From Chloroflexota bacterium (lineage in GTDB: Bacteria > Chloroflexota > UBA11872 > VXOZ01), in assembly GCA_963662335.2 (NCBI GenBank), contig CAXXVD010000004.1, forward strand, positions 96,001 through 160,000: 64,000 bases of DNA, read 5' to 3'. Below, piece by piece: positions 1-64,000 of this stretch. Made by a program: the position numbers and the translations under genes. Position 1 is the first letter of the stretch. The number at the start of each line of letters is the position of its first letter. The notes beneath the pieces are model-generated. The model was given only the letters and a program-made list of their open reading frames with translations, did not search any database and was not told the DNA's origin.

Positions 1-1
1 G

Positions 2-331
2 GTCAACGGCGAACCCATGGGCGGCGAGACCACCGTTGCCGCCGGTCAGCCGGCGAACGTGCGCGTGGAGGCCCTGGGAACCGGCCCCTTGCGCTGGATT
101 CACGTCCTGCGCGCCGACCTGGACCGGCCGGAAGCCGGCTTCAACGTCGTCCACCAAGAGTGGTTCCCCGGCAGCAGCGCGCCCCTCGACTTCAGCCTGG
201 AGTGGACCGACGCCGCGCCGCCCGCGCGCGCCGTCTACTACGTCCGCGTACGCCAACGCGACCTGGTCCACGGCCGCGTGGCACAGGCTTGGAGCAGCCC
301 GGTGTGGGTGACGAAGTCAGATGAAACGTAG
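2..331 (+). CDS. C-terminal part of a DUF3604/CehA-McbA-like metallohydrolase, truncated by the window edge
   Basis: Frame open from position 2 (VNGEPMG...). Ends YYVRVRQ...AWSSPVWV, the same C-terminal signature as 2386..4281. Confidence 0.7.
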   Translation, partial: VNGEPMGGETTVAAGQPANVRVEALGTGPLRWIHVLRADLDRPEAGFNVVHQEWFPGSSAPLDFSLEWTDAAPPARAVYYVRVRQRDLVHGRVAQAWSSPVWVTKSDET

Positions 332-504
332 TTAGTCAGCATTCTGGATGCTTTCCAAAGTGAGAATACGCCGGGCCAAGACTCGCCATAGCATGCGTTG
401 CCTCAAACGTGGCTTGCGATATCTGGCACACTGTATACCGACAGAGTGGACTTTCCTAAGTTGAAAAGGCGAAAACACTGCAGCATTCGAGAAGGGACTT
501 AACC

Positions 505-2379
505 GTGACGAAAGAGCCTTACGCACCACAGCATTACAGCGTTGACGTACAAAGTAATCTGATGATGACCGCCCGTGACGGCATCAAGCTCGGCACGGAC
601 GTGTACCGCCCGGCGCTGCCGGCGGATGGCGGCCGGGGCAGTGTTGGATTGACCGGGGAAGGGCTAGTGGCCGTTGACGGCGCGTTCCCTGTCATTCTCG
701 AGCGCACGCCGTATGACAAGACTGGTCTCGGCCTGCGGCGCAAGGGGCATTACTACGCGCGGCGGGGGTACGTGGTGGTGATACAGGACGTGCGCGGGCG
801 GTTTGCGTCCGAGGGCGAGTGGTACGCCTTTGGCGACGAGGGGCCGGACGGCTACGACACGTGCGCCTGGATTGTGGAACAGCCCTGGAGCAACGGCAAG
901 ATCGCCACCACGGGGTGCAGCTATGCCGGGTGCACCCAGAGCGCGTTGGCCTCGCTGGATCCGCCCGGACTGGCGGGCATGTTCGTGGAGGAAGGGCCGT
1001 GGAACTACCACACCGCCTCCATGCGCCACAACGGCGCCTGCGAGATGCGCTTCATGATCTACGCCTTCCGCATGGCCACCACCAGCAAGGAGGCGCTCAG
1101 CGACCCGCGCCTGCGCCAGAGCCTGGATAGCGCCTTCGCCAACGTCGCGCAGTGGGTGGCGAACGCGCCGCTCAAGAAAGGCGCGTCGCCGCTGGCCGAA
1201 CTGCCCAGCTACGAGCAGTGGCACCTGGACGTGCTCACCCACGGCGATATGGACGAATACTGGCGGCGTCCCGGCTACGGGCCGGAACTCTTCTACGACC
1301 AGCACGCCGACGTGCCGACGGTCTACTTTGGCGGCTGGTACGACTCGTATGCGCGCTCGACCTGCACGAATTATGTCGAGCTAAGCGAGCGCAAAGAGTC
1401 GCCGCAGACGCTCATCATGGGCCCCTTCACCCACGGCACCGGCAGCGCCGAGGTTTCCCATGCCGGCGACGTAGACTTCGGCCGCGAGGCCGCGATCTAC
1501 GACATGAACGAACTGCGGCTGCATTGGTTCGACTACTGGCTCAAGGGCAAGGAGACCGGCGCGGCGCAGACCAAGCCGGTGCAGATCTTCGTCATGGGCG
1601 GCGGCAGCGGCATGCGCAACAGCGACGGCCGCCTGGACCACGGCGGTGAGTGGCGCGCGGAAGACGAATGGCCCCTGGCGCGCACGCAGTGGAGGCCCTA
1701 CTATTTGCACGCCGACGGCGGCCTCAGCGCGGAATCGCCGTCTCCCGGCGCGCGGGCCAGCGCCTTCACCTTCGACCCAGCCAATCCGGTGCCAACGATT
1801 GGCGGCAATCTCTCAGCCGGTGACCCGGTCTTGGTTGCGGGCGCGTATGATCAACGCGGCGACGAGCGCTTCTTTGGCTACACCGGCAGCCTGCCGCTGG
1901 CCGCGCGGCCCGATGTGCTGGTCTTCCAAACACCGCCGCTGGAAGAGGACGTGGAAGTCACCGGGCCGCTTACCGTCAAGCTCTGGATTAGCTCCACGGC
2001 CGTCGATACCGACTTCACGGTCAAGCTGCTCGACGTGCATCCGCCGAACGGCGACTATCCCCAGGGCTTCGCCATGAACGTCACGGACAGCATCCAGCGC
2101 GCCCGCTACCGCAACAGCCGCGAACGGGCCGAGTTCCTCGAACCGGACGTGCCCACGCCCATCACGATCGAGATGTACCCCACCAGCAACGTCTTTGCGC
2201 GGGGTCACCGCATCCGGCTGGACGTATCCAGCAGCAACTTCCCCCGCTTCGACGTCAATCCCAACACCGGCGAACCCCTGGGCCGCCACACGCGCCTGGA
2301 AGTGGCGCACAACACGGTCTTCCACGAACCCAGCCGCCCCTCACACATCGTGCTGCCGGTGATTCCCAAGGAGCAGTAG
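505..2379 (+). CDS. CocE/NonD family hydrolase (peptidase S15)
   Basis: RDGIKLGTDVYRP, RTPYDK, QDVRGRFASEG, nucleophile GCSYAG, GGWYD, GPFTH, GHRIRLDVSSSNFPRFD. Confidence 0.93.
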   Translation: MTKEPYAPQHYSVDVQSNLMMTARDGIKLGTDVYRPALPADGGRGSVGLTGEGLVAVDGAFPVILERTPYDKTGLGLRRKGHYYARRGYVVVIQDVRGRFASEGEWYAFGDEGPDGYDTCAWIVEQPWSNGKIATTGCSYAGCTQSALASLDPPGLAGMFVEEGPWNYHTASMRHNGACEMRFMIYAFRMATTSKEALSDPRLRQSLDSAFANVAQWVANAPLKKGASPLAELPSYEQWHLDVLTHGDMDEYWRRPGYGPELFYDQHADVPTVYFGGWYDSYARSTCTNYVELSERKESPQTLIMGPFTHGTGSAEVSHAGDVDFGREAAIYDMNELRLHWFDYWLKGKETGAAQTKPVQIFVMGGGSGMRNSDGRLDHGGEWRAEDEWPLARTQWRPYYLHADGGLSAESPSPGARASAFTFDPANPVPTIGGNLSAGDPVLVAGAYDQRGDERFFGYTGSLPLAARPDVLVFQTPPLEEDVEVTGPLTVKLWISSTAVDTDFTVKLLDVHPPNGDYPQGFAMNVTDSIQRARYRNSRERAEFLEPDVPTPITIEMYPTSNVFARGHRIRLDVSSSNFPRFDVNPNTGEPLGRHTRLEVAHNTVFHEPSRPSHIVLPVIPKEQ

Positions 2380-2385
2380 TCTGCC

Positions 2386-4281
2386 GTGAAATCCGATTCT
2401 ATACATGAACTGACCGCCGGACACGCGCCGGCCGGCTATACGGCGCACATCACGCCGTCTGAGCCTGTCACCGTCGGGCAGCGGGGCACATGGGACATCG
2501 TGTTTACCGTGGGCGAGCTAGGGATTGCCATTGGCGGCGGGGTGCGGATTGCGCCGCCGCACCGGGAGAAGCAGCGGTGGGACGTGGGCAACGTGGTGGC
2601 GACGACCAGCGTGGCCGGCGCTAACGTGCGCGTGAACGTAGTTAACGGCCATCCGCTCTCCTTTCATCACTCGCAGTATCCGGTCGTCTACGCCGTGCTG
2701 GAAGGCAAGCCGCTGCGCGGCGGCGATACGCTGACCGTCACGCTGGGGCATCCGGGCAGCTACGTCTCCGGTTTTCGCCAGCCGGCCCAGGCGCAGGACA
2801 TCATCAGCGTGGACACCTATTTCGAAGTGGGCGTGGACATCGAGGGCAACACCGACTACAGCAATCCGGACTACCCGGTGCGCGGCGGGGGGCGCCACTT
2901 TCCGCTCCAAGCGCAACCCGCCATTGACGTTCTGCCGGCCGCGCCGGCAACGCTTGGCGTCATCGTACCCCACACGCGGGCGGATGAAGGCCCGGCACGC
3001 GTATTCATCCACGCCCGTGACGCCTTCGGCAACGTGTGCGACGACTTTCAAGGTACGCTCAAACTTGAAACCGTTGACAGCAACGACGGCGCGCTTCACG
3101 CCGAAGCGGAAGCGCCGACGGCAGACCGCGGCCTCGCCCACGCGCGGATCGACGTACCCGCGCAGTCGGGCGTCTATCGCGTGCGGGCGCGGGACGAGGC
3201 CAGCGGCGTCATTGGCAGCAGCCGTCCCATTGCGCCGCACTTTCAACCGGGCGGCTACAACATCTACTGGGGCGACATCCACAACCACACGAATCTCTCC
3301 GGCGACGGCGTGCGGGACATCGACGACGCCTACCACTACGCGCGCTACATCAGCGGCTTGGACTTCGTCGCCATTACCGACCATGAAGGCGGCAAGGACT
3401 GGGAGCGCACCCAGGCGTGCGCCAAGCAATACAATGCGCCCGGCGCGTTCACGACGTTCTTGGCGTATGAGTACAGCCTGGCCGGCTTCGCGGGGCACCG
3501 CAACGTCTACTACCTTGACGACGACATGCCCTGTCCCACGCCCGACGACCCGAACGAACTCTGGGCGCAACTGCCGCCGGGGCGCGCGCTGGTCATTCCC
3601 CATCATCCGAACACGCATTCGGAAGGCGGCACCACTCGCGGCCGCTGGCAACCCACGGACTACAGCGTGCACCATCCTGAGTTTCAACGGCACGTGGAGA
3701 TTTGCCAGTTGCGCGGCTCGTTCGAGGTCGAAGAGATTGGCGGGGCCGTGGTGCTCGGCGGCAATGGCTCATCCGCGCGCAGCGCGCTCGCGAAAGGGCT
3801 GCGGCTCGGCTTCGTCGGCGGCACGGACAACCACCGCGGCCACCCGGGCTCGCGCATGGACACCATGGGCGGCATCGATTTCCGGTTGCGCCCGCTGGGC
3901 GGCATCACCGCCGTGCTGGCGCGCGAATGCACACGAGATTCGCTGTGGGAGGCGCTGCTGGCGCGGCGCACGTACGCCACCACCTGCGAGCGCATTCTGC
4001 TCGACTTCAGCGTCAACGGCGCGCTCATGGGCAGCGGCGCGGCGCCGGACGCAGCCTTCACGGCGCATGTGGCGGTGATCGGCGCCGGGGAGATCGCGCG
4101 CGTTGACGTGATCCGCGACGGCCAAGAGGCGCACACCGTCGCCGGTGAAGGCGCTGCCTGCGAATTCACGTGGCGCGATTGCCCGGCAGAACAGCCGGGT
4201 TACTACTATGCCCGCGTGCTCCAGGCCGACGGCAACGCCGCGTGGTCGAGTCCGGTCTGGATTGAGAACCGAGAAGCCTGA
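2386..4281 (+). CDS. DUF3604/CehA-McbA family PHP-like metallohydrolase with an N-terminal beta-rich domain
   Basis: WGDIHNHT, DFVAITDH, GHRNVY, IPHHP, GFVGGTDNH and AWSSPVW motifs. Confidence 0.8.
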   Translation: MKSDSIHELTAGHAPAGYTAHITPSEPVTVGQRGTWDIVFTVGELGIAIGGGVRIAPPHREKQRWDVGNVVATTSVAGANVRVNVVNGHPLSFHHSQYPVVYAVLEGKPLRGGDTLTVTLGHPGSYVSGFRQPAQAQDIISVDTYFEVGVDIEGNTDYSNPDYPVRGGGRHFPLQAQPAIDVLPAAPATLGVIVPHTRADEGPARVFIHARDAFGNVCDDFQGTLKLETVDSNDGALHAEAEAPTADRGLAHARIDVPAQSGVYRVRARDEASGVIGSSRPIAPHFQPGGYNIYWGDIHNHTNLSGDGVRDIDDAYHYARYISGLDFVAITDHEGGKDWERTQACAKQYNAPGAFTTFLAYEYSLAGFAGHRNVYYLDDDMPCPTPDDPNELWAQLPPGRALVIPHHPNTHSEGGTTRGRWQPTDYSVHHPEFQRHVEICQLRGSFEVEEIGGAVVLGGNGSSARSALAKGLRLGFVGGTDNHRGHPGSRMDTMGGIDFRLRPLGGITAVLARECTRDSLWEALLARRTYATTCERILLDFSVNGALMGSGAAPDAAFTAHVAVIGAGEIARVDVIRDGQEAHTVAGEGAACEFTWRDCPAEQPGYYYARVLQADGNAAWSSPVWIENREA

Positions 4282-4385
4282 ATTCCTACGGAAGCGGCGG
4301 TTACATTTGGAGTATCGTACGCCGATGTGCTAGAATATAGAGAGCCTTCCGGCGGTTGGCGCGTAGACAACGAAGGATACGTTAC

Positions 4386-4778
4386 ATGGCTCAGGCAGAC
4401 GTGGAAGCGCGACAGAACCGGACCGCACAACCGACGATTGTCGCGTGGATGAAGCCCTTTTGCGGGTGGAGCAACGGCGTGCGGGCCGTGTTCCAGAAGT
4501 ACGGCCTTGCGTTCGACGACCGCGACATCATCAATAATGCCGCGCACTTCAATGAAATGGTGCAGCGCACGGGCCAGACCATGCAGCCCTGCGTTGCCAT
4601 AGACGACCACGTGCTCAGCGACGTTTCCGGCGAGGAAGTGGAAGCGTGGCTCATTGCGCACAATTACGTTGAACCCAGCGACGAAGAGACGGGCGTCCCT
4701 CTCGACCGCGCCTGTGAGGACGAATCACACCCTCAGCCGGTTTCATTGCAGATGAAGCCGCCTCCACGCTGGGAATAG
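4386..4778 (+). CDS. Glutaredoxin-like protein (monothiol CGWS)
   Basis: KPFCGWS motif and GQTMQPCVAID cis-Pro region. ATG at 4386 follows GAAGGA. Confidence 0.75.
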   Translation: MAQADVEARQNRTAQPTIVAWMKPFCGWSNGVRAVFQKYGLAFDDRDIINNAAHFNEMVQRTGQTMQPCVAIDDHVLSDVSGEEVEAWLIAHNYVEPSDEETGVPLDRACEDESHPQPVSLQMKPPPRWE

Positions 4779-5247
4779 CGATTCGCCCTGTTTCGCCGCT
4801 TCCGTTGACTACGTCCGTTAGCCGCGCCGTGGCCCGGCGGGCCGGCTCTCGTCAGCGCGCCACTCTCGAGCGCAGTTTCCCTTTCGCGAGCTATGGTTCC
4901 AGGTAGCAGCGCCTTCAGAGTTGGCCGCGCCTATCTACTTTTCAGGCAGATTTCCATTTCGCTGTAGGTTGTCCGTGATTGCCTGTTAGCGTCACTCAAA
5001 TCGAAAGGATGACGGTTTTGCGCCTCTACGCGCTCCACATGCGGCTACGCTGACGCAGCCAAAGCGCAGACGCTCTCACGATACAGAATCCCATTCGGAT
5101 TCCTCGCACTCTTCTTCGCTCACATTCCGGCAACGATTGCTCTCAATGTGCTGCTAGGCAACTTGGCGGCGCCGCGCCGCTTCTGTATCATAGGGATGAG
5201 GTTGGCAGCGCTCTCATTCCCACCGCAACGAGAGGTCAAAGACCGAG

Positions 5248-6612
5248 ATGTTTCCCTCACGCAAGTGGCTCTACCCGGGCATGCACGTCAAGCGGTGGAT
5301 CGCGCTGCTCATAATCGGGTTCATGGCTTTTGCCCTGGCCTGCGCCATGGCCCTCGCCTGGGTCTACCGAAACGTCGATTTCGTCCAACCCTTTTCCGAG
5401 CCCGTCCAAGCCGTAACGCTCCAGTTCATCCCGCACCCCTACCGGGAGATTCTCGTCGGCAGTGTCGGGCTCATTCTTACCGTTATTGCGGTCTGGCGGC
5501 TCTACGCCTCGCTCATGGACGTCGTGGGCGCGCCAAACCAGAGTGAGCGGTTGGTAGACTTAGTCTACGCGCGCCGGATTCTCAACACCGGCCCCAAGAT
5601 CGTCACGATTGGCGGCGGCACCGGACAGTCCGTCCTGCTGCGCGGGTTGAAAGAGTACACGAACAACTTGACCGCCATCGTGACGGTCGTGGACGACGGC
5701 GGGTCGTCCGGCCGCTTGCGGCGCGAGTTTGGGGCCTTGCCGCCCGGCGACGTGCGCCAGTGCATTGGCGCGCTGGCGATTGCGGAGCCGCTGATGACGC
5801 GGCTGCTCAACTACCGTTTCAGCAAGGGCAGCGGGTTGGAAGGGCACAGCCTGGGTAACCTGATGATGCTGGCTATGGCCGATCTCACCGGCAACTTCGA
5901 ATCCGGCATCCGCGAGCTTTCACGGGTGTTGGCCGTGCGCGGCCAGATTCTGCCTTCCACCCTGGAAAGCGTTGGGCTTTGCGCCGAACTCCAGGACGGA
6001 CGCACCATCTCCGGCGAATCCGCGATACGGGAGGCCGGGTCGTCCATCAAGCGTGTGTACCTGGATAAGCAGCATCCAACCGCCTTTGGCGAAGCGTGCC
6101 AGGCCATTCTGGAAGCGGACTACATCATCCTTGCGCCCGGCAGTCTCTACACGAGCCTGCTGCCCAACCTGCTCGTGCCGGAAATCTCCCGCGCCCTGGC
6201 GGACGCGAAAGCCGCCAAACTCTACGTCTGCAACGTGGCGACCGAGCCTGGCGAAACAACGCATTACGGCGTGGAAGAGCATCTGGCGGCCCTCAAGCTG
6301 CACGCCCCGGCCGGCGTCTGCTCGGTTGTGTTGGTAAACGACCACACCAGCGTGCCGTCGGTAAACGGCACGTACGAACTTGTGGAACTGTCCCGGCAAC
6401 GGAATGACATCAACGGTCTGCCAACCGAGATCTACGGTCTTCCCATTGCTACCGCCGACGTGATCGACGTGAATGTGCCAAGTCAGCATGACGCGGAGAA
6501 ACTTGCCCAAGCGGTGATGCACGTCTATCACGACTCCGGCACAAGCAAGCGCGACCGGAAACGCGGCGTGCACGCCGTGCCCGATGAAGCGAACGCAATG
6601 AAGGCGTCCTGA
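5248..6612 (+). CDS. yvcK: YvcK/GlmR family (UPF0052) protein with N-terminal transmembrane helices
   Basis: IGGGTG, DDGGSSGRLR, PPGDVR, GHSLGNL, PGSLYTS. Confidence 0.93.
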   Translation: MFPSRKWLYPGMHVKRWIALLIIGFMAFALACAMALAWVYRNVDFVQPFSEPVQAVTLQFIPHPYREILVGSVGLILTVIAVWRLYASLMDVVGAPNQSERLVDLVYARRILNTGPKIVTIGGGTGQSVLLRGLKEYTNNLTAIVTVVDDGGSSGRLRREFGALPPGDVRQCIGALAIAEPLMTRLLNYRFSKGSGLEGHSLGNLMMLAMADLTGNFESGIRELSRVLAVRGQILPSTLESVGLCAELQDGRTISGESAIREAGSSIKRVYLDKQHPTAFGEACQAILEADYIILAPGSLYTSLLPNLLVPEISRALADAKAAKLYVCNVATEPGETTHYGVEEHLAALKLHAPAGVCSVVLVNDHTSVPSVNGTYELVELSRQRNDINGLPTEIYGLPIATADVIDVNVPSQHDAEKLAQAVMHVYHDSGTSKRDRKRGVHAVPDEANAMKAS

Positions 6613-6666
6613 GCGAGAGGTACACTGCCGCGTGGCGACACGACGTTAGCATTAGGGAAGAAGGAC

Positions 6667-7686
6667 ATGTCACGAGTAGCGATCAATGGTTTCGGTCGAA
6701 TTGGCAGAATGGCGCTCCGCGCCCTCTTGGAGCGCGCGCCCGACGTGGAACCGGCCGCGGTGAACGACCTGGCGGCGGCGGAAACGAACGCGCATCTCTT
6801 CAAATACGACAGCAACTACGGCCGCTTCGACGGTGAGGTCGCAGTAAGCGACGATACGCTCGCAATCGACGGACGCGCGTTGCCGATGCTCTCGCAACGC
6901 GACTGGACGGCGTTGCCGTGGCACGAACTCGGCATCGACGTGGTGATCGAGTCGACCGGCGTCGGCACCGATCGCGCCGCGGCCGCCAAGCATCTGGCGG
7001 CGGGAGCGAAGAAGGTGATCATCTCGGCCCCGGCCACCGACGAAGACGTTACGCTGGTCTTGGGCGTAAACGACGCCGCGTACGACCCGGCGCGGCATCA
7101 CATCGTGTCGAACGCCTCCTGCACCACCAACTGCCTCGCGCCCGTGGTGAAGGTGCTGCACGACGCCTTCACGATCGAGCAAGGCTTGATGAATACCATT
7201 CACTCATACACCAACGATCAACGTATCCTCGACCTCGACCAGAAAGACCTGCGCCGGGCGCGCGCGGGCGCGCTCAATATCATCCCTACGACCACCGGCG
7301 CGGCCCGCGCCGTGGTGCAGGTGATTCCCGAACTCAAGGGCCGGCTCGACGGCTTTGCCCTGCGCGTGCCAACGCCGACCGTGTCCGTGGTTGACTTTAC
7401 CTGCCAGGTGGCGCAGGACGTGACGGTCGAAGCCGTAAACGACGCCTTTGCCGCCGCCGCGCAGGGACCCTTGAACGGCATTCTCGGCTGCTCCGCTGAG
7501 GAACTCGTCAGCATGGACTACAAGAAAGACTCGCGGAGTTCGATCATCGACTTGCCGTCTACGCAGGTCTCCGGCAGGCTCGTCAAAGTGCTCTCCTGGT
7601 ACGACAACGAGTGGGGTTACGCCTGCCGCATTGCGGACTTGACCGCCAGGGTAGCGCAGACCATCCCGCAAGAGGTTGCGGTGTAG
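6667..7686 (+). CDS. gap: Type I glyceraldehyde-3-phosphate dehydrogenase
   Basis: [29 protein letters not shown]. Confidence 0.98.
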
Positions 7687-7818
7687 ACGCCTTAAGGGAT
7701 ACGCGGGCGTGTCCGGGCGCTTTGCAAAGAGCGAGCCGTGGGTTGGGCAATCCACGGCTTCTTTATTTCTTGGGAGTGCACAGGCTGCACCGCGGCTTCA
7801 GTCCGCCAACCAAGGGGC

Positions 7819-9000
7819 ATGATGAAGAGATCATTGCGCGACATCGATGCGGCGCACAAGACCGTGCTGGCGCGGGTAGACTTCAACGTGCCCCTGGCGG
7901 ACGGCGCGGTGGCCGATGACGCGCGGCTGCGGGCAACGGTGCCGACCATTCACTACCTGCGCGAGCGTCAGGCAAAGATCATCCTCGTCTCCCATTTGGG
8001 ACGGCCCAAAGGCGCGGTTGTAGATGATCTGCGCCTAGCGCCGGTGGCAGAGCGTCTCGCCGATTTGCTCGGCCTGCCGGTGCAGACGGCGCAAGACTGT
8101 GTGGGGCCGGAGGTGGAAGCCGCGGTACAGGCTCTGCAGCCAGGCGCTGTGCTGCTGTTGGAAAACGTGCGCTTCCATGCCGGGGAGGAGCGGAACGACC
8201 CGGGCTTCGCGCGGCGCCTGGCATCGCTCGCCGACCTCTTCGTCAATGACGCGTTCGGCGCCGCGCACCGCGCCCACGCCTCTACGGTTGGCGTGACCGC
8301 GTTCCTGCCCAGCGTGGCCGGGCTGCTCATGGAACGGGAGATCGCCACGCTCTCGCGCTTGCTGGAGAGTCCGGCGCACCCGTTCGTCGCGCTGGTCGGC
8401 GGGGCCAAGATTTCTACGAAGATCGGCGTGCTTACGCACCTGTTGGATACGCTCGACGTGCTGGTGGCGGGAGGCGGCATCGCCAATACGCTGCTGAAAG
8501 CCCAAGGCGCGGCGGTAGGCAGGAGCTTAGTCGAGGATGAACAGCTTGGGGTTGCCGCGGACTTCCTGGCGCGGGCGAAAGAGCGCGGCGTGCGCGTGTT
8601 GCTCCCCGCCGACGTTGTGGTAGGCGCGCCTGGCGAACCTGCCGGCGCGGCGGAAGTCGTCGGCAGCGACGCCGTGCCGCCGGACCTGATGATCGGCGAC
8701 GTCGGGCCGCGAACGGTTGCGGAAATCCAGGCGTGCCTGGCTTCCGCGCGCACCGTGCTTTGGAATGGGCCGCTGGGCCTGTTCGAAGAGGAGCGTTTCG
8801 CGGGCAGCACCCGCGCCATTGCGCTGGCGCTTGCGGAGGCGCCGGCGGTGACCATCGTCGGCGGCGGTGAAACGGTCGCGGCGGTCGAAGCCTGCGGCGT
8901 AGCCGACGCGATTACCCATGTCTCTACCGGCGGCGGCGCGACGCTGGAGTTTCTCGAAGGCATTGAACTCCCAGGCGTTGCCGCGCTCGCAGACATCTAA
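7819..9000 (+). CDS. pgk: Phosphoglycerate kinase
   Basis: RVDFNVP, SHLGRP, LLENVRF, NDAFGAAHRAHAS, HVSTGGGA. Start moved to the ATG after AAGGGG. Confidence 0.97.
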   Translation: MMKRSLRDIDAAHKTVLARVDFNVPLADGAVADDARLRATVPTIHYLRERQAKIILVSHLGRPKGAVVDDLRLAPVAERLADLLGLPVQTAQDCVGPEVEAAVQALQPGAVLLLENVRFHAGEERNDPGFARRLASLADLFVNDAFGAAHRAHASTVGVTAFLPSVAGLLMEREIATLSRLLESPAHPFVALVGGAKISTKIGVLTHLLDTLDVLVAGGGIANTLLKAQGAAVGRSLVEDEQLGVAADFLARAKERGVRVLLPADVVVGAPGEPAGAAEVVGSDAVPPDLMIGDVGPRTVAEIQACLASARTVLWNGPLGLFEEERFAGSTRAIALALAEAPAVTIVGGGETVAAVEACGVADAITHVSTGGGATLEFLEGIELPGVAALADI

Positions 9001-9048
9001 GCGCCCGAAGCGCTTGCCCACGATGGGCCGCGCGTTTCACGCCAAGAT

Positions 9049-9136
9049 GCGGGGGACAAGCCCCCGCGCTACGGTTGACCGCAAAGACAAGACGCCGCGC
9101 TACGGTTGACCGCAAAGACAAGACGCCGCGCTACGG
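9049..9136 (-). repeat. GTAG-type REP (9049-9072) plus a 31-bp tandem repeat (about 2.3 copies, 9064-9136) containing degenerate REP ends
   Basis: Reverse complement of GTAGCGCGGGGGCTTGTCCCCCGC. Tandem unit CCGCGCTACGGTTGACCGCAAAGACAAGACG. Lies between convergent genes. Confidence 0.85.
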
Positions 9137-9173
9137 CTTATCGCTAGGGCGAGTTTCACTCCTGCCTGCCGGG

Positions 9174-10139
9174 CTAGCGGGGCGGCTCTTCTTGCGTGCG
9201 TTGGCGGTGCAAGAGGTCTGCCAGGAGATTGCGTTCCACCTCGCGCCGCTTCCGAGGGGGATCGGTTTCGCGCCAATCGTGGAAGCCGCGACCCGCTTCC
9301 AATCCCAGCGCACCCTCTTCAACCAAGTCTTTCATGGCGGCCGGCGCGTCGGTGAGCGCGCTTAAGGTTGGATAGAGTTCGGCGGCAATAGCAAGGTTCA
9401 TCACCATGCCGCCCAGGTCGCGCTGCGCCAGCGGCCCAACGCGGCCGAGCCGCAGGCCGAAACCGTTAACAACCACCGCGTCGATCTCCTCCGCGGTAGC
9501 CACGCCGCTGGCCCAGAGCGCGACCGCCTCGCGGCTCAAGGCGTGCTGCAGCCGGTTGTGAATGAACCCGGGGATGTCCTTTTCAACTTTGACCGGCTGC
9601 TTGCCGGCGCGTTGCCAGACGTCGTAGGTCACCTGCATCGTCTCGTCGCTCGTCCGGTCGCCGCGCACGACCTCAACCAGCGGCAGCACGGTGCCAGGCA
9701 GGATGAAGTGACTGCCCACCACGCGCTCCGGCCGGCGCGTAGCGGCGGCGAGAGCGGTGATCGAGAGCGAGGAGGTGTTGCTGGCGAGTATCGCCGCCGG
9801 CGGCGCTTCAGCATCCAGCGCGGCGAAGATCGCTTGTTTCAAGGCCAGATCTTCCGGCACCGACTCGACGACGAATTCCGTCCGTTTCACCGCCGCGGCC
9901 CGGTCGGTCGTTCCGCTCGCGTTCTCTAGCGCGCGAGCGCCTTGCTCGCCGGTTATGATCTCGTGCTCGCTGAGCGTCGTGAGGCTTGTCTTCATGCGCA
10001 CGTTCGCCAGCGCCAACTGTTCGTCGCTTATGTCTACAAGTGTCACCGCCATGCCGGCGAGCGCGAGGACCACGGCAATGTCCGCGCCCATGAGTCCGGC
10101 GCCGACGATGGTGGCAGTGCGTATCGCGTCGGCTTGCAT
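9174..10139 (-). CDS. 3-hydroxyacyl-CoA dehydrogenase family protein
   Basis: VGAGLMGADIA, ESVPEDLALK, LASNTSSL, PLVEVV, PGFIHNRL. Confidence 0.93.
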   Translation of the reverse strand: MQADAIRTATIVGAGLMGADIAVVLALAGMAVTLVDISDEQLALANVRMKTSLTTLSEHEIITGEQGARALENASGTTDRAAAVKRTEFVVESVPEDLALKQAIFAALDAEAPPAAILASNTSSLSITALAAATRRPERVVGSHFILPGTVLPLVEVVRGDRTSDETMQVTYDVWQRAGKQPVKVEKDIPGFIHNRLQHALSREAVALWASGVATAEEIDAVVVNGFGLRLGRVGPLAQRDLGGMVMNLAIAAELYPTLSALTDAPAAMKDLVEEGALGLEAGRGFHDWRETDPPRKRREVERNLLADLLHRQRTQEEPPR

Positions 10140-10153
10140 CGCGCGCTCCTTCC

Positions 10154-12109
10154 TTACCCTTTGCTTAATTGAACTGCCGCCAGCGCCTGCGGGTTATCGA
10201 GCTTGGATACGTCCCCCAGCGGCTCCCCCTCATACGCCCGCTTGATCAAGCCACGCGGAATCTTTGCCGCCAGATTCTTGGGCAGCGCCTCCACAAAGTA
10301 GACTTCGTCAGGCCGACCCGCTCTATCGTAGGCCGTGCCCACGTGTTCGCGCAGCGCCTGAACGAGGGCATCCGCCGCAAGCGGGGCGGGCGGACTCTCC
10401 ACCACCACGAAGCAGACGACGCGCTGACCCAGTTCCGGATCGCGCGGCCCAATCGCCGCAGCCTCGTTCACGCGCGGCGGACCCGGAAAGCCAAGCAAGG
10501 CCTGCTCGATCTTACCGGGATCGTGGTTGATGCCGCCGCGCAGGATGAGGTCGTCGCTGCGGCCCAGAATGTACCACATGCCGTCCGTGTCGACCTCCAC
10601 CCGGTCGGCGTGGAGCCACAGGTTCGGCCCGTGCGGAAAGTACGTCTCCAGGTACCGCGCGGGTTCGTCCAGGAACCCGCGCGTCATGGATGGGAACGGC
10701 TGCCGGCACGCCAGGTGCCCCGGTCCGCTGGTGACCGCTCTCCCCGCGTCGTCTACGATGGCCAGATCCATGCCGAGACCCGGGCCGCCCAGGGTTCCCG
10801 GCTTGAGCGGCATCACCGGCAGCGGTGAAAGCAGACAGCCGATGACCTCGGTGCCGCCGGAGATGTTCATGATTGGGCAGCGGCTCCGGCCAAAAGTCGT
10901 GAAGAACCACGACCACGTTTCGCTATCGAGAATCTCGCCGGTGGAGCCGAGAATGCGCAAGGACGAAAGGTCGTGCGCGCTGAAGTCTTCGTCCAAAGCG
11001 GCGAGTTGCCGCAGCGCCGTCGGCACGAAGCCAAAAACCGTGATGCCGTGCTTCTCGATCAACTCGAAGACCCGGTGGGGCGTGGGATAGAGGTGCGTGC
11101 CTTCGTAGAGCACGACCGTGCCGCCGAAGAAGAGCACGCCGATAAGCTCCCACGGGGCCATCATCCACCCAAAGTTGGTAAACCAGCAGAAGCGGTCTCG
11201 GCTGCGACAGTCGAAGGCGTAGCCTACCTCTTTCACGGTTTGCGCCAGCGCGCCGCCGTGCGTGTGCACGATGGCTTTCGACGTGCCGGTGGTGCCGGAG
11301 GAGAACAGGATGAGGCTCGGGTGTTCCGCGTCCACCGCCAGCGTACGGCAGAGCGCTTGCGCGCCGCCGTGCGCAACGAAATCCGACCACCACATGGCCT
11401 TGTGCGGTAGACTACCGGACACGCCGCGCCGGGGGATGAGCACCACGCGCTCCACCGTAGGCGCGTCCTGGCTAACGGCGCGGAGCGTCGGCGCGCAATC
11501 GGTCCACTTGCCGCCGCGCGGATAGGCGTCGGCCATGAAGAGCAGCCGCGCGCGTCCCCGGTTGAGGCATTCAACCACCTCGCGCGGCACGGCGCGGGCG
11601 GCGACTTGCATGCAGACCGCGCCGATCTTCAGCGCCGCGAACATGACTGCTACCGCTTCCGGCGAGATCGGCGCGCAGAGGCCAACCACGTCTCCGGCAG
11701 CGATACCCATGCGCCGCATGGCGGCCGCGACTGCGCCGACGCTCGCGGAGAGTTCTCCGTACGTGACCGCGCGTGCCTCCCCATCATCGCTTTCCCAGAT
11801 GAGGGCCAACTCCGCGCCGCGTCCGTCGCGCACGTGCCGGTCGATGCAGTTGTGGGTGATGTTGAGCCTGCCGCCGGGGAACCACTTCGTCCACGGCATG
11901 CCGTTGGAATCGTCGTAGACGGCGTCATAGGGTGTCGTCCACTCGACGCCCAGGTGACGCAGCGCCGCGTCCCAGAACCACGCAATATCCTGCCGCGACC
12001 TTTCGAGCAATGCCTGCCAGGTTGGAATGTCGTGGCGCTCCATGAAGTCGCGCACGCGCGAATGCGCAAGATAGTCGCCATACGGCTCCCAGGCAAAGCC
12101 CCGGCCCAT
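10154..12109 (-). CDS. Acetate/acyl-CoA ligase (AMP-binding)
   Basis: WFPGGRLNITHNCIDRH, FSSGTTGTSK, GSTGE, SGGTE, GRSDD. Start moved to MGRGFAWEP after GAGGA. Confidence 0.9.
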   Translation of the reverse strand: MGRGFAWEPYGDYLAHSRVRDFMERHDIPTWQALLERSRQDIAWFWDAALRHLGVEWTTPYDAVYDDSNGMPWTKWFPGGRLNITHNCIDRHVRDGRGAELALIWESDDGEARAVTYGELSASVGAVAAAMRRMGIAAGDVVGLCAPISPEAVAVMFAALKIGAVCMQVAARAVPREVVECLNRGRARLLFMADAYPRGGKWTDCAPTLRAVSQDAPTVERVVLIPRRGVSGSLPHKAMWWSDFVAHGGAQALCRTLAVDAEHPSLILFSSGTTGTSKAIVHTHGGALAQTVKEVGYAFDCRSRDRFCWFTNFGWMMAPWELIGVLFFGGTVVLYEGTHLYPTPHRVFELIEKHGITVFGFVPTALRQLAALDEDFSAHDLSSLRILGSTGEILDSETWSWFFTTFGRSRCPIMNISGGTEVIGCLLSPLPVMPLKPGTLGGPGLGMDLAIVDDAGRAVTSGPGHLACRQPFPSMTRGFLDEPARYLETYFPHGPNLWLHADRVEVDTDGMWYILGRSDDLILRGGINHDPGKIEQALLGFPGPPRVNEAAAIGPRDPELGQRVVCFVVVESPPAPLAADALVQALREHVGTAYDRAGRPDEVYFVEALPKNLAAKIPRGLIKRAYEGEPLGDVSKLDNPQALAAVQLSKG

Positions 12110-12340
12110 AGTGGTTTCCTCAGGTACGCTGCGGTCGCATGCGGAATGGCCCGCTTGCCAAGCGTGACATACGCTCCCGAATACTGGCATGATAGTATCA
12201 GATTAGGGCTGAAGCGGCGGCGCTCCTCCTTCCCACACGGTCACCGGCACGGCGGCGCTGGGTTGCGCTCACGCGCGCGAGAACGGGTCTCCACGCCGGC
12301 AGACGCGGTCGTGTCGTCCCTCAGCGAGGCACAATGCACG

Positions 12341-14362
12341 ATGAGCCTGGGAATTCAGACAACTGCGTACGCGCACTGGTTCTTCGCAAGCGCCGCCGCG
12401 CTGCCCGCGGCCGAGCTTAGCGCGCTGATCGAGACGCTCGACGACGCGCCGGAACCCTATACGGCGCTCGGCCTGAACGCCGCGATAGACGCTCTTCCCG
12501 ACGCAGCCGCCGTGACTGACGCGCTACAGACGTTCGGCGAACGGACCGCGCTGCTCGCGGCGCACTGCGCCGAGCGAAATGCGGTAACGTTGCTTGCACT
12601 CACGCAAACGGTCAATAGCGCGTTGCTCGCACGTTTGCGAGAGTTCGCGCCGGCGGCGCGCCATGCCGGCGCAAGCCGGAATGCGGCGGATGAAGAGTCT
12701 ACGGTTGCGATGCTGCGGGCGCGCGTGGGTCATCTTCTCACGATCCAGCGCGTCAATAACGTCGCCAATTCGACGCTGGACTTGGAGCAGGTGCTGGACT
12801 TGACCGTGCAGGCCGTGAATGAAGCGCTCCAACTCGACGATTGCAGCATCTACCTGTTCGATGAGAGGCTGGATCGTCTCACGCTGCGCGCGACGACCGG
12901 CCTCAACCCTGACGCCGTCGGTCGCGTCTCTCTCAATCTGGGCGAAGGCGTTACCGGCTGGGCGGCGCAGCACGGCGAGCCAGTGGCGCTGGAGAACGCG
13001 TGGGAAGACCCGCGATTCTTGCACGTTCCGGATCTCATGGAAGAATCCCTTAGCGGCATGCTCTCGGTCCCCATCATCCTCTTTACGGTGAACAAGCTCC
13101 TTGGCGTGCTCAACGTGCAGACACGCCTACCGCGGCAGTTCTCGGACGAGGAGATTGGCTTTGTGGAGACGGTCTGCGGGCAAGTTGCCATTGCCATTGA
13201 CAATGCCCGGCTCTACGAACAGACCGACGAGAAGCTGCGGGAGAAGGTGAGCCAACTCACGACTCTACAGCGCGTGTGGGCCTCCATTGCTTCCAGCCTC
13301 GACCTCAATCAGGTGCTCGAGATGATTGCGCGCCACGCGGCGGAGCTTTCCAGCGCCGACAAGGCCGCAATCTTCCAGGTGGACGAAGAAGCGCAGAACC
13401 TCATGATCGTCGCGGGCTACAACCTCAGCGAGCAGTACAAGACGATGCGCGTTGCCGTGGGCGAAGGCGCGGTCGGCCGTTCCGTGGCGGAACGCACACC
13501 GGTGCGCGTGGAGGACGCGTTGGCTGATCCGGTGCTGGCAACGGTCTATCCGCAGATTGCGGCGGAGGGCATTCGCTCCATGTTCTGCGTGCCGCTCTTA
13601 TTTCAGGAGCGGGTACTGGGCGGAATCAGCGTGTACACGCGGGAGCGCCACGAGTTCAGCGAAGAGCAAATCCAACTCGTCTCCACCTTTGCCCACGATG
13701 CCGCGCTGGCAATCGAGAATGCGCGATTGTATCAGGAAGCGCAACGCGCCTTGGCCGCGCAGGCGGTGCTCATGCGCGAGTTGAATCATCGTGTCAAGAA
13801 CAACCTGCAAACCGTGGCGTCGCTGCTCTCTTTGCAGATGCGGCGGGCGGAATCCGCGGAAGCCGCCGCGCTCCTGGGACTCAGCGCGACCCGCGTCGAG
13901 AGCATTGCCGCGGTTCATGAATTGCTATCGGACGGGGACATCGGCTTGGCGACAATAGAAGAGATTGCCCAGCGCATCATGGAGATCGAGGTCAACGATT
14001 TGGCGCCGCCAAACCAGCGCATAGACTTCGCGGTCGCGCCCGCGCCGATAAAGCTCGACTCCAAGCGCGCCACGCTCTTCGCGCTGGTTCTGAATGAGCT
14101 TGTCTCGAACTCTGTGACGCACGGACTTGCCGGTCAAGTCGCCGGGCACATTCGCATGACCGCCAAGCAGGAGAAGGGCGCGGTCACGGTAGACGTGTGG
14201 GACAGTGGCAAGGGCCTGCCCCCCGGCTTTTCTTTGAAGAACCACGCCGGGCTTGGCCTGAGCATCATCGAGCAACTGGTGACCCATGAGCTATCCGGGG
14301 CCTTTCAAATCGAGAACGCGCCAAGCGGCGGCACGAACGCGCGGGTCACGTTCCGCGCCTAG
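12341..14362 (+). CDS. Soluble GAF-GAF histidine kinase (HisKA_2, PdtaS-like)
   Basis: Two GAF domains (GEGVTGW, GEGAVGR), RELNHRVKNNLQTVASLL, NELVSNS, DSGKG. The upstream part of ORF 11606 overlaps the ligase and is not used. Confidence 0.9.
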   Translation: MSLGIQTTAYAHWFFASAAALPAAELSALIETLDDAPEPYTALGLNAAIDALPDAAAVTDALQTFGERTALLAAHCAERNAVTLLALTQTVNSALLARLREFAPAARHAGASRNAADEESTVAMLRARVGHLLTIQRVNNVANSTLDLEQVLDLTVQAVNEALQLDDCSIYLFDERLDRLTLRATTGLNPDAVGRVSLNLGEGVTGWAAQHGEPVALENAWEDPRFLHVPDLMEESLSGMLSVPIILFTVNKLLGVLNVQTRLPRQFSDEEIGFVETVCGQVAIAIDNARLYEQTDEKLREKVSQLTTLQRVWASIASSLDLNQVLEMIARHAAELSSADKAAIFQVDEEAQNLMIVAGYNLSEQYKTMRVAVGEGAVGRSVAERTPVRVEDALADPVLATVYPQIAAEGIRSMFCVPLLFQERVLGGISVYTRERHEFSEEQIQLVSTFAHDAALAIENARLYQEAQRALAAQAVLMRELNHRVKNNLQTVASLLSLQMRRAESAEAAALLGLSATRVESIAAVHELLSDGDIGLATIEEIAQRIMEIEVNDLAPPNQRIDFAVAPAPIKLDSKRATLFALVLNELVSNSVTHGLAGQVAGHIRMTAKQEKGAVTVDVWDSGKGLPPGFSLKNHAGLGLSIIEQLVTHELSGAFQIENAPSGGTNARVTFRA

Positions 14363-14467
14363 CCCGGTAGCCGCGTTGGCAGGCCGTTTGACCGGCGTCC
14401 GCGCACGTTCGCGTCCAGGAGCATCCGCAGCGCACTTGCGATACGGGGAACGCGCTTGGAGGCGGAG

Positions 14468-15346
14468 ATGGAGTTGACGATTCTCGGGTGCGGCACGCCC
14501 GGTTTGAGCGCCACTCAATATGGCTCAGCGTATGTGGTGAGCGTGGGCGCGGAGCGCCTGCTGTTCGACTGCGGCCCGGCAACCACGTACAAGCTGCTCA
14601 AAATGGGCATGGCGCCGGCGGAGATCGGCTACCTCTTCTTCACGCACCACCACTACGACCACAACGCGGACTACGCCGGTTTTCTGCTCTCACGCTGGGA
14701 CACCGGCTACGGTCAGGTGGCGCAGTTGCGGGTCTACGGCCCCACGTACACCGAGCAGTTTACGGCGCGGCTCATCGACCCCGACACCGGCGCCTTTGCG
14801 CCCGACATTCGCGCGCGCATTAAGCACCCGGTGAGCGCGCGCGGCTTCCAACAGCGCGGCGGGATTCTGCCGCGCCGGCCGCCGACGGTATCCGTTCAGG
14901 ACGTTGCGCCAGGTGTTGTCTGTCGCGGCGACGACTGGGAAGTAACCTGCGCCGCCACCCGGCACGTGCAGCCCTGGCTCGAGTCTCTCGCCTATCGCTT
15001 GAATAGCAACGAGGGTTCCATCGTCTTCACCGGCGACGCCGGTCCCGGTGAGAGCCTGATAGAGTTGGCGAGAGGCGCCGATACCCTGGTGGCAATGTGC
15101 CACAAGACCCGGTCGGAGGTGCGAGAAGAGGAGCGCGACTCCAATCTCGGCACGCTCACCGCCGGCCAGGTAGCGCAAGCGGCAGGCGTCAAGCGTCTAG
15201 CGCTCGTACACCACACCCACGCCATTGGCGCGGAAACGCTGGGCGTGCCGCGACCGGGACAGGCCGAGCGCGTCATAGCCGAGGTGGCCAGCGCATTCGA
15301 TGGCGAGATTATCCTGGGGAGAGAGTTCTCGCGCATACCGCTCTAG
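14468..15346 (+). CDS. MBL-fold metallohydrolase (RNase Z/AtsA-like)
   Basis: ILGCGTP, LFDCG, THHHYDH, VFTGD, LALVHH. Confidence 0.88.
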   Translation: MELTILGCGTPGLSATQYGSAYVVSVGAERLLFDCGPATTYKLLKMGMAPAEIGYLFFTHHHYDHNADYAGFLLSRWDTGYGQVAQLRVYGPTYTEQFTARLIDPDTGAFAPDIRARIKHPVSARGFQQRGGILPRRPPTVSVQDVAPGVVCRGDDWEVTCAATRHVQPWLESLAYRLNSNEGSIVFTGDAGPGESLIELARGADTLVAMCHKTRSEVREEERDSNLGTLTAGQVAQAAGVKRLALVHHTHAIGAETLGVPRPGQAERVIAEVASAFDGEIILGREFSRIPL

Positions 15347-15355
15347 GCGTTGCGC

Positions 15356-16138
15356 CTACGCGCCCGCGGCCGCGGCGATCGCTTGGCGCAGGTCTGTGCA
15401 GGCCCGGTAGAAGATGTTGGTATCGCACGAGACGGAGACCATCTGCACGCCGCGCTGCGCCCACTTTGCCGCATCCTCCGGCGTGTTCACAAACGTGCCA
15501 ACAACCTTGCCGTGCTGCGTACAGAGAGCAACCGCCCGCTCGATCACATCCACGACCTGTGGATGTCCGGTCTGGCCGGGCACGCCCAGCGACTGGGAGA
15601 GGTCGTACGGCCCGATGAAGATCGAATCGTAACCGGGCACGGCGGCGATAGCCTCCAGATTGTCCACGCCGCGCGTACCTTCCACCTGGAGCACGACGGC
15701 CTGGTTCTCGTTGCAGGTCGTGAAGAAGCCCTCCGCGCCCAGCGCGCCATACTGACCGCCGCGCAAGAAGACGTGCACGCCGCGCTCGCCGTCGGGCGCG
15801 AACCGCGCGGCTGCCACCGCGGCCGCGGCCTCCTCGGCGCTGGAAACGAACGGCACCTGCACTCCGGACGCGCCGCAGTCAAGCGCGGGACCGATCAGCC
15901 AGGAGGCCAGCGTGGGAATGCGCACCAGCGAGGCGATGCCAAAGTGATCGCAGGCGCTCACCAAGTGAACGAGACTCTCGGCGTTGATGTGCCCATGTTC
16001 CTGATCAAGTATTACAAAGTCGAAGCCCGCAATGGCGAGAGTCTCCACGTGCGAGATCGTCGGCGCGTCCACAAAGACGCCAAATAGGGTTTCGTTGCGC
16101 GCAATCCTGCGCCGCAGGCCAATTTGCTCAAGGGTCAC
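15356..16138 (-). CDS. HpcH/HpaI aldolase family protein
   Basis: GFDFVILDQEHG, ALDCGASGVQVP, QVE, FIGPYDLSQSLG. Confidence 0.92.
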   Translation of the reverse strand: MTLEQIGLRRRIARNETLFGVFVDAPTISHVETLAIAGFDFVILDQEHGHINAESLVHLVSACDHFGIASLVRIPTLASWLIGPALDCGASGVQVPFVSSAEEAAAAVAAARFAPDGERGVHVFLRGGQYGALGAEGFFTTCNENQAVVLQVEGTRGVDNLEAIAAVPGYDSIFIGPYDLSQSLGVPGQTGHPQVVDVIERAVALCTQHGKVVGTFVNTPEDAAKWAQRGVQMVSVSCDTNIFYRACTDLRQAIAAAAGA

Positions 16139-16343
16139 AATGCCGCTCCTTAGGGAAGATTCTCAGCTTGTCTTCAGGATAGTGGCTACAATAGAGCTAG
16201 GCAAGCCGAACGCTGCCGCGCCCAGGTGCGGTCTCGCGCGGCGCCGTGGCTAGCGCGGCCACCGGCAGCGAGCGCGGCGCGCGCAGCGTGTATACTGAAA
16301 CAAGAGTCTCGTGTAGCGGATCGAGAAGGGTGAAGGCACACAC

Positions 16344-17288
<945 letters not shown>

Positions 17289-17355
17289 GGTCGTCTCCGC
17301 ATACTCCCACACACGTTCATTGCTTCACAGGATCATGCATTCTGAAAGGATCACG

Positions 17356-17982
17356 ATGGAAGTCATCACCGCGCAGCCGCTTAACGAACAGAGTTCTCAC
17401 GTTGACAACTGGCGCCACCTCACTGTTGACGGGTATGCACTACGTCTGGCGGAAGCAGAGCAGGATTGGGGATGGTTCGCACTAGCAGCCACGCCGCGCG
17501 GCGTCTGTGCCGCCACGTTCGGACACGACAACTTCCTGGAAGCGGGCAAGACATTGGAAGCGACTTGGCAGGCAGGCAACTTCCCCGCGGAGACGGTCGG
17601 CGCGAGCGCCGGCGCCGGCGCGGAGGAGATAGTCGAAACCGCAGTGCGTGAACTGCTCGCGTTCTTTGCGGGCCGGGGCACGAGCTTTGGCGTGCCGCTC
17701 GCCGTAGCCGGCACGCCGTTCCAGCGAGCGGTGTGGGAAGAGACGCGCACGCTCCGGTACGGCGAACTCGCAACCTACCGGGACATCGCCGCGCGCATTG
17801 GACGCCCGCAGGCGTACCGGGCGGTCGGCAACGCTCTGGGGCAGAATCCGCTGCCGGTTATCGTGCCGTGCCATCGCGTGATCGCCAGCGACGGCAGCTT
17901 TGGCGGTTACACGCGGGGTCTTCCCTGGAAGGAGCGGCTGCTCGAGTTGGAAGACTCTCTTGCTTCCGTGCGCGTGAAATAG
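17356..17982 (+). CDS. ogt: Methylated-DNA--protein-cysteine S-methyltransferase
   Basis: GTPFQRAVW, YRAVGNALGQNP, VPCHRVI. Confidence 0.92.
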   Translation: MEVITAQPLNEQSSHVDNWRHLTVDGYALRLAEAEQDWGWFALAATPRGVCAATFGHDNFLEAGKTLEATWQAGNFPAETVGASAGAGAEEIVETAVRELLAFFAGRGTSFGVPLAVAGTPFQRAVWEETRTLRYGELATYRDIAARIGRPQAYRAVGNALGQNPLPVIVPCHRVIASDGSFGGYTRGLPWKERLLELEDSLASVRVK

Positions 17983-18097
17983 CCGTGCACGAAAGCGCGG
18001 ACGTTGCTTGAGCAACATCCGGTACAACTGCCGACCCAACGCGGAATCTGCGCTTAACGCAAGAAACAGGGGACAAGCCCATTATTGTCGCATTAAC

Positions 18098-18212
18098 GTA
18101 GCGCGGGGGCTTGTCCCCCGCCGGAGCCATTGAAACTGACATGCAGGAGATTGACCTAACAGCTTCGCAGAGCCTGCCCCGCACGTGATACGGGGTTGCA
18201 AACCTGCGCTAC
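18098..18212. repeat. Inward-facing pair of GTAG-type REP elements
   Basis: GTAGCGCGGGGGCTTGTCCCCCGC at 18098-18121 (+). Related GTAGCGCAGGTTTGCAACCCCG at 18191-18212 (-). Confidence 0.75.
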
Positions 18213-18251
18213 CGGAGATTCCAGCGGCCAACATTCATTGAGCGCATGTGG

Positions 18252-18611
18252 TCAACCTGCGAAAGAACCGGAATCATCTCTTTGGGTCAGCGCGTTTCGT
18301 CCTTCCGCTTCGGCGTGCGCGTGACCGAACATGTCGTCGTTATAGAACCCCACTTCCCGGCCCGTGAACACAGTCACCATCAGGTCCTCGCGCGGGGCCT
18401 CCGCCGAGAGCACCAGGCGCTCGTCAATTTCCTCGATGACGGCAAACTGCTCGTGTTCGGTCAGGTCCTCGAAGAGGATCAACGTGCAGTAGACGACCGC
18501 GTGCGCAAAGTGCAGTTCAACCTGCGCCAGCCGCGCGCCGTTCCTGAGCGCGCGATAGCCCTCCGAAGAAGGCGTGCGGTACTGCCGCTCGAAAACCAGC
18601 GCCGCGGCCAT
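18252..18611 (-). CDS. Hypothetical acidic protein downstream of nadC
   Basis: Starts 3 bp after the nadC stop and is preceded by GAAGGA. No family recognised. Confidence 0.7.
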   Translation of the reverse strand: MAAALVFERQYRTPSSEGYRALRNGARLAQVELHFAHAVVYCTLILFEDLTEHEQFAVIEEIDERLVLSAEAPREDLMVTVFTGREVGFYNDDMFGHAHAEAEGRNALTQRDDSGSFAG

Positions 18612-18614
18612 GCT

Positions 18615-19469
18615 CTATCCTTCTATATCCAGGCTGATGTCCAATGCCGCCGCCGAGTGCGTGAGCATACCCACCGAGATGAGGTCTACGCCGCTGCGCG
18701 CGGCATCTTTCACCGTTTCTAGCGTAATGTTCCCGGAAGCCTCCGTAAAGGCTCTGCCCCTCACCATGCCTACGGCTTCCATCATAGTCTCAGGCGGCAT
18801 GTTGTCGAGCAAGATGCCGTCCGCGCCGGCGTCTAGCGCCTCCGCCACCTGCTCCAACGTCTTTGCCTCAATTTCAACTTTGAGCAGGTGATGAACGGAT
18901 GCCCTGGCTCTCTCTACGGCATTGGCGATAGAGCCGCAGGCGGCAATGTGGTTATCCTTGATGAGCACGCCGTCGAAGAGGCCGATCCGGTGGTTGCGGC
19001 CGCCGCCCACGCGGACGGCATACTTTTCGAAGAGCCGCAGCCCTGGCGTCGTCTTGCGCGTATCGACTATTTGCGCGCCCGTGCCCGCTACGGCGTCAAC
19101 GAACGCGCGGGTAAGCGAGGCAACGCCGGAAAGGTGTCTGACCACGTTCAGCGCCACGCGCTCACCGGTGAGAATCGCCTGCAACGGTCCCGTGACCCGC
19201 AGGAACTGCGCACCCGGCGTGAGCGCGTCGCCGTCAGCGAGCAGCGGGGTCGTCTGCACGCTGGCGTCCAACAGCGTGAAGACCCGCGCGGCAATCGCGC
19301 CGCCCGCCAGCACGCCCGCCTGCTTGGCGTGCGCGACTGCCGTGCCCTGCCGGTCGGAAGGGATGAGCGCCAGGGTTGTCACGTCGCCCGCGCCCACGTC
19401 CTCCTCGAGAGCGCGCCGCAGGAGAGCGTCAACGACGTCAAGCGAGAAAGGCACGGCGGGCGTTGTCAT
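18615..19469 (-). CDS. nadC: Quinolinate phosphoribosyltransferase
   Basis: ALEEDVGAGDVTT, TGERVALN, DTRKTTPG, NHRIGL, LIKDNH, ILLDNM, EASGNIT. Confidence 0.97.
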   Translation of the reverse strand: MTTPAVPFSLDVVDALLRRALEEDVGAGDVTTLALIPSDRQGTAVAHAKQAGVLAGGAIAARVFTLLDASVQTTPLLADGDALTPGAQFLRVTGPLQAILTGERVALNVVRHLSGVASLTRAFVDAVAGTGAQIVDTRKTTPGLRLFEKYAVRVGGGRNHRIGLFDGVLIKDNHIAACGSIANAVERARASVHHLLKVEIEAKTLEQVAEALDAGADGILLDNMPPETMMEAVGMVRGRAFTEASGNITLETVKDAARSGVDLISVGMLTHSAAALDISLDIEG

Positions 19470-19516
19470 GAGCGGCTCCCGCTCACTGCTCTGCCGTGGG
19501 TATGCTCGCGCATGAT

Positions 19517-21133
19517 TCAGCTCTTCCGCGCCGGGGTATAGTCGCCGTTCTTCTCCTGATAGATAACCACGCGATGCCGCCACGCGTCGCCGGATTCGGG
19601 AAAATCTTCCCGGAAGTGCGCGCCCCGGCTCTCGGTGCGCGCGCGCGCCGCAACGGTCAACAGCAGTCCCAGCGCCAGCGCCGAGCGGTACTCGTGGCGG
19701 CGGCGCGTCGCCCCGGCCGGCGCGCGCGCCAGCCAATCCCGCAACTGCTCTTCCGCCGCCGCCAAGCGCCGCTCGTCGCGCGCGATGCCTGCATTGTGCC
19801 ACATCAGTCGTTTGAGCGCAGGCATCGCGCCGCCGGCGCGCTTGCGCCCCGCGGCCGGCGGCGGCAGTGGCAGGGAAAGGCGTGTGTCCGCCGCCAGCGC
19901 GGGCTCCTGCTCTCGCGGCGGCGCGTATTCGGACAGGGGCAGTCCCTGAGAGTCCAGCACGATACGCCGCGCGAAGACCAGGGCTTCCAGCAACGAATTG
20001 CTCGCCAGGCGGTTGGCTCCGTGCACGCCGGTGCAGGCCACTTCGCCGCAGGCGTAGAGGCCGGGCACCGCGGTCCGTCCACGCGCGTCCGTGCGCACTC
20101 CGCCCGTCATATAGTGGGCCGCCGGCGCGACGGGAACGAGGTCGCGCGTTATGTCGAGGCCGTACTTTTGGCAGCGAGCATGGATCGTGGGGAAGTGCGT
20201 CCGCGTCTCGGCCGCGTCCAAGTGCCGCAGATCCAGGTAGACGCAGTTGTCTTCGACAAGGTCGCCGCCGCGCGTACGCGCCATTTCGCGCGCGGCGGCG
20301 CGCGCCACCACGTCGCGCGGCGCCAATTCGGCACGTGCGTGGTAGCGGGGCATGAAGCGTTCGCCACGGCTGTTCCGCAAGTACGCCCCCGCGCCGCGCA
20401 CCGCTTCGGAGATCAGGAACGACGGCGCGCCGGCGGTGCGCAACGCGGTGGGGTGAAACTGAAAGAACTCCAGGTCCGCAATGCCCGCGCCGGCCGCAAA
20501 CGCCAGCGCCACGCCGTCACCCGTCGCAATGCCGGGATTCGTGGTGTAGGCAAAGAGTTGACCGGCGCCGCCGGAGCAGAGAATCACGTTGCGGGAGCGA
20601 AACGCGCGGAACGCGCCCGCGCGCTCGTCCAGCGCCTCGACCCCCACGCAGCGCCCGCCCTGCACCAGGAGTTTCGTTGCCAGGTGGCCTTCGCGAATCG
20701 TCACGGCCGAGCGGCGCGTGTGCCGCGAAAGCGCGCCTTCGATCTCAGCGCCGGTAGCGTCGCCGCGCGCGTGGAGCACCCGCGGCACCGAGTGTGCTCC
20801 TTCTTTCGCCAGGGTGATCTCGCCATGCAATGTGTCGAAGTGCACGCCGAGCGTCATCAGTTCGCGCACGCACGCGGGGCCCTCGGAGACCAGAATCATC
20901 ACGGCGCCGGGGTCGCACAACCCGGCGCCGGCCACCATCGTATCTTGCCAGTGCAGCGCGGGACTATCTTCCGCGGCCACCGCGGCCGCGACGCCGCCCT
21001 GGGCGTAGCGGGTGTTCGACTGCGAGAGGCGGCCCTTCGTCAAAATCAGCACGGAGCCATACTGCCGCGCATAATGCGCCGCGTAGAGTCCCGCAATCCC
21101 GCTGCCAATGACGATATAGTCGTACGTGATCAT
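19517..21133 (-). CDS. nadB: L-aspartate oxidase
   Basis: IGSGIAGL, YAQGGVAA, EGAHS, QFHPT, ISEAVRG, HGANRLASNSLLE, ESRGAHFR. Adjacent to nadC. Confidence 0.96.
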   Translation of the reverse strand: MITYDYIVIGSGIAGLYAAHYARQYGSVLILTKGRLSQSNTRYAQGGVAAAVAAEDSPALHWQDTMVAGAGLCDPGAVMILVSEGPACVRELMTLGVHFDTLHGEITLAKEGAHSVPRVLHARGDATGAEIEGALSRHTRRSAVTIREGHLATKLLVQGGRCVGVEALDERAGAFRAFRSRNVILCSGGAGQLFAYTTNPGIATGDGVALAFAAGAGIADLEFFQFHPTALRTAGAPSFLISEAVRGAGAYLRNSRGERFMPRYHARAELAPRDVVARAAAREMARTRGGDLVEDNCVYLDLRHLDAAETRTHFPTIHARCQKYGLDITRDLVPVAPAAHYMTGGVRTDARGRTAVPGLYACGEVACTGVHGANRLASNSLLEALVFARRIVLDSQGLPLSEYAPPREQEPALAADTRLSLPLPPPAAGRKRAGGAMPALKRLMWHNAGIARDERRLAAAEEQLRDWLARAPAGATRRRHEYRSALALGLLLTVAARARTESRGAHFREDFPESGDAWRHRVVIYQEKNGDYTPARKS

Positions 21134-21434
21134 GGCCTCTCCCACAATGACCGCCGGCGGGCCGCGATGTCTGTAGGATACTTGACCACGATGCCGCTCT
21201 CAACTGCGCCCGTTTACAGTCCATTACGTGAGCGTTATACTTGAATTGGGGAACGTGCGCCGCTCAGCAGGGCGCCGTGAAGTTCCCTCATGAGAATCGC
21301 ACACTTTGAGCGGTACGTGGGAAGGGAGAACCTCGCCCCCCACGCCGGGCGTGAACGCCTCGCGCCAGCCGGCGGAGGAGCAATGGAAACGTCCGCCCTG
21401 AGCTTGTCAATGGGGGTCTACGGGCTACGCAATC

Positions 21435-21893
21435 ATGGACAAAGACGAACCCGCTACAGACGATGAATACGCCGACTCATCGGGACGCAGGCGGCGCGAA
21501 CGCGCCGGCTTCTCCGCAAGCGCCGTCGTGCGCGACGACGAGGCCGCCGACGCGTTTCATGACGATGCCATCGAGAGCCCGCGACGCATCTTCGTGTGCA
21601 TCGGCTCTTCTTGCAGCGAGCAGAAGAGCCGCGGCATCCTGACGGAGTTCAAGAAGCAGATCGAAAAGCACAACCTCAAGGACCGGGTTGATGTCTACAC
21701 CTCGACCTGCCTCAGTCAATGCCTGCGTGCCCCGGCGGTGCAAGTCTATCCCGAGGGTACCTTCTACTGCAAGATCTTGCCGCGCGACGTGCGCACCATC
21801 GTGGCGGAACACCTTGACAAGAACCGCGTCGTGGAACACTTCGTCCACGATCCCTTCGCGTCTATTCGCTGGAACGATGATATCGACTCCTGA
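21435..21893 (+). CDS. Thioredoxin-like (2Fe-2S) ferredoxin with acidic N-terminal extension
   Basis: IFVCIGSSC...TCLSQC...VQVYPEGTFY...IVAEHL. Confidence 0.85.
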   Translation: MDKDEPATDDEYADSSGRRRRERAGFSASAVVRDDEAADAFHDDAIESPRRIFVCIGSSCSEQKSRGILTEFKKQIEKHNLKDRVDVYTSTCLSQCLRAPAVQVYPEGTFYCKILPRDVRTIVAEHLDKNRVVEHFVHDPFASIRWNDDIDS

Positions 21894-23034
21894 CGCCATC
21901 CCCGTGATGCCCAGCTAGAGCATGCTCGACTTCCTCGCGCACACCGGCAGGCAATTCCTCCCGCAGCGCCTGCCGCAGGACTTCTGTGGCGGCTGATTCA
22001 CGGAACCGCCCTAGCGCCCAGGCCGCGTGCCCGCGCAGCATGGGCGGCTCGCCGACAGCGAGAAGCACCCGGCGCAGTGCCGGAATCGCCGCCGGGTCTC
22101 CGGCGTTGCCGAGGGCAACGATGGCATTGCGCCGCAGTCCCTGCCGCTTGGCGCGCATGAGCGGCGTGCCCTGAAAGCGGCGTGTAAACTCTGCTTCCGT
22201 AATCTCCAACAGCGGAAGCAGCGGAATGCTGGGGCCAACGCCGGGGCGCGGCAGAAAATCCTCGTCGGCGTCGGCGGGAGCGTAACGATTGACCGGGCAC
22301 ACCTCCTGGCAGATGTCGCAGCCAAAGACCCGGGTCCCCAGCCGCGCACGAAGCGCGCGCGGGATGCCGCCCCGGTTCTCGATCGTCAGATAGGCGATGC
22401 ACCGCCGCGCGTCGACCTGGTACGGCGCGACGATCGCGCCGGTAGGGCAGGCGTCGATGCAGCGCGTGCAACTGCCGCAGTTCTTCTTCAGCGGGGCATC
22501 GTACTCCAACGCGAGATCGGTGATCACCTCCGCCAGGAAGACCCACGTGCCCTGCTCCTCCGTCAGTATCATCGTGCTCTTGCCGTACCAACCGACGCCG
22601 GCGCGAAATGCCGCCGCCCGGTCGAGCACCGGCCCGGTATCCGCGAAGAAGCGCGCGGCGGCGTGCTTGGACTCGAGAAAGGCAACCAGTCTCCTGAGCC
22701 GCTTGCGCAGCACGTTGTGATAGTCCCGCCCCCAGGCGTAGCGCGACACGACGCCGTGGGGTTCACCGGGACGCGACGCATTCTGCGCACGCGCGTCCAC
22801 GTTGTACGGCAAGGCAAGGGCAATGATGGATTTTGCCTCGGCGAGCAGCCAGGCGGGCCGCGTGCCCCGCTCGACGCGCGCGGCAGTGTACCAGTTCATG
22901 CCCTCAAGGTGGCCGGCCTTGAGCCGCGCCAGAGCGGCGGCGCGAGTCTCCGTGAAGGGATGCGCGGGAGCGATGCCCACCGGCGTAAAGCCCAGTTCCC
23001 GCGCGTAGTCTACGATCTCCTGCGTTACCGACAT
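21862..23034 (-). CDS. queG: tRNA epoxyqueuosine(34) reductase
   Basis: SRYAWGRDYH, DTGPVLDR, CGSCTRCIDACPT, FGCDICQEVCP, C-terminal HEAT repeats. Confidence 0.96.
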   Translation of the reverse strand: MSVTQEIVDYARELGFTPVGIAPAHPFTETRAAALARLKAGHLEGMNWYTAARVERGTRPAWLLAEAKSIIALALPYNVDARAQNASRPGEPHGVVSRYAWGRDYHNVLRKRLRRLVAFLESKHAAARFFADTGPVLDRAAAFRAGVGWYGKSTMILTEEQGTWVFLAEVITDLALEYDAPLKKNCGSCTRCIDACPTGAIVAPYQVDARRCIAYLTIENRGGIPRALRARLGTRVFGCDICQEVCPVNRYAPADADEDFLPRPGVGPSIPLLPLLEITEAEFTRRFQGTPLMRAKRQGLRRNAIVALGNAGDPAAIPALRRVLLAVGEPPMLRGHAAWALGRFRESAATEVLRQALREELPAGVREEVEHALAGHHGDGVRSRYHRSSE

Positions 23035-23290
23035 GCCCGGCTCCGCTTGACATTCGACAGACGCCCACGCGGCTTGACCATTCGCCGCGTGCGTTTCGGC
23101 GCCGCGTTCACGTCATAGTGTAGCGCAGGCGGGCGCGGAGTTCTTCTTACGGCCTCGAGGGCCCGCTGCCTTCTGCCACCGTGCCCGGGTGCGGCGTGCC
23201 CGCAGGGGCGCACGGAAAAAACGATCACGAGAAACCCAGTCGCTGCGGGAAGAATAGAATGCGCGCCGGTCACGCGGAATAGAGCCAAAA

Positions 23291-23624
23291 GAGACCTTTG
23301 CATAACTCAAGCCGACAAACGAAATCACTCCCTCTCCCTGGGCTGACAAGGCTGTGTATTCTACAACCGACTTCACCTGTCATTCCGAACGGAGCGCAGC
23401 GGAGTGTCGAACCCTGTTCGCGGAATCTAGTGCACAGCCTTGCAAAGTCAGCATCTTTAGATTCCTCGCTGCGCTCGGAATGACATTTACCTACCCCTGT
23501 CAGCTCTCCCTGGGGAGAGGGCCGGGGTGAGGGGATCAATGGCGTGACAATACACGATAAGTAGTCGTAAAAGCGCTACTGGATTCCGGCTTCCGCCGGA
23601 ATGACGGAATTACGCAAGGGTCGC
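23291..23624. mobile_element. Putative non-autonomous MITE with IS5-family-like ends, containing nested repeats
   Basis: Imperfect inverted ends GAGACCTTTGCATAACTC (23291-23308) and GAATTACGCAAGGGTCGC (23607-23624), 14/18 complementary. No transposase ORF. Confidence 0.55.
23342..23504. mobile_element. 163-bp MITE inserted in a REP, with 9-bp target duplication
   Basis: Ends GCTGACAAGG and CCCTGTCAGC. Flanking direct repeat TCTCCCTGG at 23333-23341 and 23505-23513. Removal restores CTCCCTCTCCCTGGGGAGAGGGCCGGGGTGAGGGG. Confidence 0.75.
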
Positions 23625-23784
23625 CCCAGGGAGAGGGAGCAATTGCCTGTGGCGGCTCGGGTTACGGAAATGTCTCCAATAGGAGAAAGTTAGCAGAAAA
23701 TATCACGGCCTTCTCGGCTGCGAGAAGGGGCAGACCCGCGTCATACCGCCAAAAACCCGCAATTCAGAGAGCCATTATCCGGTC

Positions 23785-23860
23785 TTGTCGCCGCCGCCTG
23801 CCGCCGCTATAATTTCACGTGTGGATAAATGTGGGGAAAAGTGGGGTGAAGTGTGGAGAA
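23785..23860 (+). promoter_or_regulatory. dcw promoter and MraZ-binding boxes
   Basis: TTGTCG-17-TATAAT (23785-23813), then GTG(G) boxes at 10-bp spacing (23821, 23831, 23841, 23851), typical of MraZ operators. Confidence 0.8.
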
Positions 23861-23884
23861 GTCCCGCATTGTGGAAGGCCTGCC

Positions 23885-24316
23885 GTGTTCCTCGGTGAAT
23901 TTCAGCACACAGTGGACCAGAAGGGCCGCCTTGCCATCCCCGCCAAGTTCCGTGAAGCCCTGGCGGCCGGCGCGGTGGTCACCCGCGGTCTTGACAAGTG
24001 CCTTGTCATCTACCCGCGCGGCGAGTGGGACTCCCTTGCCGCGAAAGTGAGCCGCTTGCCGCAAACCCAGCCGCACGTCCGTACGCTCAGCCGCCTGCTC
24101 TTCTCCGGCGCGGTGGATTTTACGCTTGACAGCCAAGGGCGCACGCTGCTGCCCCAGTACCTGCGCGCGTACGCCGCCATAACGACCGACGTGGCGGTCA
24201 TTGGTCTCCACCAGCGTATCGAGGTGTGGGGACTCGAAGCGTGGAACGCCGTCAAAGCCGCTACCGAGGCGGACGGCGGCAGTCTGGCCGAACAACTCGC
24301 GGACCTCGGCATCTGA
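23885..24316 (+). CDS. mraZ: Division/cell-wall cluster regulator MraZ
   Basis: FLGEFQHTVDQKGRLAIPAKFR, LDSQGR, RIEVW. Confidence 0.97.
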   Translation: MFLGEFQHTVDQKGRLAIPAKFREALAAGAVVTRGLDKCLVIYPRGEWDSLAAKVSRLPQTQPHVRTLSRLLFSGAVDFTLDSQGRTLLPQYLRAYAAITTDVAVIGLHQRIEVWGLEAWNAVKAATEADGGSLAEQLADLGI

Positions 24317-24429
24317 ACCGATCCTCCAGCAGGCAAAAGGCACGCTGCCATGCCGCGCGGTTCCCAGCGTCGAACGCGCCCGGCCGCTCCTCTTCCGCCA
24401 GGTTGCCTTGCGGCGTAAGGATACGTCTC

Positions 24430-25371
24430 GTGTCGTCACAGGACCTGCCCAGCCATACACCGGTCCTCCTCTCGCAGGTGCTTGCCGGGCTCCAGGCGAG
24501 CAAAGGGGGACGCTTCATCGACTGTACCACAAACGGCGGCGGGCACGCGGAGGCGATCCTCTCCCACAGCACGCCTACCGGGCGTTTGCTCGGGCTGGAC
24601 GTTGACCCCCAGGCGCTGGCGCGCTGCCGGCTGCGCATCCGAGTCTTTGGCAACCGGATAGAGTTGCTGCAACGCAACTTCGGCGAGTTACGCGCAGCCG
24701 CCGCGCACGTCGGGTTTGGCAAGGCCCATGGGATTGTGTTCGATCTCGGCCTGTCGTCACTGCAGATAGCGGATCCGCGGCGCGGCTTCTCTTGGCAGCG
24801 AGCAGGCCCGCTCGACATGCGTATGGATCCGACCCAGCGCCTCACCGCGGCGACGATCGTGAACACCTGGCGTCAGGAAGAGCTTGCCAATCTCTTCTGG
24901 GAGTATGGGGAAGAACGCCACGCGCGCCGCATCGCGCGGCGCATCGTCGAGCGGCGGCGTACGCAGCCGCTGGCGACGGTAGCGGACTTGGCGGAAATCG
25001 CCCGCGCGGCCTATGGCAAAGGCCGGCGCCGCATCCATCCGGCAACGCGGACGTTCCAGGCCTTGCGCATTGCCGTGAACCGGGAACTTGAGCATCTGCA
25101 AACCGCTTTGGAGCAGGCGCGCGACCTCCTGCTGCACGGCGGGCGCTTGGTGGTGATTGCCTTCCACAGCCTGGAAGACCGCATCGTAAAGGGCTTCATG
25201 CGGCGCGCCGCCGGCACGTGCATCTGCCCCGCGGGTGTGCCGGACTGCGTCTGCAACCCCCGCGAGACGCTGCGGGTGCTCACGCGAAAGCCCATCCGCC
25301 CGGACAGGGCGGAAATCGCGCGCAATCCGCGCAGCCGCAGCGCGCGCCTGCGCATAGCCGAGCGTATCTAG
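24430..25371 (+). CDS. rsmH: 16S rRNA m4C1402 methyltransferase
   Basis: HTPVLL, DCTTNGGGH, DLGLSS, PLDMRMD, TFQALRIAVN, FHSLEDRIVK, NPRSRSA. Confidence 0.97.
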   Translation: MSSQDLPSHTPVLLSQVLAGLQASKGGRFIDCTTNGGGHAEAILSHSTPTGRLLGLDVDPQALARCRLRIRVFGNRIELLQRNFGELRAAAAHVGFGKAHGIVFDLGLSSLQIADPRRGFSWQRAGPLDMRMDPTQRLTAATIVNTWRQEELANLFWEYGEERHARRIARRIVERRRTQPLATVADLAEIARAAYGKGRRRIHPATRTFQALRIAVNRELEHLQTALEQARDLLLHGGRLVVIAFHSLEDRIVKGFMRRAAGTCICPAGVPDCVCNPRETLRVLTRKPIRPDRAEIARNPRSRSARLRIAERI

Positions 25372-25388
25372 CAGTCCAGGAGCGACAC

Positions 25389-25952
25389 GTGGCGCAGCCA
25401 GAAACTGCCGACCTCGCCAAAGGCGCAGACTTCGCCGAGGGCGCAGATTTCGTCGCAGACGCCGACGTTGCCGCGGACGCGCGGCCGCGGCCGGCCAGGC
25501 GGGCCGCCGGCGCCGAGCGCCGGCCGTGGTACTACGAATTGAGCCCGCTGGTGGCGTTGGACATGGGCATCCTCGTGCTCTTCTTGGTCGCCATGCTCTA
25601 TCTGATGCCCACCGGACAGGTAGCGGACGCGAGTTTCCGCATCCAGTATTTGGAGCGGCGCATAGCGCAAATCGAACGCGAGAACCAGTCGCTGCGCATG
25701 AAGATCGCCCAAGCCGGCGACCTGCGCGCGCTCGAAGCGGCCGCCAGGAAGCGGTATGGTATGGTCCCGGCGCGGTACGTGCACTTCGCGCACGTGCCGG
25801 CAAGCGCCCAGCAATTGCAAGCGCCGCCGGATGGCGGCGTAGCGGAGGAACAATACCCCTTCAGCAGCCGCTGGGACATCGCTCGCGAACAGTTCCGCGA
25901 CCTCATCGGCGGCAGCGCGCCGTCTGCTGAGGAGGGCGCCGATGCCCCGTGA
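25389..25952 (+). CDS. ftsL: FtsL-like cell division protein
   Basis: Lies between rsmH and the PBP. Single TM helix, then coiled coil and AARKRYGMVP. Confidence 0.75.
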   Translation: MAQPETADLAKGADFAEGADFVADADVAADARPRPARRAAGAERRPWYYELSPLVALDMGILVLFLVAMLYLMPTGQVADASFRIQYLERRIAQIERENQSLRMKIAQAGDLRALEAAARKRYGMVPARYVHFAHVPASAQQLQAPPDGGVAEEQYPFSSRWDIAREQFRDLIGGSAPSAEEGADAP

Positions 25953-27711
25953 AACCGTCCGGGCCGCGCACGTTCGCGTTATACAAGCCATCGCGATGCT
26001 TGGCGCTCTTCTCGTGGCGCTTTCGCTCGTGTGGTTGCAGGCCATCGAGAGCGAAGCGTTGTCCGCGCGGGCGCAGGCGCAATACCAGGATGACATACAG
26101 ATTCTGCCCGAGCGCGGCAATATCCTGGACGCGAACCACGCCCTGCTGGCAACCGCAACGTACCGCGACAACGTGGAGGCAGCGCCGAACGCCGTGCGCG
26201 GCAGCGGCATGCCCGTGCAGGCAATGGCGCGCGACCTGGCGCCGCTTCTGGGCAAGTCCGAGGGGGAGATCGCCGCGCTGCTCGACCAGCCGGACAAGCG
26301 CTACACGCTGCTGGCGAAGGGCGTGACGCCGGCCGTTAGCGATCGTGTAAAGGAGCTCATCCGAGAAGGGAGAGCGCCCGGCATCACCCTGGCGCCCATG
26401 GCGCACCGCACCTATCCGCTCGGCATGCTCGCGGCGCACGCGCTCGGGTTCTACAGCCAGAGCGGCAGCGGCCAGTACGGATTGGAAGGGTATTACGAGG
26501 CGTTGCTGCGGGGAGAGCCGGGCAGGCGGCTGAGTTACGGCGCGCCGTTCAGCAAGGAAACCGGCGGCGTATCCCAAGTATTGCAGCCCGCGGAACCGGG
26601 GGCGGACTTGGTGCTCACGCTGGATAGCGCCGTGCAGCACGTCGTGGAGCGGGAACTGGAAGCGGCGCTCGAGCGCTTCGGCGCGTCGAGCGGTTCCGTA
26701 ATCGTCATGGACCCCAAGACCGGCGGGATCATCGCGATGGCCAGCCGGCCCACGTACGACTCCAACGCCTATCAAGAGGCGCACAGTCCGGATGGCGACG
26801 CCTTTGCCAACCCCATCATCAGCCAGGTCTATGAGCCCGGCTCCACGTTCAAGGTCATCACGCTGGCCGCGGCTCTCGACTCCGGCCGCATCTCGCCGCA
26901 CACCGCCTACTACGACGGCGGCTCTATCCGCTACGGCGGTGAGGAGTTCAGCAACTGGGACGGCAAAGGCCACGGCCAGAGCGACATCACCGACCTGATC
27001 GCGCATTCGAGCAACGTCGGCGCGGTCTTCGTGGGCAGCCAATTGGGCAAGGAGTTCTTCTACGAGTACGTGGCCGCCTTCGGCTTTGGGACGCCAACGG
27101 GTGTCGATCTGTGGGGCGAAGTGAGCGGTTTCGTGCCCAATCCCGATTCACGGACCTGGTATCCCTCCAGCCTCGCCACCAACGCCTTCGGCCAGGGCAT
27201 CGCCGTGACGCCGCTCCAGCTTGTCACCGCAGTCTCCGCCATCGTGAACGACGGCGTGCTGATGCGGCCGCACCTGGTCCAGGAGATACACACGCCCGAA
27301 GGAGTCCGGCGTGTCGAACCCATGGCCGTGCGCCGCGTCGTCCGCCCAGAGACCGCGCGCACGCTCCTCGCGATGCTCGTGGAGGCGAGCACGCGCTCCG
27401 AGAGCAGCATGCACCTGATCGAGGGGTACACCGTTGCCGGGAAGACCGGCACGGCCTCTATCCCACTGGAAACCGGCGGCTACGACCAGGAGTTCACGAT
27501 TGCCTCGTACGTGGGGTTCGGCCCCGTGGAAGACCCGCGCTTTGTAATCCTGGTGAAGATCGACCGTCCGACCGTGGAGCCCTGGGGCTCGCTCGTGGCC
27601 GCGCCGGTGTTCCGGGCCGTCGCTTCCGAACTCTTCCTCTACTATCACATTCCGCCTTCAACCGCCGCGCAGACCCTGGTCAAGCGCGAGAACGTAGGCC
27701 AACGCCAATGA
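25942..27711 (+). CDS. ftsI: Class B penicillin-binding protein (FtsI)
   Basis: PERGNILD, RTYP, YEPGSTFK (SxxK), SSN, AGKTGTA. Confidence 0.93.
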   Translation: MPRETVRAAHVRVIQAIAMLGALLVALSLVWLQAIESEALSARAQAQYQDDIQILPERGNILDANHALLATATYRDNVEAAPNAVRGSGMPVQAMARDLAPLLGKSEGEIAALLDQPDKRYTLLAKGVTPAVSDRVKELIREGRAPGITLAPMAHRTYPLGMLAAHALGFYSQSGSGQYGLEGYYEALLRGEPGRRLSYGAPFSKETGGVSQVLQPAEPGADLVLTLDSAVQHVVERELEAALERFGASSGSVIVMDPKTGGIIAMASRPTYDSNAYQEAHSPDGDAFANPIISQVYEPGSTFKVITLAAALDSGRISPHTAYYDGGSIRYGGEEFSNWDGKGHGQSDITDLIAHSSNVGAVFVGSQLGKEFFYEYVAAFGFGTPTGVDLWGEVSGFVPNPDSRTWYPSSLATNAFGQGIAVTPLQLVTAVSAIVNDGVLMRPHLVQEIHTPEGVRRVEPMAVRRVVRPETARTLLAMLVEASTRSESSMHLIEGYTVAGKTGTASIPLETGGYDQEFTIASYVGFGPVEDPRFVILVKIDRPTVEPWGSLVAAPVFRAVASELFLYYHIPPSTAAQTLVKRENVGQRQ

Positions 27712-28955
27712 TACGCATCCTGCCGCGAGCTATATCCGCGCCCGCGACTGACGACGCGCAGCGGGTGCGCTGGCCGGACGTGCCGCTAACGGTGCTCGTC
27801 CTAGCGCTGCCCCTCGTCGGGTTGCTGGCCGTCTATAGCGCGAGCATTGCCGTTGCCTATGCGGAAACCGGCGACCCGCACTACTACTTTCGGCGTCAAA
27901 TCATGTACTTCGTCGTCGGCCTGGCGGCGGCATTCATGCTGGTGCGCCTTGACTATCACTGGCTTGAGCGCATCCAGATTTGCGGAATCAACCTCACCTT
28001 CTGGCTGTTGGCCGGCATAGTGCTTCTGCTGGTGTTGATGGCCGTTACCGACATCAGCCACGTGGCGCGCGGCTCAGCGCGTTGGATTCGCCTGGGGCCG
28101 GTGAGCATGCAACCCAGTGAATTCGCCAAGCCGGTCATTGCGCTCTATCTGGCTCAGCTTCTGGCCAAACGCGAACCGGGGAGGAACGCCTACCTCTACT
28201 TCCTGCTCCCGATCGGCATCCTTGCCGTGGTCGCCGCCCTGGTGGCGCAGCAGCCGGACCTTGGCACTGCGCTGATGCTCGCCCTCATCGGCCTCTCGAT
28301 TCTCATCAGCGCGCGCATCCCCGTCCTCTACCTGCTTGGCTTGTTTGCCACCGTGCCCCTCGCGGTGTGGTACGCCGTCACCATGTATCCCTACCGCGTA
28401 CAACGGCTCACCGCCTTTCTGGATCCGCTCAATCCGGCGTACCAGGATAACGTCGGCCACCACATGTACCAGATCTTCCTCGCTTTCGGCTCAGGCGGCA
28501 TTAGCGGCGTCGGCCTCGGCCGGGGCATGCAGAAGTTCTTCTACATGCCGGAGCCGCACACGGACAGCATCTACGCCGTCATCGGCGAAGAGTTGGGGCT
28601 CATCGGCACGTTGGCGGTGTTGATCCTCTTCGTGCTGCTTGCCTGGCGCGGATTCAGCATCGCGGCCCACGCGCCGGACATGTTCGGCCAGTTGCTCGCC
28701 CTCGGACTCACGTGCGGGCTCTTTGGACAGGCGCTCCTCAACATGGCGGTTGTGACCGGCTTGGTGCCCTTTACGGGCATCCCGCTCCCCTTCGTGAGCG
28801 CCGGCGGCTCCTCGCTGCTCGCGAGTTCAATCGCCATGGGCTTGCTCCTGAACATCTCAACCCAGACCGTCAAGGCGCCCAAACGGAAACGCGAGCGCCG
28901 CTGGAATAGCGGACCGGATAAGTCGGCTGCGCGGCAGTCTCCGCGCGGCAGCTAG
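27708..28955 (+). CDS. ftsW: SEDS peptidoglycan polymerase FtsW
   Basis: GSARWIRLG, QPSEFAK, QPDLGT, PEPHTD, GIPLPFVSAGGSS. Confidence 0.96.
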   Translation: MIRILPRAISAPATDDAQRVRWPDVPLTVLVLALPLVGLLAVYSASIAVAYAETGDPHYYFRRQIMYFVVGLAAAFMLVRLDYHWLERIQICGINLTFWLLAGIVLLLVLMAVTDISHVARGSARWIRLGPVSMQPSEFAKPVIALYLAQLLAKREPGRNAYLYFLLPIGILAVVAALVAQQPDLGTALMLALIGLSILISARIPVLYLLGLFATVPLAVWYAVTMYPYRVQRLTAFLDPLNPAYQDNVGHHMYQIFLAFGSGGISGVGLGRGMQKFFYMPEPHTDSIYAVIGEELGLIGTLAVLILFVLLAWRGFSIAAHAPDMFGQLLALGLTCGLFGQALLNMAVVTGLVPFTGIPLPFVSAGGSSLLASSIAMGLLLNISTQTVKAPKRKRERRWNSGPDKSAARQSPRGS

Positions 28956-28966
28956 AGGACAACGGC

Positions 28967-30412
28967 GTGAACGCTCACGAATTGCACAAGTTTCTGCAAA
29001 TCGGCCCGCGCAGGGTACACCTGGTCGGCGTGGGCGGCGCCGCCATGTCCGGCTTGGCGCGCATATTCGCGTTGCAAGGCCATAGCGTCAGCGGCTCGGA
29101 CGCGGCTGACTCGCCTGCCCTCGCCGCATTGCACGCTCAGGGCGTTGCCGTGGCGCTTGGGCACGCGGCCGCCAACGCGGCCGGCGCCGAACTGGTGGTA
29201 TACAGTTCGGCAATAGCGGCCGATAATCCCGTACTCGCCGCCGCCGCGCAACAGGGCGTGCCCGCGGTCAAGCGCGCGGTCGTCCAAGGCGCGTTCACGC
29301 TTGGCAAGACCACGATCGCCGTAGCCGGCGCCCACGGCAAGACCACCACCAGCGCCATGCTCGCGCACGCATTGCGCTTCACGCAGCACGACCCGTCCTA
29401 CATGATAGGCGGCGATCCGCTGAACGCGCCCCACGGCTCCCATTGGGGAACGGGCGCACTCCTGGTTGTGGAGGCCGATGAATTCGACCGCGCCTTTCTC
29501 GAGCTCTACCCAACCGTCGCCGTCATAACGGCGGTCGAAGCCGATCATCTCGACACTTACGGCACCGTAGACAGTCTCGAAAGCGCCTATCGCGCGTTCG
29601 TAAACAGGCTGCCCCGCGACGGAACCGTGGCGATTCATGCGGATAGCGCCGCGTGCCGGCGCGCCGCCGCGGACGCCGAATCCGCCGGGGACGCTGCCGC
29701 CGAGCGGAGAATCGCGACCTGGTCCCTGCGCGGCAACGCCGACTGGGTGTGCAGAGAGGTCACGCCGCTGCCCGGCCACGGCATCGAAGCGGAGATCCAG
29801 AGCGCCGCCGGCGAACGCCGCCGCCTCGCGCTCGCCGTGCCCGGCGTTCACAACGTCTTGAACGCCTTGGCGTGCATAACGGCGCTGGACGCGCTTGGGG
29901 TGCCGGCCGCTGCGGTCACGCGGGCGCTGAGCCACTTCCGGGGCGTCCGCCGCCGCTTCGAGATGCGCGGCTGCGCCGGCGGTGTCACCGTCGTCGACGA
30001 CTATGCGCACCACCCCACCGCGGTCCGCGCGTCCCTGCGCGCCGCCCGCGAGTGGCACGCCGGGCGCATCGTCTGCGTCTATCAACCGCACCTGCGCAGC
30101 CGCACGGCCGACCTCTTCAGCGAGTTCAGCACGGCGTTTCGCGGCGCGGACGCACTTATACTGCAAGAGATCTACCAGCCGGCCGGACGGGATGAGCCGC
30201 TCACGCTTTCAAGCGCCGACCTGGCCGACGCTATCGACAAACCGAGCGGCGCTCAGTATGCCGCCACTCTCACCGACGCGCTGGCGCAGGTCATGCGCGT
30301 CGTGGCACCCGGCGATCTCGTGATAGTGATGGGCGCCGGCGACGTCACGCTCCTGTGCGACCCGCTCCTCGAATCCTTGCGCTCGAGTCGGCCGGTAGGA
30401 AGAACGTCATGA
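28967..30412 (+). CDS. murC: UDP-N-acetylmuramate--L-alanine ligase
   Basis: VGVGGAAMSGLA, GAHGKTTT, EADEFD, DDYAHHPT, MGAGDV. Confidence 0.96.
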   Translation: MNAHELHKFLQIGPRRVHLVGVGGAAMSGLARIFALQGHSVSGSDAADSPALAALHAQGVAVALGHAAANAAGAELVVYSSAIAADNPVLAAAAQQGVPAVKRAVVQGAFTLGKTTIAVAGAHGKTTTSAMLAHALRFTQHDPSYMIGGDPLNAPHGSHWGTGALLVVEADEFDRAFLELYPTVAVITAVEADHLDTYGTVDSLESAYRAFVNRLPRDGTVAIHADSAACRRAAADAESAGDAAAERRIATWSLRGNADWVCREVTPLPGHGIEAEIQSAAGERRRLALAVPGVHNVLNALACITALDALGVPAAAVTRALSHFRGVRRRFEMRGCAGGVTVVDDYAHHPTAVRASLRAAREWHAGRIVCVYQPHLRSRTADLFSEFSTAFRGADALILQEIYQPAGRDEPLTLSSADLADAIDKPSGAQYAATLTDALAQVMRVVAPGDLVIVMGAGDVTLLCDPLLESLRSSRPVGRTS

Positions 30413-31383
30413 CCGCCAACACCGCACAGCGCGCAGGCGCGCCGCACGGCAAGCAATGTGCCGAAAATCTGGCGGAAATTGCCGCTATGGCCGCGAGTCC
30501 GCGCCTCCGGCTAAGGCCGGCGTGGCAGGAACCAATGGCCAAGCATACGTCCGTGCGGGTAGGCGGCCCAGCGGATCTGCTTATCCGGGTGCGTTCCCGG
30601 CAGGGGTTGCGCGCCATTGCCGCCGCGGCCTACCGGCAGTCCCTGCCCTTCCGCGTAATGGGAGACGGCACGAATCTCATTGCCGCGGCGGCGGGTATTC
30701 GCGGGTTGGTAATCCGCAACCACGGCGGCGAGCGGCATCGCTGCGCCGACGGCGTCTCAATCTGGGCCGATGCGGGATGTTCCCTCATCAGCACCGCCCG
30801 CTGGGCCGCCGGCATGGGTCTCTCCGGCTTGGAAGGCGCCGCCACCATTCCCGGCACGGTAGGCGGCGCGGTGGTAAACAACGCCGGGGCGTACGGCTGG
30901 ACCGCGGCGGATTCCGTCACGCGCATCAAGGTGCTCGATCGCCACGGCGAACGCTGGATGGAGCGCGCTGAAATGCGCTACGCCTACCGCACGAGCGCCA
31001 TCAAGGAACGGCCGGGGTACGCCGTGGTGCTGGGCGCGGAGATGTTGCTCACGCCAGGCGACGCGCACCGCATTCTCGCCGCGGTGGATGAGCGCTTGCA
31101 GACCCGCCACCGCACGCAGCCTACCGCTCCCAGTTCGGGTTCGGTCTTTCGGAATCCACCCGCTCGCAGCGCATGGGAACTCATCGACCGGGCCGGAATG
31201 CGCGGCAAGGCAGTAGGTGGAGCGTACGTTTCGCACAAGCACGCAAACTTCATCATCAACGACGGCACGGCCACGGCAAACGACGTCCAGGCGTTGGTGC
31301 AAGCAGTCGAGGAGGCGGTACGCTCCCGCTTGCACGTCGAGTTGCAACGTGAAGTCGAGTTCATCGGGTCGTGGGAGCGGTAG
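30409..31383 (+). CDS. murB: UDP-N-acetylmuramate dehydrogenase
   Basis: HTSVRVGGPA, IPGTVGGAVVNNAGAYG, SSGSVFRNP, KHANFIIN, LQREV. Start uncertain. Confidence 0.95.
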   Translation: MTANTAQRAGAPHGKQCAENLAEIAAMAASPRLRLRPAWQEPMAKHTSVRVGGPADLLIRVRSRQGLRAIAAAAYRQSLPFRVMGDGTNLIAAAAGIRGLVIRNHGGERHRCADGVSIWADAGCSLISTARWAAGMGLSGLEGAATIPGTVGGAVVNNAGAYGWTAADSVTRIKVLDRHGERWMERAEMRYAYRTSAIKERPGYAVVLGAEMLLTPGDAHRILAAVDERLQTRHRTQPTAPSSGSVFRNPPARSAWELIDRAGMRGKAVGGAYVSHKHANFIINDGTATANDVQALVQAVEEAVRSRLHVELQREVEFIGSWER

Positions 31384-31387
31384 GCCG

Positions 31388-32272
31388 ATGGCAGCCAACA
31401 ACGGATTCACACGGAGCGCCGCCGCTTCAACACAGTCGCCGTCTTCGACACAGTCGCAGTCTTCGGCAAGGCCGCCGTCTGCGACGCAGCCGCCCGGAAC
31501 TCGCGGGCGGAAGAGTCGTCCGCGGCGCGGGATTTTTCGCCTCGTGGTGAAGGGCGTGGTTGGCTTCGGCCACCGTTGGCTCTCGCTCCTGCTGGGCGCG
31601 CTGCTTGGCTGTGCGCTCTGGGGACTGCTCACCTCGCCTGACTTCTATGTATCCAGAATCGCAATTCGCCGCATCACACCGCCCACGCTTGCCGGAGACG
31701 CTTCGCTGGTGCGCATTCAGTCGTTCACGGGTCTCGTGGGGAGGCCGATCTTCTTGCTCGACCCCGGAAAACTCGGCCGGGAAATTGCCCGGCTGCCGGC
31801 GGTAGCGGACGCGCGGCTCTTTCTGGTTCTGCCGGGTCAGGCCATCGTGGAAATGGCCGAACGGCAGCCCAAGGCCCGCTGGATTGCCAGCGGCCACGTC
31901 TTCTTGGTATCGGACGACGGCGAGATTCTGGGCAGCGGCGATGCGCCGGAACTCCCGATCACCATCATCGACACGACCGGCATCCCGCTCGGCACCGGAG
32001 ATCGCGTTGACGCGAGCGCCGTGCAGATGGCGTTCTCTCTCCGTGACCTCTTGGCAGACGCCGGGCTGCGCGTCAAAGCGTTCCGCTACTCGGCGCAAGA
32101 GGGTTTGTCCGTCGAGGCCGAGGACGGCTGGGTAGCGAAGTATGGCAGCGCCGATCGCATCCTGGCTAAGACGCAGGAATTGCTGGCGGTGCTGCACTTC
32201 GCCCGCGAGCAGCAAATCGCGCTCACCGTCATCGACCTCCAACCAAGCAGAAGTCCAACGTTCCGCGCGTGA
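31388..32272 (+). CDS. ftsQ: FtsQ/DivIB-like protein
   Basis: Lies before ftsA. TM helix, POTRA-like region, ERQPKARW, C-terminal IDL. Confidence 0.8.
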   Translation: MAANNGFTRSAAASTQSPSSTQSQSSARPPSATQPPGTRGRKSRPRRGIFRLVVKGVVGFGHRWLSLLLGALLGCALWGLLTSPDFYVSRIAIRRITPPTLAGDASLVRIQSFTGLVGRPIFLLDPGKLGREIARLPAVADARLFLVLPGQAIVEMAERQPKARWIASGHVFLVSDDGEILGSGDAPELPITIIDTTGIPLGTGDRVDASAVQMAFSLRDLLADAGLRVKAFRYSAQEGLSVEAEDGWVAKYGSADRILAKTQELLAVLHFAREQQIALTVIDLQPSRSPTFRA

Positions 32273-32320
32273 GCCACAGGAAGTGGACATAAGGTACTTG
32301 ACAACCATCGATTTCGGGAT

Positions 32321-32349
32321 TTGCCGTAAACGGTCCTTCACGGTATAAT
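32321..32349 (+). promoter_or_regulatory. Sigma70-type promoter upstream of ftsA
   Basis: TTGCCG-17-TATAAT. Confidence 0.65.
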
Positions 32350-32378
32350 GTAGCAATCCTTTTCCAAAAGGTAGATAG

Positions 32379-33629
32379 GTGAGGGGAGTGCCCAAGAAGA
32401 GTGTCATTGTCAGCCTCGACGTAGGTACCACCAAGACCCGCGCTCTGGCGTGTGAAGCCGCGCCGGACGGCCGCTTGAGCATGATTGGCGCCGGCATAGC
32501 GCCAACGTTTGGACTGCGGCGCGGCGCCGTGATCGACATGGAGGCAACGACCGGCTCGATCTCTACCTGCATGCGTAGTCTCCAGCAGTCGCTGGACCAG
32601 AAGCCGCTTGCAACGCAGCTTAGCGTCAGCGGGTGTAACGTGAGCTCGCAGATCGTGCGGGTCGAAACGGTCGTAAAGCAATCCAGAGGTTCGATAACAC
32701 CGGCCGAAATCGACCACGTCATGGAGATGGCGTGCAGCATCTCGCTGCCGGAAGATCGTCAGATTCTCATGGCATTCCCGGTTGGTTTCATCCTCGACGG
32801 CACTGAGGGCATCCGAGACCCTGCCGGCATGTATGGGCACGTGCTGGGCGCCGAGGTTCACCTGATTACGGGCGCGGTGGGAGCGGTTCGCAACCTGACT
32901 TCGTGCCTGAACGCGGCGGAACTCGAGGTGGACGGCGAAATCATGCCGCAGGCGTTCGCGGCGGCCGAGGCGGTGCTCACGGAGCACGAAAAGCAGCTTG
33001 GCGTTGCGCTGGTGGACATTGGCGGCGGCACGACCGACATCGCGCTGTATATGGACGGCTTGCCGTGGCATACTGCCAGCATACCGGTTGGCGGCATGAG
33101 CATAACCAAGGACATTGCCTACGGCCTGCGGCTGCCGCAGCACGTAGCCGAGGAGATCAAGCTGCGCTGCGGCACGGTGGGAGAGGGCGCACTGGAAGAC
33201 AATACGGAATTCAATGCGCCCGGCCTCCATCCCGGCAGGTGGACCAGTATCCCGCGCCGGGACCTTGCCACGATTGTCGTCGCGCGCATGGAGGAACTCC
33301 TGGAACTCATCAAGGATGAGATTCGGCGCACGGGGTACTTCGACGTGTTGCCGGCCGGTGTCGTGCTCACCGGCGGCGGCTCTGAATTGCACGGGCTGGA
33401 GGAGTTGGCGCCCGCCGTGCTGGGCTTGCCGGTGCGGCAGGGAGTGCCGCCGGTGCTGCACGGCATGGACGAAGATGTCTGCCGACCGGAGTTTGCTACC
33501 AGTGTCGGGCTGTCCATCTATGCCGCTCGTATGCAGCGAGCGCAGAGGCGGCGCCCGTTCAGTACTGCCATCGGCGCGGTGGCAGCGAGAGTTGGGTCAC
33601 TCATGCGGCCGTTCATACCGATGAGTTAA
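32379..33629 (+). CDS. ftsA: Cell division protein FtsA
   Basis: LDVGTTK, VDIGGGTTD, ITKDIA, VLTGGGS. Start could be 32388. Confidence 0.96.
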   Translation: MRGVPKKSVIVSLDVGTTKTRALACEAAPDGRLSMIGAGIAPTFGLRRGAVIDMEATTGSISTCMRSLQQSLDQKPLATQLSVSGCNVSSQIVRVETVVKQSRGSITPAEIDHVMEMACSISLPEDRQILMAFPVGFILDGTEGIRDPAGMYGHVLGAEVHLITGAVGAVRNLTSCLNAAELEVDGEIMPQAFAAAEAVLTEHEKQLGVALVDIGGGTTDIALYMDGLPWHTASIPVGGMSITKDIAYGLRLPQHVAEEIKLRCGTVGEGALEDNTEFNAPGLHPGRWTSIPRRDLATIVVARMEELLELIKDEIRRTGYFDVLPAGVVLTGGGSELHGLEELAPAVLGLPVRQGVPPVLHGMDEDVCRPEFATSVGLSIYAARMQRAQRRRPFSTAIGAVAARVGSLMRPFIPMS

Positions 33630-33648
33630 CGCAATGTAGGTGGTGCAC

Positions 33649-34836
33649 ATGGCACAAGGCGCAGAAAACCGCATTTCCCGCTTGTCACCGGGACCGTCCG
33701 ATCAGCCGGACAGATCCGACCATGGGCAAAGGCAAGAGTCGTGGGCGCAGATCAAGGTGGTTGGCGCCGGCGGCGCCGGCGGCAACGCGATCGACCGCAT
33801 GATCCAGAGCCGGGTGGGCGGCGTTGAGTTCATCGCCGTGAATACCGATGCGCAGACCTTGATGAGTTCCGACGCCGAGGTGCGCCTGCGCATTGGCGAC
33901 AAGCTCACCAAGGGCCTCGGCGCCGGCGGCGACCCCGCGGTTGGAGAAAAGGCGGCAGAGGAAGCCTACGAAGAGTTGCAGGACGCGCTGCGCGGCGCGG
34001 ACATGGTATTCATCGCCGTCGGCATGGGCGGCGGCACGGGCACGGGCTCTTCACCCGTAATTGCGGAAATCTCCCGCAGCATTGCCGCGCTCACCGTCGG
34101 CGTGGTTACCAAGCCGTTCACCTGGGAAGGCGTGCCCCGCAGACGCATTACCGAAGAGGGCATCCGCAGACTGCGCGAGCACGTGGATACGCTCATCACC
34201 ATACCCAACGACCGCATTCTGCAAATCGCCCCCAAGAACACGCCAATCGCGGAAGCCTTTCGCTTGGCGGATGAAGTGCTGCGCCAGGCCGTCCAAGGCA
34301 TCTCCGACCTCATCACGCAGCCCGGGCTCATCAACCTGGACTTCAACGACGTCAAGACGATCATGCAGAATTCAGGCACCGCCTACATGGCCATTGGCTA
34401 CGGCAGCGGCGAAAACCGCGCCTCCGACGCGGTGCGCGACGCACTGGCCAATCCGCTGCTGGAGATGTCGATCGACGGGGCCAAGGGCATTCTGCTCAAC
34501 TTTACCGGCGGGCCGGACATGAGCCTGCACGAAGTTTCGCAGGCGGCTGAGATCGTCTCGAAAGCCGCCGACCCGGACGCCACGATCATCTTCGGCTCGG
34601 TTGTGGACGACTCGATGACTGCCGACCTCAAGATTACGATCATCGCAACCGGGTTCGATGAGCAAGAGTTACGGCGGATAAACATGCGTTCCGCCCCCGA
34701 ACCGCGAGGACTGGAAGATCCGCAGCAACCGTCCGTGATTCCGATCGATCAGGAAGAGGTGCGGGAAATGGAAGCCGACAACGACCTCGACGTGCCCACC
34801 TTCCTGCGCAAACGCATCAACCGGCGCGGCCAGTAG
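33649..34836 (+). CDS. ftsZ: Cell division protein FtsZ
   Basis: IKVVGAGGAGGNA, GMGGGTGTG, INLDFNDV, C-terminal LDVPTFLR. Confidence 0.98.
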   Translation: MAQGAENRISRLSPGPSDQPDRSDHGQRQESWAQIKVVGAGGAGGNAIDRMIQSRVGGVEFIAVNTDAQTLMSSDAEVRLRIGDKLTKGLGAGGDPAVGEKAAEEAYEELQDALRGADMVFIAVGMGGGTGTGSSPVIAEISRSIAALTVGVVTKPFTWEGVPRRRITEEGIRRLREHVDTLITIPNDRILQIAPKNTPIAEAFRLADEVLRQAVQGISDLITQPGLINLDFNDVKTIMQNSGTAYMAIGYGSGENRASDAVRDALANPLLEMSIDGAKGILLNFTGGPDMSLHEVSQAAEIVSKAADPDATIIFGSVVDDSMTADLKITIIATGFDEQELRRINMRSAPEPRGLEDPQQPSVIPIDQEEVREMEADNDLDVPTFLRKRINRRGQ

Positions 34837-35021
34837 CTGCCTTTTTCTTGCTGCGCCTCCGGTGAAGTTGGCCGCGGCCGGCCGATTCCGAGTCCCGCGT
34901 ATCCCCTGGCAGGGCTGAACGTTCAGGTCTCGCAGCGAGCACGCCTCGCGCCAACCCCAGCGCAGGCTTCATGCTCGCCCAGCGCATCAACACCGCCTAT
35001 AGGACAGACTATCGCACCGCT

Positions 35022-36698
35022 CTACCGCGCCGATGGAATGACGGGCAGCAGGATGTGGGAAGGATAGGCCCGGCTGTGGTGGACAGTCTGCCGCGCCGCT
35101 TGCCATTTGTCCTCCAGGCCGTTGTTCTCCGCGCCCGTGTTGAGGTTGCGGTCGAAGCGCGGGAAGTTGCTGGATGAGATTTCCACGCGGATGCGGTGTC
35201 CGGCCTTGAAGACGTTGCCGATCACCCACAGGTCGATCTCGTACTCGTAGACCTTGCCCGGCTCGATGAGTGACGAGGCTTCCCGCCCTTCCCGGTACCG
35301 GGCGCGCACGATGCCGTCGCAGAGACTGAAGGCGCGGCCGTCGGGATGCACGTCCACCAGCTTGGCGGTCCAGTCGGTGTCCGGCTGATCGCTCTCGGCG
35401 TAGAGCGCGACCGTGATTGGCCCGGTTACCTCCAGATCGCTTGCCAGCGGCTCGCCGGTGTAGCAGAGCACGTCCTGGCGCATCTCGATGTTCTGCTGGT
35501 CGTACGGCCCCCAGGGCACGATGTGGGGCGAGCAGCAGTTGTTGCCGCCGAGCGTCGGCACCGGCGCGATTGGGTCGTACGTGTAGCCGTCGGCCGGTTC
35601 GTCCGCCGGCGCATCGACCGATAGGCCGCCGTCGCCGTTTAGCGTATTCGCGCCGCCGCCGGAGTGGAAGTACCACTTCTGCCAGTCGGTGCGGGCGAGC
35701 GGCCACTCGTGCTCGTCCCGCCACTCTTTGCGCCCCATGATGAAGAGACGCAGCGGCGGTTCGTCCACGATGCCGTTCTGTTCGCCTTTCAGCCAGTAGT
35801 CGAACCAGCGCAACTCTTCGCCGTCCAGGTCAACCAGCGAGTCCGGGCCAAAGTCCACCTGCCCCGTGACCTGCGACGTGGATAGCCCATGCGGCCAAGC
35901 GCCCATGATGAGCCGGCTCTGCCGCGCTTCCGCCGAGGCCCCGCGCAGTCGCTGTTCGTTCCAATTGTCGAACGTGGCCTTGGAATAGAGGTCGAACCAG
36001 CCGCCCATGTTGTACGCGGGCGCGGTAACCGTCTCCCAATTCTCGCTGTTGCTGGATGGCTTCCAGTACTCGCCGTAATTGGGATGGCGGATCCAGTCCT
36101 TCCAGAAGTCCAGGTCACGCCCGATTTCGGTAGTAACGTCAGCCACGGGCAGCGTGCGGAAGACGCGAACCCAGTCCTCATACTCGATATTCTGCGCCGT
36201 GCGGCCATGGGTGCGCGAGCCCCACGTGGCAAGCACGCCAAGCTGCAGGGCGCCGTTGGTGTAGCCGGGTGAATCGTAGAAGTCGCACGGCGCGACCCGG
36301 GGCGCGATACAGGTCAGGTGCGGGCTGCCGCGCCAGGCTGCCGTCCACTGGGTGATGCCCAGGTACGAGCCGCCGGCCATGCCTATCTTGCCGGTGCTCC
36401 AGGGCTGCGCGGCAACCCACTCCACCGTGTCGTGGCCGTCGTCCGCTTCATTGTTCACCGGGTAGTACGCGCCGTCGGAATCCCAGCGGCCGCGCACGTC
36501 CTGGATCACCACTGCGTAGCCCCGGCTCGCCAGTTTGCGCCCTTTCTCGATGTGCAAATCCGTATTGTTGCCGTACGGCGTGCGCACCAGCACCGTCGGC
36601 GCCGGCTCCGCCTGGGGCGGCAGAAAGACGTCGGCGGACAACGCCACCCCGTCACGCATTGGCACTTTCGCGTCAACCATGGTCCGGATTATCGACAT
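35022..36698 (-). CDS. CocE/NonD family hydrolase
   Basis: MRDGVALSADV, RTPYG, QDVRGR, GGSYLG, GGWFD, SSSNFPRFDRN. Confidence 0.93.
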   Translation of the reverse strand: MSIIRTMVDAKVPMRDGVALSADVFLPPQAEPAPTVLVRTPYGNNTDLHIEKGRKLASRGYAVVIQDVRGRWDSDGAYYPVNNEADDGHDTVEWVAAQPWSTGKIGMAGGSYLGITQWTAAWRGSPHLTCIAPRVAPCDFYDSPGYTNGALQLGVLATWGSRTHGRTAQNIEYEDWVRVFRTLPVADVTTEIGRDLDFWKDWIRHPNYGEYWKPSSNSENWETVTAPAYNMGGWFDLYSKATFDNWNEQRLRGASAEARQSRLIMGAWPHGLSTSQVTGQVDFGPDSLVDLDGEELRWFDYWLKGEQNGIVDEPPLRLFIMGRKEWRDEHEWPLARTDWQKWYFHSGGGANTLNGDGGLSVDAPADEPADGYTYDPIAPVPTLGGNNCCSPHIVPWGPYDQQNIEMRQDVLCYTGEPLASDLEVTGPITVALYAESDQPDTDWTAKLVDVHPDGRAFSLCDGIVRARYREGREASSLIEPGKVYEYEIDLWVIGNVFKAGHRIRVEISSSNFPRFDRNLNTGAENNGLEDKWQAARQTVHHSRAYPSHILLPVIPSAR

Positions 36699-36763
36699 GG
36701 CGCGTAACTCCTCTTTCAGTGAAGCGCTTTACTGAGTTTTCTTCGTCGGCGGGCGGCGGGAAA

Positions 36764-37096
36764 CTACGTAAGCGGCTGCGCCGCGTCAATCTGCCGTCCG
36801 CCCTCTCGGGGCCGCACACGCGCGGCAATCTGCTCTCCCGATTCAATCTCCGCGGCGCGCAGTTCGTAGCCCTGCTGAAGGTTCAGCCAGAATTGCGGCG
36901 TGGTGCCAAAGTAGCGGGACAGGCGCAGCGCCGTATCGGCCGTGATGCCGCGTTGGCCGTTCAAGATTGCTGTCACGCGATTGGCAGGCACGCCCAGCGC
37001 CTTGGCCAACGCGTTGGCTGACATGCCAAGTTCGTGAAGTTCTTCAGCCAGGATTTCACCCGGGTGGACAGGTCTCATTCCGTTTTTTACAGCCAT
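36764..37096 (-). CDS. higA: HigA family antitoxin (HTH)
   Basis: MRPVHPGEILAEE, GQRGITADTALRLSRYFGTTPQFWLNLQ. GAGGAG RBS. Confidence 0.92.
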   Translation of the reverse strand: MAVKNGMRPVHPGEILAEELHELGMSANALAKALGVPANRVTAILNGQRGITADTALRLSRYFGTTPQFWLNLQQGYELRAAEIESGEQIAARVRPREGGRQIDAAQPLT

Positions 37097-37327
37097 GCCA
37101 GACTCCTCAAAGATGGCCTTTAGCCGTCTCCTGGTCGCGCGAGCCATCTACCCTCGATATGGCAAGAGACTGCCGTTACAACTTGCAAGAACCGAGACCG
37201 TTCGCGCTGAGCCTGTCGAAGCGCTCGGCAAGTTGGGTCTCGCTGCCACGCATGGTATCATGGTGGCACGGAATTGAACCAACCGCAATCTGCGGCGCTC
37301 CCAGTCGCGGAAACCGACGATACCGCC

Positions 37328-38875
37328 ATGGCAAAGTACTACGTTACCACACCAATCTACTACCCCAACGCCAAGCCGCACATCGGCACGGCCTTTTGCA
37401 CTATCGGCTGCGACGTGCAGGCGCGCTACCGGCGCTTGCGGGGATACGATACGTTCTTCCTCACGGGCCTCGACGAAAACAGCCTCAACGTCGAGCGGCA
37501 GGCCCGCAGCCAGGGCAAGGAGCCGCAGGCCTACTGCGACGAAATGGCCGGGTTCTTCGAAGACCTTTGGCAGAAGCTCGACATTTCCCACGACGGCTTC
37601 ATTCGCACCACCGAAGCGCGCCACCAGCACGCCGCGCGGCTCCTGTTGCAGAAGTGTTACGACGCCGGCGACATCTACAAAGGCACCTACGCCGGCTGGT
37701 ACTGCCTTCCGTGCGAGGCCTTCTACGCCGATGAAGACCTCGTAGACGGCAAGTGCCCGGTGCACGACGCCGAGCCGGAGTGGACGGAAGAAGACAACTA
37801 CTTCTTTGCCCTGACCAAGTATCAGGACAAGCTGCTGGCGTTCTACGAAGAACACCCGGAGTCCGTGCTGCCGGACTTTCGCCGCAACGAAGTCGTCAAC
37901 ATGGTGCGCAACGGCCTGCGTGACTTCAGCATCTCGCGCGCCAACAAGACGTGGGGCATCCCGGTGCCGTTCGATGAGCGGCAGGTTATCTACGTCTGGT
38001 TCGACGCCCTCACCAACTACCTGACCGGCATTGGGTTTGGACAAGACGACGAGATGCTGGGGCGCTACTGGCCGGCCGACGCCCACGTGGTCGGCAAGGA
38101 CATCATCCGCTTTCACTGCGTCTACTGGCCGGCAATGCTCATGTCCGCCGGCGTGCCCTTGCCCAAGACCGTGTGGGCGCACGGCTGGATCATGTTCCGC
38201 GGCGCGAAGATGAGCAAGTCGCGCGGCGCCGGCGTCGACCCTTTCGAGATGGTGGACGACTTTGGCGCCGATGCCGTGCGCTACTACCTGATGCGGGAGG
38301 TGCCGTTCGACCAGGACGGCGTCTTCTCCTGGGAGAGTTTCTACAACCGCTACAACGCCGACTTGGCAAACGACTTGGGCAACCTGGTGCACCGCACCAC
38401 GTCCATGCTCGGACGTTATTTCGATGGCGCGCTGCCCGCCCCTGGCGCGGAAGCCGCGCTGGACGCCTCCCTGCGGGAAACCGCGCAAGGCGCGATCGCG
38501 GGCGCGGAGCGCGGGCTGGAGTCCTGGGATCTGGACGCGGCGCTTGATAGTGTCTGGACGCTGGTCACCCGGGCCAATCAGTACATCGAAGAGAACGCGC
38601 CCTGGGAACTGGCGAAGCAGCCTGCGCAACGCGAACGGTTGGGCACGGTGCTCTACAACGTGACTGAAGCCGTGCGCATCCTGGCCCTGTTGCTCGGCCC
38701 CTATATTCCGCAAACCGCCGGCACGATACTGGAGCGGCTGGGCGAGCCGCCGCTTACGGCCGGCGCGTGGGAATCCCGCCTGTCGTGGGGACTCCTCACG
38801 CCCGCACGCGCTATCGCCAGGGGCGCGCCGCTCTTCCCCCGCCTGGAAGCGCCGGAGTTGGCGGAGAGCACGTAG
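37328..38875 (+). CDS. metG: Methionine--tRNA ligase (short form)
   Basis: YVTTPIYYPN, HIGT, zinc knuckle, GKDIIRFH, KMSKS. Confidence 0.97.
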   Translation: MAKYYVTTPIYYPNAKPHIGTAFCTIGCDVQARYRRLRGYDTFFLTGLDENSLNVERQARSQGKEPQAYCDEMAGFFEDLWQKLDISHDGFIRTTEARHQHAARLLLQKCYDAGDIYKGTYAGWYCLPCEAFYADEDLVDGKCPVHDAEPEWTEEDNYFFALTKYQDKLLAFYEEHPESVLPDFRRNEVVNMVRNGLRDFSISRANKTWGIPVPFDERQVIYVWFDALTNYLTGIGFGQDDEMLGRYWPADAHVVGKDIIRFHCVYWPAMLMSAGVPLPKTVWAHGWIMFRGAKMSKSRGAGVDPFEMVDDFGADAVRYYLMREVPFDQDGVFSWESFYNRYNADLANDLGNLVHRTTSMLGRYFDGALPAPGAEAALDASLRETAQGAIAGAERGLESWDLDAALDSVWTLVTRANQYIEENAPWELAKQPAQRERLGTVLYNVTEAVRILALLLGPYIPQTAGTILERLGEPPLTAGAWESRLSWGLLTPARAIARGAPLFPRLEAPELAEST

Positions 38876-38895
38876 CCGGCGCTTGCGGCCTCTCT

Positions 38896-39675
38896 ATGAC
38901 GGATACCCACGCCCACATCAACTCGCCGCGCTTTGCCGACGACCTGTCCGCCGTGGTCGAGCGGGCCGCCCAGGCCGGCGTCACGGCGATTGTTGTCGTC
39001 GGCGTGGATATACCGTCGAGCCGCGCCGCCGTCGAGATTGCCGCGCGCTATCCGGCGTGCTGGGCAACGGTTGGCGTGCATCCCCACGAACCCGCCGCCG
39101 GCACGCCTGCCGCGTGGCGCGAATTGGAGGCGCTGGCGGGCGCGCCGAAGGTAGTGGCGATTGGCGAAACCGGACTGGACTACTACCGGATGCTCGCCCC
39201 CAAGCGCGCGCAGCAGGACGCCTTTTCGCGTCAACTAGCGTTGGCGGCGCAATGCCGGCTGCCCATTGTCGTCCACATGCGTCAAGCCTACGCGGACGTG
39301 CACCGGACGCTGGCGGCAGCGCAGCCGCGCCCGCGGGCAGTCATGCACTGCTTCTCCGGCGATGAAACTCAGGCAGCGGCCTTTATCGCGCTTGGCTGTA
39401 TGATCTCGCTCGCCGGGCCGGTGACGTTTCGCACGGCGGCGAAGTTACACGAGGTCGCAAAGATGGTACCATCGGATAGACTATTGATAGAGACGGACTG
39501 CCCGTACCTCGCGCCGGTTCCTCACCGCGGCACGCGCAACGAACCGGCGTACGTGCGCTATACGTTGAAATTTGTCGCGCGGCAGCGCGGCGTATCGCCG
39601 CAAGCACTGGAAGAGATCACAGACCGCAATGCCCAGACGTTCTTCGGAATCACCGCCCGCGGCGGAACACAGTAA
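38896..39675 (+). CDS. tatD: TatD family DNase
   Basis: DTHAH, GVHPH, IGETGLDY, HCFSG, IETDCPYL. Confidence 0.95.
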   Translation: MTDTHAHINSPRFADDLSAVVERAAQAGVTAIVVVGVDIPSSRAAVEIAARYPACWATVGVHPHEPAAGTPAAWRELEALAGAPKVVAIGETGLDYYRMLAPKRAQQDAFSRQLALAAQCRLPIVVHMRQAYADVHRTLAAAQPRPRAVMHCFSGDETQAAAFIALGCMISLAGPVTFRTAAKLHEVAKMVPSDRLLIETDCPYLAPVPHRGTRNEPAYVRYTLKFVARQRGVSPQALEEITDRNAQTFFGITARGGTQ

Positions 39676-40747
39676 CGCGGCTGCATCCCTGGATGCGGCG
39701 CCGCTCGACGGCGCGCGGGCCGACGTCGCCCGGATTAGCGCGCCGGTGGCGGACAGGCTCGAGGAAGTGGAAGCCTTCCTCTCGGCGATGTGGGAAGAGA
39801 CGCCCAACCCCGCGCTATCGCAATTGGTGCGCCACATCATGGCCGCCGGCGGCAAGAAACTGCGGCCGCTGCTCACGCTGCTCTGCGCCTCGGCCTGCGC
39901 GCCCCCGGATGCCCGCGCCGTGAACGTGGCGGCGGCGATTGAGATTCTCCATGCTGCCACCCTGATTCACGACGACGTCATCGATCACGCGCACGTGCGG
40001 CGGGGCCTGCCGACCGCCAACGCCCGCTGGTCAAATGCCCTCGCCGTGCTCTCCGGTGACTATCTCTTTGCCAAGTGCTCCCACGTGGTAGCGCAATTGG
40101 GCGATCCGGAACTCGTGCGCATCCTGGCGCGCACCGTCATGCGCATGGTCGCCAGCGAAACAACCCAATTCTCGAGCATCGAGCACATCGACGTGGTTGA
40201 AGACGAGTACTACCGCAAGGTGCGGGGCAAGACCGCCTCTCTGCTGGAGTTGTGCTGCGAGGCGGGCGGATTGGTCGGCGGCGCTTCCGCCGCGCAGCGC
40301 GACGCCCTGCGCGCCTACGGCGAGAACGTGGGCATTGCCTTTCAAATCGTGGACGACATTCTCGACATCGCCGGCACCGAAGAGGAGTTGGGCAAGCCGG
40401 TCGGGGGCGACCTGCGGGAAGGCACCATCACGCTGCCCATCATCATCTACTTGCGCCAGCAACCGCCACATGGGGCGGCGCCTGCGACGAAATCGGCTCC
40501 GGCCCAGTCAGCCGTTGCCCGGCTGCTCACGCGGGAGTCTGATGATGAGAGCGCGCTGTGGGAAGCGGTGGCGGCCATTCGCCAGTCCGAGGCCCTCGAC
40601 GCCGCCTATGCCGAGGCCCGCAAGTATGGCGAGCGGGCGCGCGCGGCGCTGGCCGCCCTGCCAGCCGGCGACTCAAGCCCGCGCGGCGCCGATTGCCGTC
40701 GCTCCCTGGACTTGCTCGTAGACTACGTTATCGAGCGGCGGCAGTAA
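39629..40747 (+). CDS. Long-chain polyprenyl diphosphate synthase
   Basis: GGKKLRP, LIHDDVID, RRG, KTASL, FQIVDDILD. Start uncertain. Confidence 0.93.
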   Translation: MPRRSSESPPAAEHSNAAASLDAAPLDGARADVARISAPVADRLEEVEAFLSAMWEETPNPALSQLVRHIMAAGGKKLRPLLTLLCASACAPPDARAVNVAAAIEILHAATLIHDDVIDHAHVRRGLPTANARWSNALAVLSGDYLFAKCSHVVAQLGDPELVRILARTVMRMVASETTQFSSIEHIDVVEDEYYRKVRGKTASLLELCCEAGGLVGGASAAQRDALRAYGENVGIAFQIVDDILDIAGTEEELGKPVGGDLREGTITLPIIIYLRQQPPHGAAPATKSAPAQSAVARLLTRESDDESALWEAVAAIRQSEALDAAYAEARKYGERARAALAALPAGDSSPRGADCRRSLDLLVDYVIERRQ

Positions 40748-40803
40748 CCGGAGAAGCTGACTTTCTGCGCGGAAAGCCCGCGCGAATTGCAAAGGGGGGT
40801 CCC

Positions 40804-42273
40804 ATGGCGCGCGTGCTTATCGCGGAATTGCAGCAGGAGACGGCAACGTTCAACCCGCATCTGACCCAGTACGAGGACTTTCGCGTCGTGCGCGGCGCCG
40901 CTATCGTGGAGGAACTGCGCGGCACCAATACGGAGATTGCGGGCGCGCTCGACGTCTTTGCGGAACACCCCGACGTTGCGGTCGTTCCCACCATGGCGGC
41001 CTGGGCCGTGCCCCATGGTCCCGTCGCGGACGCCGTACTCGATCGGCTAATTCAAGAGATCATCGCTGCCATGGAGGCGGAGGGCAGCGTGGACGCGGTG
41101 CTGCTCGTGCTGCACGGCGCCATGGCGAGCGAGACCGAATTCGACCCGGAAGGCAGGCTGTTGGCAGCGGTGCGGGCGCGGGTGGGCGCCATTCCCCTTG
41201 TCGCCTCGCTGGACTTCCACGCCGTCATCACCGACCGCATGTTGCAAAACGCCGACATGATGGTCGGCTACCACACGTATCCCCACACGGATTTCTACGA
41301 GACCGGCGTGCGGGCCGCGCGCAACCTGGTGCGCATGTTTAAGGAGAACGCCGCGCCGGCCACGGCCCGCGTCAAGATCCCGCTCATGGCGCGGGGCGAC
41401 GAACTGCTCACGGACACGGGACGCTTTGGCGAGGCGATTCGCATGTGCCAGGCCCTCGAAGAGTCCCCGGGCGGGCTAGCCGCCAACATCTACCTCTCCA
41501 ATCCCTTCACCGACGTGCCCGATCTCCAGTCCTACGTCATCGTAACCACGGACGGCGACCAGGAGCGGGCGAATGCGGAAGCCGAACGGATTGCGCGCTT
41601 CATGTGGGAGAATCGCGACCTGTGGATGGCCGAGTTGACGCCGCTCCCCGAAGCGGTTGCCCTGGCGCGGGCCACGCCCGGCCTGACCGTCTTTTCCGAT
41701 GCCGCCGACGCCACCTCTTCCGGCGCGCCGGGCGACAGCAACGCCGTGTTGAAAGAGTTGCTGGCGCAGGACTATGACGGCAAGGCCCTCATCCCGCTCA
41801 TCGACGCGCCCGCCGTGGCGGCCGCGTTCGCGGCCGGCGTCGGCGAGACCGTTACCCTGCCATTGGGCGGCACCATGGATCCCGGCCGCAACGCGCCATT
41901 TACGGCAACTGTTTATGTAAAGAGCCTGCACGACGGCGAATTCGCCTATGAAAACAGCGTCATCGAACAGGCCGGCCGCACGGCGGTGCTCACGATTGGC
42001 AACGTCTCCGTGCTGACCACCGAACGCCTCATTCTGTTCGTCGGCCGCCGGGTGTTCCAGGCGTTCGGCCTGGAGCCGCAGGACTTCTCCTTAGTGGTCG
42101 CGAAATCCCCTAACGGCTTTCGCACCTGGTACGAGGAGATCGCAGCCCGCATCGTGCATCTGGACACGCCCGGCTCCGCCAGCCTCAATCTCGAGTCGCT
42201 GCCCTACGAACACTGTGTGCGCCCGATCTATCCGCTGGATGACGACGTTACCGCTGACTTGCGCGCCGGGTAA
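40804..42273 (+). CDS. M81 family metallopeptidase (MlrC-like)
   Basis: QETATFN, LHGAM, LDFHA, YHTYPHTD, DAADATSSGAPGD. Confidence 0.9.
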   Translation: MARVLIAELQQETATFNPHLTQYEDFRVVRGAAIVEELRGTNTEIAGALDVFAEHPDVAVVPTMAAWAVPHGPVADAVLDRLIQEIIAAMEAEGSVDAVLLVLHGAMASETEFDPEGRLLAAVRARVGAIPLVASLDFHAVITDRMLQNADMMVGYHTYPHTDFYETGVRAARNLVRMFKENAAPATARVKIPLMARGDELLTDTGRFGEAIRMCQALEESPGGLAANIYLSNPFTDVPDLQSYVIVTTDGDQERANAEAERIARFMWENRDLWMAELTPLPEAVALARATPGLTVFSDAADATSSGAPGDSNAVLKELLAQDYDGKALIPLIDAPAVAAAFAAGVGETVTLPLGGTMDPGRNAPFTATVYVKSLHDGEFAYENSVIEQAGRTAVLTIGNVSVLTTERLILFVGRRVFQAFGLEPQDFSLVVAKSPNGFRTWYEEIAARIVHLDTPGSASLNLESLPYEHCVRPIYPLDDDVTADLRAG

Positions 42274-42324
42274 CCGGCGGAAGCCGGGACGAGCGCCCTC
42301 CCGCGCGGCGCGAAAGGCGGAGCG

Positions 42325-43044
42325 ATGATTTCACGCCACGAGAAGCCGGCCTACGTGCGGCGCATGTTCGACGCCATCGCGCCGACGTACGACTTCATGA
42401 ACACGGTCATGACGGCCGGCGCGCACCATCTCTGGCGGCGCGCGGTGGCGCGCCAGATCGTAGAAGATGATCCCCAGGTCGTACTGGACCTGGCCTGCGG
42501 CACCGGCGACCTCAGCTTTGCCGTCATGCGGGAAGCCATGGCCCCGTGCACGATCCTGGGCGCGGATTTCTCACGTCCCATGCTCGAACTGGCCCAGCGG
42601 AAGCACGCGCGCCTGCCGGAACAACGCTTTCCCATCACGTTCATGTGTGCGGACGGGTTGGCGCTCCCGCTGCCGGACGCCAGCGTTGACGTGGTGACGA
42701 ACGCGTTTCTGCTGCGCAATCTGGTTGACCTGCACGAGTTCTTCAGTGAGTGCGAGCGCGTGCTGCGGCCCGGCGGCAAGCTCATCTCATTGGAAATTAC
42801 CCACCCACCGTATCCGGGGTTTCGCCAGGCCTTCCAACTCTACTTCAACAACGTCGTGCCGCTGCTGGGCAAGTTGCTGGTGCGCCACTTGGAAGCGTAT
42901 ACGTACCTGCCCACGTCGCTGCAACCCTTCCCGGACGCGCCCGCCCTGGCGCAAGTCCTACGCGCCGCCGGCTACGCGGAGGTTTCGTACCGCTACCTTG
43001 GCTTGGGCACAGTAGCCGTGCACAGCGCAAGTAAGGTATCCTAG
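42325..43044 (+). CDS. menG: UbiE/MenG demethylmenaquinone methyltransferase
   Basis: MFDAIAPTYDFMN, LDLACGTGD, DFSRPML, RVLRPGG, AYTYL. Confidence 0.9.
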   Translation: MISRHEKPAYVRRMFDAIAPTYDFMNTVMTAGAHHLWRRAVARQIVEDDPQVVLDLACGTGDLSFAVMREAMAPCTILGADFSRPMLELAQRKHARLPEQRFPITFMCADGLALPLPDASVDVVTNAFLLRNLVDLHEFFSECERVLRPGGKLISLEITHPPYPGFRQAFQLYFNNVVPLLGKLLVRHLEAYTYLPTSLQPFPDAPALAQVLRAAGYAEVSYRYLGLGTVAVHSASKVS

Positions 43045-43097
43045 CGGGAGACTGAACTGACGAGCAATCCGCCTACCCACAAAAGGAGAATGAACCC

Positions 43098-44264
43098 ATG
43101 AAACGACGCCTCAGCCTGGCGGCACTTCTTGCCTTCCTCTTTGCGCTCATCGCCGCGCCGGCCGCGTTTGCGGCCGACTTTCGCGTCGATACCGATATTA
43201 CGATCGCCAAGGGCGAAGTCATCGACGACGACCTCTACCTCTTCGGCACCACCATCGTCATCGACGGCACGGTCAACGGCAACGTCATCGTCGCCGGCAC
43301 GACGGTGAAGATCAACGGCACGGTGAATGGCGCCGCCGACATTGCCGCCACAGACCTGGTGGTCAACGGCGTGGTTTCACAGAGCGTACGCGCAGCCGCG
43401 AATAGCGTGACGATTGTAGGCTCCATTGGCGAGGACCTTCTGCTGGCCGCCAACACCGCGGAAATCGGCGCCGACGCCGGCATTGGCCGCGACCTGATCG
43501 CGTATGCAAACACGCTGACGCTGGACGGCGCGGTGGAGCGGCGTTTGAGCGGCGGCATGGGAACGCTGAACCTGAACGGCGCCGTGGGCACGGATGTTGA
43601 CATCGACGTGGACAGCCTCGTCATTGCGGACGGCGCACGCATAGGCCGCGACCTCACCTATCGCTCGAACGAGGCGGCCGAAATTGCCTCCGGCGCGCAA
43701 ATCGGCGGCGAGATTACGGCTGAAGAATCGGCCGTCACGGACGTGGAAGAGGGCTTCTCGTTTGACTCGTACGTGCCCGCCGTCATCGGCCTCCTGATGG
43801 CGGTGGTCTACGGCACTGTGCTGCTCTTCGGCTTCCCCCGACTCACGGTGGCAGCCTCGAACCAGTTGATTGGCAGCCCGCTGCTGAGCCTGGGCCTGGG
43901 CGTGGTCTTCCTCATCGTGGTGCCGATACTCTCCGTGATCGTGATGATTACGGTTGTCGGCATTCCGCTGGGAATTGTTGCGCTGCTGCTCTACGGCATC
44001 GCGCTCTTTTCGGGTCAAGTGTTCGTGGGCATGTCCATCGGTAGGCTGATCTTCAGCTTCTTCACCGACGCCAATCGCCGCCTCATTCAGTTTGTGGGAC
44101 TGCTGCTCGGCTTGATAATACTCTTCGCGCTCGGCTTCATTCCCTACGTCGGCGCGTGGATTCCGCTGCTGGTGGCGATATTCGGCTTGGGCGGCTTGAT
44201 GGTGGCGCTCGGCCGGCTGCGCCAGGAGCCGGCGCGGGCCGGGTCGGCGCCGGCTGAAGGATAG
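43098..44264 (+). CDS. Signal-peptide protein with bactofilin-like (polymer-forming) beta-helix and C-terminal multi-TM domain
   Basis: AAFA signal peptide, repeated IDGTVNG/INGTVNG/LNGAVG units, hydrophobic C-terminus (ITVVGIPLG). Confidence 0.8.
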   Translation: MKRRLSLAALLAFLFALIAAPAAFAADFRVDTDITIAKGEVIDDDLYLFGTTIVIDGTVNGNVIVAGTTVKINGTVNGAADIAATDLVVNGVVSQSVRAAANSVTIVGSIGEDLLLAANTAEIGADAGIGRDLIAYANTLTLDGAVERRLSGGMGTLNLNGAVGTDVDIDVDSLVIADGARIGRDLTYRSNEAAEIASGAQIGGEITAEESAVTDVEEGFSFDSYVPAVIGLLMAVVYGTVLLFGFPRLTVAASNQLIGSPLLSLGLGVVFLIVVPILSVIVMITVVGIPLGIVALLLYGIALFSGQVFVGMSIGRLIFSFFTDANRRLIQFVGLLLGLIILFALGFIPYVGAWIPLLVAIFGLGGLMVALGRLRQEPARAGSAPAEG

Positions 44265-44269
44265 GCCTT

Positions 44270-45322
44270 GTGCGGAAGGGAGTAGCCGCCGCCGGTTGCA
44301 CGGCGGCGGGACTCACCTTCGACTCCGCTCCCTCCCGCCAAGCCTGGGACGAATTCGTCAGCGCCGGGGGCGGTCAACTGCTCCAAAGCTGGGCGTGGGG
44401 CGAATTCAAGGCCCGCACCGGATGGCAAACGGCGCGCATGGTGTGCCTGCGCGACGGGCGGCCCGTCGCGGCCGCCCAGTGGCTGCGGCGGCGCGTGCCG
44501 TTGCTGGGCGCGCTGGCGTACGTGCCCCGGGGGCCGGTGGTGGCGCGGGACGAATTCGCGCTGGTTGCGCCGTTGCTGCGGCAAGTCGCGCTGGCTGCGC
44601 GGCGCGCGGGCGCGTTCGGCCTGTGGCTCGAACCACCGTGGGAGAAAGAGAGCGGCCCGGCGCTACCGCCCGGGTATGCCGCCACTGCCCAGTACATACA
44701 GCCCCAGGCCACCGGCCTCGTCGATCTCCGTCCGCCGTGCGACGCCGTGCTCAGCGGATTCCACGGCAGTATGCGCCGCAATATCCGCTTGGCCGTGCGG
44801 CGCGGCCTGGAAGTGCGTGAAGGAAGCGGCGAGAGCGACTGGCGCGAGTTCTACGCGCTCTTGACGGAGACGGCCGCGCGCGACGAATTCGGCATTCATA
44901 CGTGGCCCTACTTCGCGGCGATGCGCGAGACCCTGGAGGAGCCGGGGATTGCCACGCTATTTTTGGCCGAGCACGGCGGCAAACCCGTAGGCGGCTTGCT
45001 GCTGACCGTGTACGGCGGTGTTGCCGCCTACCTCTTTGGCGCCAGCGCCACGCAGGCGAGAGACCTGCGGGTGGGCCACGGCTTGCAGTGGCGCGCCATG
45101 TGTTGGGCTAAGGAACGCGGCTGCCACACCTACGATCTCTGGGGTATGCCGGCCGCAGCCGGCGCGGACGCTCCTCTCGCCGGGGTCTACCGTTTCAAGC
45201 AAGGGTTCTCGCCCCAGGTTGTCAGCTACGCCCCCACGGCGGTTGCCGCGCTCGATGCGCGCCGCTTCTGGCTTTGGCAGCGGCTCGCGCCGCTGGCGCG
45301 CAAAATCCTGCCCGGGCTCTAG
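44270..45322 (+). CDS. FemABX family peptidoglycan bridge peptidyltransferase
   Basis: LLQSWAWGEFK, YVPRGP, RRNIRLA, YDLWG, GVYRFKQGF. Confidence 0.9.
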   Translation: MRKGVAAAGCTAAGLTFDSAPSRQAWDEFVSAGGGQLLQSWAWGEFKARTGWQTARMVCLRDGRPVAAAQWLRRRVPLLGALAYVPRGPVVARDEFALVAPLLRQVALAARRAGAFGLWLEPPWEKESGPALPPGYAATAQYIQPQATGLVDLRPPCDAVLSGFHGSMRRNIRLAVRRGLEVREGSGESDWREFYALLTETAARDEFGIHTWPYFAAMRETLEEPGIATLFLAEHGGKPVGGLLLTVYGGVAAYLFGASATQARDLRVGHGLQWRAMCWAKERGCHTYDLWGMPAAAGADAPLAGVYRFKQGFSPQVVSYAPTAVAALDARRFWLWQRLAPLARKILPGL

Positions 45323-45362
45323 AGACCTTTCACACTCGACGCGCCTCGTTGGTTGCAACGCT

Positions 45363-46403
45363 TTGAAGTCTTCCTCTCTCAACGTCATCACAAACGTCGC
45401 CCAAGTTGCGTGGACGGAGGCCTTGTCGACTCTGCCGCCCCCGCATTTCCTCCAAACCTGGGAGTGGGGCGCGCTCAAGGCGCGCTACGGCTGGCGCGTC
45501 CAGCGCTTCCTCTATGAGCGAGACGGCCAGGTCGTTGCCGCCTGCACAGTGCTCACCCGCCGTCTCGCTCCGCTGCCGTGGACCATTGCCTACGTCCCCA
45601 AAGGCCCCCTGCTAGACTACGCCGGCACGGCCCTGTTCGAGGCGGTGCTCGAGCACGTTGCCGCCGTCGCCGGGGCGGCGCGGGCCGCGTACGTAAAAGT
45701 CGATCCCGATTTCTCCGCCAAAAACCGGCAGGCGCAGCGCATCTACCGGCGGCGCGGCTGGCGGGCGAGTGAGGAGCAGATTCAGTTTCCCCACACCGCC
45801 GTGCTCGACCTCAGTCCCGGGCCGGAGGCGCTGCTGGCCACCATGAAACCGAAGACGCGCTACAATATCCGCTTGGCGGGCCGCCGGGGCGTGGAAATCG
45901 AGCCAACGACCGACTGGCAGACGCTCTTCACGCTCTACGCGGAGACCGCGCGGCGCGACGGCTTTGCCATCCGCGAAGAGGGCTACTACCACGCGCTGTG
46001 GTCTGCCTTCCAGCAATCCGGCCAGGGGGAAGCCTTCGTGGCGCGCGTTGAAGGCGAGGCCGTGGCCGGACTCTTCCTCATGCATACCGGCGACACCGGC
46101 TGGTTCTTCACCGGCGCTTCCTCACAGCGACAGCGGGAGAAAATGCCCAACTACCTGCTCCAGTGGCACGCCATCCAATGGCTCAGCGCGCGCGGCTACC
46201 GCCGGTATGACTTGTGGGGCGCGCCCGACGTGTCGGATGACGACGATCCACTGTGGGGCGTCTACCGCTTCAAACAAGGCTTTGGCGCGCGCTACGCGCC
46301 GGGTCTCGGCGCGTACGACCGTGTGTTGAACCGCCCGCTCTACTACGCCTTAACACAGGTCATGCCTCGGTATTGGCGGCTGCGCCGCCGCCTTCTCCGC
46401 TAG
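45363..46403 (+). CDS. FemABX family peptidyltransferase, second paralog
   Basis: FLQTWEWGALK, YVPKGP, KTRYNIRLA, MPNYLLQW, YDLWG, GVYRFKQGFG. Start uncertain. Confidence 0.9.
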   Translation: MKSSSLNVITNVAQVAWTEALSTLPPPHFLQTWEWGALKARYGWRVQRFLYERDGQVVAACTVLTRRLAPLPWTIAYVPKGPLLDYAGTALFEAVLEHVAAVAGAARAAYVKVDPDFSAKNRQAQRIYRRRGWRASEEQIQFPHTAVLDLSPGPEALLATMKPKTRYNIRLAGRRGVEIEPTTDWQTLFTLYAETARRDGFAIREEGYYHALWSAFQQSGQGEAFVARVEGEAVAGLFLMHTGDTGWFFTGASSQRQREKMPNYLLQWHAIQWLSARGYRRYDLWGAPDVSDDDDPLWGVYRFKQGFGARYAPGLGAYDRVLNRPLYYALTQVMPRYWRLRRRLLR

Positions 46404-46426
46404 ATCTTGCCGCGCTTGGCCGTTGC

Positions 46427-46493
46427 TTGACCGCGAGGGCGTCGCTTGGCCGCGAAGGCGTCGCTTGACCGCAAGTGCGGCGTACACTACCAT
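46427..46493 (+). promoter_or_regulatory. Three 19-bp tandem units ending in a sigma70-like promoter
   Basis: TTG(A/G)CCGC-initiated units at 46427, 46446 and 46465. TTGACC-17-TACCAT at 46465-46493. Confidence 0.55.
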
Positions 46494-46532
46494 GCGCGCG
46501 TACACTTCTTCGATCCCTGGGAGCAATTGGCA

Positions 46533-47903
46533 GTGGCCAGAATCGCCTTCATCGGCGCCGGCAGCGTGACCTTCGCGCGACGCATCCTGACCGACGTCCT
46601 CACCTGGCCGGAACAGAGCGAGAGCGCGCTGGCCCTCATGGACGTCGACGCCGAGACACTCGCGATCACGGGTCAATTCGTCGCGCAACTCATCCGCGAG
46701 CAGAATCTTGGCGCAACCGTCACGACCACACTCGACCGGCGGGAAGCGCTGGCCGGCGCCGATTACGTGATTACGGCCATTGACGTGGGCGGCCAGCCGC
46801 TGCGCATGAAGGACTGGCAGATTCCCGCGCAATACGGCGTCTACCAGACGGTAGCCGACACCCTTGGCCCCGGCGGCGTCTTTCGCGGTCTGCGCACCGC
46901 GCCGGTGCTCGCGTCAATCGCGCAAGACATGGAGGAGCTTTGCCCCGACGCCCTGCTCATCAATTACGCCAACCCCATGAACATCAACATGTGGCTCATC
47001 GGCGCTACCAGCGGCATTCGCGCCGTAGGGCTCTGCCACAGCGTGCAGGGCACGGCCGGCCAGCTTGCCGGCTACCTGGGCCTGGAACCGGATGACGTGT
47101 CGTACTGGGTGGCCGGCATCAATCACCAGGCGTGGTTTTTGCAACTCCGCCGCGACACCTATCGCGGGGATGACCTCTACCCGCGCCTGCGCGCGGCGCT
47201 GGACGACCCGGAAATATACGCCAAAGACAGCGTGCGCTTCGAGGTTCTGCGCCACTTCAACTATTTCGTCACCGAGTCGAGCCACCATATGTCGGAGTAC
47301 ACGCCGTGGTTTCGCCGCACGGCCGCGGACCGCGCGCGCTTCATGCCCGTACACTTGAGGCGCTGGGCGGAGCAGAATGACGTGGCGCGAGACGAACGCG
47401 GGCGGATTCTGGATGAGGAAGCGCAAATACGCGAAGCCTTCATGTACGCGCGGCAGGAGCGGCGGGAGGACTACTTCGCAAAGCTGCGCCAAGACCTGGA
47501 AAGCCCCGAACCGCTGCCTTTCAACCGCACCCACGAGTACTGCTCGTTCATACTCCACGCCGTCGAGACCAATTCGCCCTATCGCTTCAACGGCAACGTC
47601 CCAAACACCGGCTTGATTACTAATCTTCCCCCGGGTTGCAACGTGGAAGTCCCAATCCTGGTGGACGGCGCCGGCATGCATCCGTGCTACGTCGGCGATT
47701 TGCCCGCCCAGTGCGCCGCTATCAACCGCACCAACGTCAACGTGCAAGAACTGACCGTGCAGGCGCTCGTGGAGCAAGACCGGCGCCGCGTCTACGAGGC
47801 GATTGCGCTCGACCCGCTCACCACAACCCAGTGCTCGCTGGAAGACGTGCGCGCCATGACCGACCAACTCTTTGAGGCAAGCGCGGATTTCTTGACGATC
47901 TAG
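46533..47903 (+). CDS. Family 4 glycoside hydrolase (alpha-galactosidase/alpha-glucosidase, MelA-like)
   Basis: IAFIGAGS, QTVADTLGPGG, INYANPM, GLCHS, AGINH, TESSHHMSEY, VEVP. Confidence 0.93.
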   Translation: MARIAFIGAGSVTFARRILTDVLTWPEQSESALALMDVDAETLAITGQFVAQLIREQNLGATVTTTLDRREALAGADYVITAIDVGGQPLRMKDWQIPAQYGVYQTVADTLGPGGVFRGLRTAPVLASIAQDMEELCPDALLINYANPMNINMWLIGATSGIRAVGLCHSVQGTAGQLAGYLGLEPDDVSYWVAGINHQAWFLQLRRDTYRGDDLYPRLRAALDDPEIYAKDSVRFEVLRHFNYFVTESSHHMSEYTPWFRRTAADRARFMPVHLRRWAEQNDVARDERGRILDEEAQIREAFMYARQERREDYFAKLRQDLESPEPLPFNRTHEYCSFILHAVETNSPYRFNGNVPNTGLITNLPPGCNVEVPILVDGAGMHPCYVGDLPAQCAAINRTNVNVQELTVQALVEQDRRRVYEAIALDPLTTTQCSLEDVRAMTDQLFEASADFLTI

Positions 47904-47916
47904 GTGCGGGCGCGCA

Positions 47917-47945
47917 TAGATTCCTCGCTGCGCTCGGAATGACAT
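47917..47945 (+). repeat. Intergenic repeat identical to 23458-23486
   Basis: TAGATTCCTCGCTGCGCTCGGAATGACAT occurs at both sites. Confidence 0.9.
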
Positions 47946-48075
47946 ACGTTGCCAACGATGGCTATTGGTCAGGAGAATCTGTCAACGAATTAGTCAGCAC
48001 TTACTGGAATGACAGGGAGCGTAGTCCCGCCTTCCGTAGCGCTCATGCTCACTATTCTCACATAGGTCACGTGCC

Positions 48076-48465
48076 ATGGACGATGAACGCAACCGCGCCG
48101 CGGCCCACGAGGAACCGCCGGAACATCAGGCGCAAGCGCCCGGACCGGCCGGTCCCGTAGACAGGACGGCCGAGGGCTTTCCCATTTGCCAGTGGTGCGG
48201 CGGCGCGATTACGGCAAAAGACGACCTGGTCGTTGCCGAGAACGAGACCGGCGTGCCGGCCCGCATCGCGCCGGTGGGCTACACCGCGCCGCGCACGTTC
48301 GGCGCCTATCACCGCGACTGCCATGCCGAAGCCGCCGAAGAGGGCTTTGGCGAGCCGCCGCCGACCGGCACAGGCACGTTCTGGACGCCGGTCAACGTCG
48401 CCATCGTTTGCGCCAGCCTGCTGCTAATCCTCATTGTGCTGCTCGTTGCGGTCTTTCCGCGGTAG
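48076..48465 (+). CDS. Small tail-anchored membrane protein with a putative zinc finger
   Basis: CQWC...YHRDC followed by a C-terminal TM helix. Confidence 0.6.
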   Translation: MDDERNRAAAHEEPPEHQAQAPGPAGPVDRTAEGFPICQWCGGAITAKDDLVVAENETGVPARIAPVGYTAPRTFGAYHRDCHAEAAEEGFGEPPPTGTGTFWTPVNVAIVCASLLLILIVLLVAVFPR

Positions 48466-48480
48466 CACCCGCGCCCGCAC

Positions 48481-48509
48481 TTGACGGCATCGCGGGCATA
48501 GCGTAGACT
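48481..48509 (+). promoter_or_regulatory. Sigma70-type promoter for the ABC ATPase
   Basis: TTGACG-17-TAGACT. Confidence 0.6.
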
Positions 48510-48650
48510 TCACGTAAGCTGTGCTGGGCGCAGGCGTGCCGCTTTGCGCGTCTACCCGCTCAGGCGCAGGAGGACAGCAAATATCCGTCGTGTTGGAAAG
48601 CACGACACCGGGCGGCAAGAACCGCAAGCGCACAGAAGGAGGCGCCGCAG

Positions 48651-49760
48651 ATGGCTAGCGTAACCCTTGAAGCCGTGACAAAGCGCTTTGGCGAAGTTGT
48701 CGCGGTGAGCAACATGAACCTGGAAGTGAAGGACAAGGAGTTCCTGGTCCTGGTCGGGCCGTCCGGCTGCGGCAAGTCGACCACGCTGCGCATGATTGCG
48801 GGGCTTGAAGAGATCACCGAGGGCAGCCTCTTCATCGGCGACCGCTTGGTCAACGACGTGCCGCCGAAGGACCGGGACATCGCCATGGTGTTCCAGTCCT
48901 ACGCGCTCTACCCGCACATGTCGGTGTACGACAACCTGGCCTTCGGTCTGCGGCTGCGCCGCACGCCCAAGAAAGAGATCGACCGCCGGGTGCGTGAGAG
49001 CGCGGAAATGCTCGGCATCGGCGAACTGCTCAACCGCAAGCCGCGGCAGCTTTCCGGCGGCCAACGGCAGCGTGTGGCGTTGGGACGCGCCATCGTGCGC
49101 GACCCGGCCGTCTTCTTGATGGACGAGCCGCTCTCCAACCTCGACGCCAAACTGCGCGTTACCACGCGCGCGGAGCTCATCAAGCTCCACCGCCGCTTGG
49201 AGACCACCACCATCTACGTTACCCACGACCAGGTGGAAGCGATGACGATGGGGCACCGCATCGCCGTGATGCGCGACGGTGTCTTGCAGCAACTGGACTC
49301 GCCGCAGAACATCTACGACCACCCCTCCAATATGTTCGTAGCCGGTTTCATTGGCAGCCCGGCGATGAACTTCCAGGAGGCGACGCTCTCCGGCGACGCC
49401 GACGAGATGTGGGTGGAAACCAGCGGCTTCAAGCTCCGCTGGCCGCCCGACAAGGCCGCCAAGTTGGCCAAGGCCGAGGCTGACCGGGTCTACTTTGGCT
49501 GGCGGCCCGAGGACATGTTCGACCCGCGCTTCCGCCCGGCCGCGCTCGACGTTACCGAGGGCAACTCGATGACGGCCCGCGTAGACGTGGTGGAGACCCT
49601 GGGCTCCGAGATGTACGTCTACTGCTTGGCCGGCGACATCGACTTCGTGGCCCGGCTCGACCCGCGCGCCGAAGCCATCGTTGGCCGCGACATCGAGATG
49701 GTAGTTGACGTGGACAAGTGCCACGCCTTCGACATGCGGACGCAAGAGTCGATCTTCTAG
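48651..49760 (+). CDS. Sugar ABC transporter ATPase (UgpC/MalK/MsmX family)
   Basis: GPSGCGKST, MVFQSYALYPHM, LSGGQRQR, DEPLSNLD, TOBE tail. Confidence 0.96.
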   Translation: MASVTLEAVTKRFGEVVAVSNMNLEVKDKEFLVLVGPSGCGKSTTLRMIAGLEEITEGSLFIGDRLVNDVPPKDRDIAMVFQSYALYPHMSVYDNLAFGLRLRRTPKKEIDRRVRESAEMLGIGELLNRKPRQLSGGQRQRVALGRAIVRDPAVFLMDEPLSNLDAKLRVTTRAELIKLHRRLETTTIYVTHDQVEAMTMGHRIAVMRDGVLQQLDSPQNIYDHPSNMFVAGFIGSPAMNFQEATLSGDADEMWVETSGFKLRWPPDKAAKLAKAEADRVYFGWRPEDMFDPRFRPAALDVTEGNSMTARVDVVETLGSEMYVYCLAGDIDFVARLDPRAEAIVGRDIEMVVDVDKCHAFDMRTQESIF

Positions 49761-49817
49761 TTCAGGCAACATCCGCTGCCTGCCGGTGCTGCACCGGCGG
49801 CGCAACTAAGCCGAAAA

Positions 49818-49852
49818 AGAGAGAGGAGGCGGGAATTCCTGCCTCCTCTCTT
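49818..49852. terminator. Hairpin between convergent genes, probable intrinsic terminator
   Basis: AGAGAGGAGGCGGG-AATT-CCTGCCTCCTCTCT, with an A tract on the left that is a U tract for minus-strand transcripts. Confidence 0.75.
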
Positions 49853-49876
49853 GATTTGCATACGTGCGCGGCGCGG

Positions 49877-50446
49877 CTATACCGGCAACTCCCAGAGCGC
49901 GTACCACTTGGATTGATCCCCTTCCAGCGGCAGTTCGCCGTCGGCAACGGCCTGCATCCGCAGTTCCAGCGCATTATCCCGCGTGCGTGCACCCGTCGGC
50001 GCAAATGGGTAGAACGACCCGCGCTTGTAGTTGTAGAGCCAGTAGAGTCCGGAATTCTCCATGTCCTTGAAGTGGAACGCCGCCGCCAGCAACTGGTCGC
50101 GGTAGCCGTGTTCGGACAACGTCAGGCTCACCATGTGAATCGTGGTCACCAGGTCCTCGAAATCGGGGTCTTCCAGCACCACCCAGTGGTAGCCGAACGA
50201 GTCTTCTTTGATGAGCGTATCCGTGCCCGTCTCTTTGCCGCTGACGTGCAGCAAGTCGGCAAGTTCGCGCTGCAATCCGGCAAACTGGCTTGACGAGAGC
50301 GACCGGAAGCAGATGCCGGCGCTGCCGGTGCTCTCCAGCCCGTTGCTGGCGGCGAACGCGAACGCGGCGGTGGAGATGCTCATCAGGCTTTCCAGGTGGG
50401 AGCGCACCGGCCGGCTGCGGCCCAGCAGCGCGTCCAAGAACTTCAC
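49877..50446 (-). CDS. PspA-associated protein PspAB family
   Basis: FLDALLGR, DSFGYHWVVL, DQLLAAAF, YNYKRGSFYPFAP, RDNALELR. Coupled to htpX. Confidence 0.85.
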   Translation of the reverse strand: MKFLDALLGRSRPVRSHLESLMSISTAAFAFAASNGLESTGSAGICFRSLSSSQFAGLQRELADLLHVSGKETGTDTLIKEDSFGYHWVVLEDPDFEDLVTTIHMVSLTLSEHGYRDQLLAAAFHFKDMENSGLYWLYNYKRGSFYPFAPTGARTRDNALELRMQAVADGELPLEGDQSKWYALWELPV

Positions 50447-51348
50447 TACGCGCGCTCCATCTGCTGCTCCAACGCCGCCAGACGCTTCAGGCGGTTCTCC
50501 AGCGAGGGATGGGTGGATATGAGTTCCATCAAGGAATTCTTGCTGAGCGCGGGCATGATGAAGAACGCGTTGGCGCCCTCTACCTGCCGCAAGTCATCCT
50601 GCGGGATGCGCTGCATGCGGCCGCTGATCTTCAGCAGGGCGGAAGATAGATGCGAGGGCGCGCCGGTAAGCGCGGCGGAACCCCGGTCGGCGGCGTACTC
50701 CCGGTAGCGCGAGAGCGCCCGAATCAAGAAGAAACTCACGATCCAGACCAGCAGCGCCACGAAGTATACCATCATGATGGCCATTCCCGAGCTATCGCGG
50801 CCCCGGCCGCCAAAGCCGCCGAACAGCCCCATATAGAAACCGAGGCGCATGATCATGAAGGCCAGGGTGGAGAAGAAACTCGCCAGCGTGATGACCATAA
50901 CGTCGCGGTTCTTCACGTGGCTCAATTCATGGGCCAGCACCGCCTCCAATTCCTGGCGATTCAACTGATGCACCAGGCCGGTGGTCACGGCCACAACGGC
51001 GTGTTTGGGGTCTCTCCCCGTCGCAAAGGCGTTCGGCATCGCGTGTTCCACGATAGCGACGCGCGGCTTGGGAATGTCCGCCATGGCCGCGAGCCGTTCC
51101 ACCATCGCGTGCAGATCCGGGGCCTGCTCCGGCGTCACCTCTTTCGCGCCCATGGACCAGAGGATCATCTTGTCGCTAAAGAAGTACTGCGCGCCCAACA
51201 AGATGACCGCAAAGACGACCATCGTCATTGCGCCGGCCCCCAGCGACCAGAGCGCGGCCAAGAAGAAGACGTAGACCGCGCCAAGGAGAAAGATGGTAAC
51301 GAGCATGCGCACCTGCAGCCCGCCATCGCCAATCCACTTTCGCTGCAT
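50446..51348 (-). CDS. htpX: Zinc metalloprotease HtpX
   Basis: PNAFATGR, AHELSH, SRYREYAAD, STHP. Confidence 0.95.
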   Translation of the reverse strand: MQRKWIGDGGLQVRMLVTIFLLGAVYVFFLAALWSLGAGAMTMVVFAVILLGAQYFFSDKMILWSMGAKEVTPEQAPDLHAMVERLAAMADIPKPRVAIVEHAMPNAFATGRDPKHAVVAVTTGLVHQLNRQELEAVLAHELSHVKNRDVMVITLASFFSTLAFMIMRLGFYMGLFGGFGGRGRDSSGMAIMMVYFVALLVWIVSFFLIRALSRYREYAADRGSAALTGAPSHLSSALLKISGRMQRIPQDDLRQVEGANAFFIMPALSKNSLMELISTHPSLENRLKRLAALEQQMERA

Positions 51349-51630
51349 GAGTGTACTCCTGGTTTCGCTGAAGCGCTTGAAAACTTGGCTCTACATCGGG
51401 TAAAGCTCGCGTCGTAATGCGGCACACCGCGCGAGAGAACGCGGCCGGGCGCGGCGTTGCTCTTCTTTTCCAGTATACTTCAGTCCCGGCGCTTTGACCA
51501 TAGAGCAACACCGCTCCTGCGCCCTGACCCGCTCTCGCGCCGGCGCGAATGCATACTCGCCCGGAATTTGTTACAGTAGAGGCGTCGAGGCCGTTGTGAC
51601 GGGTTTGCGGGCGCCGCGGAGAGCCGAATT

Positions 51631-52368
51631 GTGGCCGGCATGAACATTGCGGACAGGATCGCGCAGGTACGGGAGCGCATCGCGGCGGCCGCGGCGCGCG
51701 CCGGGCGCGACCCGGCAGACGTAACCCTGGTAGCGGTGTCTAAAGGATTTGGCGCGGAGGTTGTCGCCCAAGCGGCCGCGGCCGGACTTACCGTATTCGG
51801 CGAAAATCGCGTGCAGGAGGCCGCGGCGAAGATTCCCGCGCTTCCCGCGTCGCTGGAGTGGCACATGCTTGGGCACGTCCAATCGAACAAGGCGCGGCAA
51901 GCGGTAGAACTCTTCGACTGCGTTCAGGCCGTGGACAGCGTCCGGCTGGCCGGGGCGCTGGCGCGTCGTGCGGCGGAACACGGCCATTGCCTGCCGATCC
52001 TGCTTCAGGTGAACGTCTCCGGCAAAGAGGGCCAGTTTGGGTTGCCGCCCGCCGCCGTGCCCGCGGCGGCCTGTGACATGGCGGCGCACGAGCATCTCCG
52101 CCTGGAGGGACTGATGGCGATTGCGTCTTTCACGGACGATGAGGCCACGCTCCGCGCCGAATTCCGGACGTTGCGCCGCCTGCGCGATGAGGTTCAGGCC
52201 AGTGTGCCCGGTCGCCTCTGCGCGGAACTCTCCATGGGCATGACGAACGACTATGCAATCGCCATCGAGGAGGGCGCAACCATCGTGCGGGTGGGCCGGG
52301 CGCTATTTGGCGAGCGCCCGCCGCTGCCGCAGAGAGTCGCGGCCGGAGCCGAGAGTCGAAGCGCCTAG
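51631..52368 (+). CDS. yggS: PLP homeostasis protein YggS
   Basis: LVAVSK, FGENRVQE, WHMLGHVQSNK, LSMGMTND, VRVGRALFG. Confidence 0.96.
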   Translation: MAGMNIADRIAQVRERIAAAAARAGRDPADVTLVAVSKGFGAEVVAQAAAAGLTVFGENRVQEAAAKIPALPASLEWHMLGHVQSNKARQAVELFDCVQAVDSVRLAGALARRAAEHGHCLPILLQVNVSGKEGQFGLPPAAVPAAACDMAAHEHLRLEGLMAIASFTDDEATLRAEFRTLRRLRDEVQASVPGRLCAELSMGMTNDYAIAIEEGATIVRVGRALFGERPPLPQRVAAGAESRSA

Positions 52369-52392
52369 CACCGAGGTGGAAATCCAGAGAGC

Positions 52393-52653
52393 ATGATCGA
52401 AATAATCTGCCAGTTCATCCACTTTCTCACGCTCGCGTTGATCTTTGCCATCATTGCGCGCGCCCTGGCCTCGTGGTTCATTCAGGATCCCGGCAATCCC
52501 ATCATCGCGATGCTCAACGACATCACGGAGCCGGTCGTGGGCCCGGTGCGCCGCTTCATGCCCAACACGGGCATGATCGACTTCTCACCCTTGGTAGCGC
52601 TCCTTCTCCTCCAGATCTTGCGCACCGTCTTGCGCTCGCTGATCGGCTGTTGA
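52393..52653 (+). CDS. yggT: YggT family membrane protein
   Basis: ITEPVVGPVRR, GMIDFSPLVA. Confidence 0.93.
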   Translation: MIEIICQFIHFLTLALIFAIIARALASWFIQDPGNPIIAMLNDITEPVVGPVRRFMPNTGMIDFSPLVALLLLQILRTVLRSLIGC

Positions 52654-52656
52654 CGA

Positions 52657-52971
52657 ATGTCGCGTCCGGTCCCCTACATCCAGGACTGCGCCGACGGCTG
52701 CGAGTTAACCATCCTCGCCAGACCGCGCGCGCGCCGCACGGAATTCGCCGGTACCCACGACGGCGCGCTGTGCGTGCGCGTGCACGCGCCGCCCATAGGC
52801 GGCAAGGCAAATGCCGAGTTGATTGGGTTTCTGGCACAGGAGCTTGGCGTGCCCAAAGCGGCGGTTGCCGTACGGCGCGGCGCTGCCTCGCGCCGCAAAG
52901 TGGTGACAGTGCGCGGCCGTTCCGCTGCCGCTGCGGCGCGCCGCATCTCGTCGATGCGGCAAGGAGCGTAG
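52657..52971 (+). CDS. yggU: DUF167/YggU family protein
   Basis: VHAPPIGGKANAELI, GAASRRK. Confidence 0.9.
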   Translation: MSRPVPYIQDCADGCELTILARPRARRTEFAGTHDGALCVRVHAPPIGGKANAELIGFLAQELGVPKAAVAVRRGAASRRKVVTVRGRSAAAAARRISSMRQGA

Positions 52972-52974
52972 GAC

Positions 52975-54246
52975 GTGCTACAAACTCCCCGCGGCACCGC
53001 CGACCTCCTGCCCGGCGAGCAACCCTACTGGCGCGACGTTACCGCCCACTTTCAGCGCATCTGCGCCACCTACGGCTATGGCGAAATCCGCACGCCCGTC
53101 TTCGAGGATACCCAGCTTTTCCAGCGCACGGTAGGCGAGGGCACGGACATTGTCGAGAAAGAGATGTACACCTTCGCGGACCGCGGCGGCGACAGCCTCA
53201 CCCTGCGACCGGAAGGCACCGCACCGGTGGTGCGCGCCTATCTGGAGCACGGCATGCACCGGCTGCCGCAGCCGGTCAAGCTCAGCTACGTGGCGTCGAT
53301 CTTTCGCTACGACCGGCCCCAGGCCGGGCGGCTGCGCCAGCACCACCAGTTCGGCATAGAGGCCCTGGGTGAAGCGGAAGCCGGTATCGACGCCGAGGTG
53401 ATTGGGCTGCTCCTGCACCTCTACCGCAGCGTGGGGCTGACCGGCGTCTCCCTGCAACTCAACAGCATTGGCGACGCCGCCTGCCGGCCGCAGTACATCG
53501 CGGAATTGGCGGCGTACTACCGCGGGCACGTGCAGAGCCTGTGCGATAACTGCCAAACGCGCCTGGAACGCAATCCGTTGCGCCTGCTCGATTGCAAAGA
53601 GGATTCGTGCCAGCCGTTCATCGCGAAAGCGCCGCACACGCTGGATAACCTCTGCGGCGATTGTGACGCGCACTTCGGCGTCCTCAAACGCGCGTTAGAG
53701 GCCATGGGCATCAGCTACACGCTGAATCACACGCTGGTGCGCGGCCTGGACTACTACACGCGCACGGTGTTCGAGGTCTGGCCGGAGACGGTGGGACGGC
53801 AGAGCGCCCTGGGCGGCGGCGGGCGTTACGACGGTCTGGCGCGGCAGATCGGCAAACGCGACGTGCCCGGCATTGGCTTCGGCACCGGCATCGAGCGCAT
53901 CATCCTCAACCTCCAGCGCCAGGGGATTGCGCCCGACGATGAGCGGCCGTTTAGCGTCTTCGTGGCGACGCTGGGCGAGCGGGCCGGCGCGTACGGCACG
54001 GGCCTGGTGCACGACCTGCGGCAGCGCAACATCCGCGCCCTCACGACGTACCGGCCGCGCAGCCTCAAGGCGCAACTGCGCCAGGCGGGAAACCAGCAAG
54101 CGGACTACGCCGTGATCATCGGCGACGATGAGTTGGACGCCGGGCAGGCGCTGCTGCGGGATCTGGCCTCTAGCACGCAAGAAAACGTGGCGGCGTCCGA
54201 CCTGGCGGACACCCTCGAACGCCTGCGCGCCGAAAAGACCGGCTGA
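52975..54246 (+). CDS. hisS: Histidine--tRNA ligase
   Basis: PRGTAD, LRPEGTA, FRYDRPQAGRLRQHHQ, RGLDYY, GGGRYDGL. Confidence 0.98.
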   Translation: MLQTPRGTADLLPGEQPYWRDVTAHFQRICATYGYGEIRTPVFEDTQLFQRTVGEGTDIVEKEMYTFADRGGDSLTLRPEGTAPVVRAYLEHGMHRLPQPVKLSYVASIFRYDRPQAGRLRQHHQFGIEALGEAEAGIDAEVIGLLLHLYRSVGLTGVSLQLNSIGDAACRPQYIAELAAYYRGHVQSLCDNCQTRLERNPLRLLDCKEDSCQPFIAKAPHTLDNLCGDCDAHFGVLKRALEAMGISYTLNHTLVRGLDYYTRTVFEVWPETVGRQSALGGGGRYDGLARQIGKRDVPGIGFGTGIERIILNLQRQGIAPDDERPFSVFVATLGERAGAYGTGLVHDLRQRNIRALTTYRPRSLKAQLRQAGNQQADYAVIIGDDELDAGQALLRDLASSTQENVAASDLADTLERLRAEKTG

Positions 54247-54284
54247 GCGCTTGCCGCGCCCCGGCACGCTCCCTCCTAATCTGC

Positions 54285-54367
54285 GTAGCGCGGGGGCTTG
54301 TCCCCCGCTCTTGTCGCGCCCCAGCGTGCTTCTTCACACAAGCGTAGCGCGGGGGCTTGTCCCCCGC
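54285..54367 (+). repeat. Two direct copies of the GTAG REP
   Basis: GTAGCGCGGGGGCTTGTCCCCCGC at 54285-54308 and 54344-54367. Confidence 0.9.
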
Positions 54368-54511
54368 TGATGTTGCGCCCTGGCGACCACTGCGCTATAT
54401 TCCCGTTGTGAATAGACCTGGCGGCGTCTCCTCTTGCGCCCCGCTCTGGCGGACAGACGAGGCCGCGCGTGGTACAATGGCGGTAACTGTCGCGCAGCCA
54501 TGCGCGCTGCC

Positions 54512-54585
54512 GGGCCACTAGCTCAGTTGGTTAGAGCGCGCCCCTGATAAGGGCGAGGTCTGTGGTTCAAATCCACAGTGGCCCA
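54512..54585 (+). tRNA. tRNA-Ile(GAT)
   Basis: Cloverleaf with acceptor GGGCCAC/GTGGCCC, anticodon arm CGCCC-CTGATAA-GGGCG and TTCAAAT T-loop. CCA not fully encoded. TGGTACAAT extended -10 at 54470. Confidence 0.96.
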
Positions 54586-54677
54586 CCTTCGTTACACGGT
54601 CCGCCAGCGTCCATACGTTAGACTTCCGTTGCCAACACACCTGGCGGCGGTGTCTGGCTGCCCGGTCAGCCGCCCCT

Positions 54678-54753
54678 GGGGATGTAGCTCAGTTGGGAGA
54701 GCACCTCCTTTGCAAGGAGGGGGTCAGGAGTTCGAGTCTCCTCATCTCCACCA
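54678..54753 (+). tRNA. tRNA-Ala(TGC)
   Basis: Acceptor GGGGATG/CATCTCC with G3:U70, anticodon arm CCTCC-TTTGCAA-GGAGG, encoded CCA. Confidence 0.97.
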
Positions 54754-54867
54754 GTTTGCGCCCGGACTCATCTGAGGAATCGAACTCCATTTCAGCGTAC
54801 GCCATTCCGCTTGGATCGGATCACTAAAGGGCAAGACCCCAGGATTCACCACAGTCGCTTCGTCCCC

Positions 54868-55073
54868 GCGCGGCGGTGGAGAAACTGCGAGCGCGACGCC
54901 CCGATTCCATCTGTATGAGCCGCCGGTGCAAGGGTAGTTTCCGGTCGATCCTCCTTTCCACCAGAGCAGTCGCCGTTCGGCGCCGCGCTCATTGCCGCTC
55001 GCCTGGTTGATTCCCGAGCGCCACCGGGCGGATTTCGGGGGAACCTTCGCAGCCTCTCCACGGTTCGCCGCGC
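54868..55073. ncRNA. Candidate structured RNA or palindromic element of about 206 nt
   Basis: Seven mutually compatible perfect helices of 5-8 bp found by eye (see findings). No family recognised. Confidence 0.4.
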
Positions 55074-55343
55074 TTAGTTGCAGTGTATCTCTTTGGCTTC
55101 ACACTCTTTGTCAGATACGGTAGAATGGTGCGGTAGCGGCAATCTGACCACGGTCATCGGCTGCGCCCGTACACTGCACCGACCCGTGTGGCCGCTTGCC
55201 GCCTCGCCGCTGCGAGCTAGACGCCGTAGTACGCGCAACGTTCACAACGGAATTTCCGCGCGACAATTGCGGCGCGTAGACATCGTCACTGGAGCCGAGC
55301 GGCCTGGTCAACGCAAGCCACATCTAAGGAGGGGAGCGCTGCG

Positions 55344-57113
55344 ATGCGAACCGAGCAAGAACTGTATCCAAAGACCAGCCGTATGGGACTGATTGCCAGT
55401 CAAGTACGCAAAGGCCTCGGCGTTTCGTTCTTGCTCCTGGCCTTGGCATCCCTCGTCACACTTGCCGGCGCCTGCGGCTACTACCCTACCGCGATCTCCA
55501 TGCCCACGGCGACTCCGGCTCCCGAACCTGCGGCAGTTCCCGATCCCCAGGATGAAGCCGACGCCCTCACCCGCGCCTACGTGGAGAAGGCGATTGAACG
55601 CTATGTGCGCGAGGGGCTTGAGGCGACGGTCGCATTCTACAACAGCGAAGAGAGCGTAGAGGGCGAGCGGTACTTGACGTTGCTCCGCCAGGAAGACGGC
55701 ACTTCCCTGGCCATGCCATACTTCCAATACGCATTGGGAACCAGGCTCAAAGCCTTTGACATATACCTGGAGGCGGCTACGGCTGAGGGAATCTGGCTTG
55801 ATCACCGGGGAATGCTCTCGTCCCGATCCGCCGCTGGCGAGAACATCCTCAGGGTAGAGCCGCTGAGGAGTTTCGTCATTCTGCGCGACGGCCTGGTTTT
55901 CGTATCCAGACACTCCGTATTGCACGAGAACGTGGCGGAAGCCACCCAGGACTACGTGAGCCGCGCGATCGCTCTCTACCAGAGCGACGGGCTTGACGCG
56001 ACGGTTGCCTTCTACAACAGCCAGCAGAGCCTGGAGGGGCACTTCTACCTGTTCCTCATCGGCGCGGACGACAACTATCTGGCGCATCCGATATTCCCGC
56101 ACCTGATTGGCACTGACGTAAAGGACGTTGTGGGTTCGGACGGCCAGGAATTGGGGAAGGAGATAGCGCAAGCGACGGAGGACGGGATTTGGGTTGAATA
56201 CCTGTGGCCCAATCCGGTGACCCGGGTAGAGGAGCCGAAGACCACCTGGGCGGTCCGGCACGATGGGCTGATATTCGCTTCGGGCTACTACACATCCGTC
56301 GAGGAGGCGGTTTCGCCAGCCTGGGAGGGCGCGGACCCGCGCGAATACACGGTGGATTACGTGAACCGCGCGATAGAGCGGTACGAGCGCGACGGCCTTG
56401 AGGCGATGAAGACGTACTACAACAGCGTGGCGAGTTTCGAGGGCGAGTGGTATCTGTTCGCGGTGGACGAAAATGACCTGTACATCGTTCATTCACTCCT
56501 TCCCCGCCTGCTAGGGACGGACATCAAGGACTTGGTTGGATCGGACGGATTCGAACTGGGCAAGGAGTTGGCCAAGGCGACGGAGGAAGGGATCTGGGTG
56601 GAATACCTGTGGCCGCATCCGATTACGCTGCAGGAAGTGCCCAAGGTCGGGTACGCGGTCAGGCGAGACGGGATGATCTTCGCATCGGGCTACTACCCGG
56701 CGCCGGAAGACCCCGCCGCCGACGTGAAAGCCTTTGCGCGGCAGGCAATGGACTACTATGACTCAAATGGGCTGGAGGCGACGGTCGACCACTTCAACAG
56801 CGAGGCGAGCGAAGAGAGTTCCTACAATCTGCTCTTGGTCAGCGGCGAAGGCGAAGTCCTGGCGTTCAAGTTAAGACCGGCGTTGATTGGTCTGAATGTC
56901 GCGTTTCTGCGGGGACCCTTGAAGGGCGAGCCCGTTGGCGAATTGATCATGGAGGCGACGGCGGAAGGCCATTGGATTAGCTTCTTGTGGCAAAGCACAA
57001 TGGCGTCTGACGGTGTGCCCGCCCACGTATGGTCGGTCCGCCACGACGGTCTCGTCTTCTCGGTGTTCTACTTCGGCAATCTGGCAGCGGCGGAGGTAGA
57101 CGACGACGCCTGA
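55344..57113 (+). CDS. Predicted lipoprotein with four tandem single-Cache-like domains
   Basis: Hydrophobic signal with LAGA-C, Pro-rich linker, four repeats of the pattern VxxAIxxYxxxGLEATVxxYNS...ATEEGIWVEYLW...VRHDGLIFxSGYY. Start may be 55383. Confidence 0.8.
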   Translation: MRTEQELYPKTSRMGLIASQVRKGLGVSFLLLALASLVTLAGACGYYPTAISMPTATPAPEPAAVPDPQDEADALTRAYVEKAIERYVREGLEATVAFYNSEESVEGERYLTLLRQEDGTSLAMPYFQYALGTRLKAFDIYLEAATAEGIWLDHRGMLSSRSAAGENILRVEPLRSFVILRDGLVFVSRHSVLHENVAEATQDYVSRAIALYQSDGLDATVAFYNSQQSLEGHFYLFLIGADDNYLAHPIFPHLIGTDVKDVVGSDGQELGKEIAQATEDGIWVEYLWPNPVTRVEEPKTTWAVRHDGLIFASGYYTSVEEAVSPAWEGADPREYTVDYVNRAIERYERDGLEAMKTYYNSVASFEGEWYLFAVDENDLYIVHSLLPRLLGTDIKDLVGSDGFELGKELAKATEEGIWVEYLWPHPITLQEVPKVGYAVRRDGMIFASGYYPAPEDPAADVKAFARQAMDYYDSNGLEATVDHFNSEASEESSYNLLLVSGEGEVLAFKLRPALIGLNVAFLRGPLKGEPVGELIMEATAEGHWISFLWQSTMASDGVPAHVWSVRHDGLVFSVFYFGNLAAAEVDDDA

Positions 57114-57451
57114 CCTCCGCCTCCCGGGTCGTTATCCCATCACAAAATGAGGTGGGCGCCAGCGATTGCCGGCCGTTCTCCGCGGTGGACTTGCGTTCTC
57201 CGCATCCCGCTCTATCCTGAGGTAAGAACTGAAGAGTCCCACTCGGGCATGTGTGGAATATTCCCCATATGCCCGACCTTGGGCCTCAGCGGTTATGCGC
57301 CAGGCCCATCGCATTGGCCTCCTTACCGTTGGGCTTGCCACCGAAGAGTTGGCAATCGAGTCGCCGCCGTCCAGGTCTTCTTGAGAATCCACCGGCCCGA
57401 TGGGCCTGGCTGGCCTGTCTATGGCCACCAAGATGCGCGGGTCTATACGCC

Positions 57452-58564
57452 ATGCTGAATCTGCCTCATGCCGATGTCGTTGGGAGCCTCATTAGACCAC
57501 CGGAACTCCTCGCCGCGCGCGCGGAATTCGCGGGCGGGCGCATCTCGCCCGCGGCATTCAAGCGCGCCGAGGATGCCGCCGTCGATGGCGCCATTGCCGC
57601 CCAGGAGGAGGCCGGCCTTGAGATCCTCACCGACGGCGAAATACGCCGGCTCTCATTTCAGAGCCAGCTGCCCGAGGCTGTCGCGGGCTTTGGCGAGTTC
57701 GATCTCGACGCGTTTCTCTGGGGCGATTGGCGGGGGGACGAGCGGGTAGGCGACTCGCGCACGGATCGTCCCGCGACCCTAGGTGTCGTCGGTCGCCTCC
57801 AGCGGAAGCGCCACCTGTCGGCGGAGGAGTTCACCTACCTGCGCGGCCGCACCACGCGCCTAGCAAAGGTGACGTTGCCGAGCCCCAGCTTGTTCGCCAA
57901 CTTCTGGTCGCCGGTGAAGTCCGCCGCGGCCTACCCCACACTGGATGCGTTCCTGGCCGACGTCGCGCGGATACTCCGCGAGGAGATCGAAGAGCTGATC
58001 AGGCTGGGGGCGACCTACATCCAACTCGACGCGCCGCACTACCCGCTCGTGCTGGATCCGCAGTGGGCGGCGTTCTACGAGGCGCAGGGGTGGTCCGCGG
58101 CGGACTGGATCGCCCAGGGCGTCGAACTGGACAACGCCGTGATGGACGGTTTCTCGGATGTGGTGTTCGCGTTCCACCTCTGACGCGGCAACCAGGGCGG
58201 CCGGTGGCTGGTCGAAGGCGGTTACGACCGGCTTGTTGAGCCGGTGCTCCGGCGCATACACGCGCAGCGGCTGATGCTGGAATACGACGACCCGCGCTCA
58301 GGCTCGTTCGCGCCGCTGCGCGGCGTGCCCGACGACAAGCTCGTGGCGCTGGGACTGGTCACGACCAAGTCGCCGCGCGCGGAGACCCCAGCCGAACTTG
58401 CGTCTCGCATCGCCGAGGCCGCCCGCCACTTCCCGCTCGAGCAACTCGCCATCAGTCCGCAGTGCGGGTTCGGCTCATCCATCGTCGGCAATCCTCTCTC
58501 GATCGAGCAGCAGAACGCAAAACTGCGCCTCGTCGCCGAGACCGCCCGCAACGTTTGGGGGTAA
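57452..58564 (+). CDS. Short cobalamin-independent methionine synthase II (MetE C-terminal-like) protein, probable selenoprotein (TGA at 58181-58183, codon 244)
   Basis: ADVVGSLIRP, QEEAGL, TDGEIRR, YIQLDAP, then H-L-TGA-R-G-N and in-frame LEYD, LGLVTTK, ISPQCGF. ORFs 57251..58183 and 58244..58564 share one frame. Confidence 0.85.
58198..58210 (+). promoter_or_regulatory. Candidate bacterial SECIS apical hairpin
   Basis: CGGCC-GGT-GGCTG. The GGU loop starts 20 nt after the UGA. Confidence 0.5.
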
Positions 58565-58841
58565 ACGTCCTCGCCATGTTTGCCAGCGACCCCCAGGGGT
58601 CCCTTCCTCGGTCCGTATAGCGGCCTTGCTAACGACCGTCCACACCCGTGACCCATAGTTTCTTGAACTGCCAACCAGAGCGGAGCAATGAAATACACTC
58701 GTACGGTATACCCCGCCTTCTATTCTCCCTTTTCTGGTATTGCATTGTTTCATGCATCGCCGGTCCAATTTCCCAGTGGCCCTCCACCAAGAGCAGCGCC
58801 GGCACTTAGTAGCCAGCGCCCTGTTATACTAGCCGTCGCAC

Positions 58842-58917
58842 TGGGATGTAGCTCAGTTGGGAGAGCACCTCTTTGTAGAAGAGGGGATCAGGAGTTCGAG
58901 TCTCCTCGTCTCCACCA
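58842..58917 (+). tRNA. tRNA-Ala-derived gene with GTA anticodon (atypical tRNA or pseudo-tRNA)
   Basis: 76 nt, 67/76 identical to 54678-54753. Anticodon arm CCTCT-TTGTAGA-AGAGG. G3:U70, A73 and CCA kept, U1/C72 mismatch. TGTTATACT extended -10 at 58822-58830. Confidence 0.75.
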
Positions 58918-59069
58918 ATTTGCATCTGAGACTTGAGGGGGGACTCGGACTCCTGACCTGCGGGTCGCCGTGTGCGGGCAAGCAGGTTAGTTTTGCCGGA
59001 TCAGTCGGTGAGGCTGATGACGTGGAGCAGGACCGTATGTCCACTTCCATTCAATCAACGGCTGCTTTG

Positions 59070-60035
59070 TCAATCTACCACCTGGTACTTGGCAGGCAAG
59101 TTACTGGGACTGTAGGGGTTGCCGGAATTCTCCATGCGTCTGGGCACGCTCGAATGAATCTTCGCCGATTCGGGAATGCGCCGCTGTACCGGACGCCAGA
59201 CGCGCCACATGCCTCGTCGGGACTCCTGGATTGCGCCTAGTGGATCCGGATTAAGGCTGTCCTCCCAACCATTTCTCAAGCGCAGCCCTTTGTCCCGCGC
59301 GTTCTCCAACATCCACTTTAGTGAAATGTCCGATATTCTAGGATCAGGATGCGACCCGCCCACGTCGGAATGGAAGCCCGGGAACCAGACTTGCTCTATG
59401 ATCTGGCGCTCACTCCTGCGACTCTCGTTCCAAAGGCTCACAGGGAAGTGTCTGCGTCGTTCGTCGATTGAGACCGCTTGGTAGCCATAGGTCACGTCCT
59501 CGTTCAGGACGGTATCGAAGAACTTCCTCCCCCAAAACCAGCCCATAGAACCGACGGTGTCCCATACACCAATGAAGTAAGGCTTGCATTCGTGGCAGTA
59601 CGTTTCCTTGAACCCGGCGGCAATATCGTGATTGTCACGTCTGTTGTAAATCTTCGTAGCGTATGGAATGAGATTGTTGCTGCCCTTTTGCAGCAGGCCG
59701 CACTTGTGCAACATGCCCGCGAGCGCGCGAACCGTAAAGGCTCCTCTACTGAATCCGAAGAGGAACACCCTATCCCCCGCTTCATACCGGTCCATTAGGT
59801 ATCTGTAGGCATCCTCCACGTTCTGCTGCAGACCCGCGCCAAAGGCTTTGCCCAACAGGATACCCACTCGGCGGCCGGCTTCCCGCCCCAAGAAACTGAA
59901 GGTTCCGACACCAGGGTCGTAGAAGGCGATCTGATCCGAATCGCGTACGACGCGCTGGTACAGCTTGACCACGTTGGTACTGTTGCGACTATGTTCAGCC
60001 CCGGTCCCGTCACAGCAGATGACGATGTTCTTCAT
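59070..60035 (-). CDS. DUF2235 (Tle1-like) alpha/beta hydrolase
   Basis: KNIVICCDGTG, TNVVKL, YDPGVGT, FGFSRGA, GVWDTV, WFPGFHSDVGG. Confidence 0.92.
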   Translation of the reverse strand: MKNIVICCDGTGAEHSRNSTNVVKLYQRVVRDSDQIAFYDPGVGTFSFLGREAGRRVGILLGKAFGAGLQQNVEDAYRYLMDRYEAGDRVFLFGFSRGAFTVRALAGMLHKCGLLQKGSNNLIPYATKIYNRRDNHDIAAGFKETYCHECKPYFIGVWDTVGSMGWFWGRKFFDTVLNEDVTYGYQAVSIDERRRHFPVSLWNESRRSERQIIEQVWFPGFHSDVGGSHPDPRISDISLKWMLENARDKGLRLRNGWEDSLNPDPLGAIQESRRGMWRVWRPVQRRIPESAKIHSSVPRRMENSGNPYSPSNLPAKYQVVD

Positions 60036-60110
60036 GCGGCTCTTCCAACGCGGGGGACCGATATGTCGTGTCTCGCGATCATAGAGCGGGTGCTTCTACT
60101 TGTCCCCAGG

Positions 60111-62459
60111 CTACCTGTAGGCATCGCCCAGCCACGGATCCGACCTGAGGTCCCTGTCGAACTCGCGAAGTGGGTGGCGGTCGGGGTCGAGTTTCTCTCC
60201 GGTATCCCATGGCTCGAAGGCGTTCTTGATGTTCCCCAGTCCCGTTCGGCCAAGCTCCGGGAAGTGACGGAGTATAACGGTCTTCAGGTCGGCGGCATCG
60301 ATCCAGGCAAGCCCCTCCTTCGTGTAGGTCTGTTCATTGTAGTCGTCGGTGTAGAAACGGTCCGCCTGGAGTCTGCGAGTCGCGTTCAGGATGAATATCT
60401 GGAACAGCGTTTCGCCGAACCCGAATCCGGTGGGGCGATGCCCCTCAGCGAGTGTACCAATCAGCAAGTCCAGCTTCTCCACGTCACTCGGCTGGTCCCC
60501 ATACACGTCCTTGAGCTTCCGTACCTGTTCGACGTCGTCGGTAAGGTCGTCGAACGTGCGAATTGGGTTGAGGCCCAATTGACGCCTGAACTCGTTGTAC
60601 CGTGGCACGCCCCTTTCGCGCGCCCTGAGGATGTCTACCGCACCCATATCGAAGAGCGGGTTGCCCGGTACACTAAGTTCTCGCATGAAGCTGGGGTAGT
60701 TGTTCAACACCAGTTGGCCCGGGTGCTGGACGCCAAATGAGAAGAACAGATCGGCCATTGACGTTCTGGCGGTCAGCCTGCCGGATCCCGCCTGGCGAGT
60801 CTGACCGAACGGCACGTCCTCGACCGCATTGTCGTTGCCGAGGCTTCTGATTCGGATTGCCTCGGGCAGAAGCGAGTGCAGGCGATAGACTTCGGCAAAC
60901 TCCTCGGTGAGGCCGTAGGGCTGCCCGTGCTTGTTGATCGGATTGCCTACAACACCGCCCATCTCCGGGTTCCGCACGTTGATGTCCGCAACCGTCTTCC
61001 TGTTCTCAGCGGCCCTGTAGGTGGTGAACAACCCATACCAGTTGGCATTCAGTCCTGAGTCGAGTCCGCGATTCGGGAGAATTGCCGGCGTCCATTCCAC
61101 GGTGTGTATCTTCGCCATCACGGCCGCGTTTATAAGGCGCGCCACGCTGAACAGGCGTGCGTCATCCCAATCATGATGGGCGCTCTTCAATCTGTCGCAG
61201 ATGGCATTATGCTCTCGCGTGAAGAGGGTGTGCAGCATGGTCAGGCCTATCCACCAGTTCCGGGTGAAGCCAGTCTGCTCGATACCCTTATCGTCGAGAG
61301 GTAGATTGCCCGCATCGTTGAGCCGAAGCTTGCCGTCGACCTTGGTACGGAGCTTTTCCAGAGTCTCCTGATTGCTGCCGTATATCTGAGAACCGTCCCA
61401 CCAGTGGGTGACTTCGTTGATGAACGTTATCGGGGTCCGTTCTCCATCGGGCATTCGGGTGGGATCGGATTGTGTCTTACCGATGAACATACTGGTCTGC
61501 CAGTGCTTCTTCCGAGCCGGGTCGTCTTCGGCCAGCGGAATCTCGTGCACCTCGTTGATGAGAGGCTCCCCATGGTGAACCCAATCATGGTTTTGGAAGT
61601 TGATCCATGACGCAGCCAGCAGATTGAGGAAAGGCACCTCCTTCATTTGCTCGCCCCTGGCCAGGAAGATGCGGCTTAACTCTCTCGGGTTCGGCGTCAT
61701 CAGGCTTTCACCCGTCTCTGGATGAATTACGTCGTTGTTCACATTGCGGGGGAAGCGAGTGCCTGCGGCGCCTTCTTTGGGATCGGCCAGGTTGTTCCAA
61801 CTTCCATCGGCCGTGCGAAAGTGTCTGACGCCCGGAGGTGGAGACTGTCCCTCCGGCTGAAAGCCTATCAAGGCTCCGGGTGGATAGGTGCTCTTGAGGT
61901 TGTTCTTGTTGAGTTGGTCGCGCATGTAGGCCAGGGTGAGAATCCCGATGAAGTACGGCCGGCGGTACCAGTTTGTCCACACCTCGTCGCGGTAGCCGGT
62001 CAGACCTCCTAGAACACTGGTCAATACGCTCATGACCAGCGACACAAACGCCCCTCCCGCGTTCCCCACCGCTAGCAGAACCCACTGGAAGAAGTTCCGC
62101 CTCGGCGCCGCCATCGGAGTAGAGGGTATAGAGCCATCCTCTACGACCGGCCTGGCGAGCAACGCGTCGCGGTCGAAGTAGGATATGTCCGGTACGTGCA
62201 CGTTCACTTCAGCCGCCGCATTCACGCGGGCCTGCGTCAACATGTCCTGCCACGTGCGCCTGTTGGGATCGAGCTTCAACGCTTGCCGGTAACTGTCGGC
62301 AGCCTCGTCATACTGCTGCAGACCGTAGTGCGCGGCCCCGGCGAGGGCGTGAGTTTCACCATCGGCGTCCGCGTCAATCTGCGCGCTCAGCAGTTCGAGA
62401 GCGTCCCGGAACCTGCGTTTCTCGATCAGCCGCGCCGCATCTTCGTTCGAGTTGCTCAT
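60111..62459 (-). CDS. Heme peroxidase of the peroxidase-cyclooxygenase superfamily (alpha-dioxygenase-like) with N-terminal TPR
   Basis: NLLAASWINFQNHDW, THWWDGSQIYG, AKIHTVEWTPA, YGLTEEFAEVYRLHSLLP, RERGVPRYNEFRR, RRLQADRF. N-terminal AADSYRQALKLDP. GGGAG RBS. Confidence 0.9.
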   Translation of the reverse strand: MSNSNEDAARLIEKRRFRDALELLSAQIDADADGETHALAGAAHYGLQQYDEAADSYRQALKLDPNRRTWQDMLTQARVNAAAEVNVHVPDISYFDRDALLARPVVEDGSIPSTPMAAPRRNFFQWVLLAVGNAGGAFVSLVMSVLTSVLGGLTGYRDEVWTNWYRRPYFIGILTLAYMRDQLNKNNLKSTYPPGALIGFQPEGQSPPPGVRHFRTADGSWNNLADPKEGAAGTRFPRNVNNDVIHPETGESLMTPNPRELSRIFLARGEQMKEVPFLNLLAASWINFQNHDWVHHGEPLINEVHEIPLAEDDPARKKHWQTSMFIGKTQSDPTRMPDGERTPITFINEVTHWWDGSQIYGSNQETLEKLRTKVDGKLRLNDAGNLPLDDKGIEQTGFTRNWWIGLTMLHTLFTREHNAICDRLKSAHHDWDDARLFSVARLINAAVMAKIHTVEWTPAILPNRGLDSGLNANWYGLFTTYRAAENRKTVADINVRNPEMGGVVGNPINKHGQPYGLTEEFAEVYRLHSLLPEAIRIRSLGNDNAVEDVPFGQTRQAGSGRLTARTSMADLFFSFGVQHPGQLVLNNYPSFMRELSVPGNPLFDMGAVDILRARERGVPRYNEFRRQLGLNPIRTFDDLTDDVEQVRKLKDVYGDQPSDVEKLDLLIGTLAEGHRPTGFGFGETLFQIFILNATRRLQADRFYTDDYNEQTYTKEGLAWIDAADLKTVILRHFPELGRTGLGNIKNAFEPWDTGEKLDPDRHPLREFDRDLRSDPWLGDAYR

Positions 62460-63240
62460 TTTCTCCCTCCAATGCGGTGAACGTTTGCGCACATGCATAC
62501 AGATTCAGCTGCTCAGTCGGGTCTTACGTGATACCTGAGGCCACCCTCTGGATACGAGTGTGGCAGCGGGTCTTGCGATAAGACTGGACTTTGCGGGCGT
62601 ATTCGACCGTACTGAATCAGCTTTAGGATAGCCACCTTGCAGACGAGGAGAATGAGTCCCTTGCCGAGGCAGTCCTCGCGCCGCCGAGAAAGAGGCTGGG
62701 ATACATGGCCTCTGCATCGCTTCCAGGTTCCACAGAAGGCCCACCGCTACGGCGATACGGAACCCATTGAGCGAAACGTTCATAAAGCCAGACCTTCGTA
62801 CTTTCTTTACCGTTGTACCATACTGTAATTCGTGTGAGGCTGCAAGTAGCCGATGCAGCGCCATCAGCCCGACGGGTCCGCTAACGTGCGCTCACTTGAT
62901 GTCCACCGCCGGGGCGCTGGGACCGGCCTCCACGGAGAGCCGAGTGATAGAGGGTGCTATGAACGCCGCCCATGAGCGGTGGTAACCCTTGCCGTACAAA
63001 GTCCATCGGGACAGATAAGTGTATCGCGGCCGTGGTAGACACTGGCTTCACCGGGTCCCCGACCGTGACTCCGGCGCTGGTCATAGAGTTGGAATAGCCC
63101 CTCGCTGGCAATAGCCGTGTGACGTCGAATCTCCCACCGAAGAGTTCGCAATTCGGTACGCCTTGGCCCGCCAATTCAACCGCTCTCAGCTACAATACTA
63201 TCTGGGCCAGCCGCGCAGACGCGCATTTGGAGTGCACACT

Positions 63241-63735
63241 ATGGCCGGCAAGACGTCCAAGTCGGTAAAGCGGGAGCGAGAGAAGGCCGCCGCGCAGAAG
63301 GATGACGCGAAGCCGGTTCTTCTCTCCGGCGGCAACCCGCAGATCGCCAAGGCCGACGGCGACGCGCCCGTGCGGGCCTACATCGCGGCCATGCCTGAGT
63401 GGAAGAGCGACCTCGGCCGCAGGCTCGACGCGCTCATCGTGCGCGAGGTTCCGGAGGTACGCAAGGCGGTGCGCTGGAACTCGCCCTGGTACGGCATCGT
63501 GGGCCGGGGCTGGTTCCTCAGCTACCACGTCTTCACACGCTACGTCAAAGTGACCTTCCTGAACGGCGCGTTACTGCATCCCGCGCCACCCGGCTCCGGC
63601 AAGGACCCGGACGCCCGCTGGATTGACATCTACGAGGGCGAATTCAACGAGGAAGAGTTGGCGGCGTGGGTGCGGCAAGCCGCCGTCCTGCCCGGTTGGG
63701 ATGGCTTCCAGCACGTTGCGGACCCCAATTCGTAA
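63241..63735 (+). CDS. DUF1801 domain protein
   Basis: LLSGGNPQIAKADGDAPVRAYIAAMP, KAVRWNSPWYG, YVKVTF. GGAG RBS. Confidence 0.85.
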   Translation: MAGKTSKSVKREREKAAAQKDDAKPVLLSGGNPQIAKADGDAPVRAYIAAMPEWKSDLGRRLDALIVREVPEVRKAVRWNSPWYGIVGRGWFLSYHVFTRYVKVTFLNGALLHPAPPGSGKDPDARWIDIYEGEFNEEELAAWVRQAAVLPGWDGFQHVADPNS

Positions 63736-64000
63736 CCTGAGAGACCCGCCAGGCGAAGTTGGGCGTGCGCGCAGAGCCCCTGCTGTGCACGATAGAGGAT
63801 GAAGAGTTCGATCGGCCCATTCGCCCCTCGCCGGAGAACCGCCCGCGCCGCGCCGCATTCCCACGCACACACCTCGACTACCACATCTCATGGGCTTCCT
63901 TCCTAAGCTGCAAAGCTCGCCCCGTGCAGCGCGTTGCATTTGACACGATGGTTTGCATCGCCATACGATAGTAACCCACCGCTTCCGACCGCCGCATTCC

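Follow-up and report, generated by a model that had tools for sequence, protein, structure and literature searches.

Introduction

Canonical cobalamin-independent methionine synthases (MetE), such as those of E. coli, T. maritima and C. albicans, are enzymes of ~750 residues that have an N-terminal folate-binding barrel and work by zinc-thiolate activation. In E. coli MetE the zinc ligands are His641, Cys643, Glu665 and Cys726, and homocysteine is contacted by Ser433 (carboxylate) and by Glu484 and Asp599 (amino group) (PMC7857596). Shorter relatives include MesA–MesD, MetE-like enzymes with no folate domain and with non-folate methyl donors; the available text of the paper that describes them reports selenocysteine (Sec) in none of the four (Price et al. 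2021, PMC7857596). Another group comprises the Cys-type short methionine synthase II proteins (PDB entry 1YPX, the models PRK06520 and PRK06233, and YxjG/YxjH of B. subtilis), which have a single PF01717 barrel of ~370 residues with the motifs H-x-C-R-G-N, LEYD and SPQCGF.

To our knowledge, the Sec of nearly every selenoprotein described so far serves redox chemistry, and in the few that have it as a metal ligand the metal is Mo, W or Ni. Examples are formate dehydrogenase H (Mo) and [NiFeSe] hydrogenase (Ni); in both, the Sec occupies a metal-contacting position rather than a thiol-disulfide redox motif, with Sec/Cys pairs found among homologs. We know of no natural catalytic site in which Sec is bound to zinc, and full-text literature searches did not find one. 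The prototype of the bacterial SECIS element, the hairpin that directs Sec insertion, is that of E. coli fdhF. The published consensus for such elements (bSECIS) is a loop of 3–9 nt with G[G/U] at its start, an upper stem of 4–16 bp and a spacing of 16–37 nt (PMC13188914).

Here we describe a MetE-like gene with an in-frame TGA in a stretch of 64,000 nucleotides from a Chloroflexota bacterium (the whole stretch is referred to below as the window). An earlier note on this DNA had proposed that the UGA is read as Sec and that the Sec is a zinc ligand. The window protein resembles the Cys-type short proteins in its length, its single barrel and their three motifs, and differs from them by having Sec instead of the Cys of H-x-C. 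It matches canonical MetE in the positions of the zinc ligands (His-x-Cys...Glu...Cys) and of the Ser/Glu/Asp residues for homocysteine, and we count the zinc-thiolate mechanism as a further likeness; unlike MetE, it has 370 residues, no N-terminal folate-binding barrel, and Sec at the equivalent of Cys643. It resembles MesA–MesD in being short, in having no folate domain and in conserving the residues for zinc and homocysteine; neither MesX nor a corrinoid protein was found among its neighbours in the window.

Results

Gene and Reading Frame

Translation of 57452–58564 on the forward strand bore out the earlier description of a 370-codon frame in which the TGA at 58181–58183 is the sole internal stop (Table 1). 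The TGA lies in the context TTC CAC CTC TGA CGC GGC AAC (F-H-L-stop-R-G-N), and the coding sequence 3′ of it is indeed intact, including LEYD (residues 276–279) and SPQCGF (residues 335–340). The start is conserved: 12 of the 14 genus orthologs begin with MLNLPHAD and one with MLDLPHAD, and the sequence upstream is divergent. When read with translation table 11 the gene is split into two ORFs, 57251–58183 and 58244–58564, as had been foreseen for gene callers.

Public contigs from three runs of one study span the codon at 58181–58183, with no difference listed there; one public-run contig has G>T at 58204. As to whether reads back the TGA, a check that the earlier note had proposed, these contigs all keep it, which is weak support because the runs may include the source sample.

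Table 1. Features of the MetE-like gene in the window; ligand, substrate-residue and decoding assignments are predictions.
Feature	Coordinates	Strand	Remarks
MetE-like selenoprotein gene (predicted), complete, 370 residues	57452..58564	+	ATG 57452, TAA 58562-58564
Ser12 codon (VGS), E. coli MetE Ser433 equivalent, predicted homocysteine carboxylate contact	57485..57487	+	alignment
Glu63 codon (DGE), MetE Glu484 equivalent, predicted homocysteine amino group contact	57638..57640	+	alignment
Asp193 codon (QLD), MetE Asp599 equivalent, predicted homocysteine amino group contact	58028..58030	+	alignment
His242 codon, predicted zinc ligand	58175..58177	+	aligns to H of H-x-C in 1YPX and Candida MetE
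UGA, almost certainly read as selenocysteine, residue 244	58181..58183	+	Cys position of His-x-Cys zinc-ligand motif
SECIS hairpin (candidate)	58195..58213	+	paired in 88.3% of cells; 4 pairs with compensatory change
Glu277 codon (LEYD), predicted zinc ligand	58280..58282	+	LEYD also in 1YPX; motif likeness to MetE Glu
Cys338 codon (SPQCGF), predicted zinc ligand	58463..58465	+	aligns to CG(L/F) Cys of Candida MetE and 1YPX

Conservation of the TGA

Within the window's genus, orthologs with 88–90% identity were found in 13 of the 16 other species, and three species gave no match. Column 244 is TGA in 10 of these 13 and TGT or TGC in the remaining three, so that, with the window included, 11 of the 14 gene-bearing species have the TGA form. 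The 11 TGA forms have a mean dS of ~0.3, and over their 55 pairs dN/dS was 0.125 for codons 1–243 and 0.154 for codons 245–370. Purifying selection thus acts on the codons 3′ of the TGA to the same degree as on those 5′ of it.

More distant relatives were sought with a degenerate pattern, H-x-TGA-[R/K]-G-N-x4-W-x3-G-x-Y, in 185,579 species, each represented by a single genome. The scan returned at least 110 stretches, and the DNA of 80 matches was taken for analysis. Among the matches listed, 77 of the 80 loci analysed encode homologs of the window protein (54–90% identity) with the TGA in the same column; the other three were chance matches. Most of the 77 Sec-type loci in this set (68) are full-length and intact with the TGA as the only stop, and six are cut by the end of the locus and have no other stop. 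Three have extra stops (12 in L080, one each in L101 and L108), and some copies may thus be decaying or contain assembly errors. Judged by record titles, the Sec-type loci among the matches listed come from MAGs of Chloroflexota (Dehalococcoidia, Anaerolineales), Binatia, Poribacteria, Methylomirabilota, Acidobacteriota, deltaproteobacteria/Thermodesulfobacteriota, Latescibacterota, Gemmatimonadales, Tectomicrobia, Planctomycetota and others, and the loci nearest to the window protein (88–90%) are titled Chloroflexota. The earlier note had asked for TGA homologs in independent genomes, and these, together with the 10 other species of the genus, supply them.

The best 120 full-length homologs in a large protein collection (65–86% identity) all have Cys at this column, and no full-length record of a Sec form was found among them, which fits gene callers ending the protein at the TGA. 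Of 401 genomes sampled evenly across the phylum, 41 had an ortholog at E ≤ 1e-100; eight of these, all from the window's genus, have TGA and 33 have Cys. A tree of 79 Sec and 121 Cys forms has at least 13 switches between Sec and Cys, and large clades composed entirely of Sec forms; it leaves out nine Sec loci whose frames are cut or broken and two of the 120 database proteins (length filter).

Selenocysteine Machinery

The complete set of selA, selB, selC and selD, whose presence the earlier note had wished to see confirmed, was found in the window's genome. Profile searches gave 562 bits for selA (cut-off 268), 381 for selB (cut-off 242) and 380 for selD (cut-off 125), each above the curated threshold, and Aragorn found a tRNA-Sec with anticodon tca. 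The selD is itself of the Sec type, with its own in-frame TGA.

Across the family, selA exceeded its cut-off in 31 of the 32 Sec-form genomes tested. We considered and rejected the possibility that the distribution of the family as a whole, with its Cys forms, follows selenium use: selA was found in 20 of 21 Cys-form genomes, but the baseline for the phylum is also high (308 of 401).

Candidate SECIS Hairpin

The hairpin noticed earlier, CGGCC-GGU-GGCUG, sits at 58198–58210 (+15 to +27) and proved to be the upper stem of a longer conserved hairpin at 58195–58213. The pairs are 58195-58213, 58196-58212, 58198-58210, 58199-58209, 58200-58208, 58201-58207 and 58202-58206, and 58197/58211 is mismatched in the window, giving a stem of 5+3 bp. 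The upper stem has 5 bp and the apical loop 3 nt: the loop is GGU at 58203–58205, that is, positions 23–25 counted from the U of UGA, with 19 nt between the UGA and the loop. In loop, upper stem and spacing the hairpin satisfies the bSECIS consensus as given in the available text of that source (PMC13188914). Like the elements described by bSECIS and the bSECISearch model, it lies within the coding sequence just past the UGA and has a 3-nt loop with G[G/U] and a 5-bp upper stem. Unlike bSECIS elements in general, it has a very short triloop and a stem whose sequence is mostly imposed by a conserved peptide and which the Cys forms retain.

Conservation of the pairing was assessed on an alignment of 74 distinct Sec-form segments. 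The partners were able to pair in 88.3% of cells, vs 21–72% when the 3′ partners were slid by 1–3 columns. Compensatory changes occur in four of the eight pairs, and the covariation score was reached by none of 500 shuffles. The upper five pairs are each kept in at least 67 of the 74 segments, one-sided changes in three of the upper pairs are wobble-compatible in 25 of 25 instances, and pair 24-36 is C-G in 61 segments, G-C in three, A-U in two, G-U in one and mismatched in seven. The covariation check proposed for the SECIS thus yielded a conserved hairpin with compensatory changes that agrees with the published consensus.

The hairpin lies in the strongly conserved peptide NQG[S/G]RWL, and most of the stem is also encoded by the Cys forms. 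The stem by itself is therefore no proof of a SECIS, and because it is shared with the Cys forms, the argument rests on the loop base and the compensatory pair. The second loop base is the third base of the Arg251 codon, and it is G or U in all 75 distinct Sec forms (CGG in 58, CGU in 17). Twelve Cys forms from outside the genus that have the same Q-x-[S/G]-R-W-L peptide use CGC (10), CGA (1) and CGG (1); these sequences are related to one another, and the contrast does not amount to a formal probability. In the three Cys forms of the window's genus the Arg251 codon is still CGU, as expected of recent switches. A metagenome scan for further Cys controls returned mostly other subfamilies, and the QxSRWL peptide was present in just 3 of the 80 loci taken from that metagenome scan.

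No Rfam SECIS model matched 58100–58350 at E values up to 10, where the output consisted of just two chance-level sRNA matches. The selD gene of this genome has two candidate hairpins, which have no clear pattern in common with the hairpin of the MetE-like gene.

Family Placement and the Predicted Zinc Site

With the TGA read through, residues 9–340 match PF01717, the MetE catalytic domain, at 62 bits (gathering score 21). No model of NCBIfam release 20 scored above its cut-off with the window protein. The nearest curated models, PRK06520 (217.5 bits, cut-off 313) and PRK06233 (198.4, cut-off 576), were both missed, and TIGR01371, for full-length MetE, gave 48.7 bits against a cut-off of 929.95. 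PRK04326 (90.7 vs 406), PRK09121 (53.8 vs 392) and PRK00957 (36.7 vs 258), which we take to stand for the core methionine synthase (Mes) families, were far under their cut-offs. The earlier assignment to YxjG/YxjH-like proteins of the MetE C-terminal type holds insofar as those models are the nearest, but not as membership: since the scores fall under the YxjG/YxjH-type cut-offs, the window protein belongs to a sister subfamily, with the motif HL[U/C][R/K]GNQ; we found no biochemical work on this subfamily. The nearest solved structure is 1YPX, a Listeria protein deposited as [quoted passage not shown], which aligned collinearly over residues 6–370 with an E value of 3.5e-47 (7.6e-64 with a family profile).

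In a pairwise alignment, H242, U244 and C338 correspond to residues H679, C681 and C761 of the Candida MetE construct, presumably native His657, Cys659 and Cys739 after a tag offset of 22 residues. Remote alignments to MesD (3RPD) and to MetE lost the register near H-x-C and the Glu ligand, and 1YPX, Candida MetE and invariance within the family were used instead. Because of this loss of register, Glu277 was assigned as a ligand by its motif. No variation was seen across 21 of 21 family members at H242, C/U244, E277 and C338, or at S12, E63 and D193. For the His/Sec/Glu/Cys zinc site that had been suggested, His242, Sec244 and Cys338 are thus placed by alignment and Glu277 by motif likeness, with all four invariant. 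As the U244 column aligns with the Cys of the MetE H-x-C motif, Sec replaces a zinc ligand by homology, and the site is predicted to consist of His242, Sec244, Glu277 and Cys338, with Sec244 in place of the first Cys ligand of the catalytic zinc. We infer from this column that selenium would itself bind the zinc.

Gene Neighbourhood

The neighbours of the gene in the window are unrelated to it in function: they encode a histidyl-tRNA synthetase, a Cache-domain protein, a Tle1-like domain protein, a haem peroxidase and a DUF1801 protein. Searches of the window's genome, 96% complete, gave no SenA and no SenB. The window gene is thus not part of a sen cluster, here meaning co-location with senA/senB/senC, an arrangement seen in some other lineages only.

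Such surroundings appeared when 1.5-kb flanks of the 77 Sec-form loci among the matches listed were surveyed. A gene for a SenA-type selenoneine synthase adjoins eight of the 77 (373–403 bits on ORFs cut by the locus end, vs 237–258 for EgtB), with EgtD on the opposite side in six of the eight. SelD lies downstream of the Sec gene in seven Poribacteria loci, a TauE/SafE permease was found in 12 loci from Binatia and deltaproteobacteria, a SulP transporter in two Dehalococcoidia loci and an MttB-family methyltransferase in one locus. Full-length SenA (502–528 bits, cut-off 420) is encoded ~70 bp from the Sec gene and on the same strand in three genomes, and in a complete Poribacteria chromosome the Sec-MetE-like gene, a Sec-type selD and SenB (402 bits, cut-off 300) lie in this order within 5 kb on one strand. 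In about 55 of the 77 loci among the matches listed, the 1.5-kb flanks contained neither sen genes nor selD or egtD, and none of these genes was seen beside nine Cys-form orthologs of the phylum, a sample from one phylum that is too small to be decisive.

Discussion

Overall, our data support that the UGA at 58181–58183 is almost certainly decoded as selenocysteine. The Sec machinery, the TGA in the same column of relatives, the Cys homologs and the bSECIS-type hairpin all point in the direction that the earlier note had proposed. That note had also named what would speak against its reading, namely a genome without the machinery, homologs with TGC or TGT only, and reads at odds with the TGA; on each of these the outcome favours Sec. 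Taken together, we regard it as highly probable that the gene is intact and that its product has a SECIS-directed Sec244 at a predicted zinc site of His242, Sec244, Glu277 and Cys338, most likely used for the zinc-activated methylation of homocysteine or an analogue. In the mechanism that we propose, SelB and Sec-tRNA(Sec) would decode the UGA under the direction of the hairpin 12–30 nt past the codon (58195–58213), and the product would be a 370-residue, single-barrel MetE-like enzyme. The insertion of selenium itself we infer from the recoding signature and the machinery.

Two readings of the TGA that do not involve selenium were weighed against Sec. If the TGA were a nonsense mutation or an assembly error, the gene would be a young pseudogene or be expressed as two fragments. 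A single TGC-to-TGA change would suffice for this, as the earlier note had pointed out, table 11 does give two ORFs, and 3 of the 77 related loci among the matches listed have further stops. A recent loss, however, sits poorly with a TGA that 11 of the genus's 14 gene-bearing species share at dS ~0.3, with a dN/dS of 0.15 downstream, and that is kept in a further 74 loci from many phyla without any other stop (among the matches listed). There is no conserved start codon right after the TGA for a second fragment, the downstream part has two of the four predicted zinc ligands, and the contigs of three runs retain the codon. The same-column TGA in many species and the selection on the downstream part so counter a single nonsense change that, for practical purposes, this reading is refuted by the conservation data, and we give it next to no chance. 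Hardly more credible is read-through without selenium, by which a near-cognate tRNA would insert Cys or Trp, or the codon would be reassigned. The frame is open with any residue at the TGA and the homologs do have Cys, but TGA is an ordinary stop in this genome and several homologs terminate in it, and the genome has the complete Sec machinery. The difference between Sec and Cys forms in the loop base would also be without purpose if decoding were SECIS-independent, and TGA forms are almost confined to selA-positive genomes (31 of 32), a figure to be read against the phylum baseline, which is also high (308 of 401). We consider this read-through very improbable.

A third alternative accepts Sec and concerns its use. 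The enzyme could act in the metabolism of organoselenium small molecules rather than in methionine synthesis, for example in the methylation or demethylation of selenoneine, of a selenosugar-derived intermediate or of selenohomocysteine, with a Sec/zinc site specialised for selenolates. This is suggested by the SenA-type and EgtD neighbours in some Sec-form loci, by SelD downstream of the gene in seven Poribacteria loci and the selD and SenB order in one complete chromosome, and by the fact that senA/egtD and selD/senB are two distinct arrangements from two phyla. The window's own 96% complete genome, in contrast, yielded neither SenA nor SenB and the neighbours there are unrelated, and ~55 of 77 Sec-form loci among the matches listed have no sen, selD or egtD within 1.5 kb. 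The invariant residues that would bind a free α-amino acid fit homocysteine better than trimethylated selenoneine, and a methionine synthase beside EgtD could simply recycle the homocysteine that arises from the three SAM consumed per hercynine. The available text of the preprint on the sen cluster names no MetE-like gene (10.1101/2022.04.13.486033). We therefore hold an organoselenium role to be unlikely, in its general form as in the specific examples given, and the most likely chemistry, as judged from the alignments, is that zinc activates homocysteine, or a closely similar amino acid with a thiol or selenol group, for methylation. Against homocysteine as the acceptor counts that the protein falls short of the cut-off of every curated methionine-synthase model.

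What an enzyme of this kind might gain from Sec can be framed in terms of the zinc. The zinc-ligand cysteines of MetE are targets of oxidative S-thiolation, which causes methionine starvation (PMC4360819). Possible benefits are a tuning of the Lewis acidity and ligand exchange of the zinc, or a resistance to oxidative thiolation, and we speculate that escape from S-thiolation may be one selective reason for Sec. Compared with formate dehydrogenase H and [NiFeSe] hydrogenase, the metal here would be a redox-inert zinc, as predicted, in an enzyme of group transfer.

No Sec-containing MetE-like family was found by term search in a prokaryotic-selenoproteome review from 2026 that tabulates >110 families by Pfam/NCBIfam accession, nor in the BSepDB paper and its supplement (the text of which may be incomplete), the deep-Sep paper with its supplements, or a 2022 review, and full-text literature searches found no report of such a protein. 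We conclude that the window protein belongs to a known enzyme superfamily, in which it represents a new variant that has Sec at a predicted zinc-ligand position and is widespread and systematically mis-annotated. A bolder version, by which this is a widespread uncatalogued family of selenoenzymes with Sec on a catalytic, non-redox zinc that handles selenium small molecules, making or unmaking, e.g., Se-methylselenoneine or selenomethionine, seems to us unlikely. A small-molecule role of this kind, if true, would link the selenoprotein and selenometabolite branches of selenium biology, and the selenoneine-gene neighbourhood in some phyla is a testable lead to the substrate.

Because gene callers split or drop the Sec forms, methionine and one-carbon metabolism are mis-annotated in many uncultured lineages, which by record titles include Chloroflexota, Binatia, Poribacteria, Methylomirabilota, Acidobacteriota and others. 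The natural Sec/Cys pair within this family would allow the study of how ligands tune zinc-thiolate alkylation, and a methyl-transfer enzyme with Sec on a redox-inert catalytic zinc would put the 21st amino acid to a new use.

The SECIS loop and interrupted copies

In contigs from one public run, a G>T change was observed at window 58204, position 2 of the SECIS loop. This change converts CGG to CGU, which is synonymous, and it matches the G/U alternation found family-wide among Sec-MetE-like genes. Additional in-frame stops were present in three Sec-type loci: 12 in L080, a single TAG in L101, and a single TGA in L108. These loci are either decaying copies or assembly errors.

Gene neighbourhoods

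In Methylomirabilota-like MAGs, the Sec-MetE-like gene has egtD on one side and, on the other, senA, which encodes selenoneine synthase and is full-length. All three genes are on one strand and separated by gaps of ~70 bp, an arrangement that looks like an operon. In Poribacteria, the Sec-MetE-like gene is followed on the same strand by selD, again of the Sec type, and by senB, which encodes selenosugar synthase, and in eight loci an Amidohydro_2 gene flanks it on the opposite side. A divergently oriented TauE/SafE-family permease adjoins the gene in 12 Binatia/deltaproteobacterial Sec-form loci, and its place is taken by a SulP-family transporter in two Dehalococcoidia loci (L074 and L131).

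In the window, the selenoprotein gene is convergent with a gene encoding a 321-residue protein that matches the Tle1-like phospholipase catalytic domain of T6SS (PF09994, E 2.9e-75). Beyond it is a gene whose 795-residue product combines TPR repeats with a haem peroxidase domain of the animal type (PF03098, E 5.6e-109), a domain that is uncommon among bacteria.

Features discussed in this section, with loci of Sec-form homologs (L)
Feature	Position	Strand	Loci
Tle1-like gene	window 59070-60035	-	
Haem peroxidase gene	window 60111-62498	-	
selD of the window's genome	G000:C1:382996-383925		
PF01717-like gene	G000:C1:669051-669998 (short form)		
PF01717-like gene	G000:C5:293706-295516 (two adjacent matches)		
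egtD/Sec-MetE-like/senA	G434:C173:12944-15396		L062, L063, L070, L073, L113, L132; also L115, L125
Sec-MetE-like/selD/senB, Poribacteria	G436:C1:1668054-1672950 (L064)	same strand	L085, L099, L105, L108, L109, L110, L116
TauE/SafE permease			L065, L066, L069, L082, L086, L087, L093, L098, L122, L123, L129, L130

Other relevant genes in the genome

The selD of the window's genome, located outside the window, also encodes a selenoprotein: its frame contains a single TGA, in the context ...AACAG*AGKLG. This was likewise the case for selD in four other genomes searched (G434, G435, G436, and G441). The window's genome also has further PF01717-like genes. One is a short form of ~335 codons, and another locus has two adjacent matches that may represent a MetE gene, either full-length or split. 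This bacterium may therefore have a methionine synthase besides the Sec enzyme.
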